Below are positions 1 through 64,000 of a DNA stretch of 64,000 bases, one piece after another. The stretch comes from Eledone cirrhosa (taxonomy: Eukaryota): contig OZ024741.1 of assembly GCA_964016885.1 (NCBI GenBank), forward strand, positions 182,900,001-182,964,000, written 5' to 3'. How positions within the stretch are numbered: the stretch's first letter is position 1; each line of letters opens with the position of its first letter. The notes below the pieces were generated by a model. That model saw nothing but the letters and a program-made list of their open reading frames with translations. It did no database searches and was not told the DNA's origin. The position numbers and the translations under genes are program-made.

Positions 1-1925
1 GGAAGGCAACCGGTCCATCGGGTATAGCTGCCGAGATGCTGAAGGCATCTGGGTCTGTAGGTCACACTATAACCACACGTATCGTTAACCAGGTAATACT
101 AGAGGGGGCCATACCAAAAGATTGGTGCAGTAGCATCATTGTCAACTGCTACAAAGGTAAAGGCGATGCACTAGATAGAGGAAACTATAGAGGTATAAAG
201 TTGATGGACCAGGTCATGAAAGTAACAGAAAGAGTTATAGCACAGCTGATTAGGGACCGGGTGAATATAGACGAGATGCAATTTGGGTTTGTTCCAGGGA
301 AAGGCACCACTGATGCGCTCTTCCTTGTGAGGCAATTACAGGAAAAGTACCTAGCTAAAAGTAAGCCACTCTACTTGGCATTTGTCGACCTTGAGAAAGC
401 CTTTGACAGAGTTCCACGTGCAGTAATCTGGTGGGCTCTTAGAAAACTAGGAGTAGATGAATGGCTTGTGAAAGCGGTACAAGCCATGTATAGGGGAGCA
501 GTCAGCAAAGTTAGGATTGGCAATGAGTATAGCGAGGAATTTAGCGTACAGGTTGGGGTCCACCAGGGCTCTGTTCTTAGCCCTCTCCTGTTCATCATAG
601 TCCTGCAGGCAATAACGGAGGAGTTTAAGACCGGATGCCCATGGGAACTCCTGTATGCTGATGACCTCGCACTCATAGCTGAATCTATGGTAGAACTAGA
701 GAATAAATTCCAAACCTGGAAGCAGGGACTAGAGAGAAAGGGCCTCAAAGTCAACATGACAAAGACTAAGGTCCTTATAAGTAGACGAGAAAACAGAACC
801 CAGATCCCCTCAGGGAAATGGCCTTGCTCAGTATGTAGGAAAGGTGTAGGTAGGAACTCCATTCTTTGCCCCAAATGCAAACAATGGGTACACAAGAGAT
901 GTAGCGGGATCTCAGGAAGCTTAATTAAGAATGTAGGATTCACATGCAGCAGCTGTGCTGAAACAGCAAGCAAACAGCCACAGGAAACAAGTACCACCAA
1001 TCTCTGGGAGGGCCCTGTAGAAACAGTAGACAGCTTCTGCTACCTAGGTGACCGAATTAGCAACGGAGGTGGGTGCTCAGAAAGTACAATAACTAGGGTA
1101 AGAACGGGATGGAAGAAGTTTAGGGAACTACTACCACTGCTAGCTGCAAAAGGCTTCTCCCTCAGAATGAAAGGCAGACTGTATGATGCGTGTATCCGAA
1201 CAGCGATGTTGCATGGTAGTGAGACCTGGGCGCTGAAGGTGGAAGACTTACGTAGATTAGAGAGAAACGAAGCCTGCATGCTCCGATGGATGTGTAACAG
1301 TAATATACGTGAACGACAAAGCATAAATGAATTGAGAGAGAGACTGAGCATAAGAGGAATCAAATGCTGCGTGCAGGAGAGGCGGTTACGCTGGTATGGA
1401 CATGTGATGCGTATGAAGGATGACAGCTGCATAAAAAGGTGCAGAGCACTAGAAGTTGATGGAAACCGCGGAGTGGGGAGACCCAAGATGACTTGGGATG
1501 AGGTGATAAAAGCCGACCTTACCCAACTACACCTCTCAAAGTCAATGACACACGACCGTGACTTCTGGCGTCACGCAGTAATACAGGGTACCCGACCTCC
1601 CATGGGTACATGCTGAAGCATATAAACAATATGCCCCCCCCCCCCCCCCCCCACCGCAAGGTGGTCGTGGAGGTGCCACGGCAAAAAAGCACCCAGCCCA
1701 CACTGTAAAGTGGACGTGTAGGCGCCACGAAAAAGCACCCAGCACTCACTGTAAATGAGGTTGGTGTTAGGAAGGGCATCCAGCTGTAGAAATCAAGCCA
1801 GATCAGTTCCTGTATGAGCAAGGCATGGTCAGCCAACCAGACACTGCCCACAACAGGACAACCCGTCTAACCCATGCTAGCGTGGAAGAACGGACGTAAA
1901 ACGGTGATGATGATGATGATGATGA
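1..1925 (+). mobile_element. RTE LINE, 3' part with 3' UTR and (GAT)n tail
   Basis: The ORF is followed by a 3' UTR (poly-C, AAAAAGCACCCAGC repeats, GGTGTTAGGAAGGGCATCCAGCTGTAGAAA). It ends in AACCCATGCTAGCGTGGAAGAACGGACGTAAAACGGT(GAT)n, a simple-repeat tail typical of RTE. Confidence 0.92.
3..1616 (+). CDS. RTE-clade non-LTR retrotransposon ORF (RT domain + inserted PHD-type finger + C-terminal region), 5' end outside window
   Basis: The frame is open from position 3 (KATGPSGIAAEMLK). RT motifs are NYRGIKL, QFGF, AFVDLEKAFDRV, GVHQGSVLSPLLF, LLYADD, GLKVNMTKTKV and FCYLGD. The C-terminus is RTE-typical (HGSETW, RRLRWYGHVMR, GNRGVGRPKMTW). There are no stops over 526+ codons. Confidence 0.95.
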   Translation, partial: KATGPSGIAAEMLKASGSVGHTITTRIVNQVILEGAIPKDWCSSIIVNCYKGKGDALDRGNYRGIKLMDQVMKVTERVIAQLIRDRVNIDEMQFGFVPGKGTTDALFLVRQLQEKYLAKSKPLYLAFVDLEKAFDRVPRAVIWWALRKLGVDEWLVKAVQAMYRGAVSKVRIGNEYSEEFSVQVGVHQGSVLSPLLFIIVLQAITEEFKTGCPWELLYADDLALIAESMVELENKFQTWKQGLERKGLKVNMTKTKVLISRRENRTQIPSGKWPCSVCRKGVGRNSILCPKCKQWVHKRCSGISGSLIKNVGFTCSSCAETASKQPQETSTTNLWEGPVETVDSFCYLGDRISNGGGCSESTITRVRTGWKKFRELLPLLAAKGFSLRMKGRLYDACIRTAMLHGSETWALKVEDLRRLERNEACMLRWMCNSNIRERQSINELRERLSIRGIKCCVQERRLRWYGHVMRMKDDSCIKRCRALEVDGNRGVGRPKMTWDEVIKADLTQLHLSKSMTHDRDFWRHAVIQGTRPPMGTC

Positions 1926-3295
1926 GCTTAGCAGTTCAATAAATGAAGATTATTGGAATGAGAAACATACTAAAAAATAAAGGGTGGCATCAGGAAAGGA
2001 ATCTGGCCTTGGAATACTGCCTCAAAAAAGTATCATTCAAACCATGCCAGCATTGAGAAGTAGATGTGATGCTGCTGATGATGATAATGACAGCAGCAAT
2101 GATACTGAACACAATCGCAAAGACAACTAAGAAACTAAGAAACATAAAAGATGAAGTTAATTGTTTGAAAATGTTTAATTATTAATGCAGTGTTCATTTG
2201 TTTTTTAAATTACTAATTGAATGTTTACTTTAAAATTATATATAAATGATGGGGACTGAAACAACTCAATTAAACCGACAAAGAATGGTGATTAACGAGT
2301 GTACACCTGCACAGATTAAATGTGAATGTTAGTTAGTATTATTATCTCCACAGGAATATGGTGAATACCAAGAATAATTAATTAATTAATTAATTATTGG
2401 AGCAATGATGAACGTATTGTTGATGGCTACATTAATAGTTCAGATTAGTTCATGTCTCTCCCTAAGTCATACTTCTATCCATCCAACCAAGAGACTGGCA
2501 CATTATTATGTTGCTCAATATAAACTGCCAACATCTGGTTGAAAGAGTAATGGAGAACTGCCACATGAATTATCATCCAGGTAGAAAGATATCTGCCAAA
2601 ATTATTATTGGTTTCAAAGCTAGTATAGAATTCTATCAATACAATTTAAATGGTGCATAAATATGTTATATTTGTGTGTTAGATTCTTCAGGTGAACTCA
2701 AGAAAAATAGAGGAGGAAGGTGTATAGATTAATAAACTGGAGTTTGATATAGTTTAGAAAAGCTCTCTCTCTCTCTCCTCCCCGTCATCACCATAATTGA
2801 GATTGTCTGTATTTTGATTGCCTGCCTTGTTTTGTGTTCCTTGCTTCCCCAGCTCAGTCATACTAATGAACACCTAGAAGCCACCAAAACACATTTGCAC
2901 CAAAACATATTTCTAATTTCATGTTGAGAATGTTAAATATTTCAGATGAAAATTAATACATGCAGTATGGAATATTTCAGAAATATGTTGCTCATTATAT
3001 GTAATGAATATTCAATGAATGGTAATAAATTTACTATGAATATAAAAACACACAAATGTGATATTAATGTTTTTTCTTCTGAAACATAGTCTGGCTGAGA
3101 CCGTGATAACCTCTATAGTGTTGCTATCACAGTAAAATGTACCCAGTACACTCTGCAAAGTGGTTGATGTTAGGACGAGTATCCCAGCTGTAGAAACCAT
3201 GCCACAAATGGAATGTCTGTGAGATGTGGTCTTCCAACCCATCTAAGGATGGCAGTAACTATAAATAAGAACTGACTTTGTCCGTGATTACCTGT

Positions 3296-3536
3296 TTAAC
3301 CCATTAGTATTTAAACCGGCCAGAATTCTTTCACCTCTTTTTTTTCAAACTAGCCATAACTGGCTGCTCATACTGATGTTAAAGTACTGTTCTCAAAATA
3401 AATAACACCAAAATCTCATAGATTCGATATTATGCGAGATAATTATGTAAGATAATTATGTAAGATAAAGCCTTTACCACAAAAAAATAAAACAATAGTA
3501 TATATATATAGAGTAATGTAAATGCTAAGGGTTTAA
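3296..3536. mobile_element. TTAA-flanked (piggyBac-type) MITE, family 1
   Basis: Termini TTAACCCATTAGTATTT ... AAATGCTAAGGGTTTAA. Homologous copies lie at 26949-27150, 43089-43303 and 58146-58317. Confidence 0.7.
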
Positions 3537-6500
3537 CTCATCTAGCTTATGGCAAAAATTTAGTATTTTACTGGTTTCAGCCTTTGTAATAGGACTATAT
3601 TGGAGCACCACCTTCATGAGTTTTATTTGATACTGAAACTAGTACTTTGATACTTAATTTATCAATCTTTGTTTACTGACTGTCTAAATCCACTTCAATG
3701 AAATGAAGCATTTATTATTTATACAGTACAAATGAAAGATTTTTTTTCTTCTCTTTCATACATACACACACACACACACTGTATTGACTACATAACTGTT
3801 CCAGATTTACACTTTTTATCAAGGTTTGTTTCATATTTTCATACAAGTTCCTTGCACTGTTTGGAATAGTAAAACTCCTTTATCTATCCATAATTAAATT
3901 TCTACACCTTCAGTCTCATCATGAGGATGACATGAAGTTGGCACGTGTTACTGCCTCTTTATAGTGGACAGGGCCAGTGCAATTTGAGAAAGCATTATTG
4001 CCAGAATATGAACTTTTGATCATAAGATTCCTCGTTCATGTGTTTATTTGTGACTAGTGTATGTTGTCTTAGTGTTTATTTTAGCAATACTGGTGCCACA
4101 ATAAAATAACAGTGGTGCTGGAGTCACAATAAAAAACACTCAGTCCACTCTGTGAGGTAGTAGTGGTGATGCCTTGATAAAACACACCTAGTAAACACTG
4201 TGAAGTGGTTGCTGTTAGGAAGAGGATCTATCCATACAAACCATGCCAGAGAGGAATGTATGAGCAAGATGAAGTCATTTGACCTTTTTTTTACCTGAGA
4301 ACATGACAACCCATCTAACCCATGAAAGCATGTGCATAAAACAGTGATGATGATTGCTTCTATTGTTATTCCTCTGTTTTATGAGGATTTGTGTATAAAT
4401 CTACTAATGTTTTCCTATTTAGTTTGTTTTTTTTGTATTGTGTTGTGTTGTGTAGAGCAACGCAATTGCGCCTATAGTAAGTACATACATAGTAAGCCAG
4501 CAAGAGAGAGTTGTGCTTCTGAATGGCCAATATAATAGTTAAAGTAATGATGTTTACAATTTTCACAGTGTAAATATTGGTCGTAGCTTGTTCACAGGTT
4601 TACAAGCAAGTGGGTTTTCTCACTGATAAGAATGTCATTTAATTTTAGTATTTTAGTATTTTAGTATTTCAGTAATGTTAGTTTACACTTTGGTGTAATG
4701 CATTTTGGGCTCTGACTTTCATCCATTCTACAGTTAGTATGCATTTGATTTATATAATACACTTTGTTTGGTTTGCAAATTTTTAACAGATATTGATTTT
4801 TGTCTTGTTCTATGGATTGATCTAGCAGTAGTTTATAAGAATACCTACTGCTAACTAGTGTTTGTTTCATTCTGTGGAATATAAGAAAAGCTGTCCTCTA
4901 TTACAAATTTACACACACACTGCATAGTTTCTGTCTAACAAATTTTACTCATAAAACATTGGTCAACAAATGGCTTGTTGAAGGCACTTGCCCAAAGTGC
5001 TACTTAGTAGGATTGAATCTAGAAATGTGGTTGCAAAGAAAACATCTTAACCCCACAGCCATGCCTGCATCCATTAGCTAAAAAATTATGAATAAATCAA
5101 AAATATATAACACAATAAATAATCACTGATGTATCGGTATATATGGTCACCCATAACACAAAATAAGAGCTGACTTAGACCCTAACAACCCATCCAATTA
5201 ATGCCAGTATGGAAAACTGAGGTAAAATGATGGTGACAATGACACGACAATGATGATTCGAGTTCTTCCATTTGGCAACTAATTATGTCAGTTGACAGAG
5301 AAGTTATTGTTGCTTATCAAAAACTACCAAATTAGATGTTCTCTTGGGTCATTTTCTCAACTAGCCTAATGTTGTTAATGTCTTTTAACAAAAGTAACAT
5401 GTGTTAAATTTATTTTGGTTTTGTTTGTCTTTATCCTGGAGATATAAAAATGTATTGATAATGTAGTGTAAGAAATATGATATATTCATATTCAAATTCT
5501 CTCCTCTTCCCACCTCTTAGCCATCACTACCCTTATCCCTCATAGTCACACACACTCAGTTACGTATTCCACATGCCTTGAAAGAATGGAGTCTATGTAC
5601 AGTAGACAAGATTTAGATGGCAGCCTCTCTAATGTTGGTGCCACAATAAATGCTACCATACACCATGTAGAATGGTTTAAGATTAAATGGGGATACAGAA
5701 GTGATTCATTAATCTTGTCAAGGACTTGGCAACATCCCTGGTATTGCTGCCATGAATATGAGGTTTGTCCCAAAAGTACTTAGTACAAGTGAAATTTATA
5801 CAATCATTATAGCACAAAATAAACACTCTGAGAGAGAATTTTTGGAGTCATCTTATATGTTGCTTTGTATGCCAACAAACATAATAATTAACTTCTTTGC
5901 TTTATGGGTGTTGTTATATGATTTATCACATCACTTATGCTATATTCCAAATGATGTATTCTTTGATCTTTAAATGCCATTGCTCTATATATAAGACTAT
6001 ACTGGTTGAAACAATGTAGACAGAAATAGAAGTGATGCAATCTCACAAATACAGAAGACTGATAAAGAAACTTGGCTATTTACCAACCATGGAAAAAGTA
6101 AATTTCATATACACACATACATACACATGCATATATATATATATATAATAGAAAAATGGATGGTGTGCTTGACACATTGAGGTGGATGGAGATGTCTCAT
6201 TCAGTGTCATAACACAAGACCAATCAAATTTCATGCTTTTCTGACGTGCTGAGGTGGACGAAGTCACAATATCAGACTCACCAAAAATCTGTGTAGCTGT
6301 GCAGGAGTTTCGTCACCTACATGGGTGTAGTTCTGGTGTCGTTTGCAAGTGACTTCACTGCCTAATGAGACACTGGCTCCTGCATTCAGGACACAGAGTA
6401 CAGCAACACCCTCAGCGCATATCTGTTTACTAAGCAGCATATATATATACTAGCAGGAAAATAGGGGCTAAATGATGATAGTCATGATGTGCCTACATCA

Positions 6501-7580
6501 TAATATGTAGATTTCTGTGCACGTGTCCGCATGGCAACTATAGGTATTGCATCTAAATATTAAAGTAAATAAACCACAAAATCAATGTTATTACAACTTT
6601 GTTCCATTTGCCTATTTGTGTCAAATATGAAGACCAAACTTCATTATGAAAGTAATTTTATCTTGTGAACATCATCATCATCATTTAACATCTTATTTTC
6701 CATGCTTGTAAGGGTCAGACAGAGTGTCCACGTTATGAGGCAAGTCTGGCCAGTTGGCTGCAAACGAAACTGTATTTTGGCTATTTTTTTTACTCAAACG
6801 AAACTGTATTTTGGCTATATTTTTTTTTAGTTGGATGCTCTTCCTAACACCATCCACATATACAGTGTGGAACTGTGTGACCCCATTATCAGAGGACTTT
6901 TGCCAGTTGGCCGTACCACACCTTGCTCATAGTGGAACTGTATTTGGGAGCTGGGTGAACCCGTTATGAAGATGGTCTGACCAGTTGGCCGTGCTAAGCC
7001 TTGTGTATAGCGGGGCCTGTTTTGGCTGGGGGTTACGACTGCTGGAAGCCTTTACCAACACCAACCACTTTTACAGTGTGGGACTGGATGGTCTCACTTA
7101 TGGGGCATGCCTAGCCACTGGATCACATTTCAGCTGGGGTTTTACAGCTGCTGGATGTCCTTAGTTTATATAAAATATATCTAACAACTACAATACCAAT
7201 GAGCACTTTTTTTCTTCTTCTTCTTTTAACCTTAATGTTTTGGGAGTTCTCATAGGCATGGCTCTGTGATCAGGGTGTTGAACTCGTGAGCATAAGATAT
7301 GGGCTTGATTCCAGAACTTGGCAGTGTGTTGCTTTTATTTCACACTGTTTTTTAAGATAGGACTAGGAGCACTTATCGTTAAAACACCTGAGAAATCTCT
7401 TATGAGATGCAATCTTGTAGGTAGCCATCTAAGCCTACATAGGCACAAGCTATAAATTTCCTTTTCATTTCTTAAAATAACCAAAAGGAAAGGTCTTTTA
7501 TGTTTTCAGAAGATAGAAGAAATAGAAAAATAAAGAGTAGGAAGGGGAAGAAAAATTTTATTTTTATAGTGTTTACTACA

Positions 7581-7583
<3 letters not shown>

Positions 7584-7640
<57 letters not shown>
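7584..7640. repeat. (TA)n microsatellite
   Basis: Directly visible. Confidence 0.95.
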
Positions 7641-7643
<3 letters not shown>

Positions 7644-7860
7644 CATTATAATAAAGCACTTTGTGAGTCTAAGAAGTGGTGATGTAATTAAGAAGAAAAA
7701 CAAAAAAAAAAAAAGTTTGTTACATAGTTTTCTCAGTTTTCTCCCTTCTGAACAAAAAAAAAATAATTGTTACTACTACTATTATTACTACCACCAAGAC
7801 GATGGCAGATTGAATTAACCCTTTGACTACTGATGCTGATGTTGATGTTGAAACTACCAT

Positions 7861-7897
<37 letters not shown>

Positions 7898-8084
7898 ACT
7901 ACCAAGACAGTCAAGAAAACTTGCAGATTCAAGCATCTTATGTTGTAATCAAATAATCAAGGAATTATTAAATGAATTTTTAAATAATCTATTTTCAGAA
8001 CTCTTGAGCGTTTTGAATTATAAAGTTAGTAGATTCAATATTTTTGACTATGAAAAATATAGTCTAAGTTGGGTATATAATAAC

Positions 8085-8272
8085 TGTTTCTACTTTTGGC
8101 ACAAGGCCAGCAATTATCCCAGTGTATTACTGGTACTTTATTTTATCGACCCCGTAAGGATGAAAGGCAAAGTTAACCTCGGCGGGATTTGAACTCAATC
8201 CATAAAGGGACATAACTGTGCTGCGAAGCATGGCATCCGACCCTCTACCGATACTGCCAATCCACCGCCTTG
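8085..8272 (-). mobile_element. tRNA-derived SINE with Nin/Deu-type central domain
   Basis: The minus strand reads A-box TGGCAGTATCGG, B-box GAGTTCAAATCC and the domain GCCTTTCATCCTTACGGGGTCGATAAAATAAAGTACCAG. It is flanked by a ~16-bp TSD TTG(G/A)GTATATAATAAC at 8069-8084 and 8273-8288. Confidence 0.88.
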
Positions 8273-9468
8273 TTGAGTATATAATAACACCAGGGAGACA
8301 GAAAAAGTTTTCCTGGGACTTATATAACTTTGATGTTTCGGCCAGTATTGGCCCAGATCATATCTAACTTAATAGCACCAACTGGCAAAGTCTTTCAAAT
8401 CAGGATTTGGACACCATGGCCCACTCAAGTAGAGAGTTATTATTTATGGAAACATATCTGGTTGTAGGAGGTTTATCAGAGATTGTTTGGAGGAATTTGT
8501 CCAAAGACTTTTTGAATTTTATGGTGTTTCTGTTTTAATGTGTTTTGGTGTAATGTTATAGAGAGCCGAGCCAGTTGAGGTGAAATAATTGTGCCATAAT
8601 GTTGATATGAGATGCGAGTTTGATTCTGCTGTGGGTGGATAACATGGGGCCCAAACCTTACATACAACTTAGACTATTTTTCATAGTCAAAAGCGTTGAA
8701 GTTACTAATTTTATAATTTTTTCCCCCTACCATACAGTCATTTTTGACAGGTTCTGTACTAGTATTTGATATTTTACACTTGATTTCCATGTGCGTGTGT
8801 GTGCACGTGTATATGCCAAGTGTACAATGGAAAAATACATAATCCATGCAACCATGGAGAAGTAGACCTGATGATGATGATAGTGATAGTGATATTGCTA
8901 TCTTAGTTAAATGAACTGTAGATGGTAGCAGTAAAAGATTTGGCAGTTTATCATTGCTAGGCATAGCATAAAAGAAAAAGACTTTCTCAAAATCTATATA
9001 TATTAAGAGTGTAAAACATTTCAGGTAAACAAAGAGGACAAAGGGGAGAGATTTATAAAGACTACATTTCTTGGAGTAATCATGTAATTCTGTCAATTCT
9101 AATTAGCCATATAATGTTCATGTTAAAACAACTTTTATTTTACATCAATAACCAGATAAAAGTTTTCATTGAAACATTAATATTCACAAACAATATATGA
9201 TTCTATATATTAGCAATTTCTTTTTAAAGTATATTATTTATAATGCTTGTTTGTCAAGCAAACACATACAGAAATGTTTTGATATAGAGCTACACATAAA
9301 TAAGCATGTGTGTGTCCAGTTTTTACAAACAAGTGCAAAAGTACTAAATACAATAAAAGAGTGTAGCACTTTATTGTGGTCAGTTCCTCAGCCAAGACTT
9401 TCCTGTCTGGGGGACCAAACCAATAACACATCAGGGAATCTCAGCTTTCTATACACACACATACATGT

Positions 9469-9506
<38 letters not shown>

Positions 9507-9917
9507 CAATTTTTATTTCTACTTCTTCAATGCTTAAACGGAATGGAGAAGCCACAGATGCCCTTCCTTAAACCAACCTATACTTATCTATTTAAGTATG
9601 ATATATACTGGTGATGACTGTTGAACTGCTACACAGTGGGACGTATTGTTTATGGAGTACCTAAACAAACATCACCACTTGCGTTTTTTAATGTCTATAT
9701 GAAGATGTTCATAGCCACTGACACACAGATGTCTTTATATCAACTCCATTTAAAAAGCGAATAGTAATGTTTGTTTATATGCTATAATGTCACACCGTGT
9801 AGGAAGATTTTGTTTATAGGAGACGTGTATGTATGTGTACATCGTTTATGTTCATTTGTCATACTGGCATGGTTTGTGTGTCTATATGTACATACATACG
9901 CATATGCTTATGTGCAT

Positions 9918-9972
<55 letters not shown>

Positions 9973-10535
9973 AAAAATAAATGAACAATAAAAGCTACAT
10001 AAAATGACAAACCAAATAAAATATAAAGTTCAATAAAAACAATAAATTGGATTCTAAAAACTTAGGTTCAAAAAAATAATTTAACATTTGTGACAGCAAT
10101 AACTGATGGATATTTAGAAACAGAACTAGAATAAACTAGAAGCTAATAATTATATTAACATTATTCTTCTCCATCAAATGACATCAAGAAACCAAAATCT
10201 ATGTAAAAACACAATTTTAAAGAGTAATAAAATCAAAAATAGCTTTAAAAGTTGTTAAAAAACAGCTATTAAAATATAAACTTTTTTCTGTAATGATACA
10301 ACACACAACATATACAGTCGCAAACAGATTTAAAATAACGTCAAAATTTAGCTATAGAAAATTTTGTAATCAATATATTGATTTTAAAACAGCAAAAAAA
10401 AAATAATAATAATAATAATAATAAACTGAGCAGCAGCGCTGTATATGAAACAAGAATTCAAGATATTTTATTATGCAATTTATAAAAATTTAAATAAAAC
10501 ACCTAAGCACAAATTGCTTTGTGCTGTGCTTATAA

Positions 10536-10650
<115 letters not shown>

Positions 10651-11838
10651 GTGAGTGTGTATAATCATTAATGTAATAGTTAAAATCACAATCAATTTGC
10701 CGGTAACTTAATATTTTAATCCTAAAATTAAACTATATTGAATGTTGAATGCAAAAATAAAAGCTAAAACAAAAGTTAAGGTATAGATATGGCTGATGGG
10801 TTAAGTTTGCCTTGCAAACATGTGGTTTTAGGTTCAGTTTCATTGTGCTGTGTCTTAGTCAAGTGCCTTCTACTATAGCTTTCAACCAACCAATACCTTG
10901 TGAGGGAAATTTGGTGGACAAAAGCTATAAAGAAGTGCATTGCATGCATCTTTTTAATTCTCTCTCTCTAACATATAACTACCATCACTCTCTTCAGTAA
11001 TCTCTTCCATTACTTCCTACTCTATACTACCTCTCCCATCATACACTCACTACCTCCTGCCAATACTAATGCTCCTCTATTATTCCCTTTCACTCCCTCC
11101 AACATAGTCTCTTTCGCATCATACACTCATACCATTCAACCACTAACCCTGGTGCTTATATCATTGCTCTCTCTTCTATTCACTCATTTGGTCAAGTACC
11201 TTCAATGGGCATGAACAATGTAGCATAGTGAATACTCCTTTAGTCTTGCAATATACAAGACAAACACACTAGTGCTGGTGCCACGATAAAATGTACCCAA
11301 TATACTCTGTAATGTTGGCATTAGGAAGGGCACCCAGCCATAGAAACCATACCAAGACATGGTTCTCTAACCCATATAGTCCCTGATGCCTCATCAAACT
11401 CATGCCAGCATGGAAATTGTCGCTGCCATTACTGTCATTTAACGTTCATTTTCCTTGCTAGCAAGGGTTGGAAAGCAGATATTAAATAATAATGGTGGTA
11501 TGCATCATTATATCACCAACACGTTAAGCAAGCAATATCCTTTGTTTATGTCCTGTCTAAACAATATACAACCATATTTCATTAAAGGAGCAATCTTATT
11601 TTGTGAGTTAGCATCAGGAAGAGCATCCAGCACATAAAATCTGCCTCAAAACCCATACCAGTATGGAAAAGGTTATGATGATAATGATAATAAAAAATAA
11701 AGAAATAATTTCAATTTAAAAGATTTAAAAAAATTGCTATAAAGATTTCATCTATATTTCTAATCCTTTCCTAAACACTGCATTCAACTAAATTTTTGAC
11801 ATTTTTCTTTGAATTACCTCTGATATACAGTTATTATC

Positions 11839-12000
11839 AGGGTTGGACGCCATGCTTTCCAGCATAGTTACGTCCCTTTACGATCTGAGTTCAAATCCCG
11901 CCGAGGTTGACTTTGCCTTTCATCCTTACGGGGTCGATAAAATAAAGTACCAGTAATGCACTGGGTAATTGCTGGTCTTGTGCCTAAAGTAAAAACAATT
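11839..12000 (+). mobile_element. Nin/Deu-domain SINE, 5'-truncated
   Basis: GAGTTCAAATCCCGCCGAGGTTGACTTTGCCTTTCATCCTTACGGGGTCGATAAAATAAAGTACCAG, same family as 8085-8272. Confidence 0.85.
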
Positions 12001-12016
12001 ATCATAGGTACAATTT

Positions 12017-12320
12017 CATCATCATCACAGTTTTATGTCCATTCTTCCATGCTAGCATGGATTAGACGAGTTGTCCTGTTGAGCAATGCTAGGTCATACA
12101 GAACTGATTCTGCCCTTCCTAACGTCAACCTCATTTACAGTGAGTACTGGGTGCCTTTTGTCGCGATGCCTACATGACCACATAATTGTGTGGACTGGGT
12201 GCTTTTTGTCGTGACACCTACACGACCACTTTATAGTGTAGGCTGGGTGCTTTTTGTTGTGACACCTACACAACCACTTTACAGTATGGGCTAGTCACTT
12301 TTTGCCATGTCACCATGATT
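12017..12320 (-). mobile_element. RTE 3'-tail fragment (LINE end or tail-sharing SINE)
   Basis: Reverse complement of the 1650-1925 tail, with (CAT)n and several copies of the GGGTGCTTTTT...CACCTACACGACCAC unit. Further tail fragments lie at about 19266-19495 and 28362-28475. Confidence 0.75.
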
Positions 12321-12713
12321 TATTATTATAATATATGTGTAGTTGGTACTGTTACACCTGTATAGGTTTAATTGACCTTCTGTAAGGTTGTATTTCACAG
12401 AAAGTTTTTTGGTGTTTCTATGATAGGGGTTTGAATCTTGTTGATTTTCGTTTTTGTTTTTTTAACTAGATGTAGGACAGATACCACAAGAAATCCTGTC
12501 TGTTATTTTAACAATTCCACCAATCCACTGCCCTAGACTGGAACTTTTATTAACTCTGAAAAGATGAAAGGCAAAGTTCATCATGGTAGAATTTGAACTT
12601 TGAGAGTCACAACAAATACTCTAACAGTGTAATAACTCTGCCAATTTGCTGTGGGGGAAGGCTCATTTCTATGTTGCAATGTTATTGCTTGTTCAAGGTT
12701 CCTGCAACAGATA

Positions 12714-13087
12714 TAATTGTTTCTACTATTGGCACATGGCCATAAATGATCCCAGTACATTACTGGTACTTTATTTTATCGGCCCCGTAAGGATGAAAGG
12801 CAAAGTGAACCTCAGCGGGATTTGAACTCACACCATAAAGGGGTGTAACCCTATATGCTGCAAAGCATGGCGTCCAACCTTCTACTGATACTGCCAAATA
12901 TAATTGTTTCTACTTTTGGCACAAGGCCAGCAATTATTCCAGTGTATTACTGGTACTTTATTTTATCGACCTCATAAGGATGAAAAGCAAAGTTAACCTC
13001 GGCGGGATTTGAACTCAGACCATAAAGGGCCGTAACTCATTGCTGCAAAGCATGGCGTCCGACCCTCTACCAATACTGCCAATCCGT
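12714..13087 (-). mobile_element. Two tandem Nin/Deu-domain SINEs
   Basis: Copies at about 12714-12897 and 12900-13087, each with TACTGGTACTTTATTTTATCG..CGTAAGGATGAAAGGCAAAG..GGGATTTGAACTCA. Confidence 0.85.
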
Positions 13088-15732
13088 AGGTGCATTTTTT
13101 TAATATAAACATGTGTTAACGGTATATACTCCTTTGTATTCATTCCATTTATATGTGTATATATATATATATAAATGTTATGTGGATAGAGGTTGCTTAT
13201 CCTTAACTTGAAACTAGCCATAAATGAATGGTCAGGCACCTTAAAAGCTGTTAACTCATCAATCATGCTTCAAAAATATTGGCAAACAATCTCTGCATAA
13301 ATTGTTGCACAGCTAACAGAACAAAAATTCATCAAAGTAAGGAAGAATTTTTTAAATTGAAAACTTTAATCATCTAAATAAATAATTCAACTTTTCTGAA
13401 ACAGAATATAAAGGCATTTATAAAGGAACAAAATTATCAGTTTATGAATTATCTAATTCTATTAGATTTTTTTTTACACATCTACACATATCTATCAACA
13501 ACAGACTAACACTACTTCAGTTTCCTTAAATATGTTTAATACATTATGATCATCATTGTCGGCATCGTTTTTATGTTTACTTTTCCATGCTGTCATCAGT
13601 TGGATAAGATGGTTTTGAGTCTGTTTTTCTCCTCAGATGTCCTCCTTTATATCAAACCATACTTTATTGGGGTTTTTAAGGTATAATATACATTGCTGAA
13701 CTGTAAGCTTGTTTTATGCAGTTTCACATGAAGACAGACGCGCACACGCACACATGCTTAAATTTCCATCTACCAAAGTCACTCACAAGGTATTGGTCAC
13801 TGCAAGAATATAGAAGACACTTGACCAAGATTCCATGCAGTTGGATCAAACCCAAAATCAAAATCACATGGTTGTGATTTGGGGTTTGATGTGAAACAAA
13901 TTACTAAACCACACATGGAGCCACATATTCACTGAATTATAGTATAAGTGGATAATTCCACATACTATCAGAGCCAGAATCAACATGGCCTTACGGGGTC
14001 GATAAAATAAAGTACCAGTAATGTACTGGGATCATTGCTGGCCTTGTGCCAATAGTAGAAACAATTATATCTGTTGCAGGAACCTTGAACAAGTAATGAA
14101 ATTACAACATAGATTTCTGCTCATTTTCCATCTACTCTGACTACAACTATCTTCATAGGAAGTGTCCTTCAGAAGAAGAAATTGGGTTTAGGAGAGGCTG
14201 GCAACACATTCTTCTAAAGCAGATGAGCCAATAAGTATATTACTGTATATTCTTAGTTTCTAGAGCCTCTCAGGGCAAAGCTCATCCTAGTTTCATGAGG
14301 TGATAAACAACTGAGAGTGCAATACTTTCCTTTTAGATAGGTTGTCAGTTTATTGCAAGGTGCTGCTGCTGGTATTGTTTTTATCAGGTGAGTGGACTGG
14401 AACGACATGACATGAAATGCGTTCTGCAAGCAAATGATATGCCACCTAGTCTAGGGATCAAACCTACAACATTATGATCATGAGTGGAACACCTCTAGCC
14501 ACTAGGAAGTATACCTTTGTTATTACTGTATAGTATATACATGTGTTGACCTATAACTCTTATTGGAGATTTAGGGATGCCACTGTGATATAATATACCG
14601 TGCCTTGGGCATTTTAAACCTGGCAGAGCTTATCCCTCTCAGGCTGGAACAGATTAATACTTTTTTTTCTTGACCTCAGAAGGATGCAAAGCAGTGTTGA
14701 CTATGGCAGGATTTGAACTCAGAAGTACAGAGAGCCAGAACAAATACCACAAAGCATTCTATCCAACGATCTAAAGACTGTCAATTCACCACACATTACT
14801 ATATAGTACAGATACTTATTTTATGGATTTGGGATTCAAAAAAGGCAGGGTAAACACAAGACAAATTTGAAACTGAAAGTGAATGCAGATATGCGAACTG
14901 CAAGACATAACAGCCAAATCTCCCTCAAACCTTACTCTATCATCTTAAAAAAGGAATGACACATTAGACAATGTAGCTCTACACACACATACACAGATTG
15001 GTAAGGACTAGAACACTTTTGCTTGATAGGGAGTTACATTGCTCTAAGCAGAAATCAATGACACACAAGAAATGGTCAAAGTTGTATGTACTACAATATG
15101 TATATAGGGTAGAAATGGAATGGCTTGAAAGATGAAAACTGTTACTTTAAAATTATCAATATTAATACATTGCTGGTATATTTCACAAAGTTGTAAAATC
15201 TATATAATGACCAACTACAGTAATTTTTTGTTATAAACTGTAATTAAAAAGTTTTAGTATACCAATGTATAATTTATGTGTTCATAATATTTATAGCCTG
15301 ACTCATGGCAGCATACCAAATTCTCATGTTTTTAACATATAATTGATATACTTCAGTAAAGTGAATTTTTAGATTGTATGTTGTTTGATGGAAGGAGATT
15401 GTTTAGAAGTTGTCAAAGACCAATAGGCAAATTAACAATCAAATGTAAACTGAGCAACATTTTCTTTCTTTCTATATATCTATTTACATACCTATTTATC
15501 CCCCCCCCCCACCTCACTGTGTGTGTATAATCATAACCATCTTTTAACGCCAACCTTCTCTGCCCACAGACTGTGCCAGTACTTAAGCAGAGCCACCGAC
15601 CTCTCGGATGTGCTGGGCTGCAAAATAATTGATGTTTAGAAGAGCATCCAGTCGTAAAAATTATGCTAAACATTGAACATGCGAGATATTCCCCACCCCA
15701 ACCGATGCAGTAACTCTAGCAGATGTAATAAT

Positions 15733-15919
15733 TGTTTCTACGTTTGGCACAAGGCCAGCAATTACCCAGTACATTACTGATACTTTATTTTATCGACCCC
15801 GTAAGGATGAACGGCAAAGTTAACCTCGGCGGGATTTGAACTCAGAATGGCAAGGGCCGTAACTCTATACGTCAAAGCATGGCGTCCGACCCTCTACCGA
15901 TACTGCCAATTCACCACCA
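15733..15919 (-). mobile_element. Nin/Deu-domain SINE with 15-bp TSD
   Basis: Full family sequence with a perfect TSD AGCAGATGTAATAAT at 15718-15732 and 15920-15934. Confidence 0.9.
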
Positions 15920-16062
15920 AGCAGATGTAATAATGATTTTAATATACGTATGTATATATTTGTCCAAAACTGATGATTTATACCATCAAGAGTTTCTAGC
16001 TGTGTATAATCTGTTATGTGACAAAAAGACAATTCTTTATGTCATTTGAAGGAAAGGGTAAA

Positions 16063-16590
16063 TATAATTGTTTCTACTTTAGGCACAAGGCCAGCAATTA
16101 CCCAGTGTATTACTGGTACTTTATTTTATCGACCCCGTAAGGATGAAAGGCAAAGTCAACTTCGGCGGGATTTGAACTCAGACCGTAATGTCTACTCATA
16201 CAATCAGGATTTCTCTACAATTAATTTTTGATAATTTTTACTGAGTGTAACACATGGTATTTTCTGTAGTGCATACAAAGTTTGTTAAACTACTGATTTA
16301 GTGACATGGTTTGATTTATGATGATCAATCTCTCATTTGGCCAGCTGCTAAATTTGAACAGAGAATGTTGCCAGTATTTTTGTCATTCTGCCTTCCTTTA
16401 ATAATGATTTCTACTATAGGCACAAGGCCAGCAGATTTTTATTTGATCAACCTCAGTTCATTATTGGTGCTTTATTTTATCGACCTCGTAAGGATGAAAA
16501 GCAAAGCTAACCGTGGTCGGATTTGAACCCAGACACCATGCTAAAAAGCATGGTGTCCGACACTCTACCGATACTGCCAATCCACTGCCC
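16063..16590 (-). mobile_element. Two further Nin/Deu SINE copies
   Basis: A partial copy at about 16063-16188 and a full copy at about 16406-16589 with TSD CTGCCTTCCTTTAATAAT on both sides. More diverged copies are scattered through 17040-18450. Confidence 0.8.
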
Positions 16591-17559
16591 TGCCTTCCTT
16601 TAATAATAATATTTCATAGTAGGACCAGTGGAAATTCCAGCTTTTATAAATTTTCTTATCTTTATTTTGATGCATTACATTTATAGATCTTCATAAAGTT
16701 TCATTATGTTAAAGATTTCAATTATGTCCTTAATTCATTCCATAATACTCAAACATGTATCATTATAAGTAGAATAATATAGTAATAATATGTAGGAGAG
16801 GGGTGTAACTAATGAAGTCAATACAGGTATTTAAATGAAAGACAAAATCAAGCACTGCAGGGTTTGAACACATTCAGTTAATAAGTTCTTTTATTTGCTA
16901 CAAAAGCATTAGATGAAGGCAACATTACAAAGACAGGTTACAACATGAAGGTGAAGGTTTACATTGAAATGGGAAGGTAAAAACTGAAGTAAGGAGTATG
17001 CATAGGGTACAAATTAAGCATACATAGTATGCAAATAATAATTTCTAATTTAAGCACAAGGTCAGTAATTTGGGATGAAGAGAAAGTCGATTACATCAAC
17101 CTCAATACAAGACTGATACTTTATTTTATAGACCCTGAAAGGATAAAAGTCAAAGTTGACCACAGGGTTTGAAGTCAGACAGTAGCCATAACTAAATGCC
17201 ACAAAGCATTCTGCCAATCCACCACCCCAAATATTATTAATAATGAGTAATTTAGAATAGAAATGATTTCTTCAATATCCTGAAACAAAATTTATAAATA
17301 CAATATAAATAATACCAGTAATACCTCACAACATTACATCCATCAAACAACTACCATGCAGACATTACAACATCAATATTACAACACAAATTACAACTAT
17401 TGTAGTAATCAGAATTAAATCTTTGCCAGACAGACCAAAATATGTATGCAATATGTTAAATTCTGAGGCAATGTTTAAACCACTCTACCTAACTATAACA
17501 GTATAAAGAGCAGTTGACCTAAGGCAAAGAAACCTCCTATGAATTGGAACAACCTAGGA

Positions 17560-17790
17560 GCTGACTAAACCCATGCAGGTGTGAGCCATATTAACAAAAA
17601 AAAAACTGAATTTATTTAATGGAGAACTAGAAAATGGCTGTCTTGATCATAATGAGCACAAAGAACATGAAACAACTAAAACAAAACATTGAACTTGACC
17701 ATGCAAAATTTTAATCAAACAGGTCAAACTAACCATCATAGAAAAATCAGGTGCATCCACAGAGTACAACTGTATTGAAAAACAAAAAAC
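17560..17790 (+). mobile_element. Possible highly decayed Penelope GIY-YIG C-terminal fragment
   Basis: Broken translation EHKEHE...KQNIELDHAKF..NRSN.HHRKIR resembles the H.IDW..AKIL....N...RKIRE end of Penelope endonucleases. Confidence 0.3.
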
Positions 17791-20336
17791 AAAAGTTAAC
17801 AAACAAAAGTTAGTATTATTAGTAATATTGTGATATTTACTACAACAACAATGACAATAATAATAATGATTTCTACTAGAGGCACAAGACCAAAAATTTG
17901 GGGGGAGGGAAAAGTCAATTAAATCGACTGACTTCAGTGCATGACTGGTACTTTATTTTATTGATACCCCATAAGCTAACCTAGGCGGGGTTTGAACACA
18001 GAAAATAAAGGGCTGTAACCTTATGCTGCGAAGCATGATATCCAACGCTCTACTGATACTGCCAGTTCAACGACCTAGGCCAACAATTTGACTCCAGAAT
18101 GTGAGTGGAATTTTATTTTATCAAACCCAGAAAGATGGAAAGAAAAATTGACCTTGGCAGGATTTGAACTCAGAACATAAATACATATACCACAAAGGCA
18201 TTTCATCTAATTATTTACCAATTCTGCTAATCCACCGCCCTTAATAATTTAGGCACAAGTCTTCCCCCCCCCCTTTTTTTGAGGTGACAGTTTCAATTAA
18301 ATTGACCCCAGTACTTGACAGGTACTAATTTTATTGACCCAGGAAGGAAACTTGAGCTCAGCAGTATTTGGACTCAGAACATTTAGAATTGCAACAAATG
18401 CCACAGGACATTTTGTTCTTTGCTCTAATGACTCTGCCAGTTCACCACACTAATCATGTTGCAATATCAACAAGTCTTATGTTACATCTATTTTCCCAGG
18501 TCTTAATGAAGGAGATGATTTTTATGTTAGAGCAATTCTTTTTATACCCCTATTACTGCAAACTATACAGCTGTGATGAACAAGTTGAATTTGACACCAC
18601 CACCCCCGGTGCCTTGTTCTGTTTGCCTAGGTAATTAACTCTTTTGATACAAAACTGCCTGAAACTGCCCCTGGTTCTACAATACAAATCTGTTAATTTT
18701 AAAGTATTTATATTCATCTAAAAATCTTCCATCGTAATTTTATGTAAGAATCTTAGTTATGTTACTAAATAACATCTTAATTAGAAAATTATAGGCAGAG
18801 TATTTCATTAAAATTATGGTAATAAAAGGATTAAGTTAGAGTAATCAAAAGTTAGATGAGGTCTGATCTGAGGCACACCACAATGACATTTAATAAGATC
18901 TGAACTTATGATTGTGATCAGTTGTTGGTGCCTTTCACATGGACCATAACGCAATAGCATAATAAGATTTGAACTTAAGACAATGACCATGGGATTAAAA
19001 AAATAAGTAGTGTAAAAGGCTAAGCCCCAAGGTGCTATTCTGACAAATCTTTCACCCTTAATATGTTTTGAAAATAGAAACCTCTACCACCACCTAATTA
19101 GGGTAAATTTTGCAAAAATAAATCACAATTTAACTTCTATGGGCAATGAAAAGAAAAAATATTAAAACAATATTATATTTCATTTATAAATATATGTATA
19201 AACAAAGCATAAAATTTAAAATACAAATATAATCCATAAGACACAAATATATATATATATATATATCATCATCATCATCATCATCATCGTTTAACATCTA
19301 TCTTCCACGCTAGCATGGGTTAGACGGGAATTGTCCCATTTGAGGTAATATTGGTCGGGTGACCGTGACTCGCTTGTATAGGACTATCTGGCAGGTTTTC
19401 TACGGTTGGATGCCCTTCCTAACACCAACCACATTTAGTGTGGCCTGGGACCTTTTTACTGTGTAACCTACACGACCACATTACAGCGCGGACTGTTTTT
19501 AGTTTGTTTTTTCCCCCTCCATTTTCTTTTTCCCTTCTCTTTTTTTTCCTTTCCCTTTTTTATATATATATATACATATATATATACACACACACATACG
19601 CACACAGAGCAACAGAGATTTTTATAAAGCAAAATTTCAAATTTTCGAATGTATTAACTGAAGGTATAAAAACTAAATCGAGGTTATTATTCAAAAGGAA
19701 TGTTGTATTTCATCAAATTCTGAAATTCAATTAAGAACACACACACAAACTCTCTCACGCGCGTGACACTTAAGTATAAATTTTTTTCAAATGGCAATTA
19801 TGCCTATACATAAAGTCAAGACGCTTTTGTGATGGTAATTCACCATGTAAATAATTCAAAAATTCAGATACCAAAACAGATAAATATTAATATAATTGTC
19901 AAATAAAATTGGTCTATTTGACATGAAGTGCTTTTAAGATAATTACACAAACTCTAAAAATAAAGCCACTTTAAAAAAATGATAACCATGTTTTATTATT
20001 ATTATTATTTTAGCTTCCTGTAACCAAATGCTTTCTGTATATATGGAAAAATAAAAAATAAAAAGCCACTGAATTTGCATTGTAATATCCTATATGTGCC
20101 TCTGATAGTTCAGAATCAAGAAGGAAGCTAGAAACACTATATGGTTCATTGATGATGATGATCATCATGATGTGTAAATAATTTATATATAAAATTTAAA
20201 TATTCTCCACAGGTGAATTATTTTTTTAACAGTTGCTGTACACATAAAACACTATATGTATGTGTATGTGTATGTGTGTGCATGCGTGCATGCATGCATG
20301 TATGTGTGTGTATGTGTACATATACACAAACACACG

Positions 20337-20345
<9 letters not shown>

Positions 20346-20420
<75 letters not shown>
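20346..20420. repeat. (TA)n tract flanking the left end of the Penelope-like element
   Basis: Directly visible. A matching (TA)n flanks the right end at about 25396-25437. Confidence 0.95.
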
Positions 20421-20422
<2 letters not shown>

Positions 20423-20520
20423 TAGAAGTGGTATTTAATTTGTTGGAAGTCCGACAAATATAAATTTTTATATAACTGATTTAGAGCACTCAACAAGTTA
20501 CTGGAGTAAATATTCAATGA

Positions 20521-20575
20521 TCTATATATATAAAGCTGAGGATGTCTGTGTGTGTGTGTGAGTTTGAATCCCTAA

Positions 20576-20662
<87 letters not shown>

Positions 20663-20973
20663 CGCGTGCGTGTTTGTTTGAGTTTGAATCCCTGAAACCC
20701 GAGAAGTACCCAACCGATATTTTTCAAACTTTACATGTCTATTACTTATGCACATAAAAAAAAAGAATTCCTTTTCTTGATCCCCTAGGGCCCGCATTAG
20801 GTGAAAACCTGCATTTTTCCTGCTTCATCGAGGAAAATTTTAAAGATTATCCAGCCATCAGAGTTTATTTTCTTTACATATTGTCCAGGCATGCAGTTTC
20901 TCCACGATTAGGTCTGTTGGCGGCCCACCTTCCAAAATACCTTATACCGTGCAACGCCGGGTACCACTGCTAG
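20521..20973 (+). mobile_element. Non-autonomous Helitron with internal (GT)n
   Basis: 5' end TCTATATATATAAAG and 3' end CCGTGCAACGCCGGGTACCACTGCTAG. It is inserted exactly between A and T of the pLTR sequence CAATGA^TATTAAATAAATGG with no TSD; the uninterrupted site is seen as its reverse complement near 22013-22031 and 25370-25388. Confidence 0.9.
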
Positions 20974-21012
20974 TATTAAATAAATGGAAACTATATTTAT
21001 AAAACCATATTT

Positions 21013-21075
21013 ATTTTATTATATATATTTCAAGGGCAACCAAGATAACATTGGTACGCTTTCATCAGATAAAAT
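21013..21075 (-). ncRNA. Type I minimal hammerhead ribozyme (inverted pLTR copy)
   Basis: Minus strand: AUUUUAU-CUGAUGA-aagcguaccaauguuaucuugguugcccuu-GAAA-uauaua-UA-AUAAAAU. It has a 7-bp stem I, stem II aag/cuu plus accaa/uuggu, and a palindromic stem III. Confidence 0.85.
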
Positions 21076-21929
21076 ACAAAGTTTGTTTTATAAATAGAGA
21101 CATACCCATCGGTTGGAAATTCCCTGGATAGTGGAAATATATTAGGGATTATTCAAACTTATGTATGAATATGCAAATGAATATGTAAATAATTGAAAAA
21201 CAACCGTTTATTTAAATGACACTGGAGAAAGAGAGAAAAAAATATTACGAGAGATAGAGAGAAGAAATTAACAAGAGGATGAATAAAACTCATATAACGT
21301 TAATTTGGGGGGAATATATTCAATGGTACGTGTATTTACGATTAATTAGTTGTTAAAATTCTTTTCTAATATAATATTTACTGTTATAAGTAGATAGAAA
21401 AATAAATAGATAAAAGAATAGATTTGAAAAATAAATAAATAAATGGATAAATGAATAGATGGGTATATCGTGTTATAGATAATTGTTTTAATGAGTTATG
21501 AGGGTTATTGGTTTTGTATTTAATGTAAGTAAATATTAAGTTAAATTAAATTAAGTTAACTGAGTTAATAAGAATATTTATATTTATATATTTTAAAATG
21601 GGAAGATACGGAAAAACTCTAGTTTTGTTTATTTATTCGACTATTTTGTCAAAATAAGTATAAATGTTAAAGATATATTTAACCAGAATTAGTTAGTGTT
21701 TATAAATCTAATAAAAGATATTGAAAAATATTAAAAATTCGGGAAAATTTTTTTTTAAATAATTTATAAGAGATAAGTAATTTTTAAAAAAATAAGTAAT
21801 TTTTAAAAATAGATAAAAAATTAAAGAAAATTAAAGAAATAAAAAATAAAGAATTAAAAATTATTAAGATTAAAATTAAAATTAAAATTAAAATTATATA
21901 TGTATATATTTTAAGAAGCTTTAAGTGAA

Positions 21930-21987
21930 ATCTGATGAAAGCGTACCAATGTTATCTTGGTTGCCCTTGAAATATACATAATAAAAT
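21930..21987 (+). ncRNA. Hammerhead ribozyme copy lacking the 5' strand of stem I (cut by the inversion junction)
   Basis: CTGATGA at 21932, GAAA at 21969, then tataca-TA-ATAAAAT. The sequence upstream belongs to the inverted arm. Confidence 0.7.
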
Positions 21988-22178
21988 AAATATGGTTTTA
22001 TAAATATAGTTTCCATTTATTTAATATCATTGAATATTTACTCCAGTAAACTGTTGAGTGCTCTAAATCAGTTATAAACATTTATATTTGTCGGACTTCC
22101 AACAAATTAAATACCACTTCAACTTATAAATAGCTCCTTTAATGTTGAGCACTTTAAACTATAACTGACTGCTAAATA

Positions 22179-24332
22179 ATGGAATTCTTTAGGATTTTTC
22201 TTCTCTAAAAGATGTACCTTTACCTAAGAATAAGGACTATCTTAAACAACTCATTGAAAAATCTGACTCCTTTATACGAAGACTTAGATGGTGTGCCTTC
22301 CATTTCGATAGAAAACCAGATGAAATACACAAATAAATCCAGTTACAACTTCGATATGATCTTCAAATCCAAGAAAAATCCACCTAACAACAAACTATTA
22401 ATGGAATTTGAAAATGAAATAATATCAATTATACAAAACATCAAATTCAATAAAAACCAATTTGCAGGCCAGGAATACCTTAAAGGCCTTAAGAATAATA
22501 TAGACAATCTTGAAAAAACTGAGAAAATCCTCATAAAATCTGACAAAACTAACAATCTATACGGAATGCAAAAGGACGAATTACAATAACCTTATATTGA
22601 AAGAACTAAGGAAAAACTACAAAATAACAACTAATGAAGATCTTGAAATGGTAAATAGAGAAGCTTCTGAAATAATCCATAAATTAGGCATCGAAAATAG
22701 GACCGAACCCTTTATACCTAGAAGACCAAAAATTAACCTGAAAGACCACAAAAGAAACTTTGAAACAGAACTTCCAGTCAGACTTAGAGCACCATCTAAA
22801 TCAGACTTAGTAAACATATATTAGATAGAATCATACCGCAACTTAAAGAAATATCTTACCTAAAACTATGGAACGGTACTAACGAATTTAAACATAACAA
22901 AAAATCATTCAATTGGATATTGCAAACTACTACTCCTCCATTACTCCTAATTTACTTAATAAAGCTCTTCTCTATGCATCTAAACATACAGATTTATCTA
23001 GCGAAGAAATGCATATCATTTTAACTGCACGGAAAACTTTAATTCTCTGGAGAAGAGCCGATAGAAATAATAATTTTGATATCACCATAGGATCATCACA
23101 CTCGGCGCAAATAACAGATCTTGTGGGGCTATTTATTAATAATACACTGCATAGAAAAATACCAGAGATGACCGGTGGTTTATATGCTGCTTTTAATTAA
23201 AAATCATAGTAATTGTGAAATTAATAGAAAAAGAAAATCCATAATACAATTCTTCAATAGCTACAACCTTTAAGTTAGAAATAGAGAATAACTATAAAAT
23301 TGTTAACTTTTTAGACGTAACATTAAACCTTAACACAGAGTTCTACTATCCATTCCATAAAATTAATGAGAATCTAAACTATGTAAGTTTTAACTCTAAT
23401 CATCCTAGATCTATCAAGAACACTATTGTTAATTCTATCCAACAACGTATTTCACGCATCTCCGCTAATAAAAACATTTTTGACGATAAGGCAGAATATT
23501 ATAATGAAGCTTTAAATAGAGCAGGTTATATAAATAAGATTAAATACATCGACAACAGTGATAAGGCAAATAACCCTACTATTAATTATAATTACAATAA
23601 AAAATCTAACTTAAACTCTCTAAAACTAACAGAAGAAATAGAACTAGAAATATTATTTGGTACTCACCCCCATTCTCATTAAGCATTAAAACACCTTTAG
23701 CAAAGCTATTCTTTAAAGCACTAGATAAATGTTTTCCTAAAGCCCACAGATACCACTCAATCTTTAACAGGCATACTATAAAACTATCTTACTCTACTAC
23801 TATGAACATAGCACAGAATATAAATAGAATCAATAATAGAAATTTAAACCATAACCAAAATAGCAGTAATATCTCTAGCAATATCCAACATAATAGTACC
23901 GTTTTGAATAACAACTCCGCAACTGTAAAATTAAATTAAACTGTCCTTTACAAAATAAGTGTTTAGATAAGGACGTGGTCTATAAATGTACAGTCAAAAC
24001 CAGTGATAATATATTTAACTATGTAGGTGCAACTTCTACAGAATTTAAAAGCCGTTGGAATAATCACAAATTCTCTTTCCAAAGATTTGATAAAAAATCT
24101 TCAACTTCTCTTTCAAACCTGATATGGAACTTAAAATGCAAGAATATGGACTATTCTTTAACTTGGGAAATAGTTTCGAAAGCACCCGCATACCGAAACA
24201 CAGCTTTATCTATATTTTGCAAGTTGTGTGTTGAGGAAATTTTTTCCATACTTAAACTCTATTAATATAAGGACGAATTTATTTAGTTCTTGTAGACATC
24301 GCCTGAATTCAACATTTAGAACAAAAATATAA
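22179..24332 (+). pseudogene. Penelope-like RT + GIY-YIG endonuclease ORF, multiply frameshifted
   Basis: Fragments include SLKDVPLP..YLKQLIEKSDSFIRRLRW, IKSDKTNNLY, INLKDHKRNF...PVRL..PSKSDL, DIANYYSSIT, FDITIGSSHSAQITDLVGL, GGLY (the YRDD-type aspartates are deleted) and VNFLDVTLNL. The endonuclease region reads (C>R)NCKIKLNCPLQNKC-VYKCTV..YVGATSTEFKSRWNNH..CKLCVEE..SSCRH. Confidence 0.9.
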
Positions 24333-25280
24333 ATTATAATTACACTTATATTTCTACTTATTTTCATAACAATCTTGTCCATTTGGTTTTAATATATTGA
24401 TATCTCTAAATCATATCTATAACATTTGCTATAATTTCACTTCTTAAAGTTTCTTAAAATATATACATATATAATTCTAATTTTAATTGTAATTTTATTC
24501 TTTATTTTTTATTTCTTTAATTTTTTATCTATTTTTAAAAATTACTTATTTTTAAAAAAAATTACTTATCTCTTATAAACTTTTTTTTATTTTTTATTTT
24601 CCCGAACTTTTTATATTTTTTCAATATCTTTTATTAGATTTATAAACACTAATTTATTAGATTTATAAACACTAATTTATTAGATTTATAAACACTAAAT
24701 CTTTAACATTTATACTTTATTTTGACAAAATAGTCTCATACTAACAAATAAATAAACAAAACGAGTTTTTTCCGTATCTTCCCATTTTAAAATATATAAA
24801 TATAAATATTCTTATTAACTCATTTAACTTAATATTTACTTACATTAAATACAAAACCAATAACCCTCATAACTCGATATACCCAACTATTCATTTATTT
24901 TATCCATTTATCCATTTATTTATTTTTCAAATATATTCTTCTATCTATTTATTTTTCTATCTACTTATAACAGTAAATATTATATTAGAAAAGAATTTTA
25001 ACTAATTAATCGTAAATACACGTACCATTGAATATATTCCCCCAAATTAACGTTATATGAGTTTTATTCATCCTCTTGTTAATTTCTTCTCTCTATCTCT
25101 CTCGTAATATTTTTTTCTCTCTCTCTTTCTCCAGTGTCATTTAAATAAACAGTTGTTTTTCAATTATTTACATATTCATTTGTATATTTACACATAAGTT
25201 TGAATAATCCCTAATATATTTCCACTATCCAGTGAATTTCCAACCAATGGGTATGTCTCTATTTATAAAACAAACTTTGT

Positions 25281-25343
25281 ATTTTATCTGATGAAAGCGT
25301 ACCAATGTTATGTTGATTGCCCTTGAAATATATATAATAAAAT
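25281..25343 (+). ncRNA. Type I minimal hammerhead ribozyme in 3' pLTR
   Basis: ATTTTAT-CTGATGA(25288)-stem II-GAAA(25325)-tatata-TA-ATAAAAT. Cleavage is predicted after 25336. Confidence 0.85.
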
Positions 25344-25388
25344 AAATATGGTTTTATAAATATAGTTTCCATTTATTTAATATCATTG

Positions 25389-25440
<52 letters not shown>

Positions 25441-25881
25441 ATGCCAGAGTCGTAAGAACACTGTTGTTACATTTAAACCCAGCAGAGTCCATCCCTCTCC
25501 AGGTTGCAACACAGCCAATTTCTCCTAGAGAAATAGAGAGCAAAGGAGAAGGAGGGAAAGATATAGAAGAAGCGTCAGTCCCAGTATGGAACTGGCACTT
25601 TATTTATTGACCTTGAAATGATTGAAGTGGTTGCAAATGACTGTACTAAATGTAGACCATGAGGAACCTTCAATCTTGCCAAGGACCTGACAAGATGAAA
25701 TGCACCCAGTACACTTTGTAAGTGGCTGGTTTAGGATGGGCAATTTGTCATAGAAAATAATTGTCCAAAATAGAAGAAAGGATATGAGCTAGTCTTCCAA
25801 CTCATCTAGGATGGAAATAAATCTCGAAAATACTGACTGAAAATCATGATCTGTCATGGCAAGTGGCCATAGAATAATAAT

Positions 25882-26106
25882 TGTTTCTACTTTTGGCACA
25901 AGGCCAGCAAATACCCAGTGTATTACTGGTACTTTATTTTATCCACCCCATAAAGATGAAAGGCAAAGTTAACCTCGGCGGGGTTTGAACTCAAACTGTA
26001 AAGGACCGTAACGCCATGCTGCAAAGCATGGTGTCCGATCCCCTACCGATGCTGCAAAGCATGGCGTCCGATCCCCTACCGATGCTGCTAACCCACCGCC
26101 ATATAA
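25882..26106 (-). mobile_element. Nin/Deu-domain SINE with internal 35-bp duplication
   Basis: Family sequence with ATGCTGCAAAGCATGG(T/C)GTCCGATCCCCTACCG duplicated and TSD ATAGAATAATAAT. Confidence 0.85.
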
Positions 26107-26948
26107 ATAGAATAATAATGATGTTAATATATAATAAAAAATATATCTTTATATTATTTGAAATTACTTATTTTCCATCTCTGCTTCTTTCCCTTTATAC
26201 AACGTATACACACAAGTTGAAATAGCTCCACCCTGGAACCAAAACTATGTCACATAATTCAACTGGCAGACTGACTCTCCTGAAGATTACCTTCTGTAAA
26301 TTTACTTCTACTTAAAACATTCAGCTAATTAAAGAAAACAAAATATATCCTTAACTAAAGTGTGTCTATACGAGTGTTTGAATGTAATCAAAGAAATTAA
26401 TAGAGTATGAAAAAAATATTTGCTTTCTGTATAGGCAACACTTGCCTCAGAAGTAAAAGAGGAAGAAAAATAGTTGTTTTGTATATGTGTGTGGAAAAGA
26501 GAAAACCAAACCAACAACATAATTGGAAAATAGGGAATACAAAGCATTTTCATTGTGTGGTGCCCCAAAGAGCTTGGCATAAAAACCTCCAATTACCACA
26601 GCAATAATCACTAGAAATAGTAATAGAAATATATAACAAACATGTTTAATTGCCAATATAATGTAAATAACGAAAGATAACCTCACAAGAAGAAAAAAAT
26701 TTTTCTTGACCTTTCTTACAATGTGATCAATGTGCTAGAATTTGCAGCCAAATCACATTTGATTCAGAGTCTTACACATCTTAGCAATGTGTTATTTGCT
26801 GTCACACTAATGACATAGTGTGGAAGTGGGAGGATGTCAAAAACAAAGAAAATAGAAATAAGTGGGTGAAAATAGAAATAGAAAATAGAAATAGAAAATA
26901 GAAATAGAAATAGAAAATAGAAATAAGTGGGTGAAAATAGAAATAAAA

Positions 26949-27150
26949 TTAACCCTTTAGCACTTAAACAGGTATTATCCAGCCAGAATTCTCTCCCGTC
27001 TTTCTGTTCAAACTGGGCATAACCAGCCACTCATACTAACGTTAAGGTATTGTTCTCAAAATAAATAATACCAAAATCTCATAGATTCGATATTATGTGA
27101 AATAAAGCCTTTACTGTAAATATAGAGTAATGTAAATACTAAAGGGTTGA
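26949..27150. mobile_element. TTAA MITE family 1
   Basis: TTAACCCTTTAGCA ... TACTAAAGGGTTGA. Confidence 0.75.
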
Positions 27151-27789
27151 CTGGAAGGCTGAGGAAAGAATGAGTGAGAGTTGAAATGAACATGGCAGGT
27201 ATCATTTGACCAAACTAAAAGCCCAAACAATATAAGCAAAAAAACTAAAGAAAATAAGTAAATATTTACAAAATACATTGTCATAGTATGATTAATACAC
27301 ATGCACACACACATCATTGAGGTAATTGAACAGTTCAATACCTCAGTGACCAGTACTTTCATCCTACTTGGTGATTTTACAACCGATAAAGGTAGCTAAA
27401 CTAAGTGCAACTGACCCAAATGAATAGCTATAGGAATATCTATGCAATTAAGTGGGGAAAAAGTATCCTGTACAATGAATTAGTGGGAGAGTAAAAAGAC
27501 TAGTGTATGTGTGTCATCATGTTTGTTTTTATTTCATGTTTAAATGTGCATGAACACACACACAAAGGTGCCCCCACCCTCGAAAAATTACAATATTTGT
27601 TTTCAGTTAAGTCAGAAGTCAAAATTGTAATTGCATTAGGCTCATTAAATCTAAACTGATGTATTCCCGATTGATATGAACTAACAACATTTATGGAATC
27701 ATTTAAAATCTAATATTTCAAAATATTAGAATGTAAATATCCGAATACCCAAAATATTAGAGAATTATGAAAAATTGAAAAGTGAGCAC

Positions 27790-28300
27790 AGAATGTCAGT
27801 TACTGCTTGGTTGAAGCTCTTTTGACTTAAACAACTGCCGGGATACATTGTAGGATAGAGGAAACAAACCTTAGACTCTGCTTAAGTGTGATGAAAGTCT
27901 AGATGGTCTTTATAACCACTTTAAGCTGTCTGATTGCTAGGTCACAAGTTAGTCATCAACTTATTCACTATGCCCCATAGATTATCAATTAAGTTCAAGT
28001 TAGGTGAGTTACCTGGCCAAAGAAACACCATGTGACGAACAACAAACCAACTAGTGATTAGTTTGGTACTGTGTGCAGGTGCCAGATTCTGCTGGACAGA
28101 ATTTCCACAACACCAAATGTTGGTTTACATAAAGTGGCCCAAGATCTTTTGGTAAACTGCTCTGTTGACTGTGAGCCTGAAGAAACACAATGTTCCACTA
28201 CCTACATTTGGCATGGTACTAGACTTTATATAAGTAAAGTTGCAGAGTTTGGAGTTCAGTGTCAAACTGACATTCTGTACAAACCTTTTAATTTTTAATT
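27790..28300 (-). mobile_element. Decayed Tc1-like transposase fragment
   Basis: The minus strand at about 27968-28020 translates WPGNSPNLNLIDNLWGIV, matching the Tc1 motif WPxNSPDLNPIENLW. Boundaries are approximate. Confidence 0.65.
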
Positions 28301-28836
28301 AACTTGTTCTACTGTAATACCACATTATGGATGTTCAGATATTGACCGACTCTCTCTCTCTATCATCATCATAATTGCCATTTTACCTCCGTTCTTCCAC
28401 GCTAGCATGGGTTAGACGGGTTGTCCTGTTGTGGGGAATGTCCAGTCGGCTGACCTTGTCTTGCTCATACGGGAGCTCTCTCTCTATATATATACACACA
28501 CACACATACATACACAGAGGCATTACTTGAGATACAACCTATAAGACCATTTGCAGTAACAACTGAGCGAAAAGTTGTTAGAGATTAAAGGCACAGGCTA
28601 TAGATATTAGAATATATTTTCTTTTCCTAAGTGTCAAATTTCAAAAGTTGAAAGGTTGAGACTGTATTTTTCAGTGTTGGTTAATGGTTGAACAGGAGTT
28701 GATGTTTGAACAAGCAAAGGCCTTAGTTGATGTCTCCCAGCCAAGACTGGTGGTCAACCTGCCAGCAACAGAGCTAGTTAGTAAGAATCACCTGCTCAAC
28801 AGCTAGGCATGATCAATGTGGAAATAGATGTTAGAG

Positions 28837-28871
<35 letters not shown>

Positions 28872-28914
28872 CTTTATGTGTGTGTGTGTGTATCTTTATG
28901 TGTGTGTGTATCTT

Positions 28915-29313
28915 GGGAGACCCAAGAAGACCTGGGATGAGATGATAAAGGCCAACCTTACCTAATTGCACCTCTCAAGGGCAACGACAGACGACCGTGA
29001 CCTCTGGCGTCACACAGTAATACAGAAGACCCGACTCCCCACAGGAACAAGCCGAAGCTGAAGCATATAGACAATACCCCTCCTCCCCACTGCAAAAAAA
29101 GCACCCAGCCCACACTGTAAAGTGGACGTGTAGGTGCCACGGAAAAAAGCACCCAGCACTACTGTAAATGAGGTTGGTGTTAGGAAGGGCATCCAGCTGT
29201 AGAAATCAAGCCAAGGTCAGCCGACTGGACACTGCCCACAACAGGACAACCCGTCTAACCCATGGTAGCGTGGAAGAATGGACGTAAAACAGTGATGATG
29301 ATGATGATGATGA

Positions 29314-29317
<4 letters not shown>
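28915..29317 (+). mobile_element. 5'-truncated copy of the RTE LINE
   Basis: Aligns with 1476-1925, from GRPKKTWDEMIKANLT through the UTR to (GAT)n. Confidence 0.92.
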
Positions 29318-29346
<29 letters not shown>

Positions 29347-29353
<7 letters not shown>

Positions 29354-29665
29354 CATATTATATTATTTAACAATGTTAACAAAGGCAAGTTATTTTACAT
29401 ATTTCATTCATTGTTTTATGATTGTTTCGGAGGGTTGATCATATCGATATATTGACTGATCTATAGCAGTTAGAGAACTGTATACTATCAGACATAATAT
29501 ATGGGTTTGATCGTACTGTCTTCTTCGGAAACAGTTGTTCTCTAACTGCTATAGATCAACCAATATATCAATATGATCAACCCTCCGAAACGATCATAAA
29601 ACAATGAATGAAATATGTAAAATAACTTGCCTTTGTTATCATTGTTAAATAACATATGTAATATA
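29347..29665. repeat. Fold-back element A: ~130-bp inverted arms, 58-bp spacer
   Basis: About 29347-29478 is the reverse complement of 29537-29665 with a few mismatches and one small indel. Confidence 0.95.
29412..29533 (-). ncRNA. Hammerhead-like motif with U4C core and ~93-nt stem II region (decayed)
   Basis: Minus strand: UGUUU-CCGAAGA-(93 nt)-GAAA-caauca-UA-AAACA. The other arm has GAAA-cgauca-UA, implying an ancestral palindrome CGAUCG. Confidence 0.55.
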
Positions 29666-29974
29666 TCAGACTCTGTATCTGAAAGATTGACTCAGTGAAA
29701 CATGGAACTAATCTCTGGATCTCACTGAACTACATGCTAACAGATTACATTGAGTTCTAACTACAGTATAGACCCTACCACGAAAGGTAGACCACATTGA
29801 ATTGGGTATGTGTTTGTGTGTGTGTGTGTGTACAAAATGAGTTGACAGAACTAGCATGGGTTTCACTACTGGTTGCATCTCAGCGTACTCAATAAGTAAT
29901 GTTATATAAACTTCCAGAGTAGACAATAGTTATTCACTTCAATACAACACACGTAAATGGGTACCTTCAATCTA

Positions 29975-30087
29975 TACCTTATACTCGAGTTTCGGCCACA
30001 ATGCAGCAATAGGGTGCACACCATCTACTGTCTGCATTTATTATGCAACAATGCTCAATCGGTGCATGTGGGCTTCATCAGCGGGTT
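29975..30087 (-). ncRNA. Hammerhead core with ~81-nt stem II region (element B)
   Basis: Minus strand: CUGAUGA(30081-30075)-agcccaca...uguggcc-GAAA(29993-29990)-CUCGAG-UA. Stem III is a perfect palindrome, but stem I is poorly paired. Confidence 0.6.
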
Positions 30088-30384
30088 TCGCCTAATCAAT
30101 AACCAATCTATCAACAGAATTCGGTTCCAGTCCGTGTCGGCCAATACAGTAAAGCATTAACAACTGAAATCCCTACATGTCATCACAATGCCATCCATCG
30201 ATCGGCTACTGATTCAGAAATTTATGTGATGACTGGAGACGAAATTCAAATAATTCTACTCCTGCCATAAGCACTCAGCCAACGTATCTCAAACACAAAT
30301 TAACGAGCGAGTGAAAAAATCAGTCTCTAATCGCAGTAGAATAGAATGGTAGCATTCGGCTGTTATATATATATATATATATAT

Positions 30385-30641
30385 AATGAAACAGTTCCTT
30401 ATATTAAACAAAAAAAGTTCATTATTTAACGATCGTTTCTAGGATATATATGTGTTAGAATTGGCATGCATATTCAACAGATCTATGTACAAAATTATAC
30501 AAAATTATACAGTTTGTATAATTTTGTATAATTTTGTACATAGATCTGTTGAATATGCATGCCAATTCTAACACATATATATCCTAGAAACGATCGTTAA
30601 ATAATGAACTTTTTTTGTTTAATATAAGGAACTGTTTCATT
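30385..30641. repeat. Fold-back element C: perfect 127-bp palindrome with 3-nt loop, followed by a ~165-bp unique tail to 30806
   Basis: 30385-30511 is the reverse complement of 30515-30641. Each arm carries GAAA-CGATCG-TT-AAATAATGAA, a hammerhead 3' half related to element A (GAAACGATCATAAAACAATGAA). Confidence 0.95.
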
Positions 30642-30964
30642 GTTTTATTCATTATTTGTTTAATATTTTATCTTGACTCTGTATACCGTTTATCTTTCAC
30701 CGAAAGTGATTTTTCATTACATCTCTTCTTTCCATGATATCCGGAATACATTGAGTTCTTCATACGGATTGGACACTACCGTAAACTCTTGGTAGATTTA
30801 TCTACATATATATATATATATATATATTAGAAAGTGAGGTTTTTTTTACAAAATGAAAAATAACCGAGGTGTCCTACACGAGTGAAAGTATAAAGAAAAA
30901 GAGATGAAATCGAAAATGCAACTGGAGTCTTATTTTTTAAAAAAATATATATATTTATTTGGTT

Positions 30965-31002
30965 CCTTTACCGGTTTCGCAGTTTTTCTGCTTTTCAAAA
31001 GG
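30965..31002 (-). ncRNA. Minimal type I hammerhead ribozyme, U3:A8 core variant
   Basis: Minus strand: CCUU-UUGAAAA-gcag-aaaaa-cugc-GAAA-ccgg-UA-AAGG. It has a perfect 4-bp stem I, a 4-bp stem II and a palindromic stem III ACCGGU. Confidence 0.75.
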
Positions 31003-31079
31003 TGAGTTGAGATGGAGGGTCTGTGGTTTTTCTCACATCTCAGATGTGAGAAAAACCACAGACCCTCCATCTCAACTCA

Positions 31080-31117
31080 CCTTTTGAAAAGCAGAAGAAC
31101 TGCGAAACCGGTACAGG
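31080..31117 (+). ncRNA. Mirror copy of the U3:A8 hammerhead (one stem I mismatch)
   Basis: CCTT-TTGAAAA-gcag-aagaa-ctgc-GAAA-ccgg-TA-CAGG. Confidence 0.65.
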
Positions 31118-31186
31118 AACCAAATAAATATATATATTTTTTTAAAAAATAAGACTCCAGTTGCATTTTCGATTTCATCTCTTTTT

Positions 31187-31236
<50 letters not shown>

Positions 31237-31739
31237 ACAAGAATATTTTACTTTTCTTTTTCTAAGTATAAGACATGAGAAGTTGAAAGGTAGAGAGACT
31301 ATATATATTTATACATACATACATACATACATACATACACTCACATATATTTCAACTCTGGTTTGTCCAACTGTTAACCAATGCTAAAAACTTTCTGGCA
31401 TGGGAAGAGAAAAAGGAATCTTATACTTATTTATTGATGAAAGTCTTTTAAAACAAAATATTTCAAATATAACACTAGGTTATATTTCTTTATATGCATT
31501 ATTTTTACTTTTAGCTATATCTGAGGATCTTTCGATTCCAGAGTCAGGTTTGATCATTAATAGATTGTTCCTCAAGCTGATCAACAGTGAAACATATGTA
31601 ATATGTTATTATATATGTTATGATGCAACACTGATTCTTTGCTGCTTTCCTTATACTATTAATACTGTGCTCTGTGAGAGTATCAAGTGCTTACCCGGCA
31701 TACCGCCTATGGATGCAATTATTGCACCTCTACACCTAT

Positions 31740-32568
31740 AGAGTTTTCTCCTTCAAAGTAATCCCCCTGAAGTATGTAACTGTAATCTTAGCTCTCTGCA
31801 GTGATCAAACTTTTTTCTTCATAATTTTATATACATGTCCTGTTTCAGGTCGTCAAGCAATGAGCACAGAGCAATGAACAAACTTGGAAACTCCGTCAGA
31901 AGCACTGGGATTGCTGCAGCAATTGTATGGGGATGAGATGATGTCACGCTCATGTGTTTTTGAGTGGTGCAAGAGGTTTAAAGAAGGATGCGAGGACGTG
32001 GAAGATGACCCCAGGAGCGGAAGGACCTCAACAACCAGAACTGAGGTCAACGTTGAGCGCGTCAGGCAGATGGTGCGTAGCAATCGTCGGCTGACTGTTC
32101 GACTGATGGCAAAATGAGCTGGGCATGAATCGGGACAGCGTCTGGAAGATTCTCACTGAAGATTTGTACGTGCGGAAAGTCTGCACGAAGATGGTTCCAG
32201 AACTGCTGAACGATGACCAGAAGGGTCAACGTATGCAAGTGTGCTAGGACATCCTCGAACATCTTGAAACCGAACCAGACTTGCTAGGGACAGTCCTCAC
32301 CGTTGATGAGTCATGGATCTTCGAGTACGACCCAGAGGGGACCCGCTTTGAAGACGTAGACGACATCAAAAAGGCTGCGACGACAGAACTGCGGAGGATC
32401 CCGAAAGAATCCTTCCAGGAGTGCATGCAGGCGTGGCAGAAAAGGATGGAAAAGTGCATTAGACTCCAGGGGGATTACTTTGAAGGAGAAAACTCTTAGT
32501 GTGAAGTTTGGGTTTGAAATAAATCTTTTGTGACATCAGTCCTGGAACTTTTCTGACCCACCTCGTAT
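31740..32568 (+). mobile_element. Mariner transposon remnant with internally deleted transposase (31860-32499)
   Basis: HTH region VFEWCKRFKEG..DDPRSGR, a KMVP linker, then TVDESWIFEYDPE fused directly to GTRFEDVDDIK...QGDYFEG, so most of the catalytic domain is missing. The right TIR ends ...CTGACCCACCTCG-TA. 31740-31770 is an inverted copy of 32466-32496. Confidence 0.9.
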
Positions 32569-34299
32569 ATGGGGGAAGGCGGGCATGTGCATGTGCACAC
32601 ACACACACTGCATAATAACATAAATTTGATATGGGGGTAGAAGAGTGTTGAATTGGATAACTCACTGCATTATAATAGTTTCTTTCTAAATTTAAATCCC
32701 CTTAAAGCCTTTAATCCATGTCCGGTTGTTAAGTGCTAAATAAGAGCCTGAATCAACTCTGCTCTCAAAGAGACTTTATGGGTTGGTAGCAGCCAATTGT
32801 GAAATTCCAGTGTTCGGCATTTTAGTTATGACTACTCTCTCTTTATTGTGAGCATTCCATCTGACTATTTCAGATGTAAACATGTGATTACAGATTTCAA
32901 AGACTGATATAGAGCCTTGTTACAAGAGATACGGTGAGCTGGTGCATCAGTAGGCCTAACATTTGTCTAAATAGAACTTTTCTCGTTGGCTCATAATCAT
33001 TCTTCTATGAAATTTTACTACTGAGTGTCAAATTTACAAAACACATGGCATATCTAGGTAGCAGTTATAGACTGACTTTTAAACAAGTACTACATAGTAA
33101 CTAATATGAACCTGAGATTGTGTCAGAAAATAAAACAATTGAAAGTGTGAAATATTAATCTTTATTACACCACAATCACTTTCATCAGCAATTTTATGTC
33201 TACTTTTCAATAATGACATGGCTTGGACAAGGCTTTTAAGACAGTTTTTCTATTGCCAGATGTCCTTCCTGATCCCAACACAGACTTCCTCACTTATAAG
33301 TATGGTATATGCTGTTGACATTCATCGAATCGCTAATCTATCTGATATATTGTTTATAAAGGATGTAAATGATTATCATCACTTGCTTTTTAAATGGTGT
33401 CAATCAAGACGCATGCAGCAGTTGACATGCACATGCATGCGCACGCGCACACACACTCAGAGAGAGGTTTTTACAAGTTCTGTCTACCAAATTCACTCTC
33501 AAAGTACTGGTTGGCCAAGCTATAGTAGAAGACATTTGCCAAAGGTGCAAGTGATGAAGTTAAACTCAGAATCACATGGTTGAGAAAGGAATATCTTAGC
33601 CACACAGTTATGCCTGCACCTAATAATATTACAACATTATATAAAAGGTGTGTATGTTTATATATATGTTCTGTCAAATAAAGAAGATCAACAGAATCTG
33701 TGATCAGTTCTAAATAAACAACCTAAACTTATTTCATCATTCTGTCTACCTCATATATAGATTCTACAAACGAACATTTAAAGAGAACCATCCCGTACTC
33801 ATATGAGTGTGGTTAAGAAGTTTGCTTCACAACCACAAGGTTTCAGGTTCGATCTCAGTGTGGTACCCTGCATGCCTTCTGCTAAAGCCTCAGGCTGACC
33901 AATGCCTTGTGAGTGAAATTGATAAATGAAAACTGTATGTGTATATGTGTGTGATCCCAGCAACAAACTGGTGTATGGTCGAAGAGGAAGTTTTTTCATG
34001 ATAGAACTGAGAATCTATCATTAAACCTTTTCATAAACCTTGCAGGAGACCAAAAAAACCTACATATAAATGTGTGTGTGTATGTGCACATTATGTATGT
34101 TTGTCTCCATGCGTGTCTTTACATTGACACCACTTGGGAGCTGTTGACATTTGTTTATGCATCAAGCTGTCGAATATTGCTTCAAAAAAAGCCATCTCAT
34201 CCTATTCATGCAAGCATGGAAATGAAGATAATGAGAGGATCTCATATATAATTACATAGAATAGACACACCATATCCCTACATGTCAAAGGAGGCAATT

Positions 34300-34818
34300 T
34301 TATTATGAACCATGCTATGTTAGTGCTACTTAATCCTAGACAGTCAAATTTCTACTATAGGCAAATAAATGAGCATCTTCAGCTGATGTTTTATATGCAA
34401 AAAAAAAGAAAACATATTAGATTTAGCTTATTCTTGTCTCAGTACTGAGTGAATGTCACAAATGACATAAAAATCCAGAAACATGTATCTGACATTTACA
34501 CTGGCTACTGAGATAGCTGTGACAGCTTAAAATATCCATAGGGAGATTCTTGTATGTTTATTATACATCTCTATTATGAACCACGCTATGTTTGTGCTAC
34601 TGCTAATTAATCATAGCCAATGAAGTTTGCACTATATGCAAATGAACATCATTAACTGATGTTTCATATGCAAAAACATATATAAGATTTAGCTAATTCT
34701 TATCTCAGTACCAAGCGAGTAAATGTCACTGATAATAGATAAAAATTAAGAAACTCGCATATGACATTCTCACCAGTTACTGAGATAGCTGTGATATGAT
34801 CACAGCTTAAAATATTCA
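34300..34818. repeat. Diverged tandem duplication (~270-bp period) with conserved hairpins
   Basis: 34301-34540 aligns with 34573-34818 (TATTATGAACCA.GCTATGT...TCTCAGTAC...TACTGAGATAGCTGTGA...CAGCTTAAAATAT). Confidence 0.85.
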
Positions 34819-35793
34819 GTTTATTTTTATTATACTAAATATATTATATATGCCTTTATATACACCTTTATTAGCATCCATGTAGCTGCTCATCTTGATT
34901 ATTTCAACAGTCTTATCCCTTCGTAAATATATTTCTTATAAAATGCACTATATTTGAATTAGTGAAGAATTTGGAAGGATTCACTAAAATAATTATTTCA
35001 TTATTAAGATGGTAGTTATACTATAATCTAATAAAAGGTTCTTGTGTTAAATTATATTGGAAGATTTTAACTGAAACAGGAACCCTTTAAAATAGGTGGT
35101 TTTGTTTCATAGAACCAGAAGCAGTTTTGGGCAGGTTCATATCAAAAGGGTTAATGTGAAATTCAACTACTTAATGCAAAAACAAAAGTTATGCTAACCA
35201 ATTGACCATTTTAGGAACACAATTTACCTTTAACTTCAGGCAGTTAAACTGTCAGTGACCTAGATAGATTACATCATCGGTCAAGAAGGAAGTCTATACA
35301 CACTCACTTGACTTGGTAAAAATAGCAGCTACACCTCCTGAGGTAGATCAAACCATCTTAAAAAAGGAAAGACACATTTCATAATGTCTAGACAGTGCTG
35401 TTTAACCACAAATCAACCTTGATTGAGTAAATATATAACAAAAAGGATTTCATCCCACACCATCTCATTGTTTTAGTTGGTATAACTAGGACTATATTTA
35501 TCCAATGTGTGCCTCCCATTAAGATGGCGATAAAATTTTTGCCAGTATTTCTAGCCAATTAATTATAAATCTGCTAAAGGTGACCAGTGCCACTTCTTTG
35601 ACCAAACTAGTGTAATATATAATGTAGAAATGAATTCACATGCTTTAATTACAACTTAATATTTTTATTTTAAATTAGTTTCATGATAAAATATTTACTA
35701 GTACTTGAAAATGTTAATAGGAAGCAGTAATAATTCCAATCAGTCTACATATCTTATTATGAGATTCAACATAGATTATTTTGTATGTGTGTG

Positions 35794-35904
35794 TTGAAGG
35801 TCTGTACAAGCTATTTTTTCACATCTTATTTTCGTAGATGTGTAACTTATACAAAAGTATATAAGGTGTGTGTAATATATATATGTTTGTGTGTGTGTGT
35901 GCAT

Positions 35905-35940
<36 letters not shown>

Positions 35941-36060
35941 AAGGTCTGTACGTCCAATAAGTCACATACTAGTTTTTCACATCTTATTTTCATAGAAAAA
36001 TGAGTAAATTATACAAAAGTACATAAGGTGTGTGTAATATTTATATGCTTGTGTGTGTGA
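35794..36060. repeat. Tandem duplication (~145-bp period) separated by microsatellites
   Basis: TTGAAGGTCTGTAC...TTTTCACATCTTATTTTC...TTATACAAAAGTA.ATAAGGTGTGTGTAATAT occurs at 35794 and 35938. Confidence 0.85.
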
Positions 36061-37179
36061 TGTATGTGTGTGTGTCCAAACAGCCTATATCATATCTAAA
36101 TGTGATGCTTTACATAAATTCTATTTAAATTATATATAGTATGAAGAATTCAAACTAACAGCAAACGATATTATAAAACAAACATACAGTTAGCGAGTAA
36201 GTCTACAAATCTTAAAATGTCTGCATAAACAAAACAAAAACAAGGTATACTAACCATTACTACAGAGAGAGTACTATAGAACACATTTGATTTTAACAAT
36301 CAAATCAATGTCTATCCTATGAAGTGTGGGCGGATTCTTTAACCTGTGGTAGCAACTAATACAATCACTGAAGGACAGACAGGCAACTAAGCTATTATTA
36401 TAAGTAGGCCAAACCTGTTACTGCATAATACTAATTGCCAAGACACCAATTGGGATGAAAATAGTCAGTAACAACAGCCATATTTAGGTGGGGGTAGAGG
36501 AAGGTATTGCAGTGCTCACTGCATTTGCAGGTCCTTCAAGATCAACCGGTGAAATGCATTTAGTAAATGCTTTTTTTGTTGTAGTTGTTTTTTTTAACAA
36601 TTACAAGTTGAAAACACATACTCAAATATAAAATATCATATATATTTAGCAGGGAAAGCAGATGTTAAATGATGATGATGATGATATATTGATATATATA
36701 ATAGTCCAACCCATGCCAGCATGGAAAAACACATGATGATAATTGTTATTAATCGTGAGTGTTTACTTCAAAGTTTTGCAGGCATTAATCGCTTATCAAA
36801 AACAGTATATGACTCCTTAATTTAGTGCATGTTTAGTGTGTCTGTAAGAAAGATAAAGATAGAGGGGGGGGGGGGGTATGCTAGCACACAAGTGCTAACA
36901 AAATGGAAAAAATAGTTTTCGATATCAAAAGTAGAGTTAAATATGGGATTTTATTGAAACCAAAAGGTTTCACAAAATGTAACTCCAAGTTGCATAGTAA
37001 TTATTAATAAAGCTTTTCACCCAGTAACACTAAGTTTTTTTTTCTTTTCATTGTGTCCCTACAGCCTGACATATTTCTTTTCTCTCTTCCTATAGTGTAT
37101 TACTAAATCGTAAACAATTCTATTTCAAATAGCAACAACACTACAGATATTGTTGTCTTCCTGTTTCTTCTACAACAAC

Positions 37180-37515
37180 TACAACGGTACACGATGGGGC
37201 CCACCCACAGCCCCGGCAGACAGAATGGAGAAGGCGTTTCCCCAGAGGACGGCAAGGGAGACACGCTGGAAAAGCCACACTCCAACTCGCGGGGCTGGCC
37301 AGCCCAGTGCCTATGGTGGTGAGTAAGGAGGTAGCCCTGGGGCCGAGGACACCAGATGTCTCCACTGCTAGGGGTACGACCGCAAACCTGTCGGAGAGCG
37401 ACCGGTATTTGAGGAGTTTGGCCCCCTCAGCCCGACGTGCAGCAGAACCTGGGTCAGTCGCAGACTGCACCAGGTTGCAGCTGCAGAAAGTATCAGTGCA
37501 AGTGGCATCCCAGTA
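37180..37515 (-). mobile_element. Fragment of a CRE-like non-LTR retrotransposon (restriction-like endonuclease C-terminus)
   Basis: WDATCTDTF...GSAARRAEGAKLLKYRSL..FAVVPLAVETSGVLGPRATSLLTTIG. The segment is a GC-rich island in an AT-rich background. Confidence 0.8.
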
Positions 37516-38984
37516 CTTTTTATCATCTGAAGCTGACCACAATATTGCTACCCAACTTTATATATATTTATTCCTTCATCTTTGTTGTACCCTCCAAAAA
37601 AGAAATTTTCCCCTGGATTATTTTCCGGTCTGGTTTATCAGTACTGTTCATGATATACCAACATGTACACTGTATCATATCTTACATATAAAAATCTGTT
37701 GCCAACCCATGCTTTAAATAATGTAGTCCTTCATGCCCCTAAAAAGGATGTGATAGTTAGTGTTGGAACTTGTGGACGTAATATTTGATCGACCAAAACT
37801 GACTCAGAGGTGGGGGGGTGCTAATCATGAACAATAACAACAACAATAGATAATATAACTAACTGAACAAAACTTCCTAACATTCCAAAAATACCATTAA
37901 GACATGCTGTGCACTAATCTATATATCCAACTGCTATCAACTAAAATTAGTATGCAGAGCATATGCTCTCAGGTTTTAACTTTAGAAAGAATATACATCT
38001 CATAAATCAAACACACACTGAAAATAAGATAAGAGTGAAGAAATAATATGGAAAACTATCACAGGTATACAATGTTGCCAATATGGTTAAATACTAGATT
38101 AATATATTTAGTTTTATAAATAAACATAGCTATTATTTTCGAATGTCAATTTTCAATACTGCTTAAAAATAACTCAGAGATTTTATTTTATTTTTACTTT
38201 ACTTTATAAAATAATGGAAAAAAAATTACTGATTATATTCAGAAACCTGAAGTTTAAAATAATTGTCAGTGAATATGCTTATGTAGTTAAATTAAATAAA
38301 ACACCTCCAAGAAATATAAAGACCATAACCCTTTTCCTTGGCAATAATTTCTTTTTTAACTTTTTTTTATAAATTAATTTTCTGATTTACTTTTACATCT
38401 GCTTTGTCATCATAGCTTTGGCTGGGTGGTTATGTTCCAGTACAGCATCTTATAACTTCTTCAGCATCTCTTTCATGAAGTTCAACAACCTAACATGAGA
38501 CCTCACCACTTTTATCCACATCTTTGGTTTCATCTGGAGGCTTCTCACACATACCAACTATCATCTTTCATACACATTACATGTTTACACTAGTGCAATT
38601 TCCTATATTATACACTACAGCTGATTCTTTTGATGCCCCATTTCTTTGTGCTGGTACCACAATAAAATACACCCTACCTACTCTATGAAGTGGTAGTTAA
38701 GGTGCCACAATAATAAGCACCCAGTCCACGTGGTCAGGTGGTTGGCCGGTGTCACAATAAAATACACTCAGCCCTTGAGTGGTTGGCAGTTAGAAGGGCA
38801 TCCAGCAGTAGAAACCAAACCAAAAATGGAATGCATGAGCGGAACACAGTCAACTGACCTGTCTAGCCTCAGAACATGACAGCCCATTTAACTCATTTAA
38901 CTTAAAGTATGGAAAAATAGGCATAAAACGGTGACAATGATGACTGACATTACACATCCAGTGAAGCACGCTCTTCTCTGTAAT

Positions 38985-39155
38985 TTGGTGGTTGCTAAGG
39001 AAACTAAGGATAGAAGAATGGTTTGAAAGAGCTGAACAACCCATGTAGCTAGGTGCAATGAGTAAGGTGAGAGTAAAAAATTTAGAATGCAAGTAGAAGT
39101 CCATCAAGACTCAGTGTCCTCAGCCCTTTCCTGCTTATTACAGTCCTTCAGGTGT
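38985..39155 (+). mobile_element. Decayed RTE RT fragment
   Basis: VIWWLLRKLRIEEWFERA...SKVRV, homologous to about 423-610 of the intact LINE. Confidence 0.75.
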
Positions 39156-40106
39156 TAAGTTGAATCTTCCTCAAATCACACCCACACTACTTTAAATAAC
39201 AACACATTAGAGAACATGTTCCTAGATACCCTTAAAAAGGACAGGATGCTTGTGGCTAGAATGTCTTCATCATAGGTTTCTTCAATCAAGGTTGAACAGG
39301 GGCTAAACAACAAAGAGTGGCAGTTTGCAACAGCTGAGGCCAGATCAATGAAGTTCCCAGAGTGGAATTTGTTCAAAGCAAGACCCAAATTGCCCAGTGC
39401 AAAATCTTAGGATTTATATTATTTTGTGAACTTTTTTTTTTACTCTTTAGTAATGATGATAATCAAAATAATTAAATCTTTATCACAAATATCCTGAATT
39501 TCATTAGTGACAGGAACAATTTCAGATTTTTAATAAAATTTGAGACAATTTTTTTGTTCAGAGATAAACAGTGAAAGTTGGTAGGCAAAAACTGTGCAGA
39601 TAACTGTCAAAAGAGCTGGAACAAATTTCCCATAAGCATCTTAATTAATTTTTGTCATTTTGATTTGGAAAAATAAGTGCACAAAAAGTCATCAAATTCT
39701 TGCTCCCATTTCTTCAGAATTTCATCACAACAGACCAAATGTCAGTGTTATTTTTTCTTTAAACTCCAGCCCCAATTAGACAGACTGTGATCAAAAGCAT
39801 TCCAACCATGACCATCCTACGATTTTAATCAGAAATAGTGTGTATCTGTGACTACATTATCAGATGCACCATTCATTTTTGTTTTTAAACATTAGGGTGA
39901 GACTAGAGAGGTTTAGCTGCTATTTCTAGCAGATCAAGCAGCCATGTAAATGGGTCATAGACGAATCTTTTAACCCTATAGATGAACGATAATTATTATT
40001 CCAGCATTGGCTATAACTGTGGAAAATCCTACAATACAACTCTCTGCAATATTCAAGAATGAGAAGCATCAACTACCAATATATGTATGTATATATATAT
40101 ATATAA

Positions 40107-40131
40107 GAGAGAGAGAGAGAGAAGGAGAGAG

Positions 40132-40206
<75 letters not shown>

Positions 40207-40252
40207 AGAGAGAGAGATAGAGAGAGAGAAGGAGAGAGAGAGATAGAGAGAA
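40107..40252. repeat. (GA)n microsatellite
   Basis: Directly visible. Confidence 0.95.
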
Positions 40253-41169
40253 AGTGAGCGGGTAGGCAGAGTTTTGGCAGACTTTTTACTAGCAAATGTT
40301 AAGAAAACATAACAGTGTAATTGAAGGTTTAAGATTCAGATGCTGTTGATGAAAAACAGCAATTGTGAGGCTGCTTTATATATCTACAGTGTAAAAGCTA
40401 ACTATCGAAATAACATGAATCTCTCCAAGAGAAAATATACACGATTCTGCATTCATCATCATCATCAATTTTAAGTAAATTTTTCCACACTGATATGGGT
40501 TGGATGAGACTTTTTGAGGCAGTATAACTCCCTCCAGATGCCCTTCTTGGTGTCAACTCATACTTATTTTTAAATGTCACTTTATTCCGTCAATTATCAC
40601 CATCAAACTGATAAGCTGTGGGATATAAACAAATGGCACACACGCACACAAGATGTTTGTCTCACGATATTGTGGGTTTGATTCCTGGTGGCATGTTGTG
40701 TTCTTGAATAAGACTATTTCATGTTGCTCCAATCCACTCAGCTAGCAAAAACAAGTTGTGCCAGTGATTCAAAAGACACCAGCCTTGTCACACACTGTGT
40801 CATGCTGAATTCCCCTGAGAACTATGGTAAGAGTATACATGTCGGTGGAATGCTCAGCCACTTACATTTAATTTCATAAGCAGACTGTCCGATTGATCAA
40901 ACAACTGGATCACTTATCATAAGAATAGGTGATGGTCCCACAGCACACAAGTTTTCTACACAGTTTCTGCCTACCAACTTTCACTCAGTCCAAGATTATA
41001 ATAGAAGACACTTGCTCATGGTGCCAGACTACAAGGTTGAACCCAAACCATATAGATGCCAAGAGAAAGTCATGCCTGCACCTTATATTTAATTAAGTTA
41101 TTAATCTATGAAAATGCAATTGAATCTATCAAATGACAAGTTGTTCTTTCATGCCATGATAATGCACTG

Positions 41170-41201
<32 letters not shown>

Positions 41202-42130
41202 CCTATTAAGGGTGGCAGAATGGCAGTATTAGTAGAGCATCGGACATGCTTTGTGGCATATAGTTACATCCCTTTGTGTACTGAGTTAAAAGCCCGCCAT
41301 GGTTAGCTTTGCTTTTCATTCTTAGAGGATTGATAAAATAAAGTACCAACTCATGATTTAATCGACTTTCCCCCTTCCCAAAAATTGTTGGCCTTGTACC
41401 TAAACAAGAAACCATTATAAGTTTTATTATTCAAAGATAAAAGATAATTGCTGGCCTTGTGCCAAACGTAGAAACAATTATTCATAGATAAAAGAGGACA
41501 CTGCCCTTGATAGTCTCATTAAAATTGGACCTTACAATACTTTCACTGACTCTAAGTGGCTATTCTATTGGGACACCTCATTTCATGCTTTTGTACACTT
41601 TTATTTTCCATGCCTATCTTCTATGAAAACCACCCACCATATTCTTGTCATTTGTCCTTGTAATCTCCCTTCTAGCAGCCACCCTTGTGGAAAATAATGA
41701 AATTATAATAAACAGTGGGTATACAGAATCATTAGGACATCAAGAAAATAACTTGCAGTATTTATTTTAGCTCTTTGCTTTCTGAGCTCAAATCCTTTGC
41801 TTTTCATCCTTCTTGGGTTTATAAAAATAAGTACTAGTCTAGAGTGGTGGATTAGCAACATTCTTAGAGCATTGTGTTCTGGTTTAAATCCAACTGTAGC
41901 ATACTTGGAAAGCAGACCTAATCCATCACCTGGCCCTTGGGTATATCTCTTGAAGTTCACTTAGTTGCAAGCATTCAGGCTAGCTCTCTAGTCTGAAGAT
42001 ACCTTTCTCCCCCACTTCTCACTAGTCTTGGAGGCCCTAGAAAGGATCACCTTTCCCTCCATAACTAAACAGCAAAAATAAAATAAAAACAATGACAACA
42101 ACAGTTTGTCAAAGTTCCAGAAATTTGCAA

Positions 42131-42939
42131 TCTAAACTATAATAAAGGAAGGTCTGCGGGACTGTGTACAGTTTTTTTTTTTTTTATCCCGTTAGTAAAA
42201 TATGATGGATTACTTTGAATAAATAATGAATATTACAAAATTTATCTACTAAATTTCGTAAAAATAAATAATTTAAAATTGATTTCTTTTCAAAGTTGCA
42301 CTTCTGGTATATTGTTGCCACCACCACCACCACTTCAACTACCATATATATAGAAAGAGAGAGTGTGTGATGGCAACACTCCCAGTGGCGATCACTTAAA
42401 TAAACATACTAATTTTTTGTCACTAATTTTCTCCTAATGCAGTTTATATATAATATCATCTTTTTTTAATGTATCATGGATTACGTTACTGATTACATAA
42501 GACAGAGTAACAACGTCTTCGTTCAATTTCTGTTTATATTGTCAATTACGATTTTATTTGATGTATCATATCTACATGTATATATATACTTGCGTATAAT
42601 ATCAATATACACATATATGGAGGCACATGGCTTAGTGGTTAGAGCATTGGGCTTGCAATCGAAAGGTTGTGAGTTCAATTCTCAGACCGGGTGATGTGTT
42701 GTTTCCTTGAGCAAGACACTTCATTTCACATTGCTCCAGTTTACTCAGCTGTAGAACTGAGATGATAGGGACCGGAGTCCCTATCATTCCACTGCAAAGT
42801 GGTCGTGGAAGTGCCATGGCAAAAAGCACCCAGCACTCACTGTAAATGAGGTTGTTGTTAGAAAGGGCATCCAGCTGTAGAAATCAAGCCAGAATCAGTT
42901 CCCGTCCAACCTTTGCAAGCAGGGAAAAGCGGACGTAAA

Positions 42940-42971
<32 letters not shown>

Positions 42972-43023
42972 ACACACTACACATGCTAGCAGAAAACCAC
43001 TCGAAGGGTGGTTTTTCTGCTAG
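42131..43023 (+). mobile_element. Probable non-autonomous Helitron (second family) interrupted by a SINE
   Basis: The 5' end is A^TCTAAACTATAATAAAG. A subterminal hairpin ACCACTCGAAGGGTGGT (42996-43012) is followed by CTAG^T, with an alternative end at 43029. Confidence 0.55.
42619..42971 (+). mobile_element. tRNA-headed, V-domain-like SINE with RTE-derived 3' tail
   Basis: A-box TGGCTTAGTGG, B-box GAGTTCAATTC and central TCCTTGAGCAAGACACTT. The 3' ~180 nt are nearly identical to the LINE UTR at 1650-1925 and end in (GAT)n. Confidence 0.88.
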
Positions 43024-43088
43024 TGCTAGTAATAATAAATTCTAAATTAGACAAAAGGCCAGCAATTTGATGGGAGAGGAACAGTCAA

Positions 43089-43303
43089 TTAACCCTTTAG
43101 CATTTACATCTATATTTACTATTATATTTTTGCAGTAATGGCTTTATCTCACATAATATTGAATCTCTGAGATTTTGATATTATTTATTTTGAGAACAAT
43201 ACCTTAACATCAGTATGAGTTACAGCCAGTTACAGCCAGTTTGAACAGAAAGAGATGAGAAAATTGTGGCTGGATACAGCTGGCTTAAATGCTAAAGGGT
43301 TAA
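43089..43303. mobile_element. TTAA MITE family 1
   Basis: Perfect TIR TTAACCCTTTAGCATTTA / TAAATGCTAAAGGGTTAA. Confidence 0.85.
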
Positions 43304-43671
43304 ATCTACCCACAGGTAATTCCACATCAATGTGGACAGGGATCGACACCAATGTCATTGTAATTTTATGAAATTTGGGCAATGTTTTCATTTGAGCAAA
43401 GATATTCAATATCGCAAAACTTGAGTGTGTGGTTATGTCTCGTACCCAAGATATCACATTTCAAAATTTCACCAGAAACCATTTACCTATATACTCTTAC
43501 ATAAGTTGAAAAATATATGACAAAAAACATACATATTAAAATGATGGGGTCAACTTATATTCAAGGTCAATAGTTTGCCAATTTTCACTAACTTCAAAAT
43601 TCTTCTGTGTACAAGAGGTTTTGAGACTTTTATCAGAGAAATTTATTTAACTCAGATCAACACAAAACTCT

Positions 43672-44690
43672 AGTTTCCCTCAAAGTAGGATCTCCAACTT
43701 CAATGCAATTGTTCTAACGCTCCAGCCAATTCTGGAGGGTACCCTTGTAGTCCTCCAAAGTGAAGGTGTCCAGGGCGTTTGTCACAGCCTCCTTCATCAC
43801 CTCCACATTCTCAAAGCGGATACCCCTAAGCTTCTCCTTCAACTTCAGGAACATCCAGAAGTCGCATGGGGCTAAGTCTGGACTGTAGGGAGGATGAGGG
43901 ACAATCATGATCCTTATATTGGCCAAGTAGTTGGTCACCAGGATGAATCTGTGGCAGGGGCATTGTCCTGGTGTAGGTGCCACCAATCAGACTAGAAGAA
44001 TTCTGGTCTTTTGCGATGAAATGTCTTTCTGAACTGCCTCAAACCCTCAACATAATACTCTTTGTTGACTGTCTGGCCATGTGGGACCCAGTGGATGTAG
44101 ATGATGCCTTTGCTGTTGTAGAATGGGATCATCATGAGCTTCCCAGTGGACCTGCTTGCCTGTCCTTCTTGGGTCTTGGAGAGTCAGAATGTTTCCATTG
44201 GGCACTTTGTCTCTTGGTCATAACAGTAGACCCAGCACTCATCACAGGTTACCAGAGACTCAAGGACTCTTGGATTTGGAGCGATCCACTCAACCATCTC
44301 CTTACTGTCATCAACACGCCTCTGCCTTTGATCTTCATTGAGCACCCTGGGAACAAACTTTGCACATGTTCAAATTTTCACAAATGACTATGAACAGTGT
44401 CCTCAGCCACTTCAATTTGTTTAGCAATCGTCAGAAGAGATGCATGACAATACTCGTCCAGAAATCTGTGAATTTTGTCAACCAACTTTGGCGTCCTGAT
44501 GTCCCTCTCCCTGTCACACCTGCGTTCTGCCCTCCTGGAACCTCTTGGGCCAGCAGAAAACAGTCGCATGGCTCAATAAAGTTAGTCCATAAGCAGTTTT
44601 GACCATTTCATAGGTTTCTGTAGCATTTTTGCTAAGCTTGACACAAAACTTTATTCCATATCGAGCCTCCAATTTGTCCTCACGTCCCAA
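43672..44690 (-). pseudogene. Near full-length decayed mariner transposase
   Basis: N-terminal EARYGIKFCVKLSKNATETYEM, VPRVL linker, VTGDECWVYCYD, HPPYSPDLAPCDFWMF and C-terminal YFEGN, with stops and frameshifts. Confidence 0.9.
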
Positions 44691-44759
44691 CAACCTGGAA
44701 GAGTTTGTGCTTTAGATAACTGTTTCTCTTAAATCAACATAACATGACGTCTTTGTTTA

Positions 44760-45800
44760 TGAATATTTGATTCGAAAATGAAAGAAATGTTTAGTTCTTA
44801 CACTGAGCAGCACAACCATCCAAAATATAATAAATTTTTGTTGATTCTATTAGAAATATTCTCTTTAATATAAGGAAACAGACTTAGACATATCTTTCCA
44901 AACAAAATACACATCATACCAAGATCATCCTATAATACACATAATGAACTAGATTTATATTAAATAACAATACAGTGCAACGTATATGACTGCTTATTTC
45001 AATGAAATCTATGGATTTCGTTTTGTACAATAAAATTGTAATTTTCTATAAAATCACCCAGGATAATAACTTCATCTTCATTTAAATTCTTTTTGAAGAA
45101 CGATAAGTATCTAGCTTGAGATTTGGCAATGTAAGAATGATGTGTAAGGGTTTTATAATTTTTCACACAGTAGTGCATGCTGGAGTAAATAATGTTTGTG
45201 AAATCAAATCTGCTCTACCAGTACTTATCCATTGCTTAAATATGATGTTGTCTTGTACATCATCTTCCCTATCACTTTCGTTTTCAGGTTTATAGTGATT
45301 TTTCAAATATGTCTCTACAACTGCTATTCCAGGGCAAGATGTACAGCAATGAATCATACAAATACTATTGTTATGGTCACAAACATTCATGTCAATCAAG
45401 TTATGGTTAAGTTTCGTTCAGATTTGAAGCCTGCAACATAAACTTCTCATTTTGGTGATGAGTATATAAACACATAGTGGCTGTGTGTAACAGAAGCTCC
45501 TACAATGATGCACCATTTTGGTCAGTAATGCAATGTTGAAAAGCCTGTACATTGGGGTGTTTGCCTTAAATTACAAATATAGCTCTTCGTCTTTTCTTTT
45601 GTTCCAAGATTTATGTAATCCTTTTTGCCAGGCATTAGCCATCATCATTGTGATAAAACTCTTCTACAGGGGTTCTAGTTTCATTACACAATCACTTTCC
45701 AACACTAAAATCTAGCATAACTAATATTCCTCTTTGTTTCCTTATGTCATGGTCTTCCACATGGCACCCCTGGATACCCCAACTTCCTTAGCTGTATACA
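44760..45800 (-). pseudogene. Decayed DNA-transposon transposase of the DF[AS]ENY/QxxHW/DGCAAQ type (superfamily uncertain)
   Basis: Minus-strand fragments PKWCIIVGAS, CMIHCCTSCPG, IIFKQWISTGRADL, HHSYIAKSQARYL...VIILGDFIENYNFIVQNEIHRFH*NKQSYTLH and DGCAAQCKN. Confidence 0.7.
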
Positions 45801-45890
45801 TTAGTGAACAGGATTTGGAGGTTGATGTCTATATTTGAAACTTTTGACAGTGTGTTGAAGTTATGAGTTTTTCCTTCAATTCACAAACTA

Positions 45891-46415
45891 CTGTATATAC
45901 TCGAATATAAACCAATCCAAATATAAGTTGACAAGCCCCCTATTTTATGGCTGAGAAATAGGCAAAAATCCAAACCCTGTTTATAAGCTGAGACAGGTAA
46001 CACATTATGTTTAAATGGTGAGGTTTTGAAATTCTCATGAGTGGAAAATATATTTATGCAGTTTTAATATTTTGATATCTAAAAAGTTGTGTCATTCAGA
46101 ACATAGTTTTTGTTTCACAACTCCATTACATAATGATTTTTTACCAATTTCCAACCGTTTTGAAGACCATATTCATTCAAAACACATCAAAAACAATAGG
46201 AAATATAAATTTCACGTTGAAAGCGAAACTGGTGTAATATACAACTCTAAACTGGTGTAATTATACACCCCCATAGAATTTTGAAGTTGGTGAAAATATT
46301 TGAGCACTCCATTTACATAGAATATTGACTTCAAATATAAGCCGACCACCCCACATTTTACCATCAATTTTTTTTTTTGTCACTTATTTCTCAGCTTATA
46401 TTTGAGTATATACAG
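45891..46415. mobile_element. TA-flanked non-autonomous Tc2/pogo-like DNA transposon
   Basis: TA-CTGTATATACTCGAATATAA ... TTATATTTGAGTATATACAG-TA. A related copy lies at about 51188-51916 and a fragment at about 43450-43600. Confidence 0.8.
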
Positions 46416-47589
46416 TAAGTAATCAACATCATCAGACTGTTTAGAGAGAGCAAAGCATTCATCCACTGCTCTAGTAATTCTGCCAATCCCCCATCCAAGC
46501 AATGCAAATAATAGTAAGAAGAAAGTCAAAGTAAAATACCTGATAATTTAATTATTGTTAATATTTAACATTCATACAAATTGCAATAAATAATTTCAAG
46601 TGGCTTGTTGAAGTTCAGTAATCACACTTTAAGCCTTTTCACACCAACACAACTAAGACATCTCTACTTCTTGTATACAAAATCTCACCTTATCAAGTGT
46701 TCATAAATCACTTCATGTGGTTGTGAAGTGAACTTCTTAACCACTAGCCATGCACTAATCATTATATAAATTATGAAAAATGTTAAATTACATACCGTGT
46801 TTCCGTGGGTAATATCCATTTTATATCAAATATGCGTGTGTCTGAACAAAGAAAAAAAATTGCTTTAAGTAACAAATTAAAATAATTGCCTATAAAAAAA
46901 CTCTCCCCTGAACCCAAATATATATATATATACATACGTATACATATATATATATACTTAAATTTGTTAAGCACTTAAAATGAAGAAATGTATACAATAT
47001 GAATAAGAAAATATTGGTTTTTACTAATAGAAGAAAAAGATGTCTGCAATTTAAAACATTAATATTCCAACAAACACTGAAAAGGATAAAAAGATGTCTA
47101 ATGAAAAATATTAATTGCAATCAAAACATATTTTTCTTTGGGAATTCATATATCAATATTCAAACATGTAACAAATAAATAAATTAAAGTAAAATTTCTA
47201 TGACAAATTTAATGGCTATTTATAAAAGATGATCTCGGATAGACAAAAAGAATTTTATATATGTATGTGTGTGCGTGTCTAGGGAATGTAACAACTCATC
47301 CTTTTTATTATTATTATGTATGTGTGTGTGCGTGCGCGTGTATATATATATATATATATTAGTACTGAAGCGGTGCTACTGACCTTCCAGACAGGCTGAG
47401 GTGTCTGCAACCTGCTTACATGCAGTCATATTAAGTGCAAGGGAGAAGTTATGTCTTTTGACATAAACTGAAGGGTCGTCCAAACCCCTTGTTTGGCAAG
47501 CTTTCTATGATTGGATGGCCTTATAACTGACAATAATCCTTGAAGGTGTTGTCCTAGCCCAAATGACTGAAATTAACAAAAGTGTATGT

Positions 47590-48170
47590 ATCCAAGGTCT
47601 GTCAAAAAAAAATATCCAACCTTAGGCAAGGGAAATAATGTACTTAGTTGGGTTGAATTACCTCCACAGACTTAATCCAGCGACCCTTTCACTGTTCGAA
47701 GCACATCTAAAATGCTTCTTCCTGAATGGCTCCTGGCTCTGCCATTGCAACCGGCATGATGCCCTCTGAGCTCTCAAAGAATACTTTTCTTTGCCAAGGA
47801 ACTTTGGATTAACTGAGTCAAATGTACTGGGGTATTGTCATGATGCAGCTGCCAGTTTGGCAAGGCTGACAGATCCTGTCTCTTGTGCATATGTATGATA
47901 CACAATGCCTCGGTAGTTGAAGAAAACTGTCAGTATTGCCTTGATTTTGCTCCGCATATGATGTATGGGAGTCTTTGATGACCTCACGTTTCTAGTTATC
48001 GTGGCATTCAGGAACTCGGGATCCTTTTAGCAGTATCAGGCAAAATGAAAATGCAATAATTAAGTAGTACAGCTAGCTGGCTAGCAATGATTAGAGCTTC
48101 CAACAAGCTTGCCAAAACTGACAATTTCGCATGAATGTATGCAGTTCCACTCTGCTTAATTTTTGTTTCT
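47590..48170 (-). mobile_element. Highly decayed mariner fragment
   Basis: The minus strand translates WQLHHDNTPVH (about 47820-47858) and IKAILTVFFNYRGIV. Boundaries are approximate. Confidence 0.65.
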
Positions 48171-48718
48171 TTGACATCATTATTTGTGATATCTTAACCT
48201 CACCCACAACATTCATAAAACATATCTGCAAATTTGTATCTTCAAGAGAGGAAGAAGAAAAATGCTTTTCTTTTTCACCTATGCCTGTAATAATGATTTC
48301 TAATATAGGCTCAAGGCCAGCATTTTTTTTTTTTTGTGGTGGGGGTGGGGGATCAATTCAATCAACTCCAGTGTGTTACTGGTGCTCCATTTTATCGGCC
48401 CCGTAAGGATGAAAGGCAAAGTTAACCCTTTAAAAATAACAGTAGTGAATAGGCAGAGTTAATAGAGCATCAAATTAAATCCGTAGCAGTATTTGTTTCA
48501 ACTCTCTACATTCTGAGTTCAAATCCAGTCAAGACCAATTTTTCTTTCAGTGTGGAAGCAGTGGATTCGTAGAATTGTTGAAGCATTGAATGAGATACTT
48601 TGCAAAGTCTGTTCAAATGCCACACCCTGTGTGATTGTGTAAAGTAATGATGGCCTACAGTGTTTATTCTATTGCCTTCACACTCAAATGACAGTATGAA
48701 GATAGTATTGTGTTGCTA

Positions 48719-48758
<40 letters not shown>

Positions 48759-50289
48759 CTGTAATATTGATTGGATAGTATTGATTGATTGATTGATTGA
48801 AAACAATGATATCTTTTCATTAAATGATAAATATCATCTTTTAGCTGCTTGAATATAAGTATTTTCTCATACTTACACTCTCTTAGAAGTAGTAGCTTTC
48901 TATAACAAGTTATTGCTTGGCTTTCAACTTATGGACAAAACTATTAGTTTGTTGTTTCCAGCACAGTGAATGTCATCTTTCAAAAGACTTTATTACACTC
49001 ACACATACACACACACATTCATATACACATACATAAACACAATATATATATATGTATATAAACACACAGACATATTACATACACATATATAAACAAAAAC
49101 TATTACTAACAGTGAAAAGGATGTTAAATGATGATGATGACATACATACACATACAAGCTAGATTCAATCACATTAAAAGTTGTCTAACAGATTCAACAT
49201 CACTCACCACCCAATAGCTGTCAACACAAAGAGACTGTCTTTTTTTTTTTTATTAAAGTGTTTATCACAGTCGTTAATCATTGCCTTCTTGTCATTAAGT
49301 TATAGTGAGACAAATGATAGATGGCTTGTTTTGTTTTTTTAATGGTCATTTAATTCTACATCTTAGGAAAATCTTTTTACAGCTTCAGTTGAAACTTGAT
49401 TTCAAGCATTTTCTTTAGTAAATATAAACATTTAGCTTAACTGGTAGTCAAGTCATTTTTTTCCTGTCCTTCCTTTATACTATTAAACTCAATTTTCTAT
49501 GGTTTAAAGGTGAATTGGCAGAGGTATTATAGTGTAGGATGAAATGCCACTACTATTTGTTCTAACTCTCTGCATTCTGAATTCAAATCCCACTGAAGTC
49601 AACTTCTTTCATCCTTTTGGAATCAATAAAATAAAGTACCAGTCCAGGGCAGTGGATTGGCAAAATGTGTTCCAGTTCTTTGCATTCCAAGTTCAAATGC
49701 CTCTGTAGGCTACTTGATTGAACACCACTAGACCCTTTAGTGCTTTTAGCAAAATGCACTTTGTTGCAAGCATTCAGGCCACATTTTCCAGTTTGAGAAT
49801 ACCTTCCATCTGCCCTCACTTAAAAAAATGTAAATAACAGCAGCTCAAAATATCACAACAAATGCTTAGCAGTTTTTGTTTCAGCTCTTTGCATTCTGTG
49901 TTCAAATCTCACCAGTCAACCTTGTATTTCATCCTTTCAGGGTGAAATAAAATAAAGTACCAGTCAAGTACTGAGGTCAATATAATCAACTTCCTCCAAA
50001 AAATTGCTGGCCTTGTACATAAACTAGAGGTCATTATTATTGCATTTGTTTTATTCTTATCTTTATATTATTTTTCACACAGCGGTGGTTTTGGTATGAA
50101 TAATAGTACACAACAGTTAATTCTGGATATGTAAAGTAGATAATTACTGCCTTAACCAACTAGAATCAGTCATTAGACAACTTACTGAGTGGTAGAATTC
50201 ATGATTGTTGCTAAGTTAGTTCTATATGGAAGGTGTGTAAGACAAAATTTCAAGTTCAATACTGTGGTAAGTTTATGAAAAGAAATTGT

Positions 50290-50526
50290 TTAACCCTTTT
50301 GACACCAACCTGCCTAAAACCACCTGTTTCTATGAAACATAACTATCCATTTTAAAAGGTTCTTATGTAAATTAAAACTTTACAACATAATTTTATATAA
50401 GACCATTTTTTATGTTACAATTACCACCTTGATGAAACTAATTTTACTAAATCCTTCCTAAATTCATCATTAATTAATTAAAATACAAAAGTATTTCATT
50501 AGAAATACATTGACAAAAGGGTTTTA
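50290..50526. mobile_element. TTAA MITE family 2
   Basis: TTAACCCTTTTGACACCAACCTGCC ... GACAAAAGGGTTT. Related copies lie at about 18635-18834, 34915-35154, 50795-50998, 53397-53537, 61190-61400 and 63060-63263. Confidence 0.7.
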
Positions 50527-51187
50527 AATAATACCAAAAGAAATAAGAGTTTTAACATTGATATTACAAAGGAAACTGAAGCTTGCTTTTTGGAATCCTA
50601 AAAGCTCAGAGAAAGGAGTTTGTTATTGTAGAATTTACACTGGAATCCTTTTTCATTTTTTTAATAACTTGTTAAACTTTGAGTACACTAACTCCTCTTT
50701 AGAACATTAGCAATTGATACATGTTTTATTTGTTTAAAAGGATATAGTTGGATTAGTGTCTTCATCTTGAATTGATGCATCCCAGTTATTACCTTAAACC
50801 TTTTGATACTATAACCCGCCCAAAGCCGCTTCTGTTTCCATGAAACCAAACCCCGATTTCAAAGGGTTCTTATTTAAATGAAAATCTTCCAACATAAGAA
50901 CCTTTTGTTAATGAAATAATTTTAGCAAGCTCCTCTAAAAATATTCAAAGATTGAAATACAGAGTATGTTATGAGTAAAATGATTGTGAAAAGGTTAAAC
51001 AATCTTGGAGACCCTTTATATTTTTTAAGACGTTTCAAATACCAGCTTAATCACAAAAGTTATGTATTTTACTTAAATCTCCCAAATTCTTTATTATTCT
51101 CAAAGCTAATTCAAACACATATGCAATGTATTTTATTCAAAATATGATCAGATTTGTTGAAAATATCACTTTAATAACAAAAAATCA

Positions 51188-51916
51188 TTGCATATACTTA
51201 AATATAAGCCAACCCCCTATTTTATGTCTGAGAAATGGACAAAAATTCAAACCCCATTTATAAACTGCGACCACTAATCATAACCAACACTGTTTAGATG
51301 GCATGGTTTTGCAATTCTCATGAATATAAAATATATTTATGAAGTTTTAAAATTTTGATGTTTAAAATGTTTTAATTAAGTGTTGTTTAGAATATAGTTT
51401 TTGTTTCACAACTCCATAATGAGTTTGATTATGTTTAAGTTTCAACAAGTTTCTTAAATTTTTGTTTACTTCTGGCCACTCACATGCTAGAAGTGCTTTG
51501 AAAAGAAAACAAGAGAACTTTGTGTAGGGATTCAAGGGGAAGTATTTGAGAGAGAGAGAGAGAGAGAGAGAGCAATAAAATAAAATAAGATTTCAGTCTT
51601 ACATGAGGTTGAAAGAAAAAGTAATATTTAGAGGAAAACATGTATGTGTGAGTGTATGTATGGGATATTTGCATATTAAAAAGTTGGAAATATGTTCAAA
51701 GGAATGCATAACACCAATGGCAATGTAAATGTAGAAAAACAGTGTTTCATTGTAAAATAATCACTCCAGTTATTTTAGTACCTTATTTACTTAGAATTTG
51801 AAGTTGGTGAAAATTGCCAAAATTGTGGCCCCACATATAAGCCAAACCCCCATTTTACCATTGATTTTTTTTGGGGTCACATAATCAATCCTCAACTTAT
51901 ATTCGAGTATATACGG
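51188..51916. mobile_element. Tc2/pogo-like non-autonomous element, second copy
   Basis: Homologous to 45891-46415, with right TIR TTATATTCGAGTATATACGG-TA. Confidence 0.7.
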
Positions 51917-52325
51917 TATGTATTTTACTAAAACACTTCAAATTCTTGATTATTCTCAAAACTAATTGAGAAATATAGCCACAAAAGGGTTAAATAATGT
52001 ATTTCATTAATATAATTATAATTCCTGATTAATTGCTTTATTTAAAATATGTTCCATATTTAATAGCTTATAAGAACACCCTAACAATTATAAGCCATCA
52101 AATATAGAATTTTAAATTTTCAGTTTGTAATCTAAAACCTCTCTCCATATGAATTTGTAAGTATGGAATGTAGTAAAAAAGAAAAAGTTCCTAAAAGGAA
52201 AAAAGGGACTGAAAGTTCCTAAAATGACATGGTAGAAGTAATGTCAAACATCCATTTTGACACCCTGGAAACAAATGATCAACTACACCTGAGACTCAAA
52301 ATTGACTCATCTATAAATATTAAAA

Positions 52326-52505
52326 TATTGTTTCTACTTTTGACACAAGGCCAGCAATTTCCCAGTACATTACTGGTACTTTATTTTATCGACTCCGTAA
52401 GGATGAAAGGTAAAGTTCACCTCGGCGGGATTTGAACTCAGAATGGAAAGGGCCATAACTCTATGTGTCAAAGCATGGCGTCCGATCCTCTATCGATACT
52501 GCCAA
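52326..52505 (-). mobile_element. Nin/Deu-domain SINE
   Basis: Same family as 8085-8272. Confidence 0.85.
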
Positions 52506-53744
52506 AGTATTAACAACTCAAGAGCTTTAGTAAATATTTTAACCCTTTCTTGTTGTATTTCTTATGTAATACACTTCTGATATGTTTCAATTAATTTTGA
52601 AAATAATAAAGAATTTGGAAAGATTTAATAAAATAACTAAGTCTTTTCATTACCAAGCTGATATTTAGAAGATTACTTGAAAAAATTTTCTAAAATAAAA
52701 TTATGATGGAAGGTTTTGATATAGGGATAAACATCTTAAAATGAGTAGTTTTGTAGTTTGGTGTTAAATGAGTTAGAGCAGTGGCTCTTAAACTTACTTT
52801 ATCATGGAATCATATATGATTTTCCCAAAATCACAAAATGCCTATATTTTACAATCTCCACAACCCTAATTTTAATAAAACATTAAATGAAATAAAATCT
52901 GTTTCAGAGAAACGATTTATTTGAAAATGGTGACTACAATTTTCTTTATTAATGAAATTTTTTATTAAACTTTATTAATTCCCCAATTACTTTGCAGAAC
53001 TTTGGTACTCCTTGGAAATTATTTTGAGAAACAGCTGTTGCAATAAACACCACATTATAGATGACTAAATTTCATCCTGTAATGATTTAGTCCAAAATAT
53101 CTAACAATGTATCTGTTAATTCAAATGTTTACAGAATCATTAGTAGTGGACAGATCATTGTAAAAATTTGCAGTAAAACACTTCAATTTTTAATGCGATA
53201 GTCATAATGCTGCTTTATACTTTTCAAGAATATCTTGCTAATGCGATTTCATGTGGTATAGGCGGTTAAGCGTTAAAGATGAAATCAGTATAACAGTTCA
53301 ACAAAATTTACATACCTTTTATAGTGATGTCAACTTATGATTTTGAGTACATTAGCTGTGAGCAAACCCTCCAACTTACTCATAAAACATGTTTACTTAG
53401 CCTTTTGATACAAACCTGCCCATAACCAACCCTGGTTCTATGAAACAGTCATCAATCTTAATCTTTCAACATAATTTTATAAAGAACCATATGAAAAGTT
53501 TACTCTGAGTAATGAAATACAGTCACGAAAGGGTTATAAGATGAAATTGAGAATAAAATAAATACTATAGTTTTTACATATGCAAACATTAAAGTGACAT
53601 GGCTGATAAATGAATGTGTTGACCTTATAGCCACATTTATACAAGTCCAAGTGGCCTTCAGTAAGACACAAAGTTCATGTTACAGTTTACTAGAACAACA
53701 AAAATTCCACTCAACCACATCGTAATATATCTATAAATATATAA

Positions 53745-54300
53745 AAAGACCAGTCTCTCCACGGAACTGATGTCACCCAAGGGAAAGGGAAAGGTAAATG
53801 CCAATGCAGCTTGGCACCAGTGATATTGCAACTCATTTCTACAGATGAGTGAACTAGAGTAAGGACACAATGCCATCACCTGGTCCAGGAATCAAACTCG
53901 GTTTTACAATTGTGAATCCAACTGTTTAACTGCTATGGCATGCATCTCCACCTAGTGTGTGTGTGTATGTAGCATATGGCTGTGGTTAGAGCATCGAGCT
54001 TACAATCATGAGGTTATGAGTTCAATTCTTGGCTGGGCTCTGTGTTGTGTTCTTAAGCAAAACATTTTATTTCACATTGCTTCAGTTCACTCAGCTGTAG
54101 AAATGAGTTGCAACATCACTGGTGCCAAGCTGTATCAGCCTTTGCCTTTCCCTGGACAACATCGGTGGCATGGAGAGGGGAGACTAGAATGAACAGGCAA
54201 CTGCTGGTCTTCTACAAACCACCTTGCCCAGACTTGTGCCTCAGAGAACTTTCAAGGTGCAAATTCCATGGTCATTCGTAACCAGGGGGGGGGGGGGTCT
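53745..54300. mobile_element. Head-to-head pair of V-domain-like tRNA SINEs
   Basis: The plus copy at about 53975-54300 has TGGCTGTGGTTAGAGC, GAGTTCAATTC, TTCTTAAGCAAAACATT and AATGAGTTGCAACATCACTGGTGCCAAGCTG. The minus copy is at about 53745-53950, and another minus copy lies at about 55850-56105. Confidence 0.75.
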
Positions 54301-55254
54301 TTACCCCATTTTTATATATATAATAATTACATTTCTAGACGTGTCCAAATTCTGAAAAACTGAAACAGTGTATTCTTGTTAAAAATATCACAAAATAGAT
54401 AAATTAATCTATAAATGTTCTTCCCTAGACAGAAAGGTGTACTATGGAGGGAGATTTGGCTACTTTTTCTAGCAGATCAAACAACTACATAGAGACATTC
54501 TTATTGGCTTTGTTATAAAGTTCTGTTAGTCAACAGAATGGTAGAGCACCAAATTAAATGAATTAGTGTGTATTTAGTTTTCTATTTCTACATTCTGGGC
54601 TAAAATCCCCAAAGGGTATACTTTGATTGTGATCCCTCCAGAATCAATAAAATATGCACTAGCAATATGCAGAGGCCATCTTAATAAACTATGCCACAAC
54701 TTTCCCCTGTAAAAAAATGTTCACATTATATCAAAAGAATTCAATTATTCTCAGCCATATAATCAATATTTAACTATAAACATGCCTTCAAAGACTTCAA
54801 GATTGATGTTGTTGTCATTGATTAACCCCAGGTCAGCTCTAATTGAGCAGAACTATGATCAGAGACATTCTAGCCGTGACCATCTCATTTATCACATATT
54901 ACTAGATTACTCCATGTCTACTTTTTATTTTAACATCGTAGTATATAATTTAACGTTTTTGATACCAAATTGCCCAAAATTGGAGTTTGGTTATTTGAAA
55001 CAAAACCACCCATTTAAAGGAACCCTATTTTCCAATATAATTTTATATAAGAATCATTTGTTAATTTATACTAAAAATACTACTTTAATAATGAAAAAAT
55101 TTATAATATAAGTAAATTCCTCAAAATTCTTCATTAATTATATTCCCATATCTTTTTTATGTTCAACATGAATGAACCTTGTTATTTTTAGCTAAAGACA
55201 TTTTTTCCAATTCCACCCCGCCTGTCCCATCAATCTATCTTATTTCTCATTCTT

Positions 55255-55290
55255 TCTTCAGATGAAAGACTAGCGTCTGAAACATTAAGA
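55255..55290 (+). ncRNA. Degenerate minimal hammerhead motif (probable pLTR relic)
   Basis: TCTT-CAGATGA-a-agac-tagc-gtct-GAAA-ca-TT-AAGA. Stems I and II pair, the core has U4A, and the stem III palindrome ACGT has decayed to ACAT. Confidence 0.45.
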
Positions 55291-56371
55291 CCCTCTCTCT
55301 ACTATTTCAAGCGTTAACCTAATATATTCCTTCCATATACTGTACCAATTGTGTTGTTATTTCTGTTTACCTTTCACACACATATATATATATTGTTGGT
55401 ACCATGATAAAACATTTCCATCCTTTTGTAGTAAAGTTGTAGTGCTGGTGCCACAATGAAAATTATCCAGACCACTCTGTAAGGTGGTAGTGCTGGAGTC
55501 CTCATAAAATGCTCCCAGTGCATGCTGCAAAGTGAGTGAATGCAGCTATAGAAACCAAGACAAAAGCAGCGTGCGAGCAGAATGTAGTAATGTGACATGT
55601 CTGGCTTCATTATGTGACAACCCATCTAAACATGGAAAATAGGCATTAAATGGTATATATACCCAACAGATAGCTTTACTAAGGCTGGAGGCACTGGTAA
55701 TTTTGACACTTTTGTTATGAAATACATGAATAAACAGTTATTGTTTGTTTTAAATTGCTAAAATAACTCTTTGACAATGTAATTGTTAAAACATGAGGCC
55801 TTCTTGACAATGGGTTTGTACATGACATGAGCCTGACTAAGGTATTTTTGTGGAAGACCAACAGTCACTCATGCATGCCTGTATCCTCTTCTTTCTACAC
55901 CACCAATGTTGTCCAAGAGAATTGCAAAGGCTGATACAGCTTGGTACTAGCGATGTTGCAACTCATTTACTCTAGCTGAGAAGACGGGAGCAAAATGAAA
56001 TGTGTTTTGCTCAAGGATATAATGTATTGCCTAATCCAGTAATCGAACTCACAACCTTACAAACGAACTAACTCTAACCCTAACCACTAAGCCATGCACC
56101 TTCACTGTTATACTAATGGTTCAAATATTATTACATTAAAACATTTCAAAAATTCATATAGTCTTTGCACTAAATCTTAAATATAATTTTTTGAATACAT
56201 ATTTGTGTAGGGACAGAAATACATATTTTTTACTAGTGATGGTTCACTCTGCTGTTACTCCGACCAAGTAAGCTCACTTGTATGAAATTCTTCTCTTTGT
56301 CAACTGAACAAAAGCAAAGGTGGAGTTAGTAACAGTGAATCATTGGCTTTGAACGAACACATACATACGTG

Positions 56372-57285
56372 TGAGAGAGAGAGAGGGAGAGAGATAGGGA
56401 GAGAGGGAGAGAGATAGGGAGAGAGGGAGAGAGAGGAAGAGAGGGAGAGAAGGAGAGAGGAAGAGAGGGCGAGAAGGAGAGGGAGAGAAGGAGAGAGAGA
56501 GAGGGAGAGAAGGAGAGAGAGAGGGAGAGAAGGAGAGAGAGAGAGGGAGAGAAGGAGAGAGAGAGAGGGAGAGAAGGAGAGAGAGAGAGGGAGAGAAGGA
56601 GAGAGAGGGAGGAAGAGAGAGGGGAAGAGAGGGAGAGAGAGGGGAAGAGAGGGAGAGAGAGGGGAAGAGAGGGAGAGAGGGAGAGAGAGGGGAAGAGAGG
56701 GAGAGAGAAAGAGAGAGAGGGGAAGAGGGGAAGAGAGAAAGAGAGAAAGAGAGAAAGAGAGATAGGGGAAGAGAGGAAGAGAGAAAGAGAGAGAGGGGAA
56801 GAGAGAAAGAGAGAGAGGGGAAGAGAGAAAGAGAGAGAGAGATGGGGAGAGAGAGAGAGAGATGGGGAGAGGGAGGGAAAGAGAGAGAGAGATGGGGGGG
56901 AGAGAGACGGGGAGAGAGATGGGGGGTGGGAGAGAGAGATGGGGAGAGAGAGATGGGGAGAGAGAGATGGAGAGAGAGATGGAGAGAGAGATGGAGAGAG
57001 AGATGGAGAGAGAGATGGGGAGAGAGATGGGGAGAGAGATGGGGAGAGAGATGGAGAGAGAGAGATGGAGAGAGAGAGATGGGGAGAGAGAGATGGGGGG
57101 GGAGAGAGATGGGGGGAGAGAGAGATGGGGGGAGAGAGAGAGATGGGGGGAGAGAGAGAGAGAGAGATGGGGAGAGAGAGAGAGAGATGGGGAGATGGGG
57201 AGAGAGAGAGAGAGATGGGGAGAGAGAGAGAGAGAGAGGGAGATGGGGAGAGAGAGAGAGAGATGGGGAGAGAGAGAGAGAGAGA

Positions 57286-57362
<77 letters not shown>

Positions 57363-57405
57363 GGAGAGAGAGAGAGAGAGAGAGATGGGGAGAGAGAGGG
57401 AGAGC
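56372..57405. repeat. ~1-kb purine-rich GA / GAGAGATGGG compound repeat
   Basis: Directly visible. It is the source of several low-complexity ORFs. Confidence 0.95.
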
Positions 57406-58145
57406 AGAAAGATACACACTATTGCTGCCCTGTTAACTCAACATCCTGTATTGATTTTCGCAAAATATCTTAAAATATCTTCTTTTTTTTTTCTTACATT
57501 CAAATGTTTCCAGTATTTTTTACTGGTAGACAAATTTTAGACTTAATGCGATGCAATCAGAGTGCTGTTTGTACTTTTCAGAGACGTCTTGCAATTTCAT
57601 GCTGTACATGAAGTTAAGATTTAAGTAAAGGGGGACTAATTCAGCTCAAAATAGCTCAAATGAAAGAGTGTTTGATAAATTTTAAAATTTTCTGGTTTAA
57701 ACAGTTTGTTTTTTTCACATTGAAATATATTATTGGTAATTATAGATAACTGATAATATGAATGAGTTCGAAACTTATTGCAACAAACTGTGTTGTTCTA
57801 TGCCCCTGAGCTTACTAAATAATACTTCTTCCGTTTATACCTGACTGATAAAGTAAAGCTCTCTTACTTTACAATTGAATAGTGAGAAGTGCAACTTTTG
57901 TTTTTTACTAATTAATCAGAAGAGGCCACTGATATTTTCCGGGGCCTCTGCAACTGATGGGGAAAAGATATCCCCAAACCAAACGTCTGGCAACATAGTG
58001 GACTCCATTAAAGGTTAACCAGGCAATGTATTAAGTCTACTATCACTCAAGTAAACCTCAGCAGGGCTTGAACTCAAAACGTAAAGAGTCAGAGCAAATA
58101 TCATGCTCTAACAAAGCTGCCAATACACCTCCTTTGACTGGTATT

Positions 58146-58317
58146 TTAACCCTTTAGCATTCACATTACTCTATATATACTATTATATTTTCATGGTAAA
58201 GGCTTTATCTCATATAATATCGAACAATACCTTAACATCAGTTTGAGCGACCAGTTACAGCCAGTTTCAACAGAAAGAGGTAGAGAATTCTGGCCGGTTT
58301 GAACATTAAAGGGTTAA
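58146..58317. mobile_element. TTAA MITE family 1
   Basis: TTAACCCTTTAGCATT ... TAAAGGGTTAA. Confidence 0.8.
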
Positions 58318-59819
58318 TTTATCAACTATGAAAGAACGAAAGGTAAAATTGATCTTGGGGAGACACAAACTCAGAGAGCAGAACAAATACCAAAAGGCAT
58401 TTGTCTTACACTCTGAGCCTGCTAATTCACAGGCAAAATGTTTAATTTTCAAAAATCTCTCCTCTCATGCTAGAATAGAAAAATACCTTAACAGATTTAA
58501 AACTGTGTTTTAAATATTTATATTAAAATCTAATATAATTTATGTCAGAAATTTTTGTTGTTCCAAATACCAAATTGATAAAAATCCTACAAATTTTTTA
58601 AACACTTTGGCATAAAAATATGGTAAAAAAAAAGGGGGGGGGGTTTAAATTATTTGTGAATACATGTTTAGAAATAAACTTTTTTTTTTAAGACGGGGGG
58701 GGGGGGGGGCATTGTATTATGATATATGTTAGCATGAATTTGAACTAAAATCAAACATTATTTTTGGTGATACAAACCTCATGCATTAAATTTCATTTAC
58801 TCAGTGAAAACAATTTGAAATCATGCCAATATGTTCACTAGTTTATCAAAAAGAATCTACATGTGTGTGTGTGTTGGTTATTTCTAACACCACCTTCTTA
58901 CAAAAATAGCCAAGAAACTCCTACAGATTACCAAACATAAGATAAAATATAGAGATTAGAAATTTTCCTCTTACATCAATCATTTTACCATGTTTCTACT
59001 GAAAGCTAAACTTGGTATCTCCCTCAAAATGACACTCCACTGTCTTAAAGGTACATATTGTAGGGATAGAAAACAACAATAACTAACTTCGAGAGCTGAG
59101 TTCCAAGCATATACAAAGATTTCTTTCATAACACCAAAACTGAAAGGAAATTGGTTTGAAAAGATTAAGATCCATTTCAAATCTCAATTTAAATGTTTGA
59201 ACTATCTTTACTAGTGGACAGATTGCTGTGAAATTTTTCAGTAAATTAAAGATATTTTAACATGATGCAGTTATAGCACTGTTTTATACTTCTCAAAAAT
59301 ACCTTGCTAATGTACTTCCATGTAATACAAGAAGTTATCTACATATAAATTTGGGCGACTTCTGTCCATCTGTCCATCGCACAATATGTGTGTGTGTGTG
59401 TGAAAAGAAGGAAGGGGATGGTGAAAAAACTATAGCAAAACAGCAGCTGGCGTTGCATGTGCTACGCTGTGTGAGAGTGTTTATGTGCGTGTTTGTGTAA
59501 ATGTAATTTTTGTAAGTGTTTGTGCGTTTATATTTATATACACATACATAAATGTATGCATATACACATGCGTCAGCATGTTGAAAAAAATCCTAGTAGT
59601 TAAAAAGGAGCTTCATCTAATCCATGCTGGTAAGGAAAAACACATAAAGATGATAATGATGAATTTGTTCCTAATACCTCAACTGATCTCATAAAAAGGA
59701 ATTACAGAATCAATAAAATATTTTAACAGATTTTATTAAATATTAACATAGGAATAACTCTTTATAAAACTAGTTCTGCTCAAAAGATATTTTTAAAGTC
59801 AGCCAGGTTTTATTCAATA

Positions 59820-60749
59820 TTAGCAATGGTACCCGGCCCGGCGTTGCACGGGATAAGGTATTTTGGAACGCGGGCCGCCAACAGACCTAATCGTGGAAAA
59901 ACTACATGCCTGGACAATATGTAAAGAAAATAAACTGAATACTCTGATGGCTGGATAAGATTTTCCTTGATGAAGCAGGAAAAATGCAGGTTTTCACCTA
60001 ATGTGGGCCCTAGGGGGATCAAGAAAATGAATTTTTTTTATGTGCATAATATGCCTTGAAATTTCGGGAAAATCAGCTAGACGTAACGCCTCAAAGCCTT
60101 AATAAGCTGAAAAAATGAAGTTTTTCACCTAATGCGGGCCCTAGGCCATAAAAAAGTTGGATTTTCTTTGCTCACAGTATGAAGAAGAGACTGACTAATA
60201 CATAGTTACAATTTCAAGGAAATCGGTTTGACATAACGCCTCAAAAAACCACTAAAAAGATGAAAAAACGCAGTTTTTCACCTAATGCGGGGCCCTAGGG
60301 GATCAAAAAGTTGGATTTTTTATGTGCATAACACTTCCTGAAACATAAGTAATACACATGTAAAGTTTGGAAAAAATCGGTTGGATACTTCTCGAGTTTT
60401 AGGGATTCAAACTCATACACACACACACACGCACGCACGCACACACACACAGACAGACATCCTCAGGGAAGTGACGTAGTGCAGACAGCCAGATATTATA
60501 AGGGCACGACGTTATATGTATGTATCTATCTAAAAAGAGAAAGACTAAGAATTATAGAGAGAGATCGCTAAATCGCCTAATACAGTCCCTAGGGCCATGA
60601 AAATTTGAAATTTTTTGCTCAGAACACTCCCTGAAACATAAGAAATACATGTGTAAAGTTTGAAAACAGTCGGTTTGGTGCTTGTCGAGTTTTAGGGATT
60701 CAAACTCACACACACACAGACAGACGTCCTCAGTTTTATATATAATAGA
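59820..60749 (-). mobile_element. Non-autonomous Helitron, longer member of the 20521-20973 family
   Basis: Minus strand A^TCTATTATATATAAAACTGAGGACGTCTG ... CCGTGCAACGCCGGGCCGGGTACCATTGCTAA^T. Internal repeats of TTTTCACCTAATG(C/T)GGGCCCTAGG lie at about 59991, 60122 and 60274. Confidence 0.88.
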
Positions 60750-62684
60750 TTATATAACTGAACTAGCAAGTTATACACCACAATCACCTTGTCAAATAAA
60801 CCTCTTTCTCTTTTATGTCAACTTCACTCTAACAAATTCTCTTTGCAAAAACTACAAACTTGCCTCAGTCTATCTTATTGTTTGGAATATATACCAGATT
60901 TTATGGGTTACCAGAAAAATAGGCTATATGATACTTGTTGAGCCTTAATAAATCAGACCTATAGTCAAAAGCATTATAGCTTTGACTATCCTATCTCCTT
61001 AGCCCCATCCCTCCTTCCATTTCTAGGATAGTAGGATGTGAAATGGAGATTTGACTTGTATTCAAGAGGCAACCACAATAACAGTATAACTCAAGCCCTT
61101 GGGGTTGATTCAATATTTCTATAAAACATACTAGATGTGAATGGAATTATATTAGATCTCTTTCCCTTCCAAATTGTAAAAAAAAGATTTTACCCTTTTT
61201 ATAGCAAACTTCCTAAAACTGCTTCTAATACTATATTTAAAATGTTTATATTTTCCTAAGAAACCTTTTTAAGATAAATTCCAAACACCAGTTTAATAAT
61301 GAGAAACTTAATTATATTGCTAAATCCTTCCAAATTCTGGATTATTTCCAAAATGATCTGAAAATAAAAGATATTTGAAATATAATGATGAAAGGGTAAT
61401 AACTATGATATTGAAGGAACATTTTTAAAAGGCATTTTTCCATTATAACTTTTTAACACCAAATATATTGAAGAAGCTGACATCAAATGATTTGAGATGT
61501 CATGGTGAGGCATTGAAAAAAAGATTAATGTTATATTTCCATAAAATACTAAAAATCTAGGATATTGAAAGACAGACATGGAACAATAAAGAAGAATGAA
61601 TGACTTGAAGGGGAATTTTTTTGTGTAACTCTATGTGCATATTTAACATGATATATGAAATATTCTTTTTTATTTAAAACTCGATCTAATGATGGGTGGT
61701 TAGCTGAAAAACTTCATAACTAAATCCTTACTTATTTACAGTGAAATATCTTTCAAAAGTAGAAAAATGAAATAAATGAATCTCTCATATATGTATATGT
61801 GTGTGTGTAATAAGACTTGGTGTTATTGCATCTCCGTTTGTCTTGTTGTTCTTGAACTATATATATATTGATTAGTTCTTCCGTTGTTTTGGTATTGTAT
61901 GGTTGGGTTTTACCTACCGCAATTCTCAATTTGTCAAGCTATTTAAACGTAATGTTATTATTCTAAGGACCTACCCTTATTGAGTACTTTGCTACTCATT
62001 TCTTATTGTAGGTCGACTTTGCTTGGCCACAGCCAAAGCTTCAATTTTACTAAGCTTCCACTTGTATGTGTATGTATATATATATATATATATATATATA
62101 CCCTGCAATAAGCATTGAGTGCTCATTCAGTTGATGCTTTGACTGTTTCTGTTATAAAAAACAGCTCAATCAACTGGAACAGCTATATAGTAGTTGATAG
62201 CTTCCACCATAGTTAATATATAGATGTGTTTTTTAATTCTTATATAAAGGACCAATTAAATATTTTCCAAGTAACGTTTCAACATCTTTGTAATTATAAG
62301 TTTTTGTAATACTTAATGTTCCTTTTGCATTGCTGTAACCTTCTAAATGTTTTTTCCTACACATTCCACGATGCTTCTAACAAACTACAACACCCTTCTC
62401 TCCCCCACTCTCACTCTCTCACTATATATATATATATTAATATATATTATATATATATATATATATGGACACACACATATAGCAACATATATCAAAGAAA
62501 TAGCAAATCTCAATACATATTAAATATCTGCAGGAGGGGGGGGGGGGGGGGTAAAGTATTTCTTGTGTTGATGCAGATATCAGTATATGTGAACAAGAAT
62601 TTTAAAACATACCACCATCACAAGCCATGTTGAATAGGTCAAATGCATTGATTGATAAATCAAACAAGAAAACAAAATGAATAA

Positions 62685-62900
62685 AACATCTTCAAAATCC
62701 TACTGCTGACATTCAAAGCCGGACTTGCTGTTCAATAGTGAACTGCTATGAGAAAAAGAGTCCCCAGTTTGTTTGACATCAAGTGGCAATGGACTCACTG
62801 TACAAAGGACTAGAATGAAGAACTGTAGTGATCATGGCTTCTGTATATCAGAGCCAGCTCTCTAAAGTGAGCTTCTGTTTGTACAAAGTACAGCCTCTGA
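62685..62900 (+). mobile_element. Possible decayed L2/CR1 LINE 3' end
   Basis: IFKILLLTFKA and KNCSDHGFCISEPAL* resemble the L2 C-terminal motifs IxFKILLLxYKA and GDRAFSVAGPxLWN. Confidence 0.4.
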
Positions 62901-64000
62901 GTTGGCTTTCAGATCAATTCTGAAAGCTTATCTTTTCAGGATATACTAGCAATGACTTTCCTTCAAAGTATGAATGAATGATTAGGGCACTTATGAACAT
63001 TATTTTGTTTTTGAAGAGGAGGATGGGGAAGAACTATTTTTTTTTTTTTTTTTTTTTTTTACTCTTTTGATAACAAATTACCAGAGAGCAGCTGTTTTCT
63101 TTTCTTTAAAGTATTTCAATTTATTAAATCCATTCTTTTATCTTAAGAAGCTTTGTTAATTTGTGTTCCAAACATCAACTTAATAATAAGAAGGTTAGTA
63201 ATGTTACTTATTCCTTCAAAATTCTTGATTATTTCCATTAGAAATATGGTAACAAAAGGGTCAAAGAGAATTCCTCGGTACAGATTACATGATTGATCTG
63301 AATGCAAATGCGATCAATCTATTTGGATAGTTTCCAGAGTATACTTTCAAGTTTTTATACTTTGTGTGTGTGTGTGTATAGAGAGAGAAAGAGCTTTATT
63401 CATACTCTTACAACACGACCACATTGTTTCAGCAGTGTGATCACTTAGCATCATAACCAGAGAAGCAACACTATTCTTAACATTGCGTTCCTCTATAATT
63501 ATATGCTACTGCAAAAACAAAAACTTAACACATATGTGTATGTGTGTATTATATACAATATATATGTTTGTGTGTGTTATAGGTTAACTGAGGTCGGTCA
63601 ATGAGACAAATGTAAATGAGGGAACATTGAAAAAAAAAAAATGTCAAATGGGAATGAAATGTATAAAAGCTCGTAGCATGGAAATAGAAATATAAAATCA
63701 CGATAATGATGATGAACCAGCGATTGAAACTAATAGCGACCTAAAGACAAAATAAGAAATAATTACAAAAAATAATCTCATTGAAGCACTTCCTTTTATT
63801 TGGCCCAAATCTGTATAAAAGAATATACACAACTACACTGGGTCAAACAAAAAAAACGTTTAGGTCAGAAAATTCCTATTTAAAATGAAAGCTTTGTAAA
63901 TTGTAGCTTTTAAAGTTGCATCTAACAAAATATATGGTAAATTTATACAAATTAAACACATCATGTGTTCAAGGTGAAATTTTTTTCTAATGGTGAAAAT

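Follow-up and report, generated by a model that had tools for sequence, protein, structure and literature searches.

We found that the stacked repeats at this locus are real features of a known kind: truncated, inverted ends of new families of Penelope-like elements (PLEs), plus one non-coding unit. The locus lies in a stretch of 64,000 nucleotides (the window), and related copies were collected by sequence pattern from 3.0 Gb of genome. The fold-backs, called A, C and D, are ordinary debris with thousands of copies in this genome. We think it probable that A, C and D are pLTR insertions of three PLE families, that element B is a non-coding unit, and that the fold-backs arose from two start sites. 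The links between insertions and families, the copy numbers, the TA-flanked ends, the single 5' stop in each family and the two outer ends were observed directly. The fixed points at which the fold-backs start and end are likely a record of elements being copied from both ends at once.

An earlier reading of the sequence alone (the sequence-only reading) had described four hammerhead-bearing elements separated by TA runs, three of them fold-backs. Comparison of the window with itself verified the inverted repeats at A (29359-29478/29537-29656; 120 nt, 95% identical, spacer of 58 nt), C (30385-30511/30515-30641; 127 nt, 100% identical) and D (30889-31040/31042-31193; 152 nt, 99% identical, with 2 differing sites). 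As had also been claimed, B is not palindromic; it contains no long inverted repeat. Reading from the left, a (TA)n target run (29316..29351) is followed by the inverted short arm of A (29352..29534, minus strand), an older Hydra-type pLTR that starts at family position +3, and by the tailed arm of A (29537..29802, plus strand), which starts within stem II at family position 58. The tail of A (29666-29802, plus strand) is homologous to that of C. A (TG)n run (29810..29831) marks the border with B (29840..30360, minus strand). B comprises the last 521 bp, on the 3' side, of a partial-tandem unit of ~860 bp that has no ORF and carries a type I hammerhead. After a (TA)n run (30364..30384) come the inverted short arm of C (30385..30511, minus strand; family positions 58-184), which is missing the first core box, and the tailed arm of C (30515..30808, plus strand; family positions 54-351), which corresponds to pLTR and 5' leader sequence from a Hydra-type element and ends in a tail (30642-30808, plus strand). 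A further (TA)n run (30809..30827) leads to the tailed arm of D (30828..31040, minus strand; family positions -2 to 217), a Neptune/Nematis-type pLTR, then to the short arm of D (31042..31193, plus strand; family positions -3 to 149) and to a (TA)n run on its right (31190..31233). The four TA runs of the sequence-only reading are thus all present, but A and B are separated by (TG)n. The tails that it saw on C and D also exist, but they are fixed parts of the families and not unique sequences, and A is tailed as well, to 29802. The hammerhead motifs of A through D are present, but a fifth hammerhead-bearing repeat end, E (31516..31736, plus strand), located 290 bp to the right of the A-D stack, had been overlooked.

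The GAAA-palindrome-TH motifs attributed to A through D were found in the window, as were the CUGANGA-like boxes attributed to A, B and D (CCGAAGA, CTGATGA and TTGAAAA). The box of A (29522-29528, minus strand) belongs to a whole but degraded hammerhead; stem III of the same arm (29417-29428, minus strand) reads CAATCA and is non-palindromic, and the tailed arm keeps the 3' half of a hammerhead (29587-29598, plus strand) and no box. B has its box at 30075-30081 and GAAA-CTCGAG-TA at 29982-29993, both on the minus strand, with stem I broken in the window copy. C has GAAA-CGATCG-TT at 30587-30598 (plus strand); the box is absent from both arms because the fold lies inside stem II. The boxes of D are at 30992-30998 (minus strand) and 31084-31090 (plus strand). 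E has CTGAGGA at 31521 and GAAA-CATATG-TA at 31589-31600, on the plus strand. When we scanned for complete motifs including stem I, the minus arm of D, with its U3-A8 core, was the only intact hammerhead among A-D; the first base of stem I is changed in the plus arm. The suggestion that such elements encode hammerheads on both strands therefore fails for the window copies. Across the 64 kb there were five complete motifs with stem I: the minus arm of D, E, two in a decayed PLE, and one at 3348. The decayed element is a Hydra-type PLE (20974-25382) with a broken reverse transcriptase and endonuclease (22199-24256) that are 40-55% identical to the C protein. It is flanked by an inverted repeat of ~1 kb, and its complete hammerheads are at 21068 (minus strand) and 25288 (plus strand). 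An Rfam scan of the window found no hammerhead among 49 matches up to E=10, just miRNA-type hairpin matches that were below their gathering scores. The long stems and variant cores of these hammerheads probably escape the models.

The ribozyme motif is conserved across copies of each family, as the sequence-only reading requires of a ribozyme, but among the window copies A-D a single motif is intact. Core boxes of type I hammerheads, stems I and II and the palindromic stem III are conserved in families A-D. We counted motifs by regular expression, so that unrelated background matches are included in the following tallies: in family C, CTGAAGA in 49/74 and stem III CGATCG in 39/44; in family D, TTGAAAA (a UUGAAAA core) in 55/61, the tally of stem III in this family being biased by the search motif; in family B, CTGATGA in 22/26; and in family A, CCGAAGA, the most frequent word, in 15/120 and stem III CGATCG in 18/31. 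In family C the hammerhead consists of a stem I of 9 bp, the box CUGAAGA, ~120 nt of stem II, and GAAA-CGAUCG-UU. The type I topology and palindromic stem III are like those of the minimal PLE hammerheads in PMC4209133, where the U3-A8 core variant of D has already been reported, and where opposite-strand hammerhead pairs 100-700 bp apart are attributed to truncated PLEs. Unlike those minimal hammerheads, A, B and C have a very long stem II, A and C have a long stem I of 9-10 bp, and the core of A, CCGAAGA, is a U4C variant; U4C is reported to reduce hammerhead activity in vitro (PMC3088659). Calculated hairpin energies were -184, -195 and -251 kcal/mol, compared to -7.5 to -46.5 kcal/mol for the ribozyme folds, and a read-through transcript would be predicted to form the long hairpin in preference to the ribozyme fold.

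Two of the three fold-backs trace to full-length elements. The tailed arm of C was identical, at 294/294 bases, to a pLTR (locus L129) that is part of a 6.6-kb Hydra-type element: an ORF starts ~150 bp after this pLTR, and the pLTR recurs 6,599 bp downstream. The same direct partial tandem of pLTR, ORF and pLTR, with a unit of 6,599 bp, was present at three places (L121/122, L125/126 and L129/130). Another copy, L134, has an uninterrupted frame of 827 aa containing DKT, RWR, YRDD, CxCX5C and YIGAT, and no GxKF. The C protein had no Pfam match at E<=0.01. Judged by these motifs, C is the pLTR of a PLE that encodes a reverse transcriptase and endonuclease and probably belongs to the Hydra clade. 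Like the Hydra-clade PLEs of PMC8557442, it has a single ORF, DKT, CxCX5C, no GxKF, a C-terminal nuclease motif, a pLTR hammerhead, (TA)n targets, an inverted 5' copy and a tail. It differs from them in having RWR, an RWK-like word, in place of RWK; in its unit, which at 6.6 kb, including a long 3' UTR, exceeds the length of generally <3 kb given for the clade; in its tail of ~137 nt, compared to 30-40 bp; and in its hammerhead stem II of ~120 nt. The same source describes partial tandems, inverted 5' copies, 30-40-bp tails and (TA)n targeting for PLEs, and palindromic junctions, solo pLTRs and TATA or initiator words in pLTRs are described in PMC3846280. A pattern from the tail shared by A and C had 5,010 exact matches in the genome, and the reversed control had 0.

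The hammerhead motif of D had 13,246 matches in the genome (reversed control, 0). We found no linked ORF near D copies across twenty 10-kb stretches; the PLE ORF in one of these (L138) belongs to another family. The master element was reached only by following the tail, with a pattern that demanded non-TA sequence after it. This pattern had 99 matches, most of which shared one continuation. The tail continues into an ORF1 of 409 aa and then an overlapping frame of 775 aa for reverse transcriptase and GIY-YIG endonuclease, and pLTR pairs form direct partial tandems in two loci (L189 and L193), with a unit of ~4.7 kb. In Pfam the 775-aa frame matched GIY-YIG (E 3.7e-06, above the cut-off) and RVT_1 (E 4.9e-06, just below the cut-off); ORF1 had no match at E<0.4. 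By its motifs (DKG, GLKF, and a CX4CxxC linker before the C-terminal GIY-YIG), D is assigned as the pLTR of a Neptune/Nematis-type PLE, which it resembles in these features, in combining reverse transcriptase with GIY-YIG, and in its pLTR hammerhead, and from which it differs in its tail of 68 nt. An upstream ORF1 that overlaps in the -1 frame is an option named for PLEs in the legend of Fig. 1 of PMC8557442. In D the overlap is 88 nt (L189:1571-1658, contig C1). It contains a T-TTT-TTA slippery-type heptamer, a putative frameshift signal.

A is, from its sequence, a pLTR from a family that is related to the Hydra-type C and older than it. We scored 40 of 1,493 genome candidates for A, and relatives were 84-91% identical. 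An endonuclease remnant on the same strand, 45-77% identical to the C protein, was present upstream of A in 7/30 loci that had longer upstream sequence. These remnants, together with the full-length elements of C and D, support the first of two explanations offered by the sequence-only reading, that of truncated fold-back insertions from several Penelope families at a (TA)n spot. No full-length master for A, B or E was found among the loci examined. The tails of A and C have diverged except in two motifs, which are exactly preserved, and in a short hairpin at the end; the conserved parts are candidates for a protein-binding or priming signal of Hydra-type elements.

B has a different organization. 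Among 2,310 genome candidates, 40 were scored, and relatives were 75-86% identical. The 3' end of B runs into its own 5' part, producing a unit of 862-883 bp in partial tandems, with a longest stop-free frame of 76 aa. In 30/30 loci the junction was followed by the same B unit, with no match to a PLE protein inside. B is the 3' part of this non-coding, hammerhead-bearing unit, which is likely moved by PLEs. B behaves like a non-autonomous PLE or a long retrozyme. It shares its lack of an ORF, its one type I hammerhead per unit, its head-to-tail partial tandems and its fixed 3' end with the non-LTR retrozymes and non-autonomous PLEs described in PMC7229834, bioRxiv 10.64898/2026.07.22.740005 and PMC8557442 (MRC1). 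B departs from retrozymes, as described in the first two of these sources, in size and in multimers: its unit is ~860 bp, compared to retrozyme monomers of ~170-400 nt, and its copies are dispersed, 5'-truncated partial tandems, unlike retrozyme multimers, with no two complete consecutive units among the matches examined. For E, 3,039 candidates were found and 40 scored, many with an inverted short arm, and no coding master was present in 12 loci. Eight equal-scoring copies of E, mostly ~60 kb apart at C12:17019364-17479066, are a large tandem segmental duplication.

Copies of each family begin at a fixed 5' site. The C sample was 70 entries from the start of the list of tail-pattern matches, apart from 10 that were skipped (7 already collected as 10-kb loci and 3 from a divergent subfamily), and all of its copies are tailed by selection; 4 more divergent copies were dropped and 66 kept. 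The D sample was 50 entries from the start of the motif list (6 others skipped as second arms or as already collected) and comprises 42 insertions after merging of 8 second arms. In C, 22/46 copies that end within the reference start within -3..+8 of the 5' edge of the hammerhead, and 20/66 run past the reference. In D, 25/36 start within -3..+8, a 12-base window, and 6/42 run past the reference. In A, 17/29 best matches start within -3..+12, a 16-base window. Although a uniform null for these starts is crude, they form sharp peaks. Across the genome, the fixed 5' site is the centre of 1,031 C fold-backs, compared to 6,275 hammerhead starts and 3,624 copies with native upstream sequence. Non-inverted solo copies stop at the same site as fold-backs. 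The sequence-only reading had reasoned that ordinary truncated pLTRs should have random centres and sit next to Penelope ORFs; homologues do occur beside such ORFs, but their centres are clustered.

The fixed 5' stop lies at or upstream of the ribozyme and not at the ribozyme cut site. In C, none of the 66 tailed arms and none of the 28 inverted arms starts at the cut site; two short or inverted arms of D start <=5 nt from the predicted one. The hammerhead is probably a passenger here; the copies contain it uncut. The pattern speaks against hammerhead cutting as the step that defines the RNA to be copied. A fixed 5' stop is not part of the account of PLE hammerheads in the portion of PMC4209133 available to us. 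We also considered a splice acceptor at the fixed 5' end and rejected it: solo copies have TA or unrelated flanking sequence upstream with no shared exon, and no AG is present at the site in A and C. The sequence around the stop suggests that it is probably a transcription start in the pLTR. There are TATA-like boxes at -32 in D and -28 in A, and an initiator-like word, TCATT, is at the stop in A and C; C is without a TATA box at -30. Promoters are known in pLTRs (PMC2377424, PMC3846280). A polyadenylation cut would also fit for A and C, in which AATAAA is 13-17 bases upstream of the stop.

The outer ends of the insertions fall at two sites. An adjacent inverted arm was present in 28/66 C copies, and this short arm ended at position 214 in 22/28; tailed arms ended at 351 in 55/66. 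In D, 21/42 insertions were fold-backs, with arms ending at 149 (19/63) or 217 (30/63). The C copy in the window is atypical: neither its centre (54/58) nor its short end (184) coincides with a fixed site of the family. At the centre, junctions of C fold-backs vary from copy to copy and are therefore of independent origin.

The fold-backs were likely made by twin priming. Transcription would begin at the fixed 5' site within the pLTR. The nuclease of the element would cut both strands of a (TA)n run, and each target end would prime reverse transcription, one at a near site and one at a far site on the RNA, such that the tail is the stretch between the two. Both copies would proceed to the 5' end of the RNA or stall, and would then be joined head to head. 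The template for both arms would be uncleaved RNA. The inserted copy would then be flanked by a TA run on either side, and later insertions could target these runs. For the Poseidon element PAc in vitro (PMC11167929), two internal start sites bound the tail, both strands are cut and extended, a dimer is predicted, hammerhead cleavage is not required, and the template is uncleaved RNA. The insertions described here would be similar in the two internal start sites that bound the tail, in the cutting and extension of both strands, and in the uncleaved RNA template. They are unlike PAc in that the sites are at target-like TA words, 68-140 nt apart, with one at each end of the insertion. Furthermore, neither arm contains the other in 5/28 short C fold-backs, in the window copy of A, or in the long insertions L128, L134 and L059. 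Long C insertions have a sense body that stops at the near site and an inverted arm that is tailed; in L128 and L134 the sense body is without the tail of the inverted arm. A simple snap-back cannot make arms that each have something the other lacks, which favours twin priming.

It is also possible, but rather unlikely in our view, that the second arm was self-primed: one cDNA would reach the 5' end of the RNA, fold back, and copy itself until it reached TA-like sequence able to pair with the opposite end of the target. Symmetric, nearly identical arms are expected from such a snap-back, and the C fold-backs fit this equally well: 21/28 were symmetric within 8 nt, and in 16 fold-backs the arms differed by 0.25 substitutions on average, compared to 3.5 between copies. 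Both outer ends are at TA-like words, as self-priming would have it, and palindromes at inverted junctions have been interpreted in this way (PMC3846280). What self-priming does not readily accommodate is the tail that the inverted arms of L128 and L134 have and their sense bodies lack, or the private sequence in each arm of L059; it would have to treat asymmetric copies as later central deletions, and the two outer sites would need to exchange roles from short insertions to full-length ones. Arms of palindromes may indeed become asymmetric by later deletion at the centre.

The second explanation offered by the sequence-only reading, in which short fold-backs form a class of their own, non-autonomous elements with ribozymes that transpose as hairpin units, seems to us very doubtful. 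Stereotyped and numerous copies (one centre region is common to the 1,031 C fold-backs) might suggest such a class, and B is a true non-coding mobile unit. However, B, the sole non-coding unit, is not palindromic, and the sequence of A, C and D is that of the pLTRs of coding elements. The differing junctions indicate independent birth of the fold-backs and not copying of a founder, solo copies without an inversion share their 5' stop, and the hairpin would block the ribozyme. That the palindromes are artefacts of assembly or of chimeric reads is hardly credible: the arms of C are 100% identical and no record among the short-read contigs and RAD reads spans its centre (these cover the families at high depth and the locus is beyond their resolution), but the arms of A are 5% different and offset by 58 nt, those of D differ at 2 sites, arms stop at family-specific sites over dozens of loci, and the same architecture has been published for PLEs (PMC8557442, PMC3846280).

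Our preferred reading, twin priming, can be extended. We suggest, as a possibility short of probable, that the enzyme is a dimer and that, once a (TA)n run is cut, it primes from the two ends at two different fixed sites on an RNA that starts just upstream of the uncut hammerhead, yielding hairpins of fixed size that resemble strong-stop products. We further suggest that this has occurred thousands of times in unrelated clades, Hydra-type and Neptune-type, and that the resulting perfect hairpins of 250-550 bp are a major source of double-stranded RNA for A-to-I editing. High potential for double-stranded RNA and hyper-editing are reported for octopus (PMC5625713). If the host is an octopus, PLE hairpins are candidates for the source of both. 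The formation of inverted PLE ends is named as an open question in PMC8557442. Young and abundant families provide a direct read-out of this process in the 5' stop, the two outer ends and the non-nested arms, and near-intact masters exist for work on inverted PLE ends in vitro. A literature search of main texts outside most subscription journals found no PLE hammerheads from octopus and no twin priming or fixed 5' stop for PLEs.

The insertions differ in apparent age. On sequence identity, A and B, at 84-91% and 75-86% to relatives, are old, and C and D, at 100% and 97% to their masters, are young. Each stacked insertion ends in TA, and we infer that the spot could be reused by later insertions. 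Cross-family stacking is mildly enriched at best. Within 1.5 kb, A had a D neighbour in 5/58 copies (p=0.001) and C had one in 3/66 (p=0.057); the other pairings were D with C, 0/42, B with D, 1/58, and B with C, 0/58. Any neighbouring hammerhead was found for 19/66 C, 7/42 D, 17/58 A and 19/58 B copies (shuffled, 0.4/66), but these counts include arms and tandems of the same family and were therefore not used as a measure of a hot spot. The pile of five elements is unusual and needs no special cause given tens of thousands of TA-seeking copies.

Several other features of the window lie near the stack or apart from it. A common repeat, of which the 3' end with its (TGA)n tail is at 29096-29315, borders directly on the TA run to the left of A, and related pieces are present elsewhere in the window. 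A 45-nt direct repeat of 80% identity flanks the A-D stack (28617-28661 and 31252-31296) and could be an old duplication or chance. To the right of E, 31800-32200 resembles, by eye, what is presumably a decayed mariner-type transposase gene. Farther away, 56373-57404 is a degenerate (GA)n tract of 1 kb.
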